Below the pieces are notes generated by a model. It was not told where the DNA came from, made no database searches, and worked only from the letters and a program-made list of their open reading frames with translations. A DNA stretch of 64,000 nucleotides from Dimorphilus gyrociliatus (taxonomy: Eukaryota > Animalia > Annelida). Below, one piece after another: positions 1 through 64,000 of this stretch (within the stretch, counting starts at the first letter, position 1; each line of letters begins with the position of its first letter). The DNA lies in assembly GCA_904063045.1 (NCBI GenBank), contig CAJFCJ010000017.1:957479-1021478 (forward strand). The letters run 5' to 3'. A program made the translations under genes and the position numbers.

Positions 1-27
1 TCTCCTCATAACACATAGTTTTTACAG

Positions 28-3000
28 ATTTGGGTAGGAATATTATCTCGACAACGTTTAGTGGACAAGCTGACTATCTGTTGACTAAAAGAGAAAAACA
101 ATTATTTAGAACTTCACTGATAAATTACAATTTGCATCATAATATTCAATTATTAGTTGGGGAATTAGAGAGAGTTTTGGATACAAATTCAAAGAAACAG
201 CTATGGCGATATATTATCCAAAGGATGACACCAGATCATCAAATTTATGTGCTAGAGAGAATCTCCTTACCAAGAAAAGCTATTACGCCAACGAGCAGGT
301 CCATGCAAGATGCCGTAACCGAATTGGCTCACAATCCGTCCAGAAAGTTAGCACCGAATAGTAATTGGTCGTTATTTAAGCAGAAAATAGACTTTTTACT
401 AACACCAAATGAAAGACATGCTTTAAAACTTTTACTGCAAAATTACGCCAACCTTCGCCATGTAGAAAATTTATTAGAAAGTTTACAAAAGCTCTTTGAT
501 ACGCCATCTAAACGCTCCTTATGGAAATTTGTACTGCCCCTACTCTCTGAAAAAGATAGGCGATATTGCATTTCCAGACTTCGAAATGGTGGTATACGTT
601 CCTCAACGCCAGTTAGAAATTCATTTAGAGAAGCATCCCCCAGGGAAGGAGATGTTACTTTTCAGTCAAATTCTTATTATTACGGGGGTGGCAATACTTT
701 AATAAGTACAGCGCCTAACTCGTCCTTTCAGGTATAACTTAAATTGACTATTATAACATTTTTTGAATAACAAAGATATTTATTATATTTCCTCAACGAC
801 AGTCGGACGATTCGTCTAACATTACCAGATCAACCGTTAGACGCCGTAGTGTGGATAGTTCTAATAGTTTGGGATTTCATAATCAAGACGGAGAGGTATC
901 CGTCGTCACGGTTCAGCCTGATATTGTTGTTGATAAGAAAGAAGTTTCTGAAAGTGCTACTCAAACAGATGATGGTCATAGAAACTATCGAACTTTGGTT
1001 AGACTGCGCAGTCGGCCGGAAGAACAAGCTGATATAGTCGAAATGGATGATGATGAATTTCTAACAAGCCCAAATTTCTCCGAAATAGTTCATTCAAAAC
1101 CGCTTATGCAGTCGGCAAGTATTCAAACTGAGTTGGTTCCTATAATCGAAAAACCTAGTGATTCAGAGGAACTTGAAGACAGCCAATCAGAATCGTATAT
1201 GTATGCTAGAACCATGAGTGCCCTAAGAGTACTAGATGACGCTGTAGCGGACGAGCTGACAGATGATGTAGATACTCCAAATGAAGCTTTCGTACCTCCT
1301 GCACCCCCTATTCCACCCCCTCCACCACCACCTCTACCAGTAACTGTCAACAACACCGGTCCACCTGGTGTTAAAAGGATCAATTGGGAAAAAATTGAGA
1401 ACATAGACGAAAATTCTCTATGGGCTCAAATACCCGAAGCGAATATGGAATTAGAAGATGTAGTTAAATTTTTAGAAATAGAACAACAATTTAGCACCAA
1501 GAAACTAAATATAGGTAGGCGTAATACAGAAGCTATATATTAATCATATCTAAAATAATATCTAACTGTAATCCTTCTATATTTATAACTAAAATCAATA
1601 GCACTAAAGAAACGTCAGCCGAGAATAACTATTTTAAATGCAAAAAAGGCCTATAACATCTGTGAGTTAGAGTCCTTTTATTTTATGCCATTAGCTATAC
1701 AGACTTATGCATTTTGATAGCGATTCTACTTGGACAATTAAAGAAATCAGCCCCCGAACTAAGGGAGTCTTTATTGATGATGGATGATAATACGTTATCA
1801 GCTGATTTACTTAACCAATTACTTATGTTTTTACCAGATGCAAACGAGGTTGTTTAAATAATTAAATATTCATAAAAAGATTCTATTTATTTAAATTATG
1901 AATAGAAAGAACATTTTAATCAATTTACTGGTAAATTAGAAGATCTAAGCATACCTGATCAATACATATACGAAGTAAGAAATATCTAAAAGTATCCCTG
2001 CACTGTAGATAAATATTAAGATATAAGGCTTCTTTAACAAAATTTATTCCTATTTGTATATTTACTATTTTAAAAAAGATATCTCGAATACCATCGTATA
2101 AGGAAAGATTACGAGCTCTCTCCTTTAAGAACGTTTTCCCAGAACGAATACGAGAACTTCAAAGCCATTTAGAATGCATTCAAAAAGCGTCTTTGGAACT
2201 ACAAATTAGTAAAAAATTAGCTAAGGCTTTAGAGGTAAAGTTTATAATTGATTGAAATATCTGGTGACTACTCTCAATTTTTTGACATATTTTCATTAGC
2301 TCGTCCTTGCTATAGGGAATTATATGAACAAAGGAAATGCAAGGGTTGGTCAAGCTGTTGGTTTTAAAATATCCTTCCTATCTCAGGTAACAATTTATAG
2401 ATATTTAAGTTATACAGTATAATTTATCACTTTCTCGTCTTTTAACTAAAAATTTTTAGTTGGAGATGACTAAGACTAGTGACAAAAAGGGTACATTCTT
2501 GAACGTTCTGGCGGAAGCTTTAAATTCTAAATATCCTCAGTTAATCGATTTAAGATCAGACCTTCCATCTATCCCATTGGCAGCAAAAGGTAATTGATTT
2601 ACTATTGATTTTTACGTCATTATTTTGCTATTTTTACTTACATCAAATTCACGGTTTTTTTTTCATTACTAACTTAAAAACAAAAAAAATTCACTTCAGT
2701 TCCATGGTCTAAAGGTTCGTTTAGTTGGGAGGTGCAGTGTTTCTCATTCTTTTTTCTGCTCCATTATATTAAGCACATTCTTTTTCAATTAGTAAATGTT
2801 TTCATAAAAAACATCACTATATATTACTCTTTCCTCTGTTATATGTAATTATCTATTATTCTACAGTATCCCTCGTTGGAATAAAACAGGAAATCGACGA
2901 AATTAAGGAAATCTTAAGGGTATCCAGTTACATTTTACTTCACTAAAACTTACTCAAAGGAAATATCCTTTTTGTATAATTTAGGACAGCCATACAGCTG

Positions 3001-3470
3001 TAGCAGTACATGGTGAAACAGCATCAAATAATCAAGGGCCTGATAGATTTCAAAGCGTTATGCAGGTAGACAAAAGAAAGAGGACGAAAGCTTTTTATCA
3101 CCTCAAGAGTAAATCTATCTTTTTTAGGCTTTCCTTAAAGAAGCAAATGAAACTTTAGACGACATCACGTCCAAACATCAGCGAACTATAGACGACTACA
3201 ATAATATGCTCAAGTATTTCGGCGAGGAGAACGGTGAGAATAAGAGCGAAATTTTTGAAATAATGACCAACTTTGTTAGCAAATTTGAGGTAACATTTTG
3301 TTGTTTTTAATAACGCTATTCCAGCAACATTCCAAATAAAATTTTCTCAATAATTAACTTAGGAGGCGCATAAAGAAAATTTAAGAAAGAATTATCATAA
3401 GAATTTTTCATCTCCAAGGATAACTAAAACTGAATACAAACGGCAGACTCGTCTAAAACCGAATAATTAA
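28..3470 (+). CDS. GRID2IP: Delphilin-like formin (two harmonin-N-like repeats, short FH1, FH2); 5' end lies upstream of the window
   Basis: ORF 30-737 has two similar helical repeats (LLTKREKQLFRTSLINY..LERVLDT..KKQLW / LLTPNERHALKLLLQNY..LQKLFDT..KRSLW). In-frame splice 731/803 leads to polyproline FH1 (PPAPPIPPPPPPPLP) and FH2 start (GVKRINWEKI). About 9 further GT-AG exons give FH2 motifs ILNAKKAYNI, LAIGNYMNKG and GFKISFL; stop TAA 3468-3470. An acceptor AG at 26-27 shows the gene continues upstream. Confidence 0.85.
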
Positions 3471-3816
3471 TGTTTCATTTTGTGTATAAAACATATTGTG
3501 CGTCCTTAGAAAGCAAAAAAAAAAAGAAAATATCTTACGTTTAAAAAGCACTGAATGGATTGACACTTGTAGAATAAATGTACAAGTTAGAAATTTTGAC
3601 AACATTATACACTCGCGTAATATAGACAAATGAAAAAACTTAAAAAGATATTTACAACTTACATATAAAATCGACAATACTTTGTTCTTTTAATTTACAG
3701 ATATTAAATTTCGTCTGCAGACGTTTTCTAAACTATAGCTTATCTTCACTATAAATGAGAAAGCTCAGATATTGTCACTTATCAGTTTTTTTTATTAATA
3801 TGCTAAGACCAATGTC

Positions 3817-6800
3817 TTATTCTTTTTTTCCGTTGCACATTTGCATCATTTTCGAAATTTTCGCCATCGATTGCAATCCTGAGACGTTGGCTGCAGTCTA
3901 TTTGTAAAAAAAATATTTGATTATTAAAAATTTGTTATCTTCAAAAAAATTAAATCTATCTTGCTCACAGTCAAGGATAAGAAGCCCATTAGTTTATTAA
4001 GCATATACACAAGGGGTGTAAAATCATTATTAGGCAGTCTATTTCGTAGAACACTTTGAAGATGCTAAAATAGAAAATAATCGTTGTTATTAAACAAAAG
4101 AATATTTTAAGGATGTTTACCTCATCACTTTGGATCATACATCCAAGAGCTAATGATATAAAACCGGCCATTACGCATTCCTCCATATGTTTATCAGCAA
4201 ACTTCAAACCTACATATAATAAACGACAGCTGTAATATATAACAAATAAAATCATTCAAAAATCACTGACATTTAGTAAAATTCGTTTCTTCATCATCCA
4301 AGTCTCGTCCCAGAGGTTTTGTTTTTTTCTTAACAGTAGTTTGACCGGTACTTGGCAGCCACTGCAATCCATTTTCGTCATCTTTCCAAACTCCACTAGT
4401 TTCCATTGGACTCGTTTGTAAATTCGTTGCTTTCTCTCTTTCTTTATCTTGCTCCTCGACTACTTTGTCAGCGGCAGCTTCTTTTTCAAAGAAACTTTCT
4501 ATAAGAGCATCATAGAATTCCATGGTATTTCCGGAAACTGAAATTCGTCTTGTAAACATCTTTTTCCTGTTTGGCTCATGATGTTCGCAAATATTTAAAA
4601 CAACGCTTAAAGAGCAAACTGTCACTTCAAAAACTTGTGAGCGTGTCAGAAATGAGTTTGCTGAGAAAATGCATTGAAATAAGGCATCAGGAATCCGCGG
4701 CTTTTGCACGCAAAGCTGGCTGGAAACTTGACTGTTATGCGTTATGTTCATGAGCATACCCAGACTTGATGATAAGCAGGAATACACAGATGAAGAATTA
4801 GACATGGTCCCTTTGGACAGAGTATTTAAGCAGATGAATAGAACACTGCAAAAAATGATAAAGACTTGTATTTCCGTATGGCTAAGAGAGAAATCTAAAT
4901 AAAATTTTAATACTTGGCAACGGCTGGAATGATTTGATGATTGTTAAAATCAACGATAAATTTCTGATTTGCTTCTCTATTATATGATAACTGAAAAAGA
5001 AATTACTTTTATATAAATTACACGGAAAAAGTTTTTAAAATCTAAAAAAAATTACGTTTTCGATTAGCTTAATTATTTTAGCAAGCTTTTTAAACAAAAC
5101 CGATTTTTCAGAATTTTGCGCTGCTTCCAGGGTGTCCAGTCTATCGATTAGCTCAAAAACTGTAAAATTCAAAATTCGTTTCTGAACTTATTGCTATATA
5201 GATATCTTACCAATATTTAGCACGTATTCTAATCCACCACCTGTACGAACACAGTCTTTAAATTCATCTTTCACGTTTTGATTAGTCCAACTCAGTAAAC
5301 TTTCCAAGATCAGACTAGATGCATTCAAGTCATTCACCACCCAAGACTGGGTATTGCTAAATAATTTATCTTCTGAATCTTTAATTTTTTTCAGTGTTTT
5401 CTCATAGTCTTTACAATTAAGAATATCGGGTTTCGTGACAAGTAACTTGTTGAGCAATTCTAACCAAGGTCTATCTAACTCTAATTTGCGTCTATCACGT
5501 GAAAGGAGAAAAAATAAAGCCGCTGTACATAATCCCAAAGAAGGGAAATCGGCAGAATCAGATAACAATTCCAGTACTTTTGACAACGTTTCATGAGCTC
5601 TCAAATGCATTCGAAAAGCAGTTATACAACTTTTGGTAATCAGTTGCGTGGCTGAAAGACATCGGACATTGAGAGAACTCTTGGGCGATAACGAATGCAA
5701 TATATAAGCTATATCAGTTTCGAAATCATCAGTTTCACCATGTTCTAGACATTCATGAGCACCACGGACCTCCTTAACAACTGTATATACTGGTTTATGT
5801 TCTCTAGTAACTTTAAGTTTCGAACTTTCATTATCGAAATCTAATTGAGAAGTTACTTTTCTTAATCTTGGTTCTCTATTTGAGGTAACAGTCACAGGAT
5901 CGTCATCAAAATCATAGGCTGAGGGTTCCTTACTCGGCAAGTTTCCTGGGGCGGATAGTTCAGGGGAAGCCATGTCCTTTAGAAAAGATAAAACATAAAT
6001 ATCCATGGTAGACTACATACAATAAACATAAAAATTTTAAACAAATACTAACTTCTTCCTCGGGTTTCCAAATACAATAATTATATTTATACTTTTTCGG
6101 GCTAGTTGAAAAGATGCGCCTGTTGGCCTTCTTCTCGCTGGCTTTTAATGCGGAACAACTTAAACTTCGCTTTAAATTATCGTTTGAATTGTCTTTTAGG
6201 CTTTGAACAGCTGGTGGGTTCAAAGACGTTGCGGCTTTCTTTAACACCAGGGGAGGTTTATGGTCGTCCATAAAGTCATTCGACTCTGTAGTTTTGTCTT
6301 TCATTTCATCACTTTCATTATTCTCTAATCGAATACGTTTTTTTGGTGAAGGAATACATGCAGAGTCGTCATCAGTGGATCGCTGTTTAGAGACTTCTTT
6401 AATAGGAGAAGTTGTGAAGAATTTTTTTGTTTTTGTCGCACATGACGTAGTTTTCGTAACAGGTATAGTATATTCCTCTGCTTTACCAGGTCTATCATAT
6501 GGTTTCGATTTGCCTGACGACTTTGTTGGGGCTTTATTCGATGTGGCCCCGATATCAGATGAGGATTTACCAAATTTCCTAGGTGATTTTCGTTTTTTAG
6601 GACTATCTTCACCTCCTGATTCGAAACTAAATGGATCGGAATCCTTAGCTGGTGGAGGAGTAGATGTTGATTTTCTAACACTTGTAAACGACTGTTTTCC
6701 CCATAATCCAACAGCTGCGGCCGCTTTGCAAGCCTTAGGACCTTGCTTATCATCATTCTTCAGCATCTCCTCGAATAACTTTGTCGATTCGCACTGCTTG

Positions 6801-6844
6801 CTATTTCTTTTCCCGTAGGTTCGATATACCTTTGAAGAAGACAT
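3817..6844 (-). CDS. WAPL: Wings apart-like cohesin release factor, 8 coding exons by manual splicing
   Basis: N-terminal YRTYGKR (YSR-like motif) and F/YxF motifs (DPFSF, YDF). WAPL domain GETDDFETDIAYILHSL..NVRCLS..AFRMHLRAH; later exons LGMLMNITHN and KHMEECVMAGFISLALGC. All joins are GT-AG and in frame; stop at 3817-3819. Confidence 0.93.
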
Positions 6845-7108
6845 TCTCCTGTTGTTTATAAGAATACTTTCCCTGTGTAATTATCAATTATCCAGCATCG
6901 CTGTAGCGGTAGCAAACAATGAGACTAGTCCACAGCTAAGTTTAGGTGCATCTGAATCACTAAGATCAAAAAATAGATTCACTATCCAATACAACACAGA
7001 CGTTTTGAGGGAAAAAACTTGAACGTTTTTAAAGATGATACAATATTAACATTTTAAACCAATGGACACGAGCAGTAGACAACCGCCATCATTAATTTAA
7101 ATTGGTAA

Positions 7109-7119
7109 TGCGCATGCGC
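7109..7119. promoter_or_regulatory. NRF1-type palindromic motif in the WAPL upstream region
   Basis: TGCGCATGCGC in a locally GC-richer patch about 270 bp upstream of the WAPL ATG. Confidence 0.5.
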
Positions 7120-7403
7120 GGCCAAAGATGAAGAGTATTTCCTCTCGAAATTGCCTCCACCTAGTGTGTATTTGCTCTAGTAATTTAAAAGATATTTCAA
7201 TTCATTTTGTAATAATGAGATAATATGTTATTTATTTAAGAATGATATTGTTGTAAATTTTATCATCTTTTTTTTGTATATCTAGAAATATGATTCACTG
7301 TTGATTTTCACATATTATGAGGAAATGTTAGTTTTTACGATCCAATATATGTAGACAGTGCAAGTTAAAAAAAACTCTTTCCAAGATGTAAGTCCTGTCA
7401 TCT

Positions 7404-8007
7404 CTATCCAGAAGTTCCACCACCTGTAGCACCAGCACTAGCAGCCGCAGCTTCCTTTTTCTTTTGCTTCTCCCTCATAATATCGGCATCTCTGAGTAAG
7501 AGAGATTCATTATATTATTGATTAAAATTGTTCTAAGGATTATTCAATATTTCGGCTTTCTTTCATTTTAATGAAAACTTACCTCTGCTTTCTAGCTTCT
7601 AAAGTAACACCTTTGTTTCCATCCTTACCAGTTGCAGTCGCCTGCTTCTTGCTTTGTTGTTGTTTTTTAAGATTTTTTTGCCTGGCGAGTTCACGCTGAT
7701 TTCCTCCTGTTAAAATATTAAGCATGAAATATGTCACCGAGACATACCTTATTCAAATAACGTGTTAAAATAGTATAATTACTCGTAAATCTCGTTGTAA
7801 TAAAAGTCAATCGCTTCTTCAAAGAAATCCTTCCGGAAAACTATACACAGAAAATTCAGCAAGATATTGCATTGCATATCAAGTCATTCACTCTTATTGC
7901 ATAACACGATCACATTAATTTCACCCTTTTATCTATTTTAAACACTTCTACTCAAGGATGAAATTTTTCAAAGACTTAATGTTTAATTGGAAAAACTTAC
8001 GGGTCAT
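7404..8007 (-). CDS. SERF: Small EDRK-rich factor (SERF/MOAG-4), 3 exons
   Basis: ATGACCC|GTAAGT first exon (8007-8001) spliced to give MTRGNQRELARQKNLKKQQ..LEARKQRDADIMREKQKKK; stop TAG 7404-7406. Confidence 0.92.
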
Positions 8008-8648
8008 TTTAGTGTGCCCTATGTACTTCCTGGAGTTGTTTTTCTTCGCGCTAGTGGCGGGTGTTAAAAGAACTAAAAATGGCGATTTATTGTTGAGGAG
8101 CAATCTCAGATAGGAAACCCTACTAATTGAGCTGTTTTGGTTTGGCGCCATCTATCCATTGGTTATTTAAGAAAAATTCTATAAATGGCGGCATATTTAA
8201 AAAAATTAATTTAATATTTCTAAATTATTACGCAATAGAAAGATCACACCATTAACGCAAATTTACCTTTCATCATTGAACAGAATAATTTATTATTCAT
8301 TCCTACTTTGAATAAATACATTAAGGCGAAAGTTTACATATCGATCAATGTCAAAAACATATCATAAAACATTCTACTCTTTAACTGTTTGAGTCACAAC
8401 AAAAGCAGAACTCTCCTATTATCCCACCAATCTCGCCTTTCTCATAGTAATATAAGCCCACGTGTTCAAAAATGTTTGGTAGTGCCATCTATTAATATTG
8501 TGTAATTGCAAAACGAAAACGAGACTTCGATGAGCAAAAATCATATTCGTTGGGATCCGAAATACGTTGCAGATAACATAATTAGTGTGACTCAACTCAT
8601 CAATTCAATAACAGTCCGTCGCTCTCTCTATAGACTAAAATATTCAAA

Positions 8649-9028
8649 ATGCCAGATTTGATAACCACATTGAGTAAGGACAAGCCAATTCAGACAACAG
8701 CAGAAGAATCCCTTGCGCCTCAAAATTTCTCTCCAACTGCTGAAGTTTACTTACTTCCACAAAAACCAGTGGTATGGAGAAGTTTCTTTGTTTTTATTGG
8801 CCTTGCTGCGATTGTATTGATATATTTTGGTATAAGAGCAATACGGTATGTTAACAACATTTCTCTATTGTAGAATATTATAATTCAAACATACTTTTCT
8901 TTCTTTATAGTCTAAAGCGTAAGAAGTCAAGAAAATATGGAGTGTTAACCAACACTGATATGGAATTGACTCCTTTAGACGCCGAAGATGAAGATGATAT
9001 GACTCTCTTCGATAGAACAAGAAAGTGA
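8649..9028 (+). CDS. FAM174: FAM174 (DUF1180) single-pass membrane protein; an upstream exon is possible
   Basis: A TM segment (SFFVFIGLAAIVLIYFGI) is spliced to RLKRKKSRKYGVLTNTDMELTPLDAEDEDDMTLFD, the typical FAM174 cytoplasmic tail. Confidence 0.85.
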
Positions 9029-9824
9029 TAGTCATACTTTTTACATTGAAACTTTTTAATCAATTACTCATGAAAGTTGTTCCTCTTCTGGGTATTGTAC
9101 GTTCTGCTTTAAACGGCTCTGGTTAAATTTGATAATCGGGCAACTTTATTGTAATTTGAACTAAAACAAAAAACAAGAAATGATTATCATTAAACAAAAA
9201 ATATTTCTTTTTCATCTGCAGTCCTTAACTGTTTTTCTTTGTTTAAAAACATCTTTTCAATATCTTCACTTGAAAGAAGCAGAAGAAGAAAAGAAAGATA
9301 TTATTCTATTCATATATAATATACAAATCGTCTACTAGACTGTTTTCGCTTTTTAAAGAAAGACTTACTTAAAAGAGTGAAAAAAATTAAATGTGTGAAT
9401 ATGTCAATTTTTCTTGTTTTTTGTTTTCGTCTTTTTTATTAACGCTTATTTTAAACACACTTTTGCTTGAAAAAGACTATTAACCAATATTACGTTGTTA
9501 AAAAATCTTGATAATTTGGTAAATTTTTAGTTTATGATTGCTAAAAATTGCCTTCAATAAAAATCTTTCTGGTCATTTCCTTCCGATTCTGTTCTTAACT
9601 ATAAAACTTTAAGACAATCTGCTCTTTCTATTCAAATCAACAGCTAAGTGTGTGTAAAACAGGTATATTTCGCTTTTTCTTTTGTCAGCCTAGCACACTG
9701 TTTATAACCTATAAACGATAGAGGGCGTTCTATATGTTTGAGCTGCTAGTTCTTTCATTCCTCAATATTTTGTTATACTGTTACCTTCCTTACCCTGACG
9801 AACCTTTAGTATTCTACATAAGTT

Positions 9825-10649
9825 ATGGCTTTGCAGAAGTTGGCAAACAATCGTTTGCAGAATGCTGTGACAAATGAGGTAAGCTTTTATAATATATTGA
9901 GTTTTCGTCTTGGGTCTTTTTTAAAGAAGAGGTTCACTTATTAGGTCGTCGAAATGCAATCGCTTTGGACAAATAGAAATGTCATCATTTACTTTATGAG
10001 AAGGTTTGGATGACCTTTGTGCAGGCTCTATCTGCGGCAGGTTAGCATTATCTGTTTTTAGAGTTAACTCTAGGATGGATATGATACTTTACAGATCAAT
10101 TTATTTAGCTTTCAGAAGCCACAGATCTTCTACGGCAGCATAATACAGCAATTGCTGTTATCAGCGTTCTTGATAATGAAACCAGCTATAAAACCTTTAT
10201 GGATGAGGAAGATAATTCCAATAAAGGTGATCAAGTTAATTTTTGTTTTAAAATACAAAAAATGAACTTTTCTTTAATTGCTTACAGAGATTTATATTGC
10301 TGATGAAAAGTTATATAAAGATATTGGCTTCACTTCTCTAACTAAATGCCAGTATTGCTGTAACGCTTGTACATGCTGTTGCAGAGGAATAATATGCAAT
10401 CAAGTTTGTAAAACCTTTTCTGCCGGAGTTGGAGGTGATTTGAGAGGTAACATACTCAGAAATGGGGGTATGCTGGTAATCAAAGACGGAGAAATTGTTT
10501 TAAGCCTCATACAATTAGGACCCGAAGATCATCCTGAAGTTTCAGAAGTTTTAAAATCTTTAGGAATTGAAGAAAAGATATCTCCAAAAATCGTTTCGAA
10601 GCAACCTAAATTGGTTTGCAATGATGAATTTTGTCAGATACGAAAGTAA
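9825..10649 (+). CDS. PRXL2B: Selenoprotein U family / PRXL2B (FAM213B)-like thioredoxin-fold protein with in-frame UGA (Sec41), about 209 aa, 4 exons
   Basis: Exons 9825-9878, 9945-10040, 10109-10226, 10288-10649. Exon 2 reads SLWTNRNVIIYFMRRFG-TGA(10011-10013)-PLCR, where the family has RRFGCxxCR. C-terminal GDLRGNILRNGGMLVI..EVLKSLGI matches PRXL2B. SECIS present in the 3'UTR. Confidence 0.9.
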
Positions 10650-10705
10650 TCTTCAAAAGTCACAAAACAATTTCAATTAAAATAAAATAGCTTGTTTGAA
10701 AACAC

Positions 10706-10758
10706 CAGTATGACGCAAAGTAGAAAAACCTTAAACGGATCTACTTTTGCTGACGATA
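10706..10758 (+). promoter_or_regulatory. SECIS element (type II-like) in the 3'UTR of the SelU/PRXL2B gene
   Basis: ATGAC (10710) / TGAC (10751) non-Watson-Crick core; helix GCAAAGTAG pairs with CTACTTTTGC (one bulge); apical AAAA followed by a CC/GG mini-stem. Confidence 0.88.
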
Positions 10759-11146
10759 ATATTACATTAAGGTTGTTTGTCAACAAGTTATTTCATTATT
10801 AATTGAAATTGTATCTAATGCGTTGTAATGTTTATCTGTTGCATGTATCTTTAATTAGTCTATTTGCAAAAATTAAATACGAAAGTAAGGTAAAAAAGGA
10901 GTTGAAAGGCTTTATGTAAAATAGAATAAAAGAGAAATTACGACTTAATATAATTTACTTCCTTGCATATATTTCTATGCAATAAATATTTCTAACGAAT
11001 AAATTAATGAAACATAAAACAGCATGTATTAGATATTTTATTATTAATACTCAGGGACACATTAACAAACATAAGCATTTACTTTAATCTGATTATGCAA
11101 GTTAATTATTGTTATCCTATATTAAGAGCCAAAATATTTTCTGCAA

Positions 11147-12373
11147 TTAGAATTTATTGAGTGCCTGAATTTCATCGTCTTGAATCATAAACAATGTACT
11201 TTCTGAGCCCCAATAGACAAAAGGTCTATCCCATTCACTACTACCTTCTTTATTGAACAGAAAATTGCCTGTGTTAACATCCCAAACTTTTATCGAACCG
11301 TCTACACCCGAACTGGCTAAAAATCTATCGTTAAAAGCCATATTGACAACTCTGGATTTGTTAAATGAGGATCCATAAGTAAGAAGAGGTTTTTTCAAAT
11401 TCCTCAAATCAGTTCTGAAAATATTGCCCATATAATCGGCTGACAGAAGCATGTTGTTTTGGCAATATAAGTTTGTTATGACACTAGCATGTCCACCGTG
11501 TTTAATAAGACCAGTAAATTTTATTCCAGAATTTCTTATATCGTGCATATAAATTTTACCCGGCCTGGACCCATTAAAAATTAAATTGCTGCTATCTCCC
11601 TGACCAAAGCAACAAGATAAAACGTCAGAATAGTCCGTTTGAAGGAACCACGATTTTCTATTCAATGGGTCTAATATTTCAGCCTTTCCCTGCATACCAT
11701 AACATGTTTTCTTCAAAATAGAACTCCATGCCACACACCAAACATTTTTGCAAGAGAGTAGGTATACCTGTTTTTGTCCTTCAGCAGTTACGTATACCAA
11801 TCTGTATTTTCTCCCTGAATTGTACAGCTCAAAAGGGCTTTGAATTATTATAAAGTCAGTATTATGTGCTAAACAGAAACAATGGGTTCTAAAATCTGAG
11901 AAAGATTCCCGAAGGTTTAAATCCAAGTAATCGTTTCTTTTGGCAGAATAAATATTACTTATTCCGCATGGCGTTACCGCTTCTATTAAGATGTTCTCGT
12001 CAGACCAGTCTAATCTTTCTACAGTGTGACTCTCTGGAAATGGTCTCAATTCCGTAGTTACCCTGGAGTTTTTCACTAAATTCGTTATTAATCTGCCTGT
12101 AAAGTTTAACTGCTTTGAGAACTGCCTTTGTTGGAGAATTTGAACTATATTAGAATTCGTTGAATGTAGTTTTTCTGAAATTTTCCTTGAGTTTTCACTA
12201 GCTCGAATTGAATCCTTGGTCAAAGAACTCCCTGGATTGTCATGAGATGAGAGGATTTTAAAGTAACGCTTCTTTACTTTATCATAGAAAAAACCAGGCA
12301 AATCAGATTCTTCCTCTGCTGATTTCGCTGGTTTCTTTGGTGATTTTTTACGATTACGTCGATATCGTGGCAT
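11147..12373 (-). CDS. DCAF4: DCAF4/WDR21-like WD40 protein, intronless, 408 aa
   Basis: N-terminal DLPGFFYDKVKKRYFKIL (DCAF4-family motif) followed by WD40 repeats with WDxR-like ends (HDIR, TDLR, WDVN). Confidence 0.8.
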   Translation of the reverse strand: MPRYRRNRKKSPKKPAKSAEEESDLPGFFYDKVKKRYFKILSSHDNPGSSLTKDSIRASENSRKISEKLHSTNSNIVQILQQRQFSKQLNFTGRLITNLVKNSRVTTELRPFPESHTVERLDWSDENILIEAVTPCGISNIYSAKRNDYLDLNLRESFSDFRTHCFCLAHNTDFIIIQSPFELYNSGRKYRLVYVTAEGQKQVYLLSCKNVWCVAWSSILKKTCYGMQGKAEILDPLNRKSWFLQTDYSDVLSCCFGQGDSSNLIFNGSRPGKIYMHDIRNSGIKFTGLIKHGGHASVITNLYCQNNMLLSADYMGNIFRTDLRNLKKPLLTYGSSFNKSRVVNMAFNDRFLASSGVDGSIKVWDVNTGNFLFNKEGSSEWDRPFVYWGSESTLFMIQDDEIQALNKF

Positions 12374-13168
12374 TTGACTTGCTAACTTCTGATTCCTTTG
12401 GTATTCTTTAACATAATTTGATGAAAATATTGGACTAACTAAGTAATTTTTACTAAACTATTATCGTATAGAACCGATTACAAAAATGGACACTGCAAAA
12501 TGAAAAAGTAGACTGGTATTCGATATTTCTCGACCAATCACCGTTGCTCTGAAACTATTTTTGTTTGGGTTAACCTAAAGATAATCTACTAATTATTACT
12601 AGATCTCTATGGTTTTAGATAACATCTTAATTATTCTTATAATTAAAAAGTATATTACTTAATTTATTGTAAGCACTTTTAAATTTTAAATAATTTAATC
12701 TTATTTGTTACTTTAATCTGACAAAAAACTTATTGCTTGGAATCCAATTTCGAATATTTTTAAATAAATTATTCTGAAATGCAATACTTTTCGTATTAGA
12801 ATTGTTTCGATTAACTTTTGGAGAGGTAAGTCTGTTTTTAAAGTTCGTTCCGTTATTTCTCTTTTATGGTATTTAGCATAGCCTTTCCAATTGAGGAATA
12901 TATCTACTTTTTAATATTTTCAATTTCATCTTAAAATAGGCTAAAAAATGTATACAAAAAATAAATTAAAAAGCCGCTATATATTTATGACTCTATATTT
13001 TGTTAGAACCGTTGCAAAATCTTATTTTGATCTTATAATAGAGATCAAATTGAGGGGAGAGACTTTGGGGTAGAAAAATATAAGCTATCGCTTTACCAGT
13101 TTTCGTAGCCAATATTTTCCTTCAACGTGAATTAAAAAGTTATTACACTGGTAATCTTTCCGATTTAA

Positions 13169-14299
13169 ATGGCTACAGAAAGGAGCTTACTTCATGTAAT
13201 AAAATCAGTTGTTTATTTCTTGACTTTATAATATAATAAAATAATTGACACCAGTTTTCAATTTGTATATCGTTCTAAATATTAATATATATGCTTTTCA
13301 TTCAATTATCGCACCATTCGATATTAATAAACGTTGTGTTTTTTTTAATTTCAGATCCTCTGTATTCATGGATATAGGTTACCTTCAATATATAGTTTTA
13401 AGATCAACAGTAAAAGTAATTGATTACTATTGATAACAGACAAAATGGACAAACATTTAGGGAAAGAACAGGAGCTTTTAGAAAACTTGTTAAGTCGCAT
13501 GCAAAATTTGGTAATTTACTTTTTTCCAATAAATTGGTTTTATATATGATTTGAATTGTTTTTAGTTTTCATAACCGCTCCCAACGTTGTTCCTCCTTTA
13601 CCTTCCGATACCAAAAATGATCAAGATCAAAGGGGATGGTGGTTTTCTCGTCAAGATGACTATTTTAACGCACAGGATGATTCGCACTGCGATAAAGGCT
13701 ATGAAAACTCTTTGCAAATAATTAAGGAGACTTGTAAAACAGAGGTAATGATACTTTACCATATCGAAAATGGCAGACTATTTCGAAATAAAAATATTCG
13801 TTTAATAAATTTAGGGGCCTTTCGATGGTATACTTGGATTTAGTCAAGGAGCGTCTATGGTTTCTTTGATTTTGTCTTTACAAACTCTACAAAAAGGTTG
13901 TTGTAAAAAAGAAAAATAATCACTTAACCGATATTCTTTTTAACGTAAATACCAGAACCGTCCTTTCAATTTAAATTTGCCATCTTGGTCGCTGGCTTTA
14001 AAAGCAAATCCGTTCAACATGCATCTCTTTACGAAACGAAAATAGATATTCCTACTTTACATGTTTTTGGTGAAAATGATAAAGTAATTGAGAGTGGTAA
14101 ATAAAAATATTTTAAATTTGAATATAGTTATTCTAATTATTATAACTCTTACGTTTATTATTCAGCCATGAGTGAAGAATTATTAAAGGATTATTCAAAT
14201 GCAAAAACTTTGAAACACAGCGGCGGCCATTACATACCAGCCACTACAGATCAGAAAAGCGTCTACTTGGAATTTTTGCAATCTCGAATAGTAGCTTAA
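13169..14299 (+). CDS. OVCA2: OVCA2/FSH1 serine hydrolase
   Basis: Spliced product MATERSLLH|ILCIHGYR|QNGQTFRERTGAFRK..RGWWFS..GPFDGILGFSQGA..PTLHVFGENDKVI..HSGGHYIP; stop 14297-14299. Catalytic Ser (GFSQG), Asp and His motifs are intact. Confidence 0.93.
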
Positions 14300-14838
14300 A
14301 TAGTAGGTTAAAGTATTCAAATATACTATATGTAATAAAATGAAAGACAAAAATTGTAAATTCGTTAAATTTCAAAATCGATAGATATCGATTTTTTTTA
14401 TTTAAAATCCTCAAAACGCTTAACATATATAAAATAGTATTTTCGCATATTATCGTTAGATAATATACATATTATTAAGCATACATCAAAAAAAATAATT
14501 TATCCACCAGCACCGCGTGCAGCTTATATAAAAAACTTTTATCAAAGACTCAAGCACCAAAAAATTGTCTAAATAAAGTAGATAGATAGATAATCCAAAA
14601 GCTGTCAAAGTTAAATATTGTCGATATCTTAATCGACCCTTAAAATGGTCAAAACAGCTTAACATGAATATATATGCATATATAAAAAAATAGTTTATGA
14701 TTTTTTTTTGCAAAGTTTGTAGAAATACAAAGTTTTGCTTGCATAATAAAGTTAGCAGCATTGCATGCAGATATTTAAAAACAGTTCATCATAAACTAAC
14801 TCAAAGAACACTAAACCATGATTTTTAACATTAATATC

Positions 14839-17800
14839 TTAATAATTAGAAAACTTCGCCACTAACCTTGAACTTGGACTTGTATAAAGTTGGTACTGTT
14901 CCGAAAAGGAACTTTCAAATCCACTTTCTTCAGAATCTTTTATCTCGGATTCAGGTGATGTACTTTCAGATGTCAAATTATCTATATCAGGCAAATAAGA
15001 TGCTGCCATATCTAAGCTGGTTGGTTTCTTTTTAGTTGCCTTCTCAAAAGTTTTCTCTTCGTAGTTCTCTCTTCTGCAGAATGCTTGTGTCAGCGATATC
15101 GTTCTCTTCTGTCCCCTTCCTCGAACATGTACAACAACAACATGAGGTACGGCGTCCAGCAATGCCAACAAGTTCGATCTACCATATGTTGCGGGAACAA
15201 GTACAACACCAAAGTGACTGGAATAAGCTTCCTCTAAATTAGCAGCCGACATTCTACCGCCGGCTTGTAAAAGTAAAGTTCGGACATCTCTGGCAAACAA
15301 TTGTAAAGGTTGTAGTCTAACTATATTATCAGTTATAGTTACTTTATCTTCTAAATGTCGTCTAATTTCTACTTCAGATATTGAATCCGGTTTATAGATT
15401 TTATGGTAAAGGTTAATTAGCGTGTTGATTTCCATACAACCATCAAAAGTTGTATCCATTAATAATAAAAGTAATCTGTTAACTAGTCTGGCAACGTCGG
15501 CAGCATCAACGGCCACAATCGTTTTTTGATCATTTTTTGTTACGACTCTTGCAATTCCCGGTATAAGGGAAATCAATTGTTCAGTATCTCTTACCCCATA
15601 ATCTTCTAACCTTATGGAATGCCCATGCTGTCTGAGGAAAGCATTGGGCAATTGCTGCAGTGCTAATGTTGGGGTAGCCCTTAAAACAACGGCCAATTGT
15701 TCTTCAAGTACTTTTATCATTTGTTCCTTGGCAAGAACAACCGTTTTATCACCATGTTCATCGTCCGACACGTGAGCAACGTGGCTCACTGCCTCTAAAA
15801 GTTCAATAAGTTTCGTAAATCCATAATCTGAGACCCTACATTGCCTTCCAAAGTGATGATGATAAGCTGGAATAAATTTTGAGAATGGTAAACGACCTCT
15901 TGGACTATGACGAAGGAGTTCGATCACTTCTTTTGTAAAATGTCGAGTTCGCTCCATTTCTGCTGGAGTTTGCTGACGTCTGGGAAGTGAAAAAATTGTT
16001 CCTGTTTCATCTCGCATTATCAGTATAGCTTGATCCGGTACATCTGCCATGATATCTTCTAGAACACAAACACCATAGTCGCAAGGCTCCAAAGGTTTAC
16101 CCATAACTTTCACAAAAGTATCCTGAAGCTCGCACATTCTTGCTTGTTTGCCAGGGAGACTCTTAAGAACTTTGGTAACATCCCCCGTGAATCTCTTTAC
16201 ATGAGCTCTATGAGTGAGAGTTACTACTCTTCTGGATCCAGCTCCTAAAACTTGTACAACATGACCAACTGCATCTAATAACTCTATTAATTTTGTATAA
16301 CCATAATCAGCAACTCTACACTGCCGTCCAAAATGATGATGATAGGCAGGAATAAACTTCGAAAACGGAAGAGAACACTTTGGGGAGTGCTTCAAAAGAT
16401 CTGCAACTTCTCTCGCAAACTGACCTAGTTGTTGAGTCATGAGGGGACTAGAAGATCCTCTTGGAACGTCTTCTCCTTGCCATTCCACTTTCTTAACACC
16501 AGATGGTGATGATATAACTATTCTTACGCCAGATACGCAGGTTATGAGGTGCTCCAGGGGAACACCCCCGTTTTCAACAGCTTCTAACGGTTCAAAAGTC
16601 GCTGCATAGCAGGTTGCCAGAGAAAGCATGGGCAAAGAACCACCATGTTCTGCGACCAGAGTATGAATTCTTGGTGCGAGTATTCTTAACGACATGAGAA
16701 CGTTAGGGAGAGAGCATGAATCTAGAGCTGTTGCGTAGTCTGACGAATTTTCTGGACAATGCTTAGCGCATACTAAATCATCTATTTGAGATATATCAGT
16801 TGAAGTACTTTGGTTCATCTGGACTGTTTGAGAAATAGAAATCATCCTTCCACCACTATTTTCCCATACTTCTACAGTATCTCTAAGTTTGTACAATTCA
16901 GCAACGGATACAGATCTATGATGTCTTTGCTCGAACAATTCAATAAACTTGAACAGTGGTAAGGTATTACCGGCAACATCCTTCAATAAGCGGATTATAT
17001 CACTTTTAAGTGTATCGGTCATCGTGTTGAGGTTTTCATTTTGGACTAATTGAACGTGAACCCTCTTGTAGCCGATTTTTCTCCTATGCAATTGTGAAAT
17101 TGCATACCTAGCATTTTCTTCCGTAGGTACTCTTACAATTCCAATATTAGTATTGTCGGGTTGAGTAGCAATTTCTACGCTCAGTACTGTGACGTGTTGC
17201 TGAAATTCGGCGCAAAGTATTTTTCTCCACTCTCTCGCCGATATATTATAGTCTAAATTCGTCACATGTAATTCAAAGGATGGCTGCTGAGACGAAGATT
17301 GTTGAGATAGCGACAACGACGACTGCGACTGCGGTGTCGATTGCTGCTGCGGTTGTAGCTGCTGAGGTGGCGTATGTTGTTGTGGTGTAGATTGATGTTG
17401 AGGGTGACAGTGACCAATACCAGAAACTGTTGAATATTTTCCGAAATATATATATATATATATATGTATTCGTAGTTGGTAATAATTTCATCCATAAACA
17501 TTCAGTTGAAGAGACGTAAACCAATTAAATTTAAGTCATATAAATTTAATAAAATTGCTTAGCCTATCATTTTTTCAAAGTGAAATAATTGACTTTCATT
17601 ATAGAATAAAAACACTTAACCTTTTAAATATAAATTTAAATATAATTTATCCATATAACTTTTCATGTTTTAAATATTTCTATATAATCGTTTTTGATAT
17701 AAAATACGAGAAAGTATTTGTCTTCTGATTAAACACGCCGTTTTGGTTGAGGACTATTAAAAATAGACGGGGCGAAAGGAGAGAAGTTTCGGTGGGTGGT

Positions 17801-18515
17801 TGGAAAAAAAAAAACCACTTTCTTCAAAATTCATTGAATTATTGAAAGATTTTTTAAAGAGGTTAATATAAAATTATATAATATTTAATAAAAATATTAC
17901 ATAATATATTCAAATTAATATGGATATTTAATAATTTTTTGTTATAAAATTTTAAGTCAATTTACCAAATAAAAACTTGTACATTTTCGTTTCTCTTGAC
18001 CTAAATTGAATATTTAGTACTCATCCACACGCGTACTTGAACGCAAATAATCAGTCAAAAAACTGAGCCATTTCTATTTCTATTGGGGGGAAAAGTGATT
18101 TTGTCGGAGAGTATTTTTTATGACTACCCCTCCGCCCCGCCTACCACTCTATTACCCAGTTAGGGTTTATACCATCTTCTTTCCTAACTATTCAAATATA
18201 TTGAATATTATTTAATACATTACCATTTGACGCTAAATCAGCAACTGACAGCAATGAGCTACCCGAACCCTCGATGTTCTTACATACTGGAAATTCAAAA
18301 ACAGTGTTTCCGGACGGAGGAGTGCTAGAAAGGACTCTAGTCGGAGGCCGACAAGCTCCCGGTGTTCTGCGAAAATGCTGCCTCGGCGAGTAAATTCGAG
18401 ATCTTTGCGGAGTTGTCTTCCAGTCTCGTCCCGGAGAAGTGAAGTTTTCCCGCTCGAAACTGTCGGGAGAGTCGTAAATTCTCCCCGGCAAACTTAATGT
18501 AATTTGTGGTTCCAT
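14839..18515 (-). CDS. MARF1: MARF1/limkain-b1-like protein: one RRM plus about 8 LOTUS (OST-HTH) domains, no NYN domain visible
   Basis: Exon 18515-18224 joins in phase 1 to a large exon 17426-14839. RRM: LHVTNLDY..HRRKIGYKRVHV. LOTUS repeats include PFSKFIPAYHHHFGRQCRV.DYG.TKLIELL twice, characteristic of MARF1. Confidence 0.88.
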
Positions 18516-18534
18516 ATCCGAGACTAGAGACGGA

Positions 18535-18610
18535 GATAGAGAGAGAGATAGAGAGAGATTGAGAGAAGAGTAGATAAAGAAAACAAACGCACACACATAT
18601 ATTTATATAT

Positions 18611-18655
<45 letters not shown>

Positions 18656-18889
18656 TATATTATATATCGAGAACGGCGAGAGGAAGAGAAAGAAAGGTAG
18701 GTAGAGAAAGGCAGGTAGAGAAACAGTAATAGATAGATATAGAGGTAAGGAAGGAGGCGATAGGAAGAGAAATATGAAAAAAAAAAAAAAACAAAACAAA
18801 ATTAGCTATATATAGAATGGCATAAAATTTAATTAGGCATTAATAGAAAAAACTAAGATGTATAGATAGATAGATAGATAGATAGATAG
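18535..18889. repeat. Microsatellite cluster: (GA)n, (AT)n and (GATA)n
   Basis: GA-rich run at about 18535-18568, (AT)16 at 18621-18652, (GATA)n at about 18862-18889. Confidence 0.9.
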
Positions 18890-19657
18890 AAAGAGGATAT
18901 TTAATTGAAAAAATACCATTTTACCAATCCGTTTTGTAATTTTTAAGAAAATTAAGAAACAGTAATAGAAATATAATCTTTTAAAAAGGCTTACTAGGAA
19001 TTCACTTTTTACACTGTTCCCATCGGCGGATCATGCGGGTTTGACTAAGTCTTTTTCAATTTATCTGCTGAATAGAAACTCATTTTGAGTAAAATTAACA
19101 ATGTAAACAGCTCAATATGATTTTGAGGACAGAAATCGAAATTTTTTGCCTAATTGGCTTAAAAGTTAGCTTTTGAAACAAATAAGATATTTGGTTGATA
19201 AAAACATATATAAATTTATATATATATAAAAGAAGAACTAGTACATGTGGAATAAATCGAAAAACAGCGTATACTATATACACCCTCACCTACAGATATA
19301 TATATATACATATATACGGTATATATACCATACACATAAACTACATATTTTGGTCAATTTTAAGTTTGTTGATCGAAAATATTAATAAATTCTTTTAATC
19401 ATAAAGCATCAAATTTGATATCTTTAATTCTTTAATATAATTGAAAAAGTTAAAAAAAAAATGTATTTTTAGATAAAAATTTTTCAGTACTGGAAAATTT
19501 TGCACACAAAATTAGATAAAATATTTATTTTAGGTCTATTTATTGTGATTTATGTGAATTTGCAGCTGTTAAAAGACTTAGTCATTTTTTTTGCCTTTAT
19601 AAAGAGCGTTATATTTATGAATTTAATAAGTTTACTAAGAGAACTAAAAGAAAGCAA

Positions 19658-20787
19658 ATGTCTAAAGTCAAGTATATTTTTGTATTAATTTCTTGCATTT
19701 TTGCAACAGTTCAAGGTAAAAGACTTTCCTTTATATGTTTTTTAATTATGTTTTATTAATATTATTTAATGTTCCTTTCATTTCTTCTCTCATAGCCCAA
19801 AACTGCTCAGAAGGTTTTGATCGATTTGAAGACTCTTGCTATTACTTTGTACGTTCGCAATTGGGATGGTATGATGCTGATCAATACTGTACTTCTCTTC
19901 GACCAAAAACCTACACTGTTCATCTAGCTTCGATTGAAAGTCAAAATGAACAGAATTGGATTGCCGACAAGATTAGGGCAGACAGTAATCTTAGAGATAG
20001 AAGTGTATGGATTGGTTTGAACAATGCCGATAAAAAGGAAGGTTGGCTCTGGACTAGGACTTACCAAACTCCAGACTATAAAAATTGGGGTTCAGGACAA
20101 CCAGTATCTAGCGGAAGATGCTCGAGAATGCATTACCAACATAGTTATAGATGGCATAATACAGCTTGTTCTGGAAGATATTCTTCAGTATGTGAATATA
20201 GTTTAACAGCACCATGTCCCAAAGGCTTTGATAGATACCAAAACTCGTGTTATAAAGTCATCCCAACCACCCTTGATTGGTTTGAAGCTGAGCAATTCTG
20301 TACTTACGCTGTTCCCGACAAATATAATGTACACTTAGCTAGTATTGAATCTTCAGGAGAACAACAATTTATAGTTGAAAGAATTAGAGCAGATTCCGGT
20401 AAATACTCTGTAAAATATTATTGTGTCAACATATAAAATTCATCTTTTTCCTATAGCTAATAGAAATAGAGATTTTTGGGTAGGTGGTAACAGAATCGAT
20501 TCTAAGAAAAACTGGGCTTGGGTAGCAAATAATAAGAGATTCTCGTACACAAATTGGAATTCCGGAGAACCATCCGGATCCGGCCAATGCATGTGGTTAG
20601 ACACTGATTACAGTTACAGGTGAACCACTAATCTTGTTTCAAAATTAACTACTTTTTTACCAAAAAGTATTTGCAATTAATATTGTCTAATACTTTATTT
20701 CTTTATCTTTTTAGATGGAATGATAAAGACTGTAACAGCAACGGCAGTGGTTTCGTTTGTGAAGTTGAATTAGCAGATCTTAATTAA
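19658..20787 (+). CDS. Secreted C-type lectin with two tandem CRDs (perlucin-like)
   Basis: Signal-peptide exon MSKVKYIFVLISCIFATVQ (19658-19715) spliced to AQNCSEG. Two CTLDs with CYYF/CYKV, HLASIES, WIG/WVG, W..GQP/W..GEP and WHN/WND motifs; stop 20785-20787. Confidence 0.9.
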
Positions 20788-21299
20788 TAAATAAACGTTT
20801 TAAAAGTAATGGTTATACATTAAAAAGCTAAAAATATAAATCGATATTTGTATTGTTTAAAAACAAAAAAAAAGTGTCTACAATAGGTTTCAAAGAGCTG
20901 ATTCAAAATAAGAAATAAATTTGTCTCAATATAGGAAAGAATCGGAATTTATATGACAAATAGATATGACAATTTTTTGCTTATCATACAATTTACATTA
21001 TCAGACATATACATTGATTAACATATGTCTATTTTTAAGGTTAATTCTTGCCAACAAAGCATATTTTTTTCAAATTTTTTAAATAATAATTGTCCTTTTT
21101 AAATATTTTTAGAATATCATTTATTATAGAGCCTAGTTGTTATTTTAGAACGATCTATTTACATTCGGTTCATTCATTAATGCAGATCCACTTGCACAGT
21201 AATTTAAGATGGAATGAAAGCAAAAATTCTTAGCTAAAGTATAATCTTGCCTATATTTCGTGAGTTTCATGTCAATATCTTGAAGGAGTATAACTTGTT

Positions 21300-21775
21300 T
21301 TAGCAACAAGCGCCCATACGGTATGGAGATATTATCGTAAGCATTCCCTTCGCAAAAAAAACGAAGGCTGACTTAACATTTGATAAACTGATGTGTATAT
21401 ACATTTTGGATAAAAACTATATACAACCCTGAACCAGATTATTTTATCTGTTTGGAAAACTAAGGGAGATAATTCGGTTAACCCATTTCAAAGTTAAAAA
21501 CGAATTGCAGAGGACAGTTGAGCCATTTTTTAGGGCAAACTCAATAGTTTTTTCTGATAAAATAGGCCTACTGTCACCTAAGTGGCCCACTTGTATAGAC
21601 AATCATGGAGCTTATGAAGTCAGGTCGCTCTTTCTTAGAAATTTGATATTATTACCAACAAATTTAATATTATTATCAACATACAATAACTGTATAGTTA
21701 TTGTCCAGGTGATATTAGTTAGTGGATCGCAAATAAATAATAACCTTGATAGCCGGTAATTATTAAGAAAGGTTT
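21300..21775 (-). pseudogene. Possible decayed ORF relic of uncertain origin
   Basis: About 158 codons in one minus-strand frame with only 4 internal stops, in AT-rich DNA where roughly 12 would be expected; no start or splice model. Confidence 0.2.
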
Positions 21776-22100
21776 ATTAAAACGTGTCATTCTTTCGAAT
21801 GCATCAGAATCCATTCGTAGCGAATCTGAATTTATTTCTTGATGGACAAAAGTAGTCTTGCACTATAATTGTTTCAATTGATTTATCAATATTTGGATAA
21901 AGAATCCACAGCGATGTTTTTATATCAGTCTTGATGGGTAAAGAAAGCAGTGAAGTTTACAATATGAAAATAGAAAGAGTATAAAACGATGATGTATAAT
22001 CTATTAGCATAGAAAGCATTGTATTTGTAATGTATATATCCAAATACGTATTTTTATTCACGTTGACTAAAATATTATAGCAATAAATTCCCTAAAAAGT

Positions 22101-25100
22101 TTAAAATTTTTCAAAATTTGTCCACATATCGGGCACTTCTACAAAATATCTATCCATGGCACTGTTAAATCTACCCTTATATACGTCCGGTGGCATTATT
22201 GTTGGCGTTTTACCTGTTTTAATGGTATTTTGTTATGAAGGATGAAAACTACTCATTTTGATATACAGTATAGATATATTAACCTTTCCCTTCCAAATGG
22301 CTATACGTGACTTTAACGACACTCTCTAAAGCTTTATCCCATGTATAAACTCGAATATAGTCTAATATGAAAAGAAAAGCAGATGTTAGTAATGTTATAT
22401 ATTTAAAGCCATACATTGAACTTTAACCTATTATTCCAACAACTAGCTTTTTCTCTTTTTCGTCAACTCCAACAATTAAAGAATAATCCATTATAGATTG
22501 AGAACATAAAAATTTAGTGTCCCTTCGAATTGCCCTCATAAGTATACTTTTGCTATGGCTTCTGACGTACAGTGGATTTTCATTCATTTCTGTTAAATTT
22601 TTCATGATTGGTCTTCTAAATTGATAAAATATATAAAACACATACGCTTCAACAAATTTTCATCCAACAGAACAGTATCCATGCTCTGTTTGCCTTCAGT
22701 ATCAACAAGACGATTTCTCAGAGATCCTTTAAGATCATAAATAGATTGAACGTCTTGCCTAAAAAATTTATTGAACAGTTTATGGCAAAAACAGAATAGT
22801 ATATATTGTAAAAGTATTACTTGTAAAATAGATTCTCTATAACTAAGTATTCATATTTTTTATTACCAATTGTTACACAATAAACTCCAAAAATTTTTGC
22901 GAAAGCAGTAGGAGTCTATTGGTTGGATATGATTAAATGCATTATCATGTAAGAATATATAAGGCTATATAGTATTCACCTTATTGAAAATTGAATCAGT
23001 TATATACTGAATGTACGCCGTAGTAAATTGAAGAAAGGATGTTACTTCATTTGAAATTGATTTAATAATGAAACGTTCATCTAAAATAAAGAGTCCTTTA
23101 TAAAACAAAGCGTTACACAGTAAAACAAGTTTACCTCTAGTTTTATAGAAATCCACTCCGGATTTTCCACCTTGAGGTTTAAATTTAACGCACTGCGAAA
23201 GTGATTGCAGATATCTATTGCAAAAGAAAGTAAAAATATATCAATTACGATATAAAATTAATTAACAAAATATGTACCTGCTCTCTCCAGATGGAAAGAT
23301 TAACGAACGCAAATTATAGAATTGATAAGCAAAATATATTTTACATCTACCGTCAGGAAATTCTGTGAATTTTCATAAAATAAACTATTAAATATATGTG
23401 TAACATTTCTCTATATTATAACTTACGTAATTCAATATGAGGATTTGCAAGTTTCTTCTTTGCACTTTTATCATTTTCAACACTTGTTTGGGAGTGAAGT
23501 TTTAGCAGTTCTATTTTCAGAAATAGTAATTAATAATCTCTAAATTCGTCAGTTTTATCAAATCTTAAAACACATACCATCTTCAAAACTATCAGTCTGT
23601 ATATTAGGATTATAACGAACAGAAGCTTCTGTATCTTTGTGAGTTGATACTTCCACAGATTTTTTATTATCGGCTGAATTTAATTTGCTAGATTGGCTTT
23701 CATAAGAATTTGTTAATTCTTCAGTCATCGATTCTTTCGTTTTTAAGCTAGTTAGAAAATATATGAATTTATTATATAGCTATAACAGAAAAAAGTTCTT
23801 AACATACTTCGTTTGATTACGTTGTGGTTTATTTGAATCATTTTCACTTAATTCTTTCAAGTTAATTTCGTATTCTTTAGAACTGAAAAAAAGATAGTTA
23901 AATAGGGAGTTCAGGTTATAGCAATTTTTTAAAATATGCTCACCTCAGAGCATAAGCTACCAATGATACTGGATATTCATCACTAACTCCTGAGAATTGT
24001 CTTTTAGCTGACGTTAAAGTCTCTTCTAAGCTTTAAAATGGATTTAAATTCATGTATTTGTTAGAAGAAGAAATATACATATAAAATAAATTTACTTTGT
24101 TTCGCTTGTTATAGATGATACTTTTATTAATGGAGTTTTATCTAAGATTTTCGTTAAATTTATCAATTAGCATGCTATTTTAATTGACTATCTACCGTAA
24201 CTTCCTTCCTCGCAACTTCCTTTTGGAGAATCATCTAAATAAGTAAAACAAAAAATTTATAGAACAGTAAACTTATTTAATATGAATATACCTGAATTTC
24301 GTTGAATTTGCCTTAGCCTAGAAACATATCAAATTGATTGAAAATAATGCACATAAAATGCAATCTTAACTTACCATTTATTCCATTTACAAGGTAGATT
24401 TTGCACAATATTCTTCAAAGCTAATATTTGAATATGAATAGATCTCAATATATTATCGTGCTGATCTATTTTGTTATTTTGATTTAATATCTCGTCAAGT
24501 TCATTAACTTTTGTATTGATTTCTCTTAATTCCTAGATAAAAGTTTTAAGTAAGAGGACTATCCATTGATATATTTTTAAACAACCTCATGTAAATTTGA
24601 CATATTATTAGCCGATCCAGGTGAAGTTGACTCCTTGAATTGATTACTTACTGAAGTAGTTCTAAAACAGAATTACAGACTAGCTTATAAGCAATGATTT
24701 TTTTGAATAACTAACAATGCTTTTAGGTTATTTAATTCATTTCGAAGATAAGAAAGAAAAGGTAAAGTTGAAACAACTATTGGTGGAAGATAAATTTCTT
24801 TTTGCTCTAATTTATCAAATCTAATAAAAAATATGACAGCTTAATAGTATATAAATACTATGTAATATGTGTATCTTACCTAAACTGAACCATTTTATTT
24901 TCTTTATAGAATAAATGATCTTTTTTAATATGATCACATTTATCCCATTTACTATCGAACCAAGAAACATATTTGGAAGACATTCGTAATTGTAAATACT
25001 TTCCGAATGAGTAGTGCCAATCAAAGAAAGATACTGGTGATAAATCGGATTTCTATCAAGTTTAAATATAGTGATCTTTAGTTAATTTTTCAAAAAGGAT

Positions 25101-28100
25101 ATAAATTTTCTTACGATTCCACACTCTGTACATTTGCTTTGACTTGAAATACAGCCAGCAGGTACGGAGTCGTTGCTGGAATTCATCGTCTGAATTGTAA
25201 CTTGAAGACTACTATTGTGATATAAATATCTTCTGACATGCTTCAAGCTGGATTTGTCACAACCCTCTGTTGAGCACCTCGACTGTGTATTGAACCAATA
25301 TTTTTCAAGGTATTTTCCTAAAGATATATCTCCTTGACTATAAAATTTTATGGTATCTACAAAAGGTCCTTTGCAAGTTTTAGAAGTTTCATTTTCCACA
25401 ATAGATACAGTTAAAGACACAACCAATCTCTGATGATGTTTCACATCCAGGCAATCTAAAATTTTTGTAACTTCTTCTGCTTGGGAATCGTTACATTCGC
25501 TGCAGTTGTCAAATGAAATTGGCTTAAGATAAGCCCCTCTAGCTCGGAAATCCGCAATCATTGACTAAACAATTATTAAACAGTTAATAGCTTTCGATGA
25601 ATGATAAAATGTAAATATTACCTCAACTTTCCTATCTGTTAGGGAAGTAGTCATTGACAAAGAAATGAAGGGATGATAATCATTGATGTGATGAATAGAT
25701 TCTTTTTGTTGTGTAGGTTCAGAAGAAATACTTCTCAAGCCTTTACTTTTTCTTCTCTCACTTTCATTTCCTTCAAGTAGTTTCGAATGATAGGCAACAT
25801 CAGTAAAATATTGCCTTAAAATAGAATTTTTTCCAGCTTTTGTCTCTAAATATGGAACATATATAAGTGTATAAGGTGAAACTGAAAGAACTACGTCTGA
25901 AAGCGCTCTTTTAAAAGCATTCTCTTTGCTTTCAAGCAATTGAAGTTTATCATAAGCATTAAAAATATCTTCATTTTGCGATTCCTGATAGTTCGATAAA
26001 GGATCGGAGCCATCTTTTATTTCTATTGCCTCCTGTTGTCTTATGGGAGATTTGGATCTTTTAATCGGGCTAGATGTATCTGAAGTCTTTAGACGACTGC
26101 AGTCATTAGTTTTATCGTTTTCAAGATTTTTATAAGAAATCTTTTGAAGAAAAGCTGATGAATTTTCAGGCTGTTTAAAAGTATTAGATAAAATACCATT
26201 AGCCAGAACATAACATTCAAGTTTCGAATTTTGAATAGCATAGATTACAAAGTTGAGTACTTGTTTAACCTAAAAAAATAAAAGGGAGAATGATAGACTT
26301 AAGGTCTGCTAAAACTTCGAAAACAAAATACTTGATTTAATTCTTGTAAGCTATCGCCTCGCAGAACAACGCTTACATAGCAGTTCTCTTCCTTTTCGCT
26401 TTCTAATATAGCGAGATTTTTTACTTTTCCATCTGTTGTTGAGAATGACTTAATTGTGAAATTTGAGCATAAACCAACTTGATCGGAATTAATAAGACCA
26501 TCCACTGTTGTAATAATAGGTATGTGAAACATTTGAGAGAGGCGATCCATAACAGATTTTTTAACATTAGTAATTACAGTTATATTGTCCTTTAAAAGGT
26601 ATTGCAATGCTATACTAGCAACGGTATTTTCAACAAATACAACATCGGGTTTAAGAGAAGCAATTCGAGCGGCACAATTTTTTAAAAAGTCATTTTCTTG
26701 CAAAAGTTGAGGTTCTAAGGATGAGTATTTGTTTTCAACCCTCTGATACTCTATAGAAGTTCTCAAGAGCAACAAGCGGGCATTTTTTATACTTGATTTC
26801 ATCATTTTATGACGAACATTTTTAGAAAAACATAAACCCCTTATTACATGTGACTTTTCAAAATCACCAGCTGTTACTTTTTTAATTTTAATGTATGTTC
26901 TAATATCCATCACTGTAGTGCAAGCTAAAACGCTATCAACTACAATTTTCGCTAGTCCTATTACAGTTGGAGACCATTTTTGATTGAGTCCATGAGAGTT
27001 CAATAAATGCTTTGTCAATATTTCTATATGAGTTTTATATTCCTACAAGTTAGAAAACGATTGAATTAGAAATCATATTTAAGAATTGGGTAATGTTAAC
27101 TTTTTGTAGTTGAAATATCCTTGAATCGACATCATCCTTGTCCGATTTGCCGTTGTCGAGGAAGTCTGAAATTTGTGTACAAATTTTTATGCAAAGATAG
27201 TTCTTAAGATAAAGTCAAAATAAAATACACTAAATAGCATAAGTCTTTTTTAAATAGCATAGAATAAAGTTCAAATGATTGATCTGAATGTTCAAAGAAA
27301 ATATCTGAAAAAATAACGTATGTACCTGTCACAGGTAATATCATATCATATTCATTACTTTCGTCCAATGTTATAGCAGAGCAGTCAGTTATTAATGAAT
27401 CTATGATCGGAAGTCAAAAATGGAAATTTAGTCTAATAATGAAGCCTTTAATTACTAATCAAATTTTGCATTTAATGCTAATCTTTATTTTAACAATTCT
27501 TCTTCAAGTACCTTTTCTTTCGCAACACGGTCCACTATCCTCTCTGCTGTTGAGAATTATCGAATTAGCTTGATACTTAACTAATTAAGGATTTTATTAC
27601 TCAATTTTTGCGTCACAATCGTCTAAATCTCGGTCATCAAACGTAGATGAACTTTCACTAGAAATGCAGTTATCTGGCCTTTCTTTTAAATCAATCTGAT
27701 TTTCAATGGAAATGTTTTAAGTTATTGTTTGAGAGCGTTGTTTAAATCACCTCAGCACTGAATTTTGGATGAGTTTGTAAAATATGATTAGTCTTCTTAT
27801 AGCAATGTGTGCATGCGCGAACAAAATCATTTCGTCCTATTATAAACCCAGCAATTTGCTCATTGCAGCATCTACTGCAGAAAACCTGAAGAAGTGCGTC
27901 AAGATAAGATATAAGATAATGAAAACAATACCATAACGAATGCTACAGTAGTAATAGATAGTAACTTGGCCACAAATTCTGCAGTGATGTCGCCTCCTGA
28001 AAGTGGAAAATTTATCCCCACATTCATAGCACTCCTTGCAACTGTTATCAGGCATCCAGTACTTTTTTAATTGATTATCCTTCCCTGAAGATTTGCTGCG

Positions 28101-28354
28101 GTGTTGCAAGGTTTTTAACCGATCTATGAAAGCTGATTTTAGCGCCGATGCCATATCAGGCGACTTGTCCTCATCATTTTCAGTCTTTACAGGATCGGTA
28201 GTTTCTATATTTTGTGAACAATTTGACGTTTTACTGACTGAATAGTGGAAGTTTTACCTGCTGTCGGTACCGAAGATTGTCTAAATAACTTTCTAATAAA
28301 TTTTTTACTGGATCGCTCATCGTCTTCAATTGGGGGGAATTGATATAAATTCAT
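22101..28354 (-). CDS. PIKFYVE: PIKfyve/Fab1 PI(3)P 5-kinase (FYVE, CCT-like, Cys-rich, PIPKc), more than 25 short exons
   Basis: FYVE KKYWMPDNSCKECYECGDKFSTFRRRHHCRICGQ; CCT-like IKIKKV..KNVRHKMM..IEYQRVENKYSSLEP; kinase GGKSG and IMDYSLIVGVD..LVVGIIDYIRVYTWDK..RFNSAMDRYF; stop 22101-22103. The start codon is inferred. Confidence 0.93.
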
Positions 28355-28670
28355 GTTTAGAAAATATCTAAATGTTTCGTCACATGACTATCGGAAATCA
28401 CCTTAGAATTTCCTCAGAATCTTTTGCTTGGTACCAGTTTATTCTAAATTGAGTGTGATCTACTTTACGAGCCTTGTGAGCGTTATTTAAGAGTAACTCA
28501 GTAGCAGTAAATGACTTTACATTTAGTGTAATCAAAGTTTTAACATTATAAGAAGCGGCTAGAATCGTAATTTTAACATAGTTGGGGTGTTTTGACTATA
28601 ATATACGAGCATTCGGTTTCTTTCACCAAAATTGTATTGGAAACAATTCATTAACATCAAAGAAAGTAAT

Positions 28671-29437
28671 TTATTGGGTTTCCATGATACTTTCTTCAGT
28701 ATGCTTTCCCTTCTCCAAAGCCGCCTTGCGAGACTTCTTTCTATCTAAAATCTTTTTACGGTCCTTGTCCAATTTCAACTTAACAATTACGACCTGGAGA
28801 CACAAAAAGTTCATATAAGTATTCTAGTGTTAAGATTAAAGCGGTTTGATCTTACTTTGCTTGGGTGGATGCCAACGTTGACGGTAGCTCCGTTAGCTTT
28901 TTCACGTTGGATTCTTTCAATGTGAAGGACGAACTTTTTACGGTAGCACTGAACTACTTTGCCAATCTGTTGTCCCTTGTAATGACCGCGGACGACCTGA
29001 AAGAGGGAACTGTGTTTAGAATTTGAAAATATAACTATGAAATTAAGAAGTCTTAATGGATATTCAGTAAAACCAATAATCATAAGATTCATACTGGGGC
29101 GGTAATATCTCATCATTTATAAAACACAATAGGAGAGAGGGTGCGTTAGAGTTTACATCCCTTACACTTCTACTGTTACATGAAGATTCAAGGCGATAAT
29201 ACGAAAATTTTCGGTCATTATCAGTTCCTTGCATGGTCTTCAAGATAGCGTGACTTTCAGTAAATTTACCTGTACTTCATCCTCCTTGCGAACTGGCATA
29301 CTTCTAACACCGTATTTAGTGCGAAGATCTTTTGAGAGAGGAGCACTCATTATTTTTCTTCTGATGTGAGAGGGCGCATTAAAGTGGCGTTTCCTGTTCT
29401 TCCTCCTGGAGGAAGACACCTGCTTGTTGAATTTCAT
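28671..29437 (-). CDS. RPL26: 60S ribosomal protein L26 (uL24), 3 coding exons plus a 5'UTR intron
   Basis: [31 protein letters not shown]..|[22 protein letters not shown]|[16 protein letters not shown]; stop 28671-28673. Confidence 0.97.
29060..29120 (-). ncRNA. SNORD31: Intronic box C/D snoRNA, U31/SNORD31 (snR67)-like
   Basis: Box C ATGATGA (29116-29110); guide TACCGCCCCAGT (29104-29093), complementary to conserved LSU rRNA ACUGGGGCGGUA; box D' ATGA; box D CTGA (29067-29064), about 66 nt upstream of the 3' splice site. Confidence 0.85.
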
Positions 29438-29817
29438 CGTGAGGATGAATCTGAAATAATAATACGATATAAGTAAAGGTTTCAGTGCGGTTGCTTTTAA
29501 CACATATCTCCATTGTAGTACACATTTAATTATTACATTAATAAAAAGATAAAGTATATTATAATCTTAATATAGTGAAAATGTAGGATTCAAGAGAAAA
29601 CTTGAAGTCAGGTTTGCGATTCTCGTTTCATATCACGAATATTTATCAATCTACGATTTTACATAAAATATCTCTTTTGAATTCAATAAAACTGCTGATA
29701 TTTACTAAAGGGTTTATGATCTTTAGATTTCCTCTGAAACAGGGTACTGATAGTGACTTTTAAGCGAGATATTTTCCGATTTTAGATCAACTCACCCTAT
29801 CAAACACGGCTTGCTGC

Positions 29818-29852
29818 AAAAGGAAGTTGCTACGTCTTCCGGTTTCCGTCAT
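29818..29852 (-). promoter_or_regulatory. TCT/5'TOP initiator of RPL26 with an adjacent ETS motif; head-to-head promoter shared with ACADSB
   Basis: Minus strand CTTCCTTTT at 29826-29818, preceded by CCGGAAG; a GTGAGT donor follows about 30 nt later; the ACADSB ATG is only about 90 bp away on the plus strand. Confidence 0.7.
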
Positions 29853-29916
29853 AACTTTTGGAGTAAAAATATTTTAGACCGAAAGAAGTTTTGCAATTAT
29901 TTATCTTCGCGGAAAC

Positions 29917-32166
29917 ATGGCTTCGCAGTTACTAAAGTTCCATAAACTTGTAAGATCTATTTTTAAATGCATAAATGACATTCCTTATAAAACCACATTC
30001 ATATCTAAAATAAATTTAACTCAGTGTTTTTTTCAAAGTCGTACCTCATAATTTGTTAATATTTGTTTTCAAAAGACTTCATCTAGAGTATTCCTAATAT
30101 CGCTCTTTCAACAATTTTTATCTAAATGTAAAAATATTCAAAAACATGTTTCAGAAAGCTTTTGTTCAGCCAAATTTCATTAAAAGTCTACAATGTGTAG
30201 GATCAAAGGCTTTTTCAAGTCAATCAACAGCTAGTAATGAGAGAGAATATGAAATTCTTCAAGGTCCCCTTGATCTATTATCAGAAGAAGAAATTATGTT
30301 TAAAGATAGCGGTATATTTATCCTTTACATTGCTAATATACAGAATTTTTCAACATTTATTTCTTGTAGTTGCAAAGTTTGCACAGGAAAATATTGCGCC
30401 GTTCGTTAAAGAAATGGATAAAACTGGAATTATACCAGATGCTTTATTGAAGAAAGTTTTTGAGCAAGGGGTAAATTTATTACCAATTTTTAAATAATCA
30501 TACAAAATTCTACTTACTTGAACTATAGCTGATGGGTGTAGAAGTGCCAACTGAATATAACGGCTCAGAGTCTACCTTTTTCAATACCTGTTTGATGATC
30601 GAGGAAATTGCTAAAGTTGACATGGGTATACAAATTTGTTGGTTTATTATATTTTTCGTAAAAATTTAAACAAGATTTTTCCTCTCATAAAGGAATTTCA
30701 GTCATTATTGATATTCAGAACACGTTAATTAATAACATGCTAAAGCTATTAGGAACAGCAGAACAAAAAGAAAAATACTTGAAACGTTTTCCTGTTGACA
30801 TGGTCTGATACATAATTTTGTCCTGCTTTAATAAAGTAAACTATGAAATTTTTGTAGGCAGGATCATTTTGTTTATCTGAGGCCGAGTCAGGATCTGACG
30901 CTTTCGCTTTAAAAACGCGAGCTGATCAAGAAGGAGAATATTTCATTCTAAATGGAAGTAAATTATGGATTTCTAATGCCAATGTCGCAGGAGTCTTTTT
31001 AGTTATGGCCAACGCAAATCCAAGCAAGGTAAAACTTGTCTCTCTTTAGTCGAATATTTATAAATCTAAAGTTTTTTTCTTAAAGGGATATAGAGGCATT
31101 ACGTGTTTTATAGTTGACAGAGATACACCGGGTCTCACTGTTGGTAGACCAGAAGACAAATTGGGTATCAGATGCTCATCTACCTGTCCAGTTATATTTG
31201 ATAATGTTAAAGTAGGCTTGTACAAATTACATAAATAAGCAAATAACAGCAAATTTATCATATTAGTGAAAGCGACATCTTGCGTATTACGAATTCAACA
31301 ATATTGTTTACAATCATATATATATACATATATATGTATATATACATGTTTGTGTTTTATATAATTTGACTATATACTTTCAATTAAATTAAGCTCAATT
31401 GAAATATTTAATAATTGAAAATTTTCTACGCTTAGGTTCACAAAAGTCAAATTCTTGGTAAATTGGGTGAAGGATACAAATACGCCATTGGCTTCTTAAA
31501 TGAAGGTAGAATTGGTATTTCCTCACAGGTAATTAGTTAAAAAATAAGATAAAATATAGAAGATAAGAAAACGCAATTGTAATATTCTCTTAAAACCTAA
31601 GTTGGTTGGAGCTGCTCAAGGGTGTCTTGATCATACTCTACCCTACGTTCATGAAAGAAAACAGTTTGGTAAGAAGTTATGGGATTTTCAAGGCATGCAA
31701 CATCAAATTGCTGAAATGGTAACGCATGTTGAAGCAGCTCGTTTATTAACTTACAATGCAGCTAGAAGAAAAGAAGCTGGTTTACCTGCAACTAAACAAG
31801 CGTCTATGGCCAAATATTACGCAGCCGAAGTAAGTCTAGTTTTTTATTTATTTGATAACATAATAATTAAACTTATTGTATACAATGTATTAATAATTTT
31901 TTCAGACCGCATGCAAAGTAACATCAAAGTGTATTGATTGGTTAGGTGGGATTGGTATCACAAAAGATTTCCCAGTCGAAAAATATTATAGGGATGTAAA
32001 AGTTGGTAAGTAGAATATATTACTCAATATTTAAACTATTCTCTTATACATTTTATTTAATCAAATTTTTTTCTACTGATTAGGTACAATATACGAAGGA
32101 ACAAGTAACATTCAACTGAACACGATAGCAAAATACCTTGAGATAGAAGCAAATGAATCTTACTGA
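29917..32166 (+). CDS. ACADSB: Short/branched-chain acyl-CoA dehydrogenase, mitochondrial
   Basis: Transit-peptide exon [11 protein letters not shown], then [90 protein letters not shown]; stop 32164-32166. Confidence 0.94.
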
Positions 32167-34122
32167 AGTAATTGACTTGTATCTGAACTCTTTTCTCCTT
32201 TTTTTTAGAAAGTGCATCTGTTCAACAAGTTAAGTTATTTTTTTTTCAATACAAATACACTGGAAAAAGAATAAAATCTTAGCTGTCTTAGTAAACCAAC
32301 TTATCAGTGAATAAGCTGTCTACAATCTCACTGTGATGATGTACACAGCCAGTTATCGCTTGAAAGTTTGACATTTATATTATCGATTTTGCTGATTGGA
32401 TTCAATACAAACATCACAACAAAGACCTAACAAGGAAAAACCATAGTTGCAGTAAGGCTGCAGTCTATTTGATTTTTACAGGTCAACAACAACATTCAAG
32501 GTTCTTACATAAGAAGTTTGGAAAGGTGACTCAGATATCCACGTGCTAGCTTTCAACTATAGGCCTATATACGGCACTGACACGTGTAGTGGGTCGGCTA
32601 GTAAATAGCAGAGTTCAACACGATATATGTGTAATATACGCATCTATCTAGTTATTATTATGAAGCAACATAGCACATACTAAATAACCTACATTTTACT
32701 AATATTACTGTTGCTTGTATTATTAATTAAAGGTGTTTTGAATTTGGATAAATTTTGAATAGTAAAAGAATATTTCCACCTTGGGTACTTTCTATTGTTA
32801 AAAAATATTCAATCGACTAACTTGTCAGATAATTATATAAGAAATTGGTAAAGATGAGTAACGTAAAAAATAATTATTCTAATCAAGGGTTGTCTACAAG
32901 AATCAATTATTATTAATGATTTACAGAAAGTGACTAGAATATGAAGTATTTTTAGGCCGGATGTTTAATTTTAATTTGAGTTCGAATCTCTGATGAAATC
33001 CAATTAAATAGCCATTAATACGCATTTAGCTTTGTACAACTCTATTTATCTGTTATACATAAAATTTTAAAATGATAAGACAAATATGATTGTCAAGTGG
33101 CTCATCTCGGAGATAGTGAAAGCTAAATCCACGGGTTGTTTCAAAGACCAGGAAGTTAACAACCACCTTAATTGATGTCTAATTAATGACATAACTTATT
33201 TGCTTACGTAAACTACCCTTCCTATTTCATCATACGCTGGGTTATGTAATGAGATGAACTTTCTCTATTTACGAAACGAGGTGAGCATACTCGACATTTA
33301 CGAATCTGTTAAGTTTTTGCTGTTAAGAAGGCCTTAACAAACCGATCGTTGACCTATTGTCACTTTATTGTGACTATACGTCCCATAAAGTATATTTAAT
33401 ATATTCAATTTTAAAACATTTTAAAATAGTTTTAGGTTTTTAAACTATCAGAAGGGGGTCGTCCTATGACCCATTTTTAGACCCTAAAAATTTCCACCTC
33501 ATGACTCAAGGAGCAACTTTCTCAAGCTCTGATTGGCTATTTTAATTTACAGGTGCTTTGCACGTGATTGTTGCCAAGGAACCTCCATGATTTTGGCGGG
33601 AGAAAGGCATAACTTACTCATTCTGTTTTTCGTTATCGTAAACACTACATTACAACAAGAATCTTCCTTTTATAGATACGTATGAAATCATCGAAAATAT
33701 TATTGGTATGTAGTATTAACAATTACAATGTATTACTCATCTCTTGCTATAAAATTGTTAGGTTTCTAACTTATTTATATAAATATTATTAATGAAAGTA
33801 GTATTAATCTTATCAAAAAGAGTTGTAGGGTAAGTAAATCTGTGAATTAATATATCTGAAATGCGAAAATATGAAAAATTCATATATTGTATTCGAAATG
33901 AACTACATTTGGAACATAATAGTAAAAGTTATATAGACATTAGATGAAAATCTACATTGAAAATGTTACTAATACAATAGAATATTGCGCTAAACATTAC
34001 CATCAATATATATATATATATTTATATACTTGTCATTATACATCGGATAGTTTTAACAAAACAATTGAATTGATTTTCTGTTTAATTGTAAATTATTTAT
34101 TAAAAATTTGATTATATATAAT

Positions 34123-34124
<2 letters not shown>

Positions 34125-34156
<32 letters not shown>
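34125..34156. repeat. (AT)n microsatellite
   Basis: About 16 perfect AT units. Confidence 0.9.
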
Positions 34157-34159
<3 letters not shown>

Positions 34160-34611
34160 TATAAATACAATATCAGCATTTACTTGTTATGAAGGTCTAA
34201 GCAATACAAAAATCTCCCTCTTTTTAAAAATAGGCCTTAAAAGAGTATCATATGTAGGAATGACATGGAAAGGTCTCTTTAATATTTTATTCAAGAAAAA
34301 TAACTCTAAAAATATTACTAAAATCTTGTTATCATTTTCTTTTGTTCATCATTTATCTAAAATGTGTAGAGTGGACGTAAATCGATTACACTGCCAAGAA
34401 AAAGTTCATGAACTTTCACTGACACAACAAGGAACTCTATATTTAGTTACTCTCACTTTTTCTCTTTTCGTTAAATAAAACGCTAAGAAACAGATAGCGC
34501 ATTTTCTGTGTGATACAATAACTTATTACCAGTTTTTCTTCATAAGTGAAAGAAAACGGAATTTATATTTATTATTTGCTTTACCATCCAAACACAATAA
34601 GATTGTTTACA

Positions 34612-34628
34612 TCACGTGACTATATAAA
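34612..34628 (+). promoter_or_regulatory. CLEAR-like E-box abutting a TATA box (candidate upstream promoter of the Rubicon-like gene)
   Basis: TCACGTGAC directly followed by TATATAAA; a splice donor AAAG|GTGAAG lies about 105 nt downstream. Confidence 0.55.
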
Positions 34629-36149
34629 GAGGGCGCGGGTTTTCCTGCGCGCCAGATGGGAATGAATCAGAATTTCTTTACCGGTCGCTGCTCTTTTATT
34701 ATATTTATCTACAAATCGACTCATCAATTGAAAGGTGAAGATATATATATATATATTTGTGTAAAAAAAGGATTATACAGTGATTAAAAAAGAGCATGCA
34801 AGGTGTTTATTACCAAGAGTATGTTAGATATTTTAGTTAATGTTTATTAAAAGTTCTAAGTAAAAATCGATATACAAATAAATTTCTCCCAGGCATTTGT
34901 CCTCTGTATACAGCATGCGAAATTTTATTTAATACAACCTTGATCGTAGGAGTTCTTTGTAAATAAAAATTCAATTTTTTGCGTCAGATGTAAAAAAAAA
35001 ATTATTCTTTTAAATCTAGGCACATACGTCTTGTATATTATTGGTATATACAATTAACATTATATACTATATAGCATGTGATATAAAATATAATATTTTT
35101 AAAAGACTAGTATAGTTTTATTATTTTTGTAATAGTAGAATAAATGAAATATACATTATAATTATTATCTAGAAAAAGAAAGCTATACAAAATAAATAAT
35201 ATATATGTAATATAATACATTATACCGTGTAATAATATATTGTATTATAACTATAAAAAAGGTCTACATTCTTTAATAACCTTTATGAACATTATAGCTA
35301 TAAACTTTTATTCATGATATAGTTTATTTAACCTTGTAAGATTGAATAAATGGGTCAGTTAACCTCCGATAAAGGATTATAATTGCAATAATAGCAAACT
35401 ATTTCTGTGAATAACCTCTGCTTCTAGTACGTTGTGATTAAAGTACTCAAATATAAGAGTCAAACAGCTACCTCTCTTTTCATTTGAATTCAGAGTTATT
35501 GCTGTTATAACTTTTATAAAAGAATAAATGAATATTAAAGAAAATTAAATAAAATTTTATGTTATTGAAGAAAGGTCGACTTGACTTTTTTGAGCATCAA
35601 TTTCAGTAAACACTATGATTCATGTTATGTAAAAGTTTGTACCAAGGCAGAGATATTCAACAAAGAAAGTAGGCCTATACATTTTTTGTTGTTGTTGCAA
35701 GCTAGTCAGTGATACAATAAAGTCATTTCCATATTCTATTTTATAAGTAATGAATGTTGATTAATCTTTCATGATTTGAACTTTTGAACTTTTTTAATAC
35801 CCTTATCCATTTACCTACATCCGCATGTTAGATTTATATGGAAACTGACGAAATATGCGTTCTACGTAATTGTAATTTTTGAAGGCCTATACTGGTACAT
35901 ATATATTTACGTTTATGTTGCATCTAATAATTGGAAGCGTTCCAAGTATGATCGTTGAGTCAAGTCACGTGTAGAATCCTAATAGCGAACGCAGTATATA
36001 AGAGAAATATTTTAACCTTGTGTGACAGTTAGAAACAGGTTACAATACTTGTTAAGCTTCAATGTAATTTTTCAAATTGTTTGAAATTCCTAGTTTACGA
36101 CGTATAACAGCCTTGTAATTGTTTATGCTGTTAGGTGTACAGGTTCTAA

Positions 36150-38703
36150 ATGATGAAAAATAGAAGAAAGATTGATCCTTTCGCTCCTGATATAGAAGAA
36201 TGCGAAGAGACGAAACCCAAACCAGTCATGCCTGAGCCCGTTCAGATGGAAGCTCACATTTATCTGCCTCCATTACCAAGGAAGAGACTTAGTTCTAAAG
36301 AAGAATTTCTTCGAGTTTTGGCAAATGATAATGGTGGATCTATTAATAATGCTGATTTGGAGCCATCGGACAGTAGTTCAGAAAGTGACACTGAGTTAAT
36401 TCGTAGTAGAGGATGTCCACTAGCAGTTTGCGAAACTGAAGATCCTTTTGTACAGCAACTAACCAAGTTAAGATTATGGGATAGTCATCTACCGGATAGG
36501 GTCAGAAAGAAGAACAGTTTAAAATCTTGTCCACATGCACATTCAGCATTAGAAAAAACCCCACCAATTCAACTAAAGAAGCGTCACACTGTCTCTGAGT
36601 ATACTGATACAACTTATGGAGCGGCTGCATCACCAGTTGCATTTGATAATTTTATGAGGAGGAGGTCATCGGAGTGGTCGCCGTTTTCCCTTTCTCGGAG
36701 TTTTGGTCGAAACTCTTTAGATTCTCTATCCGAAGATAAGACTTTAAAAAGACATAGAACAGAAGTGTCCTCAGTGTCAAGCAGTTGTTCAAGTAAGTTA
36801 TTTTTAAGAAATAAAGCGAAAAGCTCTATTAAAAAGAAATCATTTCAACTCAAATTAGGTTCACCAGCTAGAAGAAAGATAAAAAAAAATTTGAGCGATA
36901 GAGATCTTTTTAAAGCGAGTAAAGAATATTCAACAGTTAAAACTTTCTTTGAATCCCAAGATTCCATAGCAGGAACTGATTTAGAAAGAGTAAGTGGATT
37001 GATATTATATTGTTTTTTTTTATTGCTAACATGTCTAACAAATGATCATCAATCAGGAAAATGCTCATTTCTGGATGAGTGAAGTTGTTATAGAAGCAAT
37101 GGAAATGATGAAATATGATACAATTAATTCACCTTCACAACATAGCATTGAAAATATCGATTCAGGTATGAAATAGAAATGCGTATATTCGATATATGGC
37201 TTATTTTATGATGTTTTTTTGTAGAAAAAATTGAGAAAGATTCTTTAAAAGAAAATAGTCAACTTAAAAAGAGTAAAGAGGGAAGAAAGAGGAGGAAAAA
37301 GCGTTCAAATCACTTTAGGGAAGAAGAGGGATGGTTGTTGATTCCTAATGTAAGAGACGATGAGAAAGCCAATGAAAGTTTATCAAACAATGATGAAGAA
37401 ACTTCTATAACATCAGTTTCTCAATCCCTTCCTGAAAATGTTGCAATGAGCATTCTAAAAAAATATTCTGACGATATTTTGCCTTTCGTGTCGAACATAC
37501 ATTTACCAATGACACTAGATGGAGCCAAGTTACGAGGTACTGTCGATTGGGCACCGCCAAGACCTCAACTTATCTATAACTCTTACGAGCCACCAAAAGA
37601 CATCGATCATCAAATAAAGTCACAAAAATGGAGATGTCCAGGATGTGGATCGGACGTAAGTTATAAAACTTCGAAATCAATCAAGATAATTTCTTAATAA
37701 ATATCTAAACTAATCAGATTTTGAGAGGATTCTCATCAAGATTACGTTTCTGCTATTATTTTGGAAAGTACTTTTGTCCTTGTTGCCATGATAATCAACT
37801 GAGTTACATTCCTGCCAAAGTAATCCAGAAATGGGATTTTAATAGATATGCTGTCTCAAATTTTGCCAAAGATGTTATTAACAAGAATTACGATGATGTT
37901 GATACTTGGCCTTTTAATATTCAAGTTTTAAATGCGAATTTATACGAAAAAGTTCAAGCGCTTGACAGGATACGAAGGATAAGAAAAAAATTTATTGCAG
38001 TTTATCCTTACATCGTTACCTGTAATCAAGATAATGGGTAATATATTTGAACAACTTATATTATATTCTTTTCTGTTTTTAATTGTACTTTAGAAATAGT
38101 AGGACGTAACGTTATAGCCTGCAGTTATTTAGGTTTTAGAATTAAGCACTTAAGTTTATCCTCTAACAACTTAATTAGTTGTGACTGTGGTAAAGAGCAG
38201 ATGGCACTCTATATTGAAAAAGTCCATAAAAATACGAACTCTAAGTTGTTTTGTTTTTTCTCCATGTTTAGTTTGAAATACGAAATTCAAAAATGGCCGG
38301 AACATTGGTTTAAGGATGAGCACGAATATACCTTAAATGATTTGTCTCAAGTGCGGAAAAAACAGCTGATTATTGCTCTAGCAAGAGTCACTGACCTGTG
38401 CATAAAACATGTAGACGACTGTGAGCTTTGTAAAGCTAAAGGTTTTTTTTGCGAATTATGCAATAATGATGAAATCATCTTTCCTTTTCATCTAAGTAAC
38501 ATATCAGCATGTAATAGTAAGTTATCAATAAACACGAAGACGTATTATTGTTAATATGCCATATTTTTCCTTCAACAGCTTGTAAAACTGTATATCATAA
38601 TGATTGTTTTCATAAGGGAATCTCATGCCCAAAATGCGAAAGAATAAACTTAAGGAAGAAGAAAAATATGAATGAAAAAACAACAGAAGGAACAGAAGAA
38701 TGA
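36150..38703 (+). CDS. RUBCN: Rubicon/RUBCNL (Pacer)-like autophagy regulator with C-terminal RH domain
   Basis: ENAHFWMSEVVIEAM, DWAPPRPQLIY..QKWRCPGCG, RFCYYFGKYFCPCCH, YIPAKVIQKWDF, HVDDCELCKAKGFFCELC, CKTVYHNDCF..CPKCER; stop 38701-38703. Confidence 0.88.
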
Positions 38704-40395
38704 CGAAATAAGGATAAAGTTTATCTAAATTCAGTATTTTGTTGAAATCTCAATTTTTTTACATGACTGAAAAGAAATCGAATTTTTGTTTTATTTATTC
38801 TATTTATGCTGTTTTTATCTTTATTTATTGAGAAAAATTGTAATTTACAGCTTTTTTGTTGTTGACTGTTTTAAATAAACACTTTAAAGAGAAAATGGGA
38901 AAAACTGTCTTTAAAATTACTATCAAAAGAAAGTTTTGTCCAATCTTCCATAGTGAACTAAAGAATATAAACAATGTTTTCAAGCTGTGCGTGAACCACT
39001 GCGCATGTTTATTCTTTTATTTTTATACTAATCAATGTATATTTTTAATATATCGAATATTTTATACATATTTACAATCAAGGGTTTGTTATCTGAACAC
39101 GCTGCTCTAAGTTTATCTTTTTAAATTTTCTCTGATAGCAATTCTTCATCTTATTCAGCAGTTCTAAATACGAAATTATTTATCATTATTACGTTTTATA
39201 TTCCTATAGTGTGTTTATATTAATAAAATTATCTATATTGGAAATATTTCTGTTACGAAGTTAGTATTTAGAATTATTTTGCCAACTATCTGATACAAAT
39301 CAGATATACGTACATAATACATATTTTATAAAATATATTGAAATAGGATTTTTCTCCGAAGCTTCCTACAATAAAAAATTTAAAGTTTTTCATGTGAAAG
39401 AACAGTGATTAGATAAAAATAAAATAAAACATAAGTTTGAAATAGTAAATTAAGCATTTATTGAATGTAAATTACAAAGTAAAATATAGCAGAATGTGAT
39501 AAAGTGAAAGTTTTGTCTTGATGAGAGATATCCAATATACTACAATTAAACCTTAAAAATCTATCAAAATATGCTACTAGATTGTTTGTAATCATGTATT
39601 TTTCTCTAACCCTTGAATAGGACGTAACTCCTTATTCTGTAAATATAAAGAATTTGTCTAAGAGAGGTTAGATTGAGGTCAAATCTTTTAATGGTTCTTG
39701 AAAAAACAACTTGATATTTTTTGCCGTTTACGCAAATTTTGTTTTTATTAATGTTAAAGCACATATATGTATATATATTTCTGTAGTAGGACCACTCTTT
39801 AAATTGATAACTGACTATTAATGATATTTTGCAAAGAAGAGAACAAAGAAAGAAAATGACAAAAATGGGAAGTAGATAGAATTTGGACATCTAAAAAAAA
39901 CTCGTGATGGGTCATTTCACACATGTTCTGATAAAATTTTTCGATAAAAAGTTTTGCAACTGTTTAAAACGTATTTATAATAGTAAACTTCACGTTGAGA
40001 GCTGTTTACTAAATAATTTTCATGTTTACCTTTTCAAAGGAAATTCAAGCTCGATTAGATGGAAAAAGGAAGTTTTTAGTAATAACATAAACTAAAATAA
40101 GATAAGGATAATATTCAAGAAGATTTGCAAACTTAGCTACTTGGTCTTATTAAATGTGATTCAATTGTTCATATTACTTTATTATTTATATAATAATTAC
40201 TCTAACTAATTTTTAGGAAAAGATTGTTTTTCATTCTTTAAGGTTTTAAAGACAAAATTTATAATTTTATTTTAGGAGTAGAATTAGGCCTTTGGACTTT
40301 ATATAAGATAAAAACAGCTGTCTTTGAGAAGGAAAAGAGAGGTTCGATTGCAATTTTACGTGGCTATTAGAGAAAAATTTAACAATATACATAAT

Positions 40396-42354
40396 ATGGA
40401 TCCTTCAGAAGAAAACTTTTCCCAAGTTGACAGAGGAGGTTAGTTCGTATTACTTACCAGTATACCAAAAAAAATACATATATTTTGTGAAATAATGCTT
40501 TACGATCACACGGGATAAATAATAAGGTATTTTACTGTTTAGAATATCGTAGAAGTCGTTTATAATGATCATTATGTTCTTCGTATTTTACAACTGATAA
40601 AGCATCTTATAAAATGAAATATATCCACAAAATCTTTATTAACATATTTAAGATGTTTTAAATAATACATAGACATTATTATCCATTATTTCTTGTAGCC
40701 TAGTCATGATGAAATATTTATTTAATTTTAATATTATATCAAGGATAATCTAACGACCCATTTCAAATATTCCCGGTAGGACTTGTACTCAGTATAATTT
40801 TACATATGTATATATTTGACTTCATATCTACTTTAACTCTTTTGATAATGGCTATCGAAAGTGAAATAAAACTTTTAAACAAAATATTATCAATTCTAAA
40901 AGGCCTAGGCAATTTAACTAAGATTAATCAACGATAACCCAGTGAAAGTTAATGATCTGTGAAAGGCTTAAAGCTTTAGTCTCCTGTGAATAGTGGAAGC
41001 ATTCGTTAGAGCTGTAAAAATTAACCCAGAGGTTGACTTACTGAAGAAAAGTTTGAATATTGGGGATTTTCTCTCAGAAAGATAACTCGTTGATTTCTCT
41101 TGCCAATATATAATTATGTTATTTTAGGCATACAACTTCCAATCTCGAAAGTACTAAAAACTTCTTTAACATGATAAAAAATTGACCCTGACTAAATAAA
41201 GAAAACTACCTCTGTTTTTTTCCAGCAGATATGTATCAAGAATCTGGAAACAGTATAACAAGTGATCTGATCGAATATGGAAGTGATTTTGCTGCGGGAT
41301 TAGCAGGAGGTAATTAGATAATTTTTCGATTGTTATGTATATTTCAGGAAAAAAATCACATAATGTCTCTTTTCACGAAGGATGCGCTGGTTTGACTTTT
41401 GGACATCCTTTCGACACCATAAAGGTTCGACAACAGACAATGGGCGACAAATGCGGTACTATATTAAATTGCTTAAAAAGATCATTGGAATTGGAAGGGG
41501 TCTGTAATTTAACATCAATATATAATATTAATTAATGATCATATCTTTGTATTTATCAAATTATAGCCTAAAGGTCTATTCAAAGGAATGGCCTTCCCAC
41601 TCGTGTCAGTTGGCTTTCTAAATAGTATCTTTTTTGGTGTGTACGGAAACGCTCTAAAGTTTATAGATAACGGTGATAAGGAACCTTCATACTCGTCAAT
41701 TTTCATGTCTGGCGCTTTTGCGGGGGCTATACAAGCTGTTCCCGCTTCTACGATAGAGCTAGTCAAAGTTAAACTTCAAGGTCAAATAGGTTAGTACTTT
41801 AACTTAATCAGTTATTATTAATATATGCATTAAAATTTATATTAAATTGCAACAAAATTTTGTTTTATTTCGCAGGCAGAAATGAATTCAAGGGGCCTTT
41901 CGATTGCCTTCGACGCATCTATAAAAATCATGGAATACGTGGATGTTTTCGTGGATTGACACCAACAATTTTGAGGGACATGCCGGGTTTTGGAGTGTAT
42001 ATTGCATCTTATCAAGCTATGTGTGATTTTGCGACGCCAGAGGGTCATCATCAACCATCAGTAAGAGCTATGTTGTTATCTGGCGGATTGGGGGGAGTAT
42101 TTTCGTGGATCGTTAACATCCCAATTGATATAGTGAAGAGTCGCCTCCAGGCTGACAATCTTTCTAATCCTAAGTACAAAAGTTCTTGGGACTGTGTTCA
42201 ACAAAGTTATAGAAATAATGGGTGGAGAGTATTTTGGAGAGGTTTACCTGTTTCTTGCCTCAGGGCTTTCCCTGTCAACTCAGTTACTTTCGTTGTCTAT
42301 TCTCAAACACTAGCTTACATTCAGAGGACAAACGGTCAGCGTCAAACTGTCTGA
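40396..42354 (+). CDS. SLC25A45: Mitochondrial carrier, SLC25A45/47/48-like
   Basis: DFAAGLAGG|CAGLTFGHPFDTIKVRQQT, GLFKGMAFPL, RGLTPTILRDMPGFGVY, PIDIVKSRLQAD, RAFPVNSVTF. Upstream exon MDPSEENFSQVDRG (40396-40438) joins in phase at 41229; the alternative start is ATG 41231. Confidence 0.85.
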
Positions 42355-44889
42355 AAATACTGGGATTCAAAAAGAATTGTAGAATACTGCAAAAAAGATA
42401 AAATACAACTAATCAAGACAATAGACATATATGCGATTGAGAATATATTTCATTGTATTATATTTATTTATGAAAATCTATTCATAAATTACATGTGTAT
42501 GTGCGGATGGAAAACCAAGAGGCCAATATGCAATATGAACTGACTTTGTTGTATTGTCAAAATAAATTTGATATTAATTTTATAATTTCCATATACATAT
42601 ATGTAATGAAATTCTATAAAAAATTTATTCTAACCAAATAGATTGTTACTTAAACGATGGTCTTCCTAGAAGCCTGAATATTAATATAATTTTTAACTTT
42701 GAACTTGAGACCTTATGAAAAATATGAGTTATCGCAAATTAGGCTAAATTATATTAGAAAATATTCGTGACGTATCAATGATAAATATCTAATAAAGCCT
42801 TTTCACTTTATAAGATTATTAGTGAATTATCTTCTGTTTAAGTCTAAGATAGGTTTTTTAGAAACATATATAATTTCTGATTTTATCTAAAAGAGAAAGA
42901 CCAAGCTAGGCTTATATATTATTAATCAGTGATTGGTTGATGATTAATAACTAACTGTTCCTTTTTATTTTTGTAGATTATTATCGGAAACAAGAGAATT
43001 GAAACGAAATTAATTCCCAATCGAAACTTAAAAATGATTTTAAGTTTATGATATGGTATAAATGATTGTATGCTAATGTTATGCAACAAATAAAGCGAGA
43101 AATTTAGGTTGAGGACAGAATCAGTATCCTTGTAAACTTAACACTTGAATACAAGTCTGTTTAACTTAATCGTCCTATACATTAACTTTCTTATTTAGTC
43201 AAATGAAACAATTTGATATGTAACCACTTGATATTATTTTCGTTTCTTAATAATAAACTTTAGAGAAAGTGCAGGACTTTGTATCTCTTATTAATTTTTT
43301 TGTTATTAATCTAGTTTCAAGTTGAGGCAATAATTCTTTGCTTTCTTTGTCTTATATATCGTAGAAATCGTAAAAATAAAACGTATTGCGCACAACCTCA
43401 TTTGATGAATACCAGTCATAGAAACTTTGACGAAATAGAGTGATGCAGAACATTTAGGATTTTTTCTTTTCATCTTTATTAAATTAAACAAAACAGTAGC
43501 TACTTTTAGTACGTGTTTATGTTAATAGATTTAGTTGCATTTTGTTAATTTTGGAATGTCATTTTATTTTTTGAATATTCAAGGTAATGCGGCGTGTAAT
43601 GTAGTACTTTAGATCCTTCTTGTATTTACATTTAACAATTGTTATACTTTTTTCTTGGTGAAACCTCGTAAATGACTGAATCAGGGAGACTTCAGAGATT
43701 GTTTTATATTCTGCATATAATCTCAATGCAAAAACTAAACTTGAAAGTACGTGAAACACAAGTTGATTGTGAAAATTTAAGATGGAGGAGGGAAGAGAAA
43801 AGTATAAAAGTACTCCTGTACTCCTTTTGATATCAAAAGTGTTTTACGTCAAACTATAAATATTTCCACTCCTTCACTGACAGCTACAGGAGGATTTTAG
43901 TTGGTTTTTATTGAGTATTTATAAATAATCTAGTCATTATCCAACTTTCGTTTGCCTTTTTCACATTGAAATAGCGTAAAAAAATCTGTAGAAAAAAGTA
44001 ATATTGTTAACATGTTAAGAAGATGATAAGGCAACCAAAAAACAACGAATGCTGATTGTTTTGTAAGATGTCGTCTCTTTTTTCAAAGTTTTAAATAACT
44101 TATCAAGACAATTCGCCATCTATCGCCTGAGAATAATGATACTTGAATGATATTTAATATTTCTTCCTTTTTGTGACATAATTTTAGATTTAGTAGAAAA
44201 TGTTTCATGATAAGAAGAAATAGCATATTTATATTTCAAGTACTCTATCTAACATTTATATTAGTCTCTGAAGGTGGGAAGGTGTGTGTGCTTGGTACTA
44301 AAATAGACGATAATTTAAAGCAGATAATAGACACCAAAAAGATTCTTAAAATATAAATAATTATTATTCAGGTAAGTATGACATAAGAGACTTACTTACA
44401 TTTAGAACTGACAGAGAGAAATAGAGAGTTATGTACTAAAAATTTCTCTTATACCTCTCCTTAAATTATTCATTAACTCAAGGCCTTCATCTTTAGGTAA
44501 ATCTCTTCTGTCTTACCGAAAATTACGATTCCTCTTTGTCTCTTTCTTCATCTCACTTTATCTGCTTGTTACAGAACGACAAAATTTTTTTACGTTTTTC
44601 CTACTTTGAACTTGAATAAATAATTTAGGTGTTGTTTTAAAGTTCAAAGGTCAAGAAAAGATCATTGATTATTTTGCCCTTATGTTTTACATTTAAAGAC
44701 ACAAGTACTGTGTCTTAACGATTGTTTGATTTTAGCGAATTATGCTTTAAATATTTCTCTTAAAGCTACAACACAGTTCTGTAAAACTCGTTTGATTAGC
44801 TTTATTACAGTTAAAGTTTCTATCAATCATGTACAATTTATTTAATTGTCTTAAGTTTCATTATATAACAACAAAATCATGTAATATCT

Positions 44890-45912
44890 TCAAAAAGACT
44901 GAGATTGAGAATCGTCAAGTCTTCTAGCAGAACAGCATTTCAGTGTTATAATGTTTAAGAGAAATTTACGAAACTTTTCTGTTGATAAAATATAGACGAT
45001 CGGATTCCAAAATGAATTAGAATAGATTAACATATAACTAAATAAACTGAAAGAAGATTTTGATATATTATGAATAAAAAATGGTAAAAATGAGATAAGA
45101 GATGCTAAAAAGAGGGTAATTAAGCATTTAGATACCCGAACATTTCTTGTATAACGTTTCATTTCGCCAGATAATTGATCTTTCGCTAATTTATCAGAAC
45201 CTGATGGATAGCTTCTAGGTACATGATGTATTTGAATTGATACGCTCCTCACAAAACCAACTTTGATCTGAGATCGAGTTTTCATTGTCAAAGTAATTAT
45301 AATTAAACTATATAGAATAGCTTGTATAACTGCGCATAAAATGAGAAAAATAGGCGTTGAATACTGGTAAAAACATGAAGGATTCATACATCCACTATTA
45401 CTTCCCACAACTTTAGCTGTCATTATACCCAGTATTGCAGAAAGAATGATAAATATAAGAAACAGAGATCTAGCTAATTTTGCAAATCTTACAAATCTCA
45501 TCGGATATCGTATGAGAAGAAAACGATCAACTGATAGTAAACACAATAGAGCCCCGGAGATTATGATTGAAAATTGAGAAAATCCAGTAAAAAATAGTAG
45601 AAATGATGGATACTTTATTCCAATACTTTCACCAGTAGACGTATTAGTGATTACGGTTACATCTCCAAAATGTAATATTGGCATCAATGCTATTATTATT
45701 ACACAATTGCTTCCACAAAACACCGAGTATGCAGAGAATAGTAACTTTGAGGTTTTACTACCTACCTCTTTCGTGGCAATAAAAATTCCCATTATTACAT
45801 TAATTAAAAAACCAAAAAATGCTACCGTAGGGAAAACTATAGAAATGGATATTAACTCCGTTTTACCAAAAAATTCTGATACACGTTTAGAAATTACTGT
45901 TGTATTATTCAT
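44890..45912 (-). CDS. Intronless rhodopsin-like (class A) GPCR, orphan
   Basis: 340 aa with seven hydrophobic segments, N-terminal NNT sequon, TM3 LSVDRF, TM6 SFLP and TM7 NSFWNPIVY. Confidence 0.88.
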   Translation of the reverse strand: MNNTTVISKRVSEFFGKTELISISIVFPTVAFFGFLINVIMGIFIATKEVGSKTSKLLFSAYSVFCGSNCVIIIALMPILHFGDVTVITNTSTGESIGIKYPSFLLFFTGFSQFSIIISGALLCLLSVDRFLLIRYPMRFVRFAKLARSLFLIFIILSAILGIMTAKVVGSNSGCMNPSCFYQYSTPIFLILCAVIQAILYSLIIITLTMKTRSQIKVGFVRSVSIQIHHVPRSYPSGSDKLAKDQLSGEMKRYTRNVRVSKCLITLFLASLISFLPFFIHNISKSSFSLFSYMLIYSNSFWNPIVYILSTEKFRKFLLNIITLKCCSARRLDDSQSQSF

Positions 45913-46799
45913 ATTAACCTGCAGTATAATCTCTTTGCCTCTTCAGAAATTCCTTCTGCAGACTAACAGAACATAGAATTTCACTTTTGAGGAGATGGCG
46001 CCACAGCAAAATAGAAACAGAGAATCAGAGGAGAGAGAAAAAAGAAATGAAAGAGAGAGAGGTCTCCTAAACTGTGTTATTCATAGTAACTGAAATAAGG
46101 TGATCCAAATGCTTTAATCCGAGGGTATAGAGTTCGATGTTTGCTAATATTTCAATCATAAAATTGAAGCTAATAAGCATTGCTATTCTCGTTGAAGTTT
46201 CATGTAAGTTTTATACTTTGACCAATTTCTTGAAAATGATATCAGCCGACGAAGCGTAAAATCATCTGGATAGACTCGAACCTTCAAATTGTAAATAAAA
46301 TTTAAAGCGGAAAGTAATTGTACTAGTATATTTAAAAATATTACCTGCTCGCCCAAACTGAATAGGCATTCTCTACTAGAGTACTTTTCAAAGATAAACT
46401 TTGGAATCTTAATAATTTGAGCTCCTTTACTTAGCAAGGAAATTCTACATGGGTATTTATCAAATAGACCTTCTATTCCCTAAAATAGGATTTGCCTTTA
46501 TTAATATTGATTAGAAGAAAAATAGAAGTCTATCTAACAAAAATACTATTGGATTGCAAGGTATCTATTTCTGCCAACGTCACATTCTGCTTTGATCGCT
46601 CTCCCTTTTTAAGATCTTTCAATTTCTGTTTAAAGTGTAAAAATTTTTTTTGGATTATTTTCTTTTTTTTTTAGGAATTCGGTGGAAATGATTTTTGCTT
46701 GGACGACTATATATGAAAAACCATAAAATGTAATTATAGGAATAATAGGTCTTGTAATGATTCTTTCAGGGTTATATAACCTGTTAATTAAAGAATAAT

Positions 46800-48414
46800 C
46801 TACATTTTTACAACAGCTGGACACATTTTATCAATATGCTAAAGTGTGTTGTTAATATATTTGATATTTAGAAATCAAAAGAGTATTTGTAAACCTGTAA
46901 TTTAAAGGCGGTTCCAGTTATCCTTTTCCATGCTCGATGTACACCTTTCTTCTCTTTTCGGTGATCATCTGTTATCGGTCTTTCTATTGTTTAACAAAAA
47001 TAACATAAAGATATATATAAGGGAAAATCAATACGTTTCAAAAACAATAATATACTCTGTAAAGGGTGTGTATCAATATCGTACTTAATCTTTTACTGTA
47101 TGTTTGTAAAATGCTGATTTTAAAAATTTGGATTATTTTAAAACACATTGTGGTTTGTTAAACTTGGCTAAACAAGATGGGAACTAAGTTTTTTAATGAC
47201 ATTAAAATTTAAACTTTCATGCCAAAATGGCTTGAATAGAAAACAAAAGCTTTTTGTTTAGAGTGATAATTTCCCTCATAAAACTATAAGAATTGGGCAT
47301 TGAAATGGCTAAAAATTGGCGTTCATTACTTTAAAGTTAACTTATATATTTATTGCGTTAACTCACAGTCCAGACCTACAAAATACTCCAATATATATAC
47401 TAAAGATATAAAAAAGTTCGAACGTTTCTGAAATCTTCCGTCAAAGGGATCAACCTTTATTTCTGCTGATTGCCATAATTCAATTGGTTTTCTCTTTTCA
47501 TATGCATAATCAATTGAATTTGCATCGTCCATTATCGGTGGCTTGATTTTAAAAATGATAATAAAAACATTAAAGTTAAGAATTTAAAAAATTACAAACT
47601 AAGTTCAATTTGTCAAGTTGATTTATTCCAACGAGAATATTTGAGTGTATTTGTTTTCGAATAAGACCACTATTCCATAGCATATTTCCAGCTGATTCTA
47701 TTAAATGATAACTATTGTCAAATGTACCCGAAATAAAATCTTAAATATCAATTTATTACTAGATCGTCTTTGTTTTGCTATTTCTTTGAGTCTTTGACAT
47801 TCTGCTTCTCCGTGTAATCGCCTGAGACATTTTCTCCTTTGCTTTTCGTCGTCAGTTAGTGAGTTAGGCCAATGAATTTCACTTATTACTTTACAAAACC
47901 CCTAAAATATGGTTTTTCTCTTAAATGATGCTTTGAGAAAGAAGAGCCTAACCTTTTTAACAATGATCACATGTTCATTACTGTTAGTAAGAGCCATAAT
48001 GATTTCGTCATCTCTATAGCAATTGAGCAAAAGAAAATGAATAAATATAGTAACAATAAAATCGTAAATTTTATAAAGGAAAAGGAGAGAAAAAGTAAGA
48101 CACAGAGAAGCATGAATAAACCTATAATAGTGGCATATTATTTCCTTTTTCTCTTCATCAAGAAGATCTTGGAATGGAAAGTCTTGAAATAGTTTAATAT
48201 TCTCTCTTAAGTAATCCAGACATTCTACCAACTCCAATTTTCGGAAAACTTTTTCAATATGACTTAATTTAAAAGCTTTAAAATTCTTCTTATAGTTTGA
48301 ATACATAATTCAGAATTAATATTAGAAGGGAAATGCAAGTTACAAATGACAATTTAAGCTTTAAAATACCTGAAGAATATCCAATTTTGTATAATCAACG
48401 TGATATTTTGCCAT
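46800..48414 (-). CDS. Diverged multi-exon gene resembling cyclic-nucleotide-binding-domain proteins (CNBD1/2-like); model incomplete
   Basis: GT-AG-bounded open exons: ECLDYLRENIKLFQDFPF, DDEIIMALTNSNEHVIIVKK|GFCKVI, PITDDHRKEKKGVHRAWKRIT, final HIDKMCPAVVKM*. One internal join is unresolved. Confidence 0.4.
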
Positions 48415-49130
48415 TTTTCATATTAAAGTATAAATATTTGTATATTGACTAATTGGTCGTTGCACCAAGCTAAAATTACCTACTATATTTCATAATTTGA
48501 AAAAGTTATATATTTTAAGATATAGCGCAAATACCTTAAGGAATACAGTTATACTATACAATATTTTAGAAATATAAAGATATTTAACTCTATCTATAAT
48601 CTTATTTATCGTATCCTTCTTTTTATTTATCTATCTTTTTAAAAATGATTTATATTAATCGACGTAGTAAAGGAAAAAACATATTTTTTTGTTTATTCAC
48701 ACTGCAAAAGCTTGAAACAAAAGTAAAAATTAACAACAGAAATAAAATAAAAAAAACAGTTGTGAGATTCAACAGATAATTTTCTTTGTCAAATTTGTGT
48801 TCTACAAATAAAAAACTAAGCCTATGTGTATGAGGGAATACGCTCTAACAGTTTAAACGATATTATTATAATATAACTTAGCGAAGCTGAAAAATATCTT
48901 GCTTCAGGAAAAAACATTGAATTGATCAATCAGCTTCCTAAAATATAACAATAAAAGAGTAAGAGCAAAAAAGCTGTAGTTTGTAGCTGGTTCTTATTAC
49001 ACAGTACATATGGCAGGTAAAGCGTTTGAGTTATTTTTTTTAAACAAAAAAAGAAACATTGAAAGGATTAAATAAATTACTTATTAATATAATTAACATA
49101 AGTTAAAAAGAAGATAAATGCAGAAAACTT

Positions 49131-50081
49131 TCAGTTTTGCATCGACCTATACACGTAACCAGTTTTAGAATCAGTATACAATTTTTCATTTGGCTGACAG
49201 ATGGCACTATTTGACGAGGAGTTGTGACAGGTGGCGCTTGAATCACTCTGCTTGAACGAGGGTCTTTTTTTCGACTCATCTTTTTTCCATTTCATACGCC
49301 TATTCTGTTTGAGAACAAAGGGTATTTATGACCCTACCTTTAAAGAGCATACATAACAGGTTTATTCGCTTAATTTGAGATATCTTTATTTCCTCATATA
49401 CTTTCCTCCCCAGAGGGAGTAGGGGGGAGGGGTGGTGGTTTATGAAGGAAAGAGGACATCAAAAAAATTATTCAAATGAAACGATAAATATTCAATTACT
49501 GGATCATAAAATAATAACAATAAATCAATTAAAAATTATCCACCTGAAACCAAATTTTAACGTTTCTATCCGTAAGACAGAGAGATGTAGCTAACTCTGC
49601 TCTACGAGTTCTCGAAATGTATTTGCTGAAGTGAAATTCTTTTTCCAATTCCAAAAGTTGAGCCCTGGTATACGCAGTCCTAGTTCTTTTCGATTCTTAG
49701 GTAATAAAGCATATTTAATTAATATATACTAACGTTACAAATTACAGACAGATGTATAATTTATTTAAATATTTAATCAACTGTCCCTCAATATAATGGG
49801 CACTGTGTACAGGAAAAAAAAGCACCTGGTTCTATTGAACTTCGACGAGTCAGAGTTCGAGGTCAGAGGTTAATGTTTATTCTTGTCTTGTAACAAGATA
49901 AATTTCAAGAAAAAATATATTCAAGAAACTTACCAGGGGTCCAGTCGTTCTTTTGAGACTTCGAGCATTTCATCCAAGGATAAGGTGGTTCGTGCATGCA
50001 AGGGCTATAAACGTAATCATAAGAACAATTGGGGTAGTCTTCTGGATAATAGGAGACTGCATTCATATAGTTGTTCTCCAT
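49131..50081 (-). CDS. PDX1: Xlox/Pdx ParaHox homeobox gene, 3 exons, about 157 aa
   Basis: Exon 1 (50081-49934) has the hexapeptide [10 protein letters not shown]. Exon 2 (49695-49544) reads [51 protein letters not shown]. Exon 3 (49304-49131) reads [32 protein letters not shown] and KYISR are Pdx-diagnostic; all joins are GT-AG and in phase. Confidence 0.92.
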
Positions 50082-53000
50082 TGTATGCAACTGACGCTAT
50101 CCTTATCAGAGAAGTCACGTGATAAATATTCTAATCTCCCCAAGTTAGTTACAAAATTCGGGCGATCATTCTTAAACGATAAGGAGCGGACGTTGTCAAA
50201 GGTTCCTTTATTGACAGACATGTGGCTAGTTTAGATTATATTGTTAAAACATTGAATGATACAGAAAAAAAGCCAAAGCATATGCTAGGTAGTAAACAAT
50301 TATGCGATAAAACATACTAATTAATAATGATTGTTTATAAAAGTTCGAAATATTATCATAATGCAAATATTAAAGAAGAAAAATTACTTAAGAAAATATT
50401 ATTCCAAGATAATACTCTAATTCTTCTTCTTCTCCTTTTCTTCTATTTCTTTTTATTTTCCTCCAATCGTATTGCTGCCGAACAGGATACTGAAGGAAAA
50501 AAGAGTAATAAAACAGGGGAGACAGGCCGACTGCAAAAGAGGCGTCAAACAGCGTAATTAATGAGACAATTTGTGCTTTTCGGTGACGCGTGGAATGTTA
50601 TTATTGTTATAAAGACAAAAAATAACATTTAACTTTTAATTTGATTTGATTAATGGATGAAAATTAATTTATATTTATTTAAAGCTTCATATCTTTCTCC
50701 TCCTTTTTACCTATTTTCGTTAATTCAAATTCTCAATTTCAATTTACTATTGGTAAGAATAGCGAAGAACAGAGAGAGAGAGAGAGTGAAGGGGTGGCAA
50801 AAGATAGGATAATATAAAATTCTACTAAATAAACAAGATGTTTTTAATGAATTAATACATTATCAGCAAAAAATTTCAATGGGAAAGTTTGTTTTTACAC
50901 CTTGCGATTTTTTTTCTCACTGCTGTTTAAGCAAAGGAAAAAATGAACATTTCTCTCATTTATTTCGTTATAAAAACTATATGAAATGTTTGAATGAGTA
51001 TTTTGCTGTATATTCTTTCGGTTTAAACAGAAAGCGCAGCTGAATAAGAGCGTATCGCCCATTCAAAAGTAGTTGTTTGAATAGGCGACACTGGAGCAGA
51101 GTGGGCGTGGCTAGGCTGTCTGTCCCCCCAGCGGGGCGCCCTCTACACCACTCAGCGCGGTCAGCGTTGACCACATGTACCGCTGTTAATGAGCTGTCTT
51201 AATTAGTAGTTTTAACAGTTTAGGGTGAAATGTCCTTTAGGGCGTCGAGTATCGGCTTTGATGTTTTTAAATACAAAGTAGCTATTATCTTGTTTATTCG
51301 TGCACGCCGCTTTACGATTCATTATTCGCGCCTTTTCACTGTTTATTTTCAGTTCAATTCACTATCCCCTGGGCGTTTTAAAGCCTTCTCATCAACAAGA
51401 CGTCTGTAGCACGCGTGCCTTAACGATTACAAAATCTCCTAAACTTTCGATAATTCTTAAATCTGTTATTAAAGGAGTTTTCGCTTACTATTTCATTTGA
51501 ATGAAAGAAAGTGAAAGTTTCTCAGAAAACGATACTCCAACTGTTAGAATCGAAACAGTTGATGAGTCTATATTTAGTTACAAGTAATTGAGTTGAATCA
51601 ATTGGATCGTGGGTAATGGTATACAGCGACTTTACGTAAGTTTCTTGTATAATGTACTCTGCAGGTAAAGCATTAATTAAGGAATTAGCCCCGACGAAAA
51701 AAGTGTCACTTATGCAATTATGATGCAACTTCCTCGAAGAAAGTTAGGCGCGTGCGAGCGTCTAGAATGACTCCGTCAGTGACGCCATATTGCACGCTCA
51801 ATAAAGCGTTAAAACGACTCGAACGTTCTCTCCCGTCTGCCAGAATCAGTGCTGACATTAAATGTCAGTATTAAGTGGCGCCGATGCACCAACGCCATTC
51901 AATCTGTTCACGAATAATGTTTTTTTTCTACTTCTCGCTTTCGCAGGAATAGAAGTTGGGAGGGGCAAAGAAAGTAAAGCTACGTTTCTTTTTCCGTTTA
52001 CTTTTTCTTTCTTAATCTAAAATGTTTCAGTCAGTAATGCAAGAAGCTACCAACTTTGAGTGGAAGAAGACGAGTGGGCAGGTGTTTCATCGGCATTCCG
52101 ACACGCCGAGAAAAGATCCGTTACGTCACGAGTTTGTTTGATTTCTTTTCAAAAGAACCTTCGTGATCGCTGGTCGTTTAGAATAATTATCGAGTTTTTG
52201 GGGCGTCTTCGTAGATGGGAAAATAGCATCGTCAGAACTTGCCGCTGCTCCTTTCTTATTAAGCTAAAAAAGGCAATAGATAAAGTAAAAGTGTTAGAAT
52301 AATTTTAAGTTTGTGTAAATCAGATAGACAAGAAAGAAGACCATATTTAACGCTGTGTTTAAATCGCCAACGGCTTTTCTTCTCGTCAAAATGGGGGGCA
52401 GCGTTTTTCCTATGACGCTCGCGTGGATTCATACAAATTGGCAATTAGTTTACTGCAGGTGTCCGTCTGTGACGCTGCAGTATATGCTTAAACAATACCG
52501 GTTGACCTTCTTTTCGGAATGTCATCTGTTTGGAAACTTTTGGAATTTTTTCCATTTAACTATAAATAAAAGTTGAAAAAGATTTACAAATTCTTACGTT
52601 AAACGATTTCTTTCTTGCCCTTTTTCATCAAATAAATGCTACCCTTTTCATTTTGACTGATAGTCCATCAACATACTTGTTTAGCTATTTGCTGAACAAT
52701 TAGAACAGTTTATAAGAATTTTTAATTTGGTAAAAATTGAAAATTTAATATAATAGCATTGCGTGCACTGAATATACAAGTACAATGCCACTATTCAGTT
52801 TATTTAATGTATATAAATAGTAATCCAAGTTATTTTGCTTTTCAATCTAATCAAACATTGATCCGATATTGTCAAGAAAACATTTTTTAATATAAATATA
52901 TTGTCATGTCGAATGTAAATGTTATCTTTTATATTTTAATACCTAGAGGAACGTCGAAATATCAAATATCATTGAGATTGGCGTTCTATGATGACGGTAG

Positions 53001-54188
53001 CGATAAGAGCAGCGTCCCAACCGCCTCTTCCCAGCTCTGTAAGCATCTTCGATGACGTCTAATTGAAAGCTTGAAATATAGCGAAGGTTATAATTTTATC
53101 TAGCCAGATTCTCTACAATACGTTATATACTTCTGTTTTCACATCAAAAGAACGCCGACATATGTGAAAACTGCAGGATGCTAACTGCTTCTATTTCTCT
53201 CGATCCATTTAGATTATCGAATTCATTCTTTGTTCGAAGCGTGTTAGCTAAAAATGCGCTAATTTCGTTCGAAAATTCATTACGTGTAATTTATAGAATA
53301 TAGCATTTTTTACAGACCAACAATTGCCTAAGGGTTCCTCATAAAAACTGTGTACGGGTTAGGACGACAAAAGACTAACTTTGACAGCGCCACACACCTG
53401 GCGCTTCATAACAAGATTAAGTTTATCTATCCAAAAACGACCGCCTTGTAATAATGAGGCGGTAGATATTCTAATCGATCCCAAGTGCCCTGTTTAGTTT
53501 CGCCTTAGAGATTTCTTCCGGATGATGGACATGCGGTTCGATTTATTACAATCAACTGACCCGTGACTTGTTTGTGTGTATACAGTCATGTCAGTTACGA
53601 ACCCTTGGTGGGCTATTTAAGGTTTATTTATAAAACTTCAGCTTGAACGTTTCACTTGCACATTCAAAAAAGAAAAAGAAGGTCAAATTTAAATGGAAAA
53701 ATGTATAACAATTATACATATTTATTAATATAAACTTACAAACACATTATTATAAATGAAGTGTTATACTGTATATTAACTTAAAATAATACATTATTAA
53801 CTGTTATAGATTCAGGTCAAAATTAAGTTGCAAGTAGAAAATTAAACTGTGTTTAATTTATCAAGTCAGCATCATAATGTATTCTTTCCTTGAAAGTTGG
53901 CTTAATATGCAAAAAGTAATAAATTGTAGAAAAGTCTGTCATAGTATAAATATTTATATTGAATATTAGATGCATAAATAATACATAAAGTATGTTCCGT
54001 ATACATGCATAGAAGTAAAAATATATACACTATTGACGCTGTTTATACACATATACACGCAAGAGTGTAAAATGGGAAATGAGTGGAAACAGAGAGATAG
54101 AGGATAGCAAAATAATTTTCTATACATTATAATAAAATACAGAAGACGGCACATTATGAAAAGTCATTTATTGACTATTCCTCATTTT

Positions 54189-54905
54189 TTAGTCAACAGA
54201 TAATTCCATCGACGATGCTATATCATCCTCTTCTTCGGAACTTTTTTCAATAATTGATGAACTATCGGCTGCTCTCATTTCACCGTCTTCCTTCTTCTTT
54301 GAACTACAAGTCCTTAATAAGCAGCATCGGCATTTATTCTTCTCATTTCCAACTTCTTCTTTCTTATACTTTACTCTTCTATTTTGGAACCATATTTTCA
54401 CTTGTTTTTCACTTAAATTTAGATATGTTGCAATTTCTATTCTTCGCAAACGAGATAGGTACATATTCGAAGAAAATTCTCTCTCGAGTTCGAGTAATTG
54501 AGTCGATGTAAATGCTGTTCTCATTCTCTTAGAGCTTGGAAGATCATCAGCAGGTCCGTGTACAGAGGACGGAGGTGACACGGAAGGAGCTAGTTTTTTA
54601 GGAGGAGAAAAAAAACCTACTTAATAGAATCTCATGTACAAAGTATAAAGCAATATATGCTTACCATTTCTAGGACGGTTTGTATGTCTGACCAAAGCTC
54701 CAGGAAACTGTGAAGCTAGAGGGTTGAATTGAATTGCTGAACAGGACGTGCAGCACATTCCGCTTAATCCTTGCTGATGGCCTCTTGCTGCACATTGAAG
54801 GCTAGCCATAGCTTGCGACAAACCCAGATTAGGGGTGGCCGGCCGACTAGATAAAGTAGTTGGCTGTTTGAGAATTAACGAATCGACATAAAACGAACGA
54901 GACAT
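54189..54905 (-). CDS. GSX: Gsx (GS homeobox) ParaHox gene, 2 exons, about 222 aa
   Basis: N-terminal [11 protein letters not shown]; homeodomain [58 protein letters not shown]; 48-nt intron 54664-54617. Confidence 0.96.
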
Positions 54906-57161
54906 TGTTGGCTAGTCGTTGTCGAGTCAACTTTTTGCTCATAATCTTTTCGAAAAGAGACGAACACAAGTTTATAATGAGTTATTCACTTTTCACTATT
55001 TTGTGATTGGTTGTATGAATTTCGGGCTGTCCAATCAGCTTCGCGTATGTAAATAAGCTTTGTTTAGGGGGATATTTGTTGTTCTTTGTGTAATTTTTAA
55101 TTAGGGTTCGTTATGGGATTTAATTAAGGGTGATAAAAGGATGAAAGAAGAGGGACTGGTGTATGATTTTTATTAGGAGAGAGCTTTAGGACATTCTAGA
55201 CGAAAAGTGTTAAAAACTTTATAAATCTTATCAAGATTTATCTCAATCGTCTTTTATTACCTTACTGGGTTTTCTTGCATTCTTCAATTTAACACCCTCG
55301 GCAGTCTTAACATTCGCATATGTCGACCCGAATTAAGGTCATCTTCTAGAAAATTATTAATCTTATTATGTCTACAAAGATAGCAATTAATTTCACTAAT
55401 ATGACACGTCTCCAGCAGTCAAGTAAGTTTTTCTTGCGCATTCCACTAGATGACCTTTCCGTGTTAAAAGAGATAGCCATCTATCGTATTAAATTTAGTT
55501 ACGACGCCACCTGCCGTCAATACGATTATCGGTACCATAGAGAAAAATACCTTTTTAATCATTACTGTACTTTTGTATTGCGCACAAAGTACTCGAAACA
55601 AATTGAACACGTGTTAAATTTATTCAAGCGTTAGTTCGTTGTACGCTAATCAACCTAATTTATCCTACCTTGCCTAGCGTGCTTCAACGCTTGACCTTCG
55701 CATTGACGTCTTAATCTGAGGGGAAGGAAGTTTTCCCTACTTTTCTTTCTCTTTTTCCTTAGACTTGAAGTTGTATTTCAACTTATCAATACTTCTTTCA
55801 TTGTTTGCAATAGAGTACAAAAAAAGCTAATAAAAAAACAAAATCTATTCATCTTTGTTGAAATTTCTAAGTTTTTTCCTATATACATAGTTAGAGATTA
55901 TATACTATCCCCTCTTTTGTACATATTAATAATCTATCTATCGATAACTTGAAACTATTTGAAAAATTTGTTCATTTTGTTCTCTTAAATCGAGATAAGT
56001 GCATAATAAATAAGATCACACGCTTTCGTGTTTGCGCAAATATTATCATTATGGCACGAAATATGCAAACAGTTTCTATTGGCAGACTTTATCGAATGAA
56101 ATTTTTATGCTATGTTAACGGGCTCAACAAAAAAAAACAATTACATAAGAGACTTTTTAATAAAGCTTTAAACGTTTAGATTAAGCTCTATGTGATAGAA
56201 GGAGGCATATATTAATAAAAAAAGGATTTCTGTTGAAGAGAATAACCTATGAAATAATAAAAAGTGAGAAATTTTTACATAATAAAACTTATAAATATTG
56301 TTCCTTTCTATTAGTATATTTATTAATAAACTTGAATATTTTATGGCAGAATGAATACATTAAATTTGAATTTATTAATATGAAAAGCTATATTTTTTGC
56401 TGTTATATAGAAAAAGACTTTACTGAAAAACAACTTAAAACTTTAAAGAATAAAAATAAATGCTTCTTGTTTTGTTATTTATCTACCTAAACACAAAAGT
56501 TTGGGTAGAGTTTATAAAGATTTCATGCGGGAGCTTGAATAGTATAGTTAAAAGGTAATTACGGTCATAAAATGCCGTAATAAATTCCTCTCCAGTCAAC
56601 GTTAGCCCGTAAATTTGTGTGTACTATTCAAAACGAAATATTCAATAAACTCAACATTGGTAATCTTAAAATAACTTAATTAATTTCTATGATAATTGAG
56701 TAATTTTCTCCTTTAAGTAAATTATGCTAATGGTGTATAATAAAAGATAAGGTTGACAAAATATACGATAGATGGCGTGATTTAATGTTTTAATTTTCTT
56801 TTCTTGCTTTCTTTCGCTTCACGACAATGACGCAAAGGTATTAGAAAGGATGTGTTGAATTGAGGGAAAACATATTTAGGTTAAAGGTTATACTTCTTAT
56901 GTAAATGTTAGTCTCTTACGAGAAAAGGCTTCGTTATTTTTTAATGAGGAGAGAAGAGAGGGCTTTACAGATTGTTTAGTCCTACAGTGAGTAACACTCG
57001 AACCAACCCTTAAAACTGTACAAGAGCATTTTATGACTTAAATGACCATTTAAATTTCACACATCATCACGAGCATGCTAAAGATTATTACATAATATCC
57101 ATTTACAACAATTGTTGTATTCTTTTTCTTTTATAAAGGCTAAATGCTAAAGCAGGTGTAT

Positions 57162-58043
57162 TCATTGTAGCAGTCCGTACATGATTTCAGCACTATGCCT
57201 ATCTTTTAAACGCTTGCCTCTCTTATGGCTAATAGAGGAGGGAAGTGAATAATATGAACTACTCAATCTGCTACTTGTCGTCGAACTTAAACTTCTCGTT
57301 TCTTCCGAACTCCAGCCGGAATCATGACTGTCCGTGTCAATAAGAACGATTTTATTGCCATCACAATCTGATTTAGATGAAGGTAGTAGAGGTAGAACGA
57401 ATCCAGTGTTCAAATAGAATGAGACCGATAAGTAAGGTAGATTGTATAAAACGACAGCTGGATGGCATTGCTTGATAGCGATCTGCAGATAGGGAGTGAT
57501 ATTGAACAGGCAAAAATCTGATTTGATGCAATCTCCTTCCTTTCCCGTTAATAGTCTATAAACATGTACGCTTTCTGGAAAATTTTTTGTGAAAATAACC
57601 AATCTTAGACGTTCGAGGGAACTTTCTTCTACCGGAGATATTGAACAGCAAGGCAGGTGGTTGTTAAGTGTGTAAAATTTTTGTTGACCAATTCTTATTG
57701 TTCCTTTAGAGTCAGTTCTTTCTATTTTGTGGTGAAACATCCAAGGTTCTGTATTGAGAATCTTCTCTGCTTTTTTAAAAGATGATCTCTCCTTTAACAA
57801 GACAGTTATAGCTAGAGAAGGAACCCTAATTTCATCCCAAAAGTCACGGTGATCAATTTTTTCGAAGTAGTTATCGTCTGAAGATTGAAAGAAGTTTGGC
57901 AAATCTTTCGGTAATATCCTTTTTAGATTTCTCATAAAAAACTCATATAAACTTTCATTAATGTTCACATGAACATTACAGTTGCTTGTTTGCATCCTTA
58001 AGCCGGACTGAATTGACTCCCCAAAGTCACTCACTAACGCCAC
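57162..58043 (-). CDS. FAM124: FAM124-like protein, intronless over the ORF (first ATG at 57995)
   Basis: PWMFHHKIE, QKFYTLNNHLP, LRLVIF..VHVYRLL..KSDFCLF..LQIAIKQ, LPLLP..DCDGNKIVL match FAM124A/B motifs as recalled. Confidence 0.75.
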   Translation of the reverse strand: MALVSDFGESIQSGLRMQTSNCNVHVNINESLYEFFMRNLKRILPKDLPNFFQSSDDNYFEKIDHRDFWDEIRVPSLAITVLLKERSSFKKAEKILNTEPWMFHHKIERTDSKGTIRIGQQKFYTLNNHLPCCSISPVEESSLERLRLVIFTKNFPESVHVYRLLTGKEGDCIKSDFCLFNITPYLQIAIKQCHPAVVLYNLPYLSVSFYLNTGFVLPLLPSSKSDCDGNKIVLIDTDSHDSGWSSEETRSLSSTTSSRLSSSYYSLPSSISHKRGKRLKDRHSAEIMYGLLQ

Positions 58044-61000
58044 CTATCCAGCGTCCGGATTTTAAGTCGGTAGGTAAAATAGCGCAACAAACTGTTTCGG
58101 ATCAATGCCTCGGTTACAATAACTATGAATTATTTCAGCGCCTTTCGCACCGATCGCAGTTCGAATATAAAAAGACCTTTTTCTGACAAATCACATGATT
58201 AATCGGTTCTTTAAGCTGCTAGTCATTTATTGAATGGAACGAAATGTCCATAATTTATAACTTATTATTTTACCATAAATCTTCTCTACCTGTAACATTT
58301 ACTTATTTGTTCATACAATTTTATACAAATATATGAACATTTATTTTTCTATAATTTTCATACCTTTTTCGCAGAATGCTTATTTATGTGAAAGAGATAT
58401 CTATTCAGCTCATCAATTTATCTTCTTAATAGTCAGGAAAAGACAGTTTCGTCGCCTTTCGCTGTGGGTAATTTAAAAGCCATTATTAAATGATTTTTCT
58501 TCTCTCTTTCTCAACTTTTGCATATTTACGATTGAGAAAAGGAAAAATTTTTTTTTAACATCGATACAATAGTATCTTTATTTCTATTTTCACCCTTCTT
58601 TTTATAGTTCTATTCTCTTCCCTTTCTTCTCCTCTTCCCGTCTTCTCTTTATGTATTATATGATATTCTTTACGATCTCAAAACATTTTTTCCCAAAGTT
58701 AAATAGACTAATTAACTTGAATAAATAAGGATAAAAAATAGTCTTTTATCCTATTTCAAAACTTACATAAGAAGAACAAAGTTCAAGATAGAAGTTTATT
58801 TATTTTATAGACAAATTAATATAAAAAGTATAAAGTACCATTTTCTCTTCGATTTTTTCTGTTTAATTATCATTTACACAAAAAAAATAAAAGAAAAGAA
58901 GTCAAATTAATAGATAAATCGTTTATTGTTAACCTATTATGGGTCAAAAAATTAACAATGAGTCTCTTCAATATTTGTGACAAATAAGAATACACTGGCC
59001 AGTTCACAATAAACACCGCTATGGACAAAAAATTTTGATTTTTTATATAAATTTGACAATTATGCAATTATCTAATATAAATATAGCGCATTGTTGTTAA
59101 AGATAAACTTGGTCGCTATTTAGATCATATAAAATCATAATTTTTTCTGTGAATAGAAAAAAATAAATTCGTTTAAACCGTCACTGACCTTTTTTGTGAT
59201 AAGAAACGGTAAATAAAGAAAATTTTAACAACCTGCCGAAAGAGGGGAGAATGCTTTGATTCTGTTTCTTTTTACATCTTTTAGCTACTTGTTTAACGTC
59301 GGTAAAGACGTAAAGTAAACAAGAATAAATGTTGTATATTGATTTTAACTCTAATATCGCTACATTTGAAAACTTTAATGAGCTTAAAATAGTAGAAAAT
59401 CCCTATTCCATCGAATGCAGGCAAATTTCGATGTTGGCAGTTGAGGTATAAGTTTCATAAGGTATATAAAAGCTTACTGCTTCACTTCTATACATAGAAG
59501 ATAAATATAGTCTTTTCTCACGTATAGTGTAAATTCTATTTCTTTTTAAAATCGACACCGCCAAATGTAAACTCAACCTTTGACCTGAGGAAATCATCGA
59601 ACCGTCTGCCGTGGGCTAGATGGCAATCGTTGTGATTGGCCTCTTTTTGAATCCTTTTGATGTTCGACCGGCTTCTTTTGAAAAGACGTGTTATTCTCAG
59701 ACCATTGGTTCTTTATTGAACCAAAAAATGCTAGTCTTTTCTATTCTCTCTCTCTCTCTCTTTCTGTTTTTCTCTCCCTCTCATGCTCTCTCTGCCTGTC
59801 AGTCTTTCCCAGTCATTTCTTCATTATTTAACACTTTTAACGGCTATTTATTACTTATTTGTAAAATTATTTTCTTTCAAATGTCTAATCATTACATCAT
59901 TAAAAGATGACTTTTCTCTTTTGATAAAGACATACAGAGTCAATTAAAGCCAGAGTGTTTTATGTGAGGCGAGAGGGGGAGCGAGTAATTAATTGAGTTT
60001 TAGATTTTGAGTAGGATATTAATTGGCTTAAGTTACTGTGTGGGAGGCTGTGTGGGTGGAGATATATTCGTTCTTAAGAAATAAAATAACAAGAAATAAA
60101 GAAATGTTCACGCCATCTCACAAAGATAAAAATAATGAAAGGGATAGAAAAAAAGGAAAAATAAATATTTATTCAATTTAGGTTTATGTCAAGAGTTTGA
60201 TTAAAATACATTTGTAGTAGTACAATATTTTTTTTATGATTTTTTTAAGACTCCCTACCAACACCCCCTTTGGTTTTGTGTATTGTTGTGTTTTAGCCCG
60301 TGTCAATCGCTTTGATTAACGAGTAGGGGTATATATTCCTTTATTACCCTTTTTTTTTATCTATTGACTGATTTGTTTTGACAAGTCTAATTTTCTCATT
60401 TCTTTTAAACGGTTTAGTTGACGTCTAGGATTTATTATCATTTTGTGAAAAGCGTTCATCTAATTAGATCAGTAGGCCGAAAATTTGAAAAACGAGAAAT
60501 TCATAGTATTTTAAAAATTTTTTCTTATTTTAATAGACCTTTCAATGCATTAATACATATGTATGACTTTTACTTACAAATAATAAAAGAAACTAATTAA
60601 TTCGCGATTACTTTCAATCTGTTGTTCAGTAGTTGTGAACTAATCCTAAAGTTTCAAAGGAACAAACCAGATGGCGCATCAATAGGAACAAATGCCTCTC
60701 GCTTTCCCACTTGCCCTCACGCCACATCGTTTTAGAAAGGAAAGGAAGTTTCGCCATCTATATTTTAATGATGAAATTAAAATATAGTAATCCTCTTTTC
60801 CCCTTTTATTTGCCTAACTTTGTAACTTAATAATAATTTTATTCGTGAGTATTACAAATTTGATCTAAGATTGAAGTATAGAAAAAATAAGTAAATAACT
60901 AGACGATATCTCGTGTTTCTTTGCCTGCCATAATCGATACGGTAGGGATTAGTTTTGGGTTAAGCACTCCAAGTCCTTTCCTTTCTCCTGTAAGACGGAA

Positions 61001-63518
61001 AGGAGGAAACCTTATAGGGAAATTATTGACACGCGAGCAATTTCAACCACGAAATAGTTCCGCTTTTTCTTTCTTCCTTTCTTTCTCTATTATTGCTTTC
61101 TTTCTCTCTGATCACTTTAATATTCTTAAGAATACCTGGAGAAAAAATTAAATGACGTCATAAAAAAGAATTGAAAAAGAATAATATAGGTTAATTCCCT
61201 AAAATTGCTTAAGTATTATATAGAAGTCGATATTTAGTGGGAAATAGTTACTTTAATCTATAATATAACACAGATTGATTATTATTTATTGGATAAAAAT
61301 GATAATATTTAACAAAGAAAAATGAATAAAACTGTGAGAAAGTATCTATTTTCTCATTATTATTTTAAGCATTCCTAGAAAAAGAAAGTTGAAGAATAAA
61401 GATACTTAGCTTTTAATGAAAGTAGGTGGCGTTACTGAAAACAATTTAAAGGTTTTATACCATGAATAAAATACAACCGAAAGATGGCGTAGCGTTTATG
61501 ATAAAGCGGTAAAAGACACTATCGAAAAAAGGGATGAAATAAAAAACTACTGTAATCTTCTAATCTGACGATCTGTCACCCTCGTTCGATATTATCTAGC
61601 CGAATAGTGGAAAATGTCGGCAATTTTTGCCTTATTTAATTACGTATGCATTGGAAATTGTTATAAAGAAAACCGAATTAAGATATTATTTTCTTTGTGA
61701 CGGCGGCCAGAACCGATTACTCATTCAATGTTTGCGAGATGAAAATATCCAGCTCTTAATCTTTTTTATCTCTCTTCCGGAGAGAGGAATATCAAGATAT
61801 CAAGTGAGTTTTTTCTTTCTTTCAACTCATCCTATAGATAATTTATTTTTTCTTTCACACTTTTATACTGAAATCGAAATTAAAAAAGACAAAGGAGAGA
61901 AAAATATGGAAAATCGTTTAAATACTACTAAAATTCAACATAAGAATAAACGTTTTACGACTGATTTATATTTGTCATATTAATTTTTAAGGAAATAAAA
62001 ATACCACATTTTTCGAGAGTATGCAGGTGTTTTTCTCATAAAACTCTTTTAATTAAAACTTTTATTTAAAGTAAAAAGGGAAAAGTAGAATATAAAAAAA
62101 AAGAAAAGTAAAAAGTTTACTGGCAAATCGTTCAAGTTTTGTAAAAACAAAACTGATCTTTCCTATATATGTAGCGGAAAAATACAATTTTAGTATGACC
62201 AAAGCAGATTTTCCACCTTATTCCAGATGTTGAATCGCGTGCCGGGTGATGAATGCATGAACTATCACGCTTTTAGGAGAAAACAACTGCTCTCTACTCA
62301 AATTATTAATTAGAACGAGAAGATAAGAAAAAATTACTGCCTGTCATTAATGCTTGTGCATATGGTTTGCATTTCACGCTTTAGAGAACTTTGTAATTTC
62401 TCCCCCATTGCCCATCTTTGTTTAACTAGTCTTATTTTTTTTTCTATCATTGTCTCTCATCCTCCCCCCTCCCGACTCCCAGTCCCACCCCTCTGTCTGC
62501 TTGTCTAGCTGTCGGTCCGACAATGTCTAACTCTCTTTCGTTCGCGTTTTTTTTTCCTTTTTTTTTAACTCATTTTCATTTTCTATCCCATTATTCCTTC
62601 ATCTTGTCAACCTATTGTACGCTTAAACGATTAAATCGGGTAAAATATGTACAAATCTATTCAATTATTCCGCTTATCAACACGCATCTGTAATTCTCTT
62701 TTAAAAGGTTTCTTATAATATAGAAATAGTTTTATAAAATCACAAGAATTTTAAAAGAGATGCCTTTTTTTTAAAAAAACAAACTTAGGATAAATACTAA
62801 TAATCATATTATTACAAATTGGATAAAAGGGCTGTTGAAGATAGAGAAATCTCTGTGTACATTAATTGTTTGGATAAAATATGGCCAAAAAAAGGGAATT
62901 GTTAGAATAAACATTTAAAAGAAGAGAACAAGTTATCTTTTGTTTCTCAGTCTTTTTACTTTTAGAGTTTACTTTAAAGAATCCATAAATCGCTTGTTTA
63001 AAGTAAAAACGAAAAAAGAAAATAATGGAAAAAGGGAGTGAATGAATAAAGAGTAAACTATATCAGCTTAAAACTAAAAGGGTCATAAAATATATTCGGA
63101 TCATAATTCTTTGTATTGTGTCAACTTTAAACTAGTGTCATTGTTTTTTTTCCATTCTCACCCTTCGCCCTGTTTTTCCCTTTTTAACGCAAGTTATGGC
63201 GGTTTCACGCTGATCAACAATTAACCAAATATTCTAAATACTTCGAGTACATAGCTAAGCTTCTTTATGGGGCCCGACTTTTTCAGATCATGACCTAAGT
63301 AAATAAACAAAGTCAGCTTTGGTTTGGAACAATAAAAAACAAACAAAAGAGTGAACAAATAAACAAGGTGGCGTTTGTCATTTACGTTTGATTGTACATT
63401 TCATTTTAAATATAGTAATAATAATGATATATATTGTATATATTTATCGGATGCTGGGGTAAGGGGAGTAGAGGTTAGAAACAGAATTTTTTGTTAATAA
63501 TAGCATGTCAACATCACA

Positions 63519-63720
63519 TCACGTGAGAGGAGACGCCTGAAAATGAGACTAACATTGGGAATAATATACTGAGAGAAGAAGGATGGCTTATAAATAGTTT
63601 GACCGAAACTGTATAGGTGCCAACTCCCATGATGCACATATGCCACTACACCTGTTCTTAATGTCGGAGAGGGGCGTCACGTGGCGGAAAAGGGAGCGAT
63701 TTATTCATCTATATATTGTT
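63519..63720. promoter_or_regulatory. Probable promoter of a gene beyond the window (two E-boxes plus a TATA-like element)
   Basis: TCACGTGA 63519-63526 and GTCACGTG 63676-63683 in a GC-richer patch, with TATATA at about 63710. Confidence 0.35.
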
Positions 63721-64000
63721 TAATATAGAATGAAGGCAGGCGACTTTGGAATGAAAATTAAGCTAGCTGTGCGGACGGAATGTAAATTGTTCGCATGCGA
63801 GTGTCCTTTTTCGCGATTCGACGACGATTCAAAGTGACAAGGCCCAAGCTGCCGACTAGAATCGTAATAATATTGAATAATAACCCCGTTCGAAATGAGA
63901 ATAAAGCGAAAGGGCAAAATTATGATTGCATTCATATTATATTATACTATAAATACGCCGGCATATGAAGGGGTTAGGCGTTCAAGGAACAATAAATTTT

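What the first reader, a model, noticed from the sequence alone, without database searches (positions are those of the whole stretch)
49131..54905. Ultra-compact Gsx-Xlox ParaHox pair (under 6 kb) with a cryptic three-exon Xlox and no Cdx
Gsx (54905-54189) and Xlox (50081-49131) are adjacent on the same strand, in the chordate order and orientation, with only about 4.1 kb between Gsx stop and Xlox start and no intervening gene. The Xlox homeobox is invisible in the ORF track because it is split over two small exons, so the gene is easily missed and could be wrongly scored as lost. I found no Cdx signature (KYRVVY..RLELEKEF) on either strand. Intact or partial ParaHox linkage is rare in protostomes and Xlox is lost in insects and nematodes, so retention at this size suggests shared regulation.
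Basis: partly seen in the sequence, partly recalled or inferred. Interest (0 to 1): 0.85.

Follow-up and report, generated by a model that had tools for sequence, protein, structure and literature searches.

The report
Compact Gsx–Xlox gene pair, Xlox unannotated
In the miniature worm Dimorphilus gyrociliatus, two body-patterning genes (Gsx and Xlox) sit 4.1 kb apart as in other annelids; Xlox is intact and under strong selection but missing from the public gene list, so it could be miscounted as lost.

Summary
The window is the last 64 kb of Dimorphilus gyrociliatus contig CAJFCJ010000017.1. Gsx (54905-54189, minus strand, 2 exons) is the annotated DgyrCDS10980. Xlox (50081-49131, minus strand, 3 exons, 157 aa) has no gene model in GCA_904063045.1 and no predicted protein in the databases searched.

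Xlox identity rests on:
- a homeodomain tree (Xlox/PDX1 clade 96/92);
- PDX1 as the best solved-structure match;
- a PWMK motif;
- a phase-1 intron at the same place as in leech Xlox.

A second intron splits the homeobox between residues 50 and 51. It is absent from leech and other Xlox genes, so it is a lineage-specific gain.

A related Dimorphilus lineage (Logan run SRR23372229) keeps all three exons and their splice sites (52 synonymous vs 10 non-synonymous changes). I found no RNA evidence.

No third homeobox lies in the window, so Cdx is absent, as in other annelids. The 4,107-bp spacer holds no gene. It is about six times the local intergenic median, and 55% of it is at least 90% identical to the relative, against about 40% at synonymous sites. 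This points to dense regulatory DNA; shared regulation is untested.

Verdict: real, useful, but a new member of a known kind.

The parts
54665..54905 (-). Gsx exon 1 (80 codons plus 1 nt; starts with the Gsx N-terminal motif [11 protein letters not shown])
   Evidence: Part of annotated DgyrCDS10980.
54189..54616 (-). Gsx exon 2, with the whole homeodomain and the stop codon
   Evidence: Pfam Homeodomain, E = 1.6e-22. Falls in the Gsx clade, support 98/90. Against the sister lineage: 80 synonymous and 11 non-synonymous differences.
50082..54188 (.). Gsx-Xlox spacer, 4,107 bp, with no gene. Blocks at least 90% identical to the sister lineage: 53654-53337, 53270-52888, 52557-52382, 52228-52049, 51945-51619 (holds a 194-bp perfect run, 51886-51693), 51429-51012, 50670-50582 and 50303-50082 (Xlox promoter and 5' region).
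   Evidence: for conservation. No coding signature in any ORF. No Rfam family or tRNA. No annotated gene.
49934..50081 (-). Xlox exon 1: N-terminus, a P-x-C-x-Y motif and the YPWMK hexapeptide. Ends in phase 1.
   Evidence: The phase-1 intron lies at the same place as in Helobdella Xlox.
49696..49933 (-). Xlox intron 1, 238 nt, 89% identical to the sister lineage; a candidate intronic regulatory element
   Evidence: Genome-wide median intron is 66 bp, and introns with open chromatin are larger (PMC7854359).
49544..49695 (-). Xlox exon 2: homeodomain residues 1-50
   Evidence: Pfam Homeodomain, E = 2.1e-18. Best solved-structure match is PDX1, 2h1k. Xlox clade support 96/92.
49305..49543 (-). 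Xlox intron 2, 239 nt, phase 0, between homeodomain residues Q50 and N51. A lineage-specific gain.
   Evidence: Absent in Helobdella Xlox and in uninterrupted genomic ORFs of other species.
49131..49304 (-). Xlox exon 3: homeodomain residues 51-60 (begins NRRMKWKK), the C-terminal tail and the stop codon
   Evidence: Conserved in the sister lineage.
54906..56200 (.). Conserved region upstream of Gsx (80% identity to the sister lineage, with windows up to 93%); a candidate Gsx promoter and enhancer region

Best explanation
This is the Dimorphilus gyrociliatus remnant of the ParaHox cluster. A functional Gsx and a functional Xlox lie in tandem, Gsx upstream on the same strand, 4.1 kb apart with nothing between them. 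Cdx has been separated from them, as in other annelids.

Shown:
- Xlox is a real three-exon gene. It keeps the ancestral phase-1 intron between the hexapeptide and the homeodomain. It has gained a second, phase-0 intron inside the homeobox, between residues 50 and 51.
- That split, and probably low expression, explain why the public annotation lacks it.

Inferred:
- Both proteins act as ordinary ANTP-class DNA-binding transcription factors.
- The spacer, the Xlox promoter and Xlox intron 1 are packed with conserved non-coding sequence and most likely act as cis-regulatory DNA for one or both genes.
- This regulatory load would explain why the spacer stayed about six times longer than neighbouring intergenic gaps, and may be what keeps the two genes adjacent.
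For: Organism and Gsx:
- the Gsx ORF hits DgyrCDS10980 at 99% identity.
- it lies on contig CAJFCJ010000017.1.

Xlox identity:
- PDX1 (2h1k) is the top solved-structure match at 74.8 bits; the next is 67.1.
- Among the best single-domain database hits looked up, those that carry a source name are 'parahox xlox' or PDX1, apart from one 'hypothetical protein'.
- Homeodomain tree: the window and sister sequences fall inside a clade of 40 Xlox/PDX1 rows (96/92). Gsx falls inside the Gsx clade (98/90).
- The gene has [13 protein letters not shown] and KYISR signatures, and PWMK followed by K-S...W.
- The phase-1 intron matches the position in Helobdella Xlox.

Function:
- The sister-lineage contig L002 keeps all three exons, all splice sites and the reading frame; the one indel is 6 nt and in frame.
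- Xlox: pS 0.61 against pN 0.027. Gsx: pS 0.54 against pN 0.021.

Not annotated:
- Only FAM124 and Gsx are called across window 44189-64000. The same table is dense at a control locus, with 10 genes in 21 kb.
- No Dimorphilus Xlox protein appears.

Spacer:
- Overall identity 80%. 2,253 of 4,107 bp lie in blocks of at least 90% identity, and there is a 194-bp perfect run.
- By contrast, identity is 53% downstream of Xlox, and intergenic DNA at a control locus is unalignable.
- No coding signature and no known RNA family.
Against: - No transcript evidence was obtainable. No Logan-derived protein of the spliced gene exists in the database, so transcription and splicing are inferred from conservation only.
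- With 60 columns, the AU test does not formally reject grouping the gene with the Hox3 rows (p = 0.16; log-likelihood 23.9 worse).
- The nearly invariant Xlox residue His44 is Asn here, and Pro29 is Thr (Ala in the sister lineage).
- The conserved non-coding blocks were compared with a single related lineage. No deeper conservation was detectable.
- A regulatory role, and above all sharing between the two genes, is untested.
Confidence: 0.85

Rival explanations
1. The two genes are neighbours only through ancestry and genome-wide compaction. The conserved spacer blocks are private enhancers and promoters of one gene each, probably mostly Xlox upstream elements. No shared regulation holds the pair together.
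For: - The genome is compacted throughout, at about 209 genes per Mb (PMC7854359).
- Annelids in general keep the Gsx-Xlox linkage at very different distances and even in different orientations: 42 kb head-to-head in Platynereis and 88 kb in tandem in ERZ26052378. No particular arrangement therefore seems to be required.
Against: Nothing here discriminates shared from private elements. Retention of the pair without an intervening gene across several annelids fits either view.
Confidence: 0.45
2. The highly conserved spacer blocks are exons of an unannotated non-coding RNA or a micro-ORF gene rather than enhancers, so there would be an intervening gene after all.
For: - A 194-bp perfect run and several runs of 80-100 bp are unusually strong conservation.
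- The annotation is incomplete here: it misses Xlox and a GPCR.
Against: - No ORF in the spacer shows a coding pattern. Mismatches are even across codon positions, and the sister lineage has frameshifts and stops.
- No Rfam family with E below 0.6, and no tRNA.
- The blocks are rich in TAAT-type cores, which is typical of developmental enhancers (my reading of the sequence).
Confidence: 0.1
3. The second homeobox gene is not Xlox but a diverged Hox3-like or other ANTP-class gene.
For: - The AU test cannot reject a Hox3 grouping (p = 0.16).
- His44, the most Xlox-specific homeodomain residue, is missing.
Against: - The free tree places it in the Xlox clade at 96/92, with a log-likelihood 23.9 better.
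- PDX1 is the best solved-structure match.
- The top named database hits are Xlox or PDX1.
- The KYISR and YTRAQLL signatures, the motif after PWMK, the intron position and phase as in leech Xlox, and the position next to Gsx all point to Xlox.
Confidence: 0.03
4. Xlox is a decaying pseudogene that merely looks intact in this assembly.
For: - No annotation and no transcript-derived protein.
- Derived homeodomain residues.
Against: - 52 synonymous against 10 non-synonymous differences from the sister lineage.
- All four splice sites are kept, the one indel is in frame, and there are no stops.
- The constraint is the same as on Gsx.
Confidence: 0.02

Closest known systems
Platynereis dumerilii Gsx-Xlox pair (Hui et al. 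2009, PMC2723086)
   Same: - An annelid with Gsx and Xlox adjacent and no gene between them.
- Cdx is broken away from the pair.
   Different: - Platynereis: 42 kb apart and head-to-head.
- Dimorphilus: 4.1 kb apart and in tandem, with Gsx upstream. This is the chordate-type orientation, also seen in ENA assembly ERZ26052378. It suggests that tandem is the older state and that Platynereis carries an inversion.
Chordate ParaHox cluster (amphioxus; human GSX1-PDX1-CDX2)
   Same: Gsx upstream of Xlox/Pdx on the same strand, with no intervening genes. The tandem orientation in chordates is stated in PMC2723086.
   Different: - Cdx is not adjacent here: 49 kb of non-homeobox genes lie downstream of Xlox.
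- The scale is far smaller.
- Expression collinearity is unknown.
Vestimentiferan tubeworm ParaHox genes (PMC10291997)
   Same: Gsx and Xlox are kept together. Cdx lies far away on the same chromosome (about 41 Mb in Paraescarpia) or on another scaffold.
   Different: Those genomes are large, and no split homeobox is reported for them. Dimorphilus is the compact extreme.
Helobdella robusta Xlox (HELRODRAFT_100536) and typical two-exon Xlox/Pdx genes
   Same: - A phase-1 intron just after the Trp-containing motif that follows PWMK.
- The same homeodomain signatures.
   Different: - The Helobdella homeodomain sits in one exon. Dimorphilus has an extra phase-0 intron between residues 50 and 51.
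- The Dimorphilus protein is short (157 aa).
- It has Asn instead of His at position 44.

Membership tests
Xlox/Pdx (ParaHox, ANTP class) | ANTP-class homeodomain | tested here: met
   Pfam PF00046, E = 2.1e-18 on exon 2 alone. Exon 3 supplies NRRMKWKK.
Xlox/Pdx (ParaHox, ANTP class) | Groups with Xlox/PDX1 homeodomains rather than with Hox3 or other families | tested here: met
   The clade of 40 Xlox/PDX1 rows plus the window and sister sequences has support 96/92. PDX1 is the top solved-structure match. Caveat: the AU test against a Hox3 grouping gives p = 0.16, so that grouping is not formally rejected with 60 columns.
Xlox/Pdx (ParaHox, ANTP class) | Xlox-specific homeodomain residues ([21 protein letters not shown], His44) | tested here: inconclusive
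   The first two signatures are present, the second as KYISRTRR. His44 is Asn, in the sister lineage too.
Xlox/Pdx (ParaHox, ANTP class) | Hexapeptide PWMK with the Xlox-type continuation, and a phase-1 intron before the homeodomain | tested here: met
   [14 protein letters not shown] resembles FPWMKTTKSHAHQWKAQW with a short deletion. The intron phase and place match Helobdella Xlox.
Xlox/Pdx (ParaHox, ANTP class) | Expression in the mid-gut or endoderm | not testable with these tools
   No expression data could be reached. No transcript-derived protein was found.
Gsx (ParaHox) | Gsx homeodomain, N-terminal SFYVDSLI motif, and placement in the Gsx clade | tested here: met
   Clade support 98/90.
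Intact ParaHox cluster | Gsx, Xlox and Cdx all adjacent | tested here: not met
   Only two homeoboxes in 64 kb. There are 49 kb of other genes downstream of Xlox. The contig ends 9.1 kb upstream of Gsx.
Intact ParaHox cluster | No non-homeobox gene between members | tested here: met
   For the Gsx-Xlox interval only: no annotated gene, no conserved coding ORF, no Rfam family or tRNA.
Intact ParaHox cluster | Spatial or temporal collinearity, or shared regulation | not testable with these tools
   Only indirect evidence: dense conserved non-coding sequence in the spacer.

The most novel reading that the evidence does not exclude
The 4.1-kb spacer, together with Xlox intron 1, is a miniature genomic regulatory block. 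Its ultra-conserved distal enhancers, some serving both Gsx and Xlox, physically lock the pair together.

This would mean that D. gyrociliatus kept distal intergenic regulation at key developmental loci, although the genome paper suggested that such elements may have been lost with compaction. It would also offer the smallest bilaterian ParaHox locus in which every regulatory element could be dissected.
Probability: 0.3. Interest if true: 0.55.

Novelty: new member of a known kind. Interest (0 to 1): 0.4.

Why it matters
- Gene-content studies that rely on the public D. gyrociliatus proteome will score Xlox as lost in this model of genome compaction. It is present and under strong constraint.
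- The tandem, Gsx-first orientation in a lineage that the genome paper places as sister to Errantia plus Sedentaria (PMC7854359), and in a second assembly, supports tandem as the ancestral annelid and bilaterian arrangement. Platynereis head-to-head would then be derived.
- A new intron inside the homeobox is an oddity in a lineage known for net intron loss.
- The pair with its flanks spans about 7 kb, and more than half of the spacer is nearly invariant between two lineages that are close to saturated at synonymous sites. This makes it a very tractable place to test whether shared enhancers keep ParaHox genes together.

Tried and rejected
1. Transcript evidence. Two profile searches were built so that a spliced Dimorphilus Xlox protein would score at the top (the second used exon rows from both lineages). 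Neither found one. Exact look-ups of the exon ORFs found nothing. No Logan contig encodes full-length Gsx either, so low-level transcription factors seem not to be assembled there. Transcription stays untested.
2. Representative-library search with exon 2. No hit exceeded 84% identity, so no annotated or predicted Dimorphilus Xlox exists in that library.
3. AU test of a Hox3 grouping: not rejected (p = 0.16), which reflects low power with 60 columns.
4. Deeper conservation of the spacer in more distant Gsx or Xlox loci (L003, L005, L006, L011-L014). Only the homeoboxes align.
5. Rfam and tRNA scans of the locus. Nothing above chance.
7. Locating Cdx in the assembly was not possible. No whole-assembly search is available, and a protein search would not have ranked a diverged Cdx among the 120 hits listed.
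8. Literature. No paper in the library describes the Dimorphilus Gsx, Xlox or Cdx genes or their linkage. The genome paper uses ParaHox sequences only in a tree legend.
9. Pseudogene reading: rejected on the substitution pattern.
Full report
**Where the window comes from.** The Gsx exon-2 ORF matches NCBI protein DgyrCDS10980 of Dimorphilus gyrociliatus at 99% identity. That protein is encoded on contig CAJFCJ010000017.1 (1,021,478 bp) of GCA_904063045.1, and the locus geometry shows that window position 64000 is the end of the contig. The window is AT-rich (about 31% G+C) and gene-dense, as expected for this 73.8-Mb genome (PMC7854359).

**Checking the observation.** Reading the minus strand and assembling the exons in a script gives two gene models.
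- Gsx has exons 54905-54665 and 54616-54189. Its 222-aa product is identical to the annotated protein.
- Xlox has exons 50081-49934, 49695-49544 and 49304-49131, giving 157 aa. The splice sites are canonical: GTAAGT...AG in phase 1, and CAG|GT...AACAG in phase 0.
- The first ATG of Xlox is preceded by an in-frame stop.
- The homeobox is split. Exon 2 ends at WFQ (residue 50) and exon 3 starts with NRRMKWKK.
- Without splicing, the exon-2 frame stops after five more codons. This is why no ORF shows a whole homeodomain.
- A six-frame motif scan of the whole window finds these two homeoboxes and no other, and no Cdx signature.

**Orthology.**
- Pfam finds a homeodomain in both genes.
- For Xlox exon 2, the best solved-structure sequence is PDX1 (2h1k) at 74.8 bits; the next is 67.1.
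- In a HMMER search of 1.84 billion representatives, the best single-domain hits are 78-84% identical. Of the ten looked up, three carry a source name: two are 'homeobox parahox xlox' and one is a Helobdella 'hypothetical protein'. Named hits in the later profile search are mostly PDX1.
- The gene has the signatures [13 protein letters not shown] and KYISR.
- It also has a YPWMK hexapeptide followed by K-S...W. This resembles the Xlox motif FPWMKTTKSHAHQWKAQW with a short deletion.
- Its N-terminus carries a P-x-C-x-Y motif that aligns with the PPACLY of vertebrate PDX1.
- A maximum-likelihood tree of 120 homeodomains places the window sequence and its sister-lineage copy inside a clade with all 40 Xlox/PDX1 rows (96/92). 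Gsx falls inside the Gsx clade (98/90).
- Class labels in that tree were assigned by motif, but many rows also carry PDX1, Xlox or GSX names from their sources.

There are caveats. An AU test that forces the gene together with the seven Hox3-like rows costs 23.9 log-likelihood units but is not significant (p = 0.16). Sixty columns have little power. His44, which is nearly invariant in Xlox, is Asn here.

Independent support comes from gene structure. Helobdella Xlox has a phase-1 intron in the Gly codon after '...NWI'. Dimorphilus has a phase-1 intron in the codon after '...DWTP', within one residue of the same place.

**Is Xlox functional?** A Logan contig from run SRR23372229 (L002, 14.7 kb) covers the same locus in a related Dimorphilus lineage.
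- All three Xlox exons, both donors and both acceptors are conserved. The only indel in the coding sequence is 6 nt and in frame.
- Xlox shows 52 synonymous and 10 non-synonymous differences (pS 0.61, pN 0.027).
- Gsx shows 80 and 11 (pS 0.54, pN 0.021).

The two genes are thus under equal and strong purifying selection, across the splice junctions. This rules out a pseudogene and supports the three-exon model. It does not replace transcript evidence, which I could not obtain (see 'tried and rejected').

**Annotation status.**
- The gene table for the NCBI record lists only FAM124 and Gsx between window 44189 and 64000.
- The same table lists ten genes in 21 kb at a control locus in the same window, so the table is not sparse in general.
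- No protein with the Dimorphilus exon-2 sequence exists among the representatives.
- Two profile searches of 5.8 billion proteins listed none either. The second was built so that a spliced Dimorphilus protein would rank first.

Xlox is therefore missing from the public gene set. A single-exon GPCR at 44890-45912 is missing too. No paper in the searchable library describes the Dimorphilus ParaHox genes.

**The homeobox intron.**
- Helobdella Xlox has two exons with the homeodomain entirely in exon 2.
- Uninterrupted genomic ORFs that hold the whole Xlox homeodomain occur in many other species, for example P0150 on a 5.5-Mb contig and P0162.

The phase-0 intron between residues 50 and 51 is therefore a gain in the Dimorphilus lineage, shared by both lineages compared. 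It arose in a genome otherwise marked by net intron loss (PMC7854359). Both Xlox introns (238 and 239 nt) are about 3.6 times the genome's 66-bp median.

**The spacer.** Gsx stop to Xlox ATG is 4,107 bp here and 4,426 bp in the sister lineage.
- Nine CDS-to-CDS gaps at the control locus have a median of 641 bp. By local standards the spacer is long, not 'ultra-compact'.
- Against the sister lineage the spacer is 80% identical overall.
- 2,253 bp (55%) lie in blocks of at least 90% identity.
- There is a 194-bp perfect run, and 1,101 bp lie in perfect runs of 40 bp or more.
- Xlox intron 1 is 89% identical and the Xlox promoter region 94%.

The contrasts are sharp:

| Region | Identity to sister lineage |
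|---|---|
| Synonymous sites (Gsx, Xlox) | 39-46% |
| Xlox intron 2 | 63% |
| Downstream of Xlox | 53% |
| GPCR coding region | 65% |
| Intergenic DNA at the control locus | mostly unalignable |

No spacer ORF has a coding signature. Mismatches are even across codon positions, and the sister lineage has frameshifts and stops. The antisense ORF over Xlox exon 1 served as a positive control and shows an 18/0/3 pattern. No Rfam family and no tRNA were found.

The most likely reading is dense cis-regulatory DNA. The genome paper suggested that distal intergenic elements may have been lost with compaction, and this locus looks like an exception. Whether any element serves both genes is untested.

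**Comparison with what is known.**
- In Platynereis, Gsx and Xlox are 42 kb apart and head-to-head, with Cdx at the other end of the chromosome arm. That paper contrasts this with the tandem chordate arrangement (PMC2723086).
- Vestimentiferans keep Gsx and Xlox together with Cdx far away (PMC10291997).
- Among lophotrochozoans, a complete three-gene cluster is reported only from the scallop Patinopecten (PMC13161344).
- In an unnamed ENA assembly (ERZ26052378), Gsx and Xlox homeobox exons lie on the same strand 88 kb apart, Gsx first.

Dimorphilus thus shows the usual annelid gene content and linkage, in the chordate-like tandem orientation and at the smallest spacing I am aware of. That ranking rests on my own knowledge and was not searched systematically.

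**Cdx.** None lies in the window. Downstream of Xlox, where Cdx lies in chordates, there are 49 kb of unrelated genes: a GPCR, a mitochondrial carrier, a Rubicon-homology protein, an acyl-CoA dehydrogenase, PIKfyve, a lectin, MARF1, WAPL and others. Upstream, only FAM124 and 6 kb without long ORFs precede the contig end. Linkage beyond that point cannot be judged.

**Verdict.** New here are:
- the missing annotation;
- the derived homeobox intron;
- the selection evidence;
- the strongly conserved spacer.

This is a new member of a known kind, of moderate interest.

Noticed in passing
window 44890-45912 (-): A single-exon, 340-aa rhodopsin-type GPCR (Pfam 7tm_1, E = 6e-13). It has no gene model in the public annotation table, and its exact protein is not in the collection. 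It is conserved in the sister lineage at about 65% nucleotide identity.
   Followed up: partly
window 47902-48306 (-): A 134-aa ORF 0.8 kb downstream of Xlox. Part of it (48306-48115) is 77% identical to the sister lineage, where a 67-aa ORF is called. It has no Pfam match and no annotation. It may be an exon of an unannotated gene.
   Followed up: partly
window 58044-64000: About 6 kb without any ORF over 118 aa between FAM124 and the contig end, which is unusual in this gene-dense genome. It holds only three short pyrimidine-rich tandem repeats. It may be a regulatory desert of a gene beyond the assembly break.
   Followed up: no
L002, L007-L010 (Logan runs SRR23372228, SRR23372229, SRR23372231, SRR31984834): These runs come from a Dimorphilus lineage whose coding DNA is only about 80-86% identical to the reference, with synonymous sites near saturation. 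It looks like a distinct, possibly cryptic species. It is useful for phylogenetic footprinting of the whole genome.
   Followed up: partly
window 49696-49933 (Xlox intron 1) and 50082-50303: The intron holds a TGACCT-type half-site pair and a small palindrome. The promoter holds a conserved CACGTG about 30 nt upstream of the ATG. Both are nearly invariant in the sister lineage.
   Followed up: no
L011 and L012 (ENA ERZ26052378, contigs ctg11651 and ctg8170): The same 180-aa Xlox exon ORF occurs on two contigs of this assembly. These may be haplotigs or a recent duplicate.
   Followed up: no
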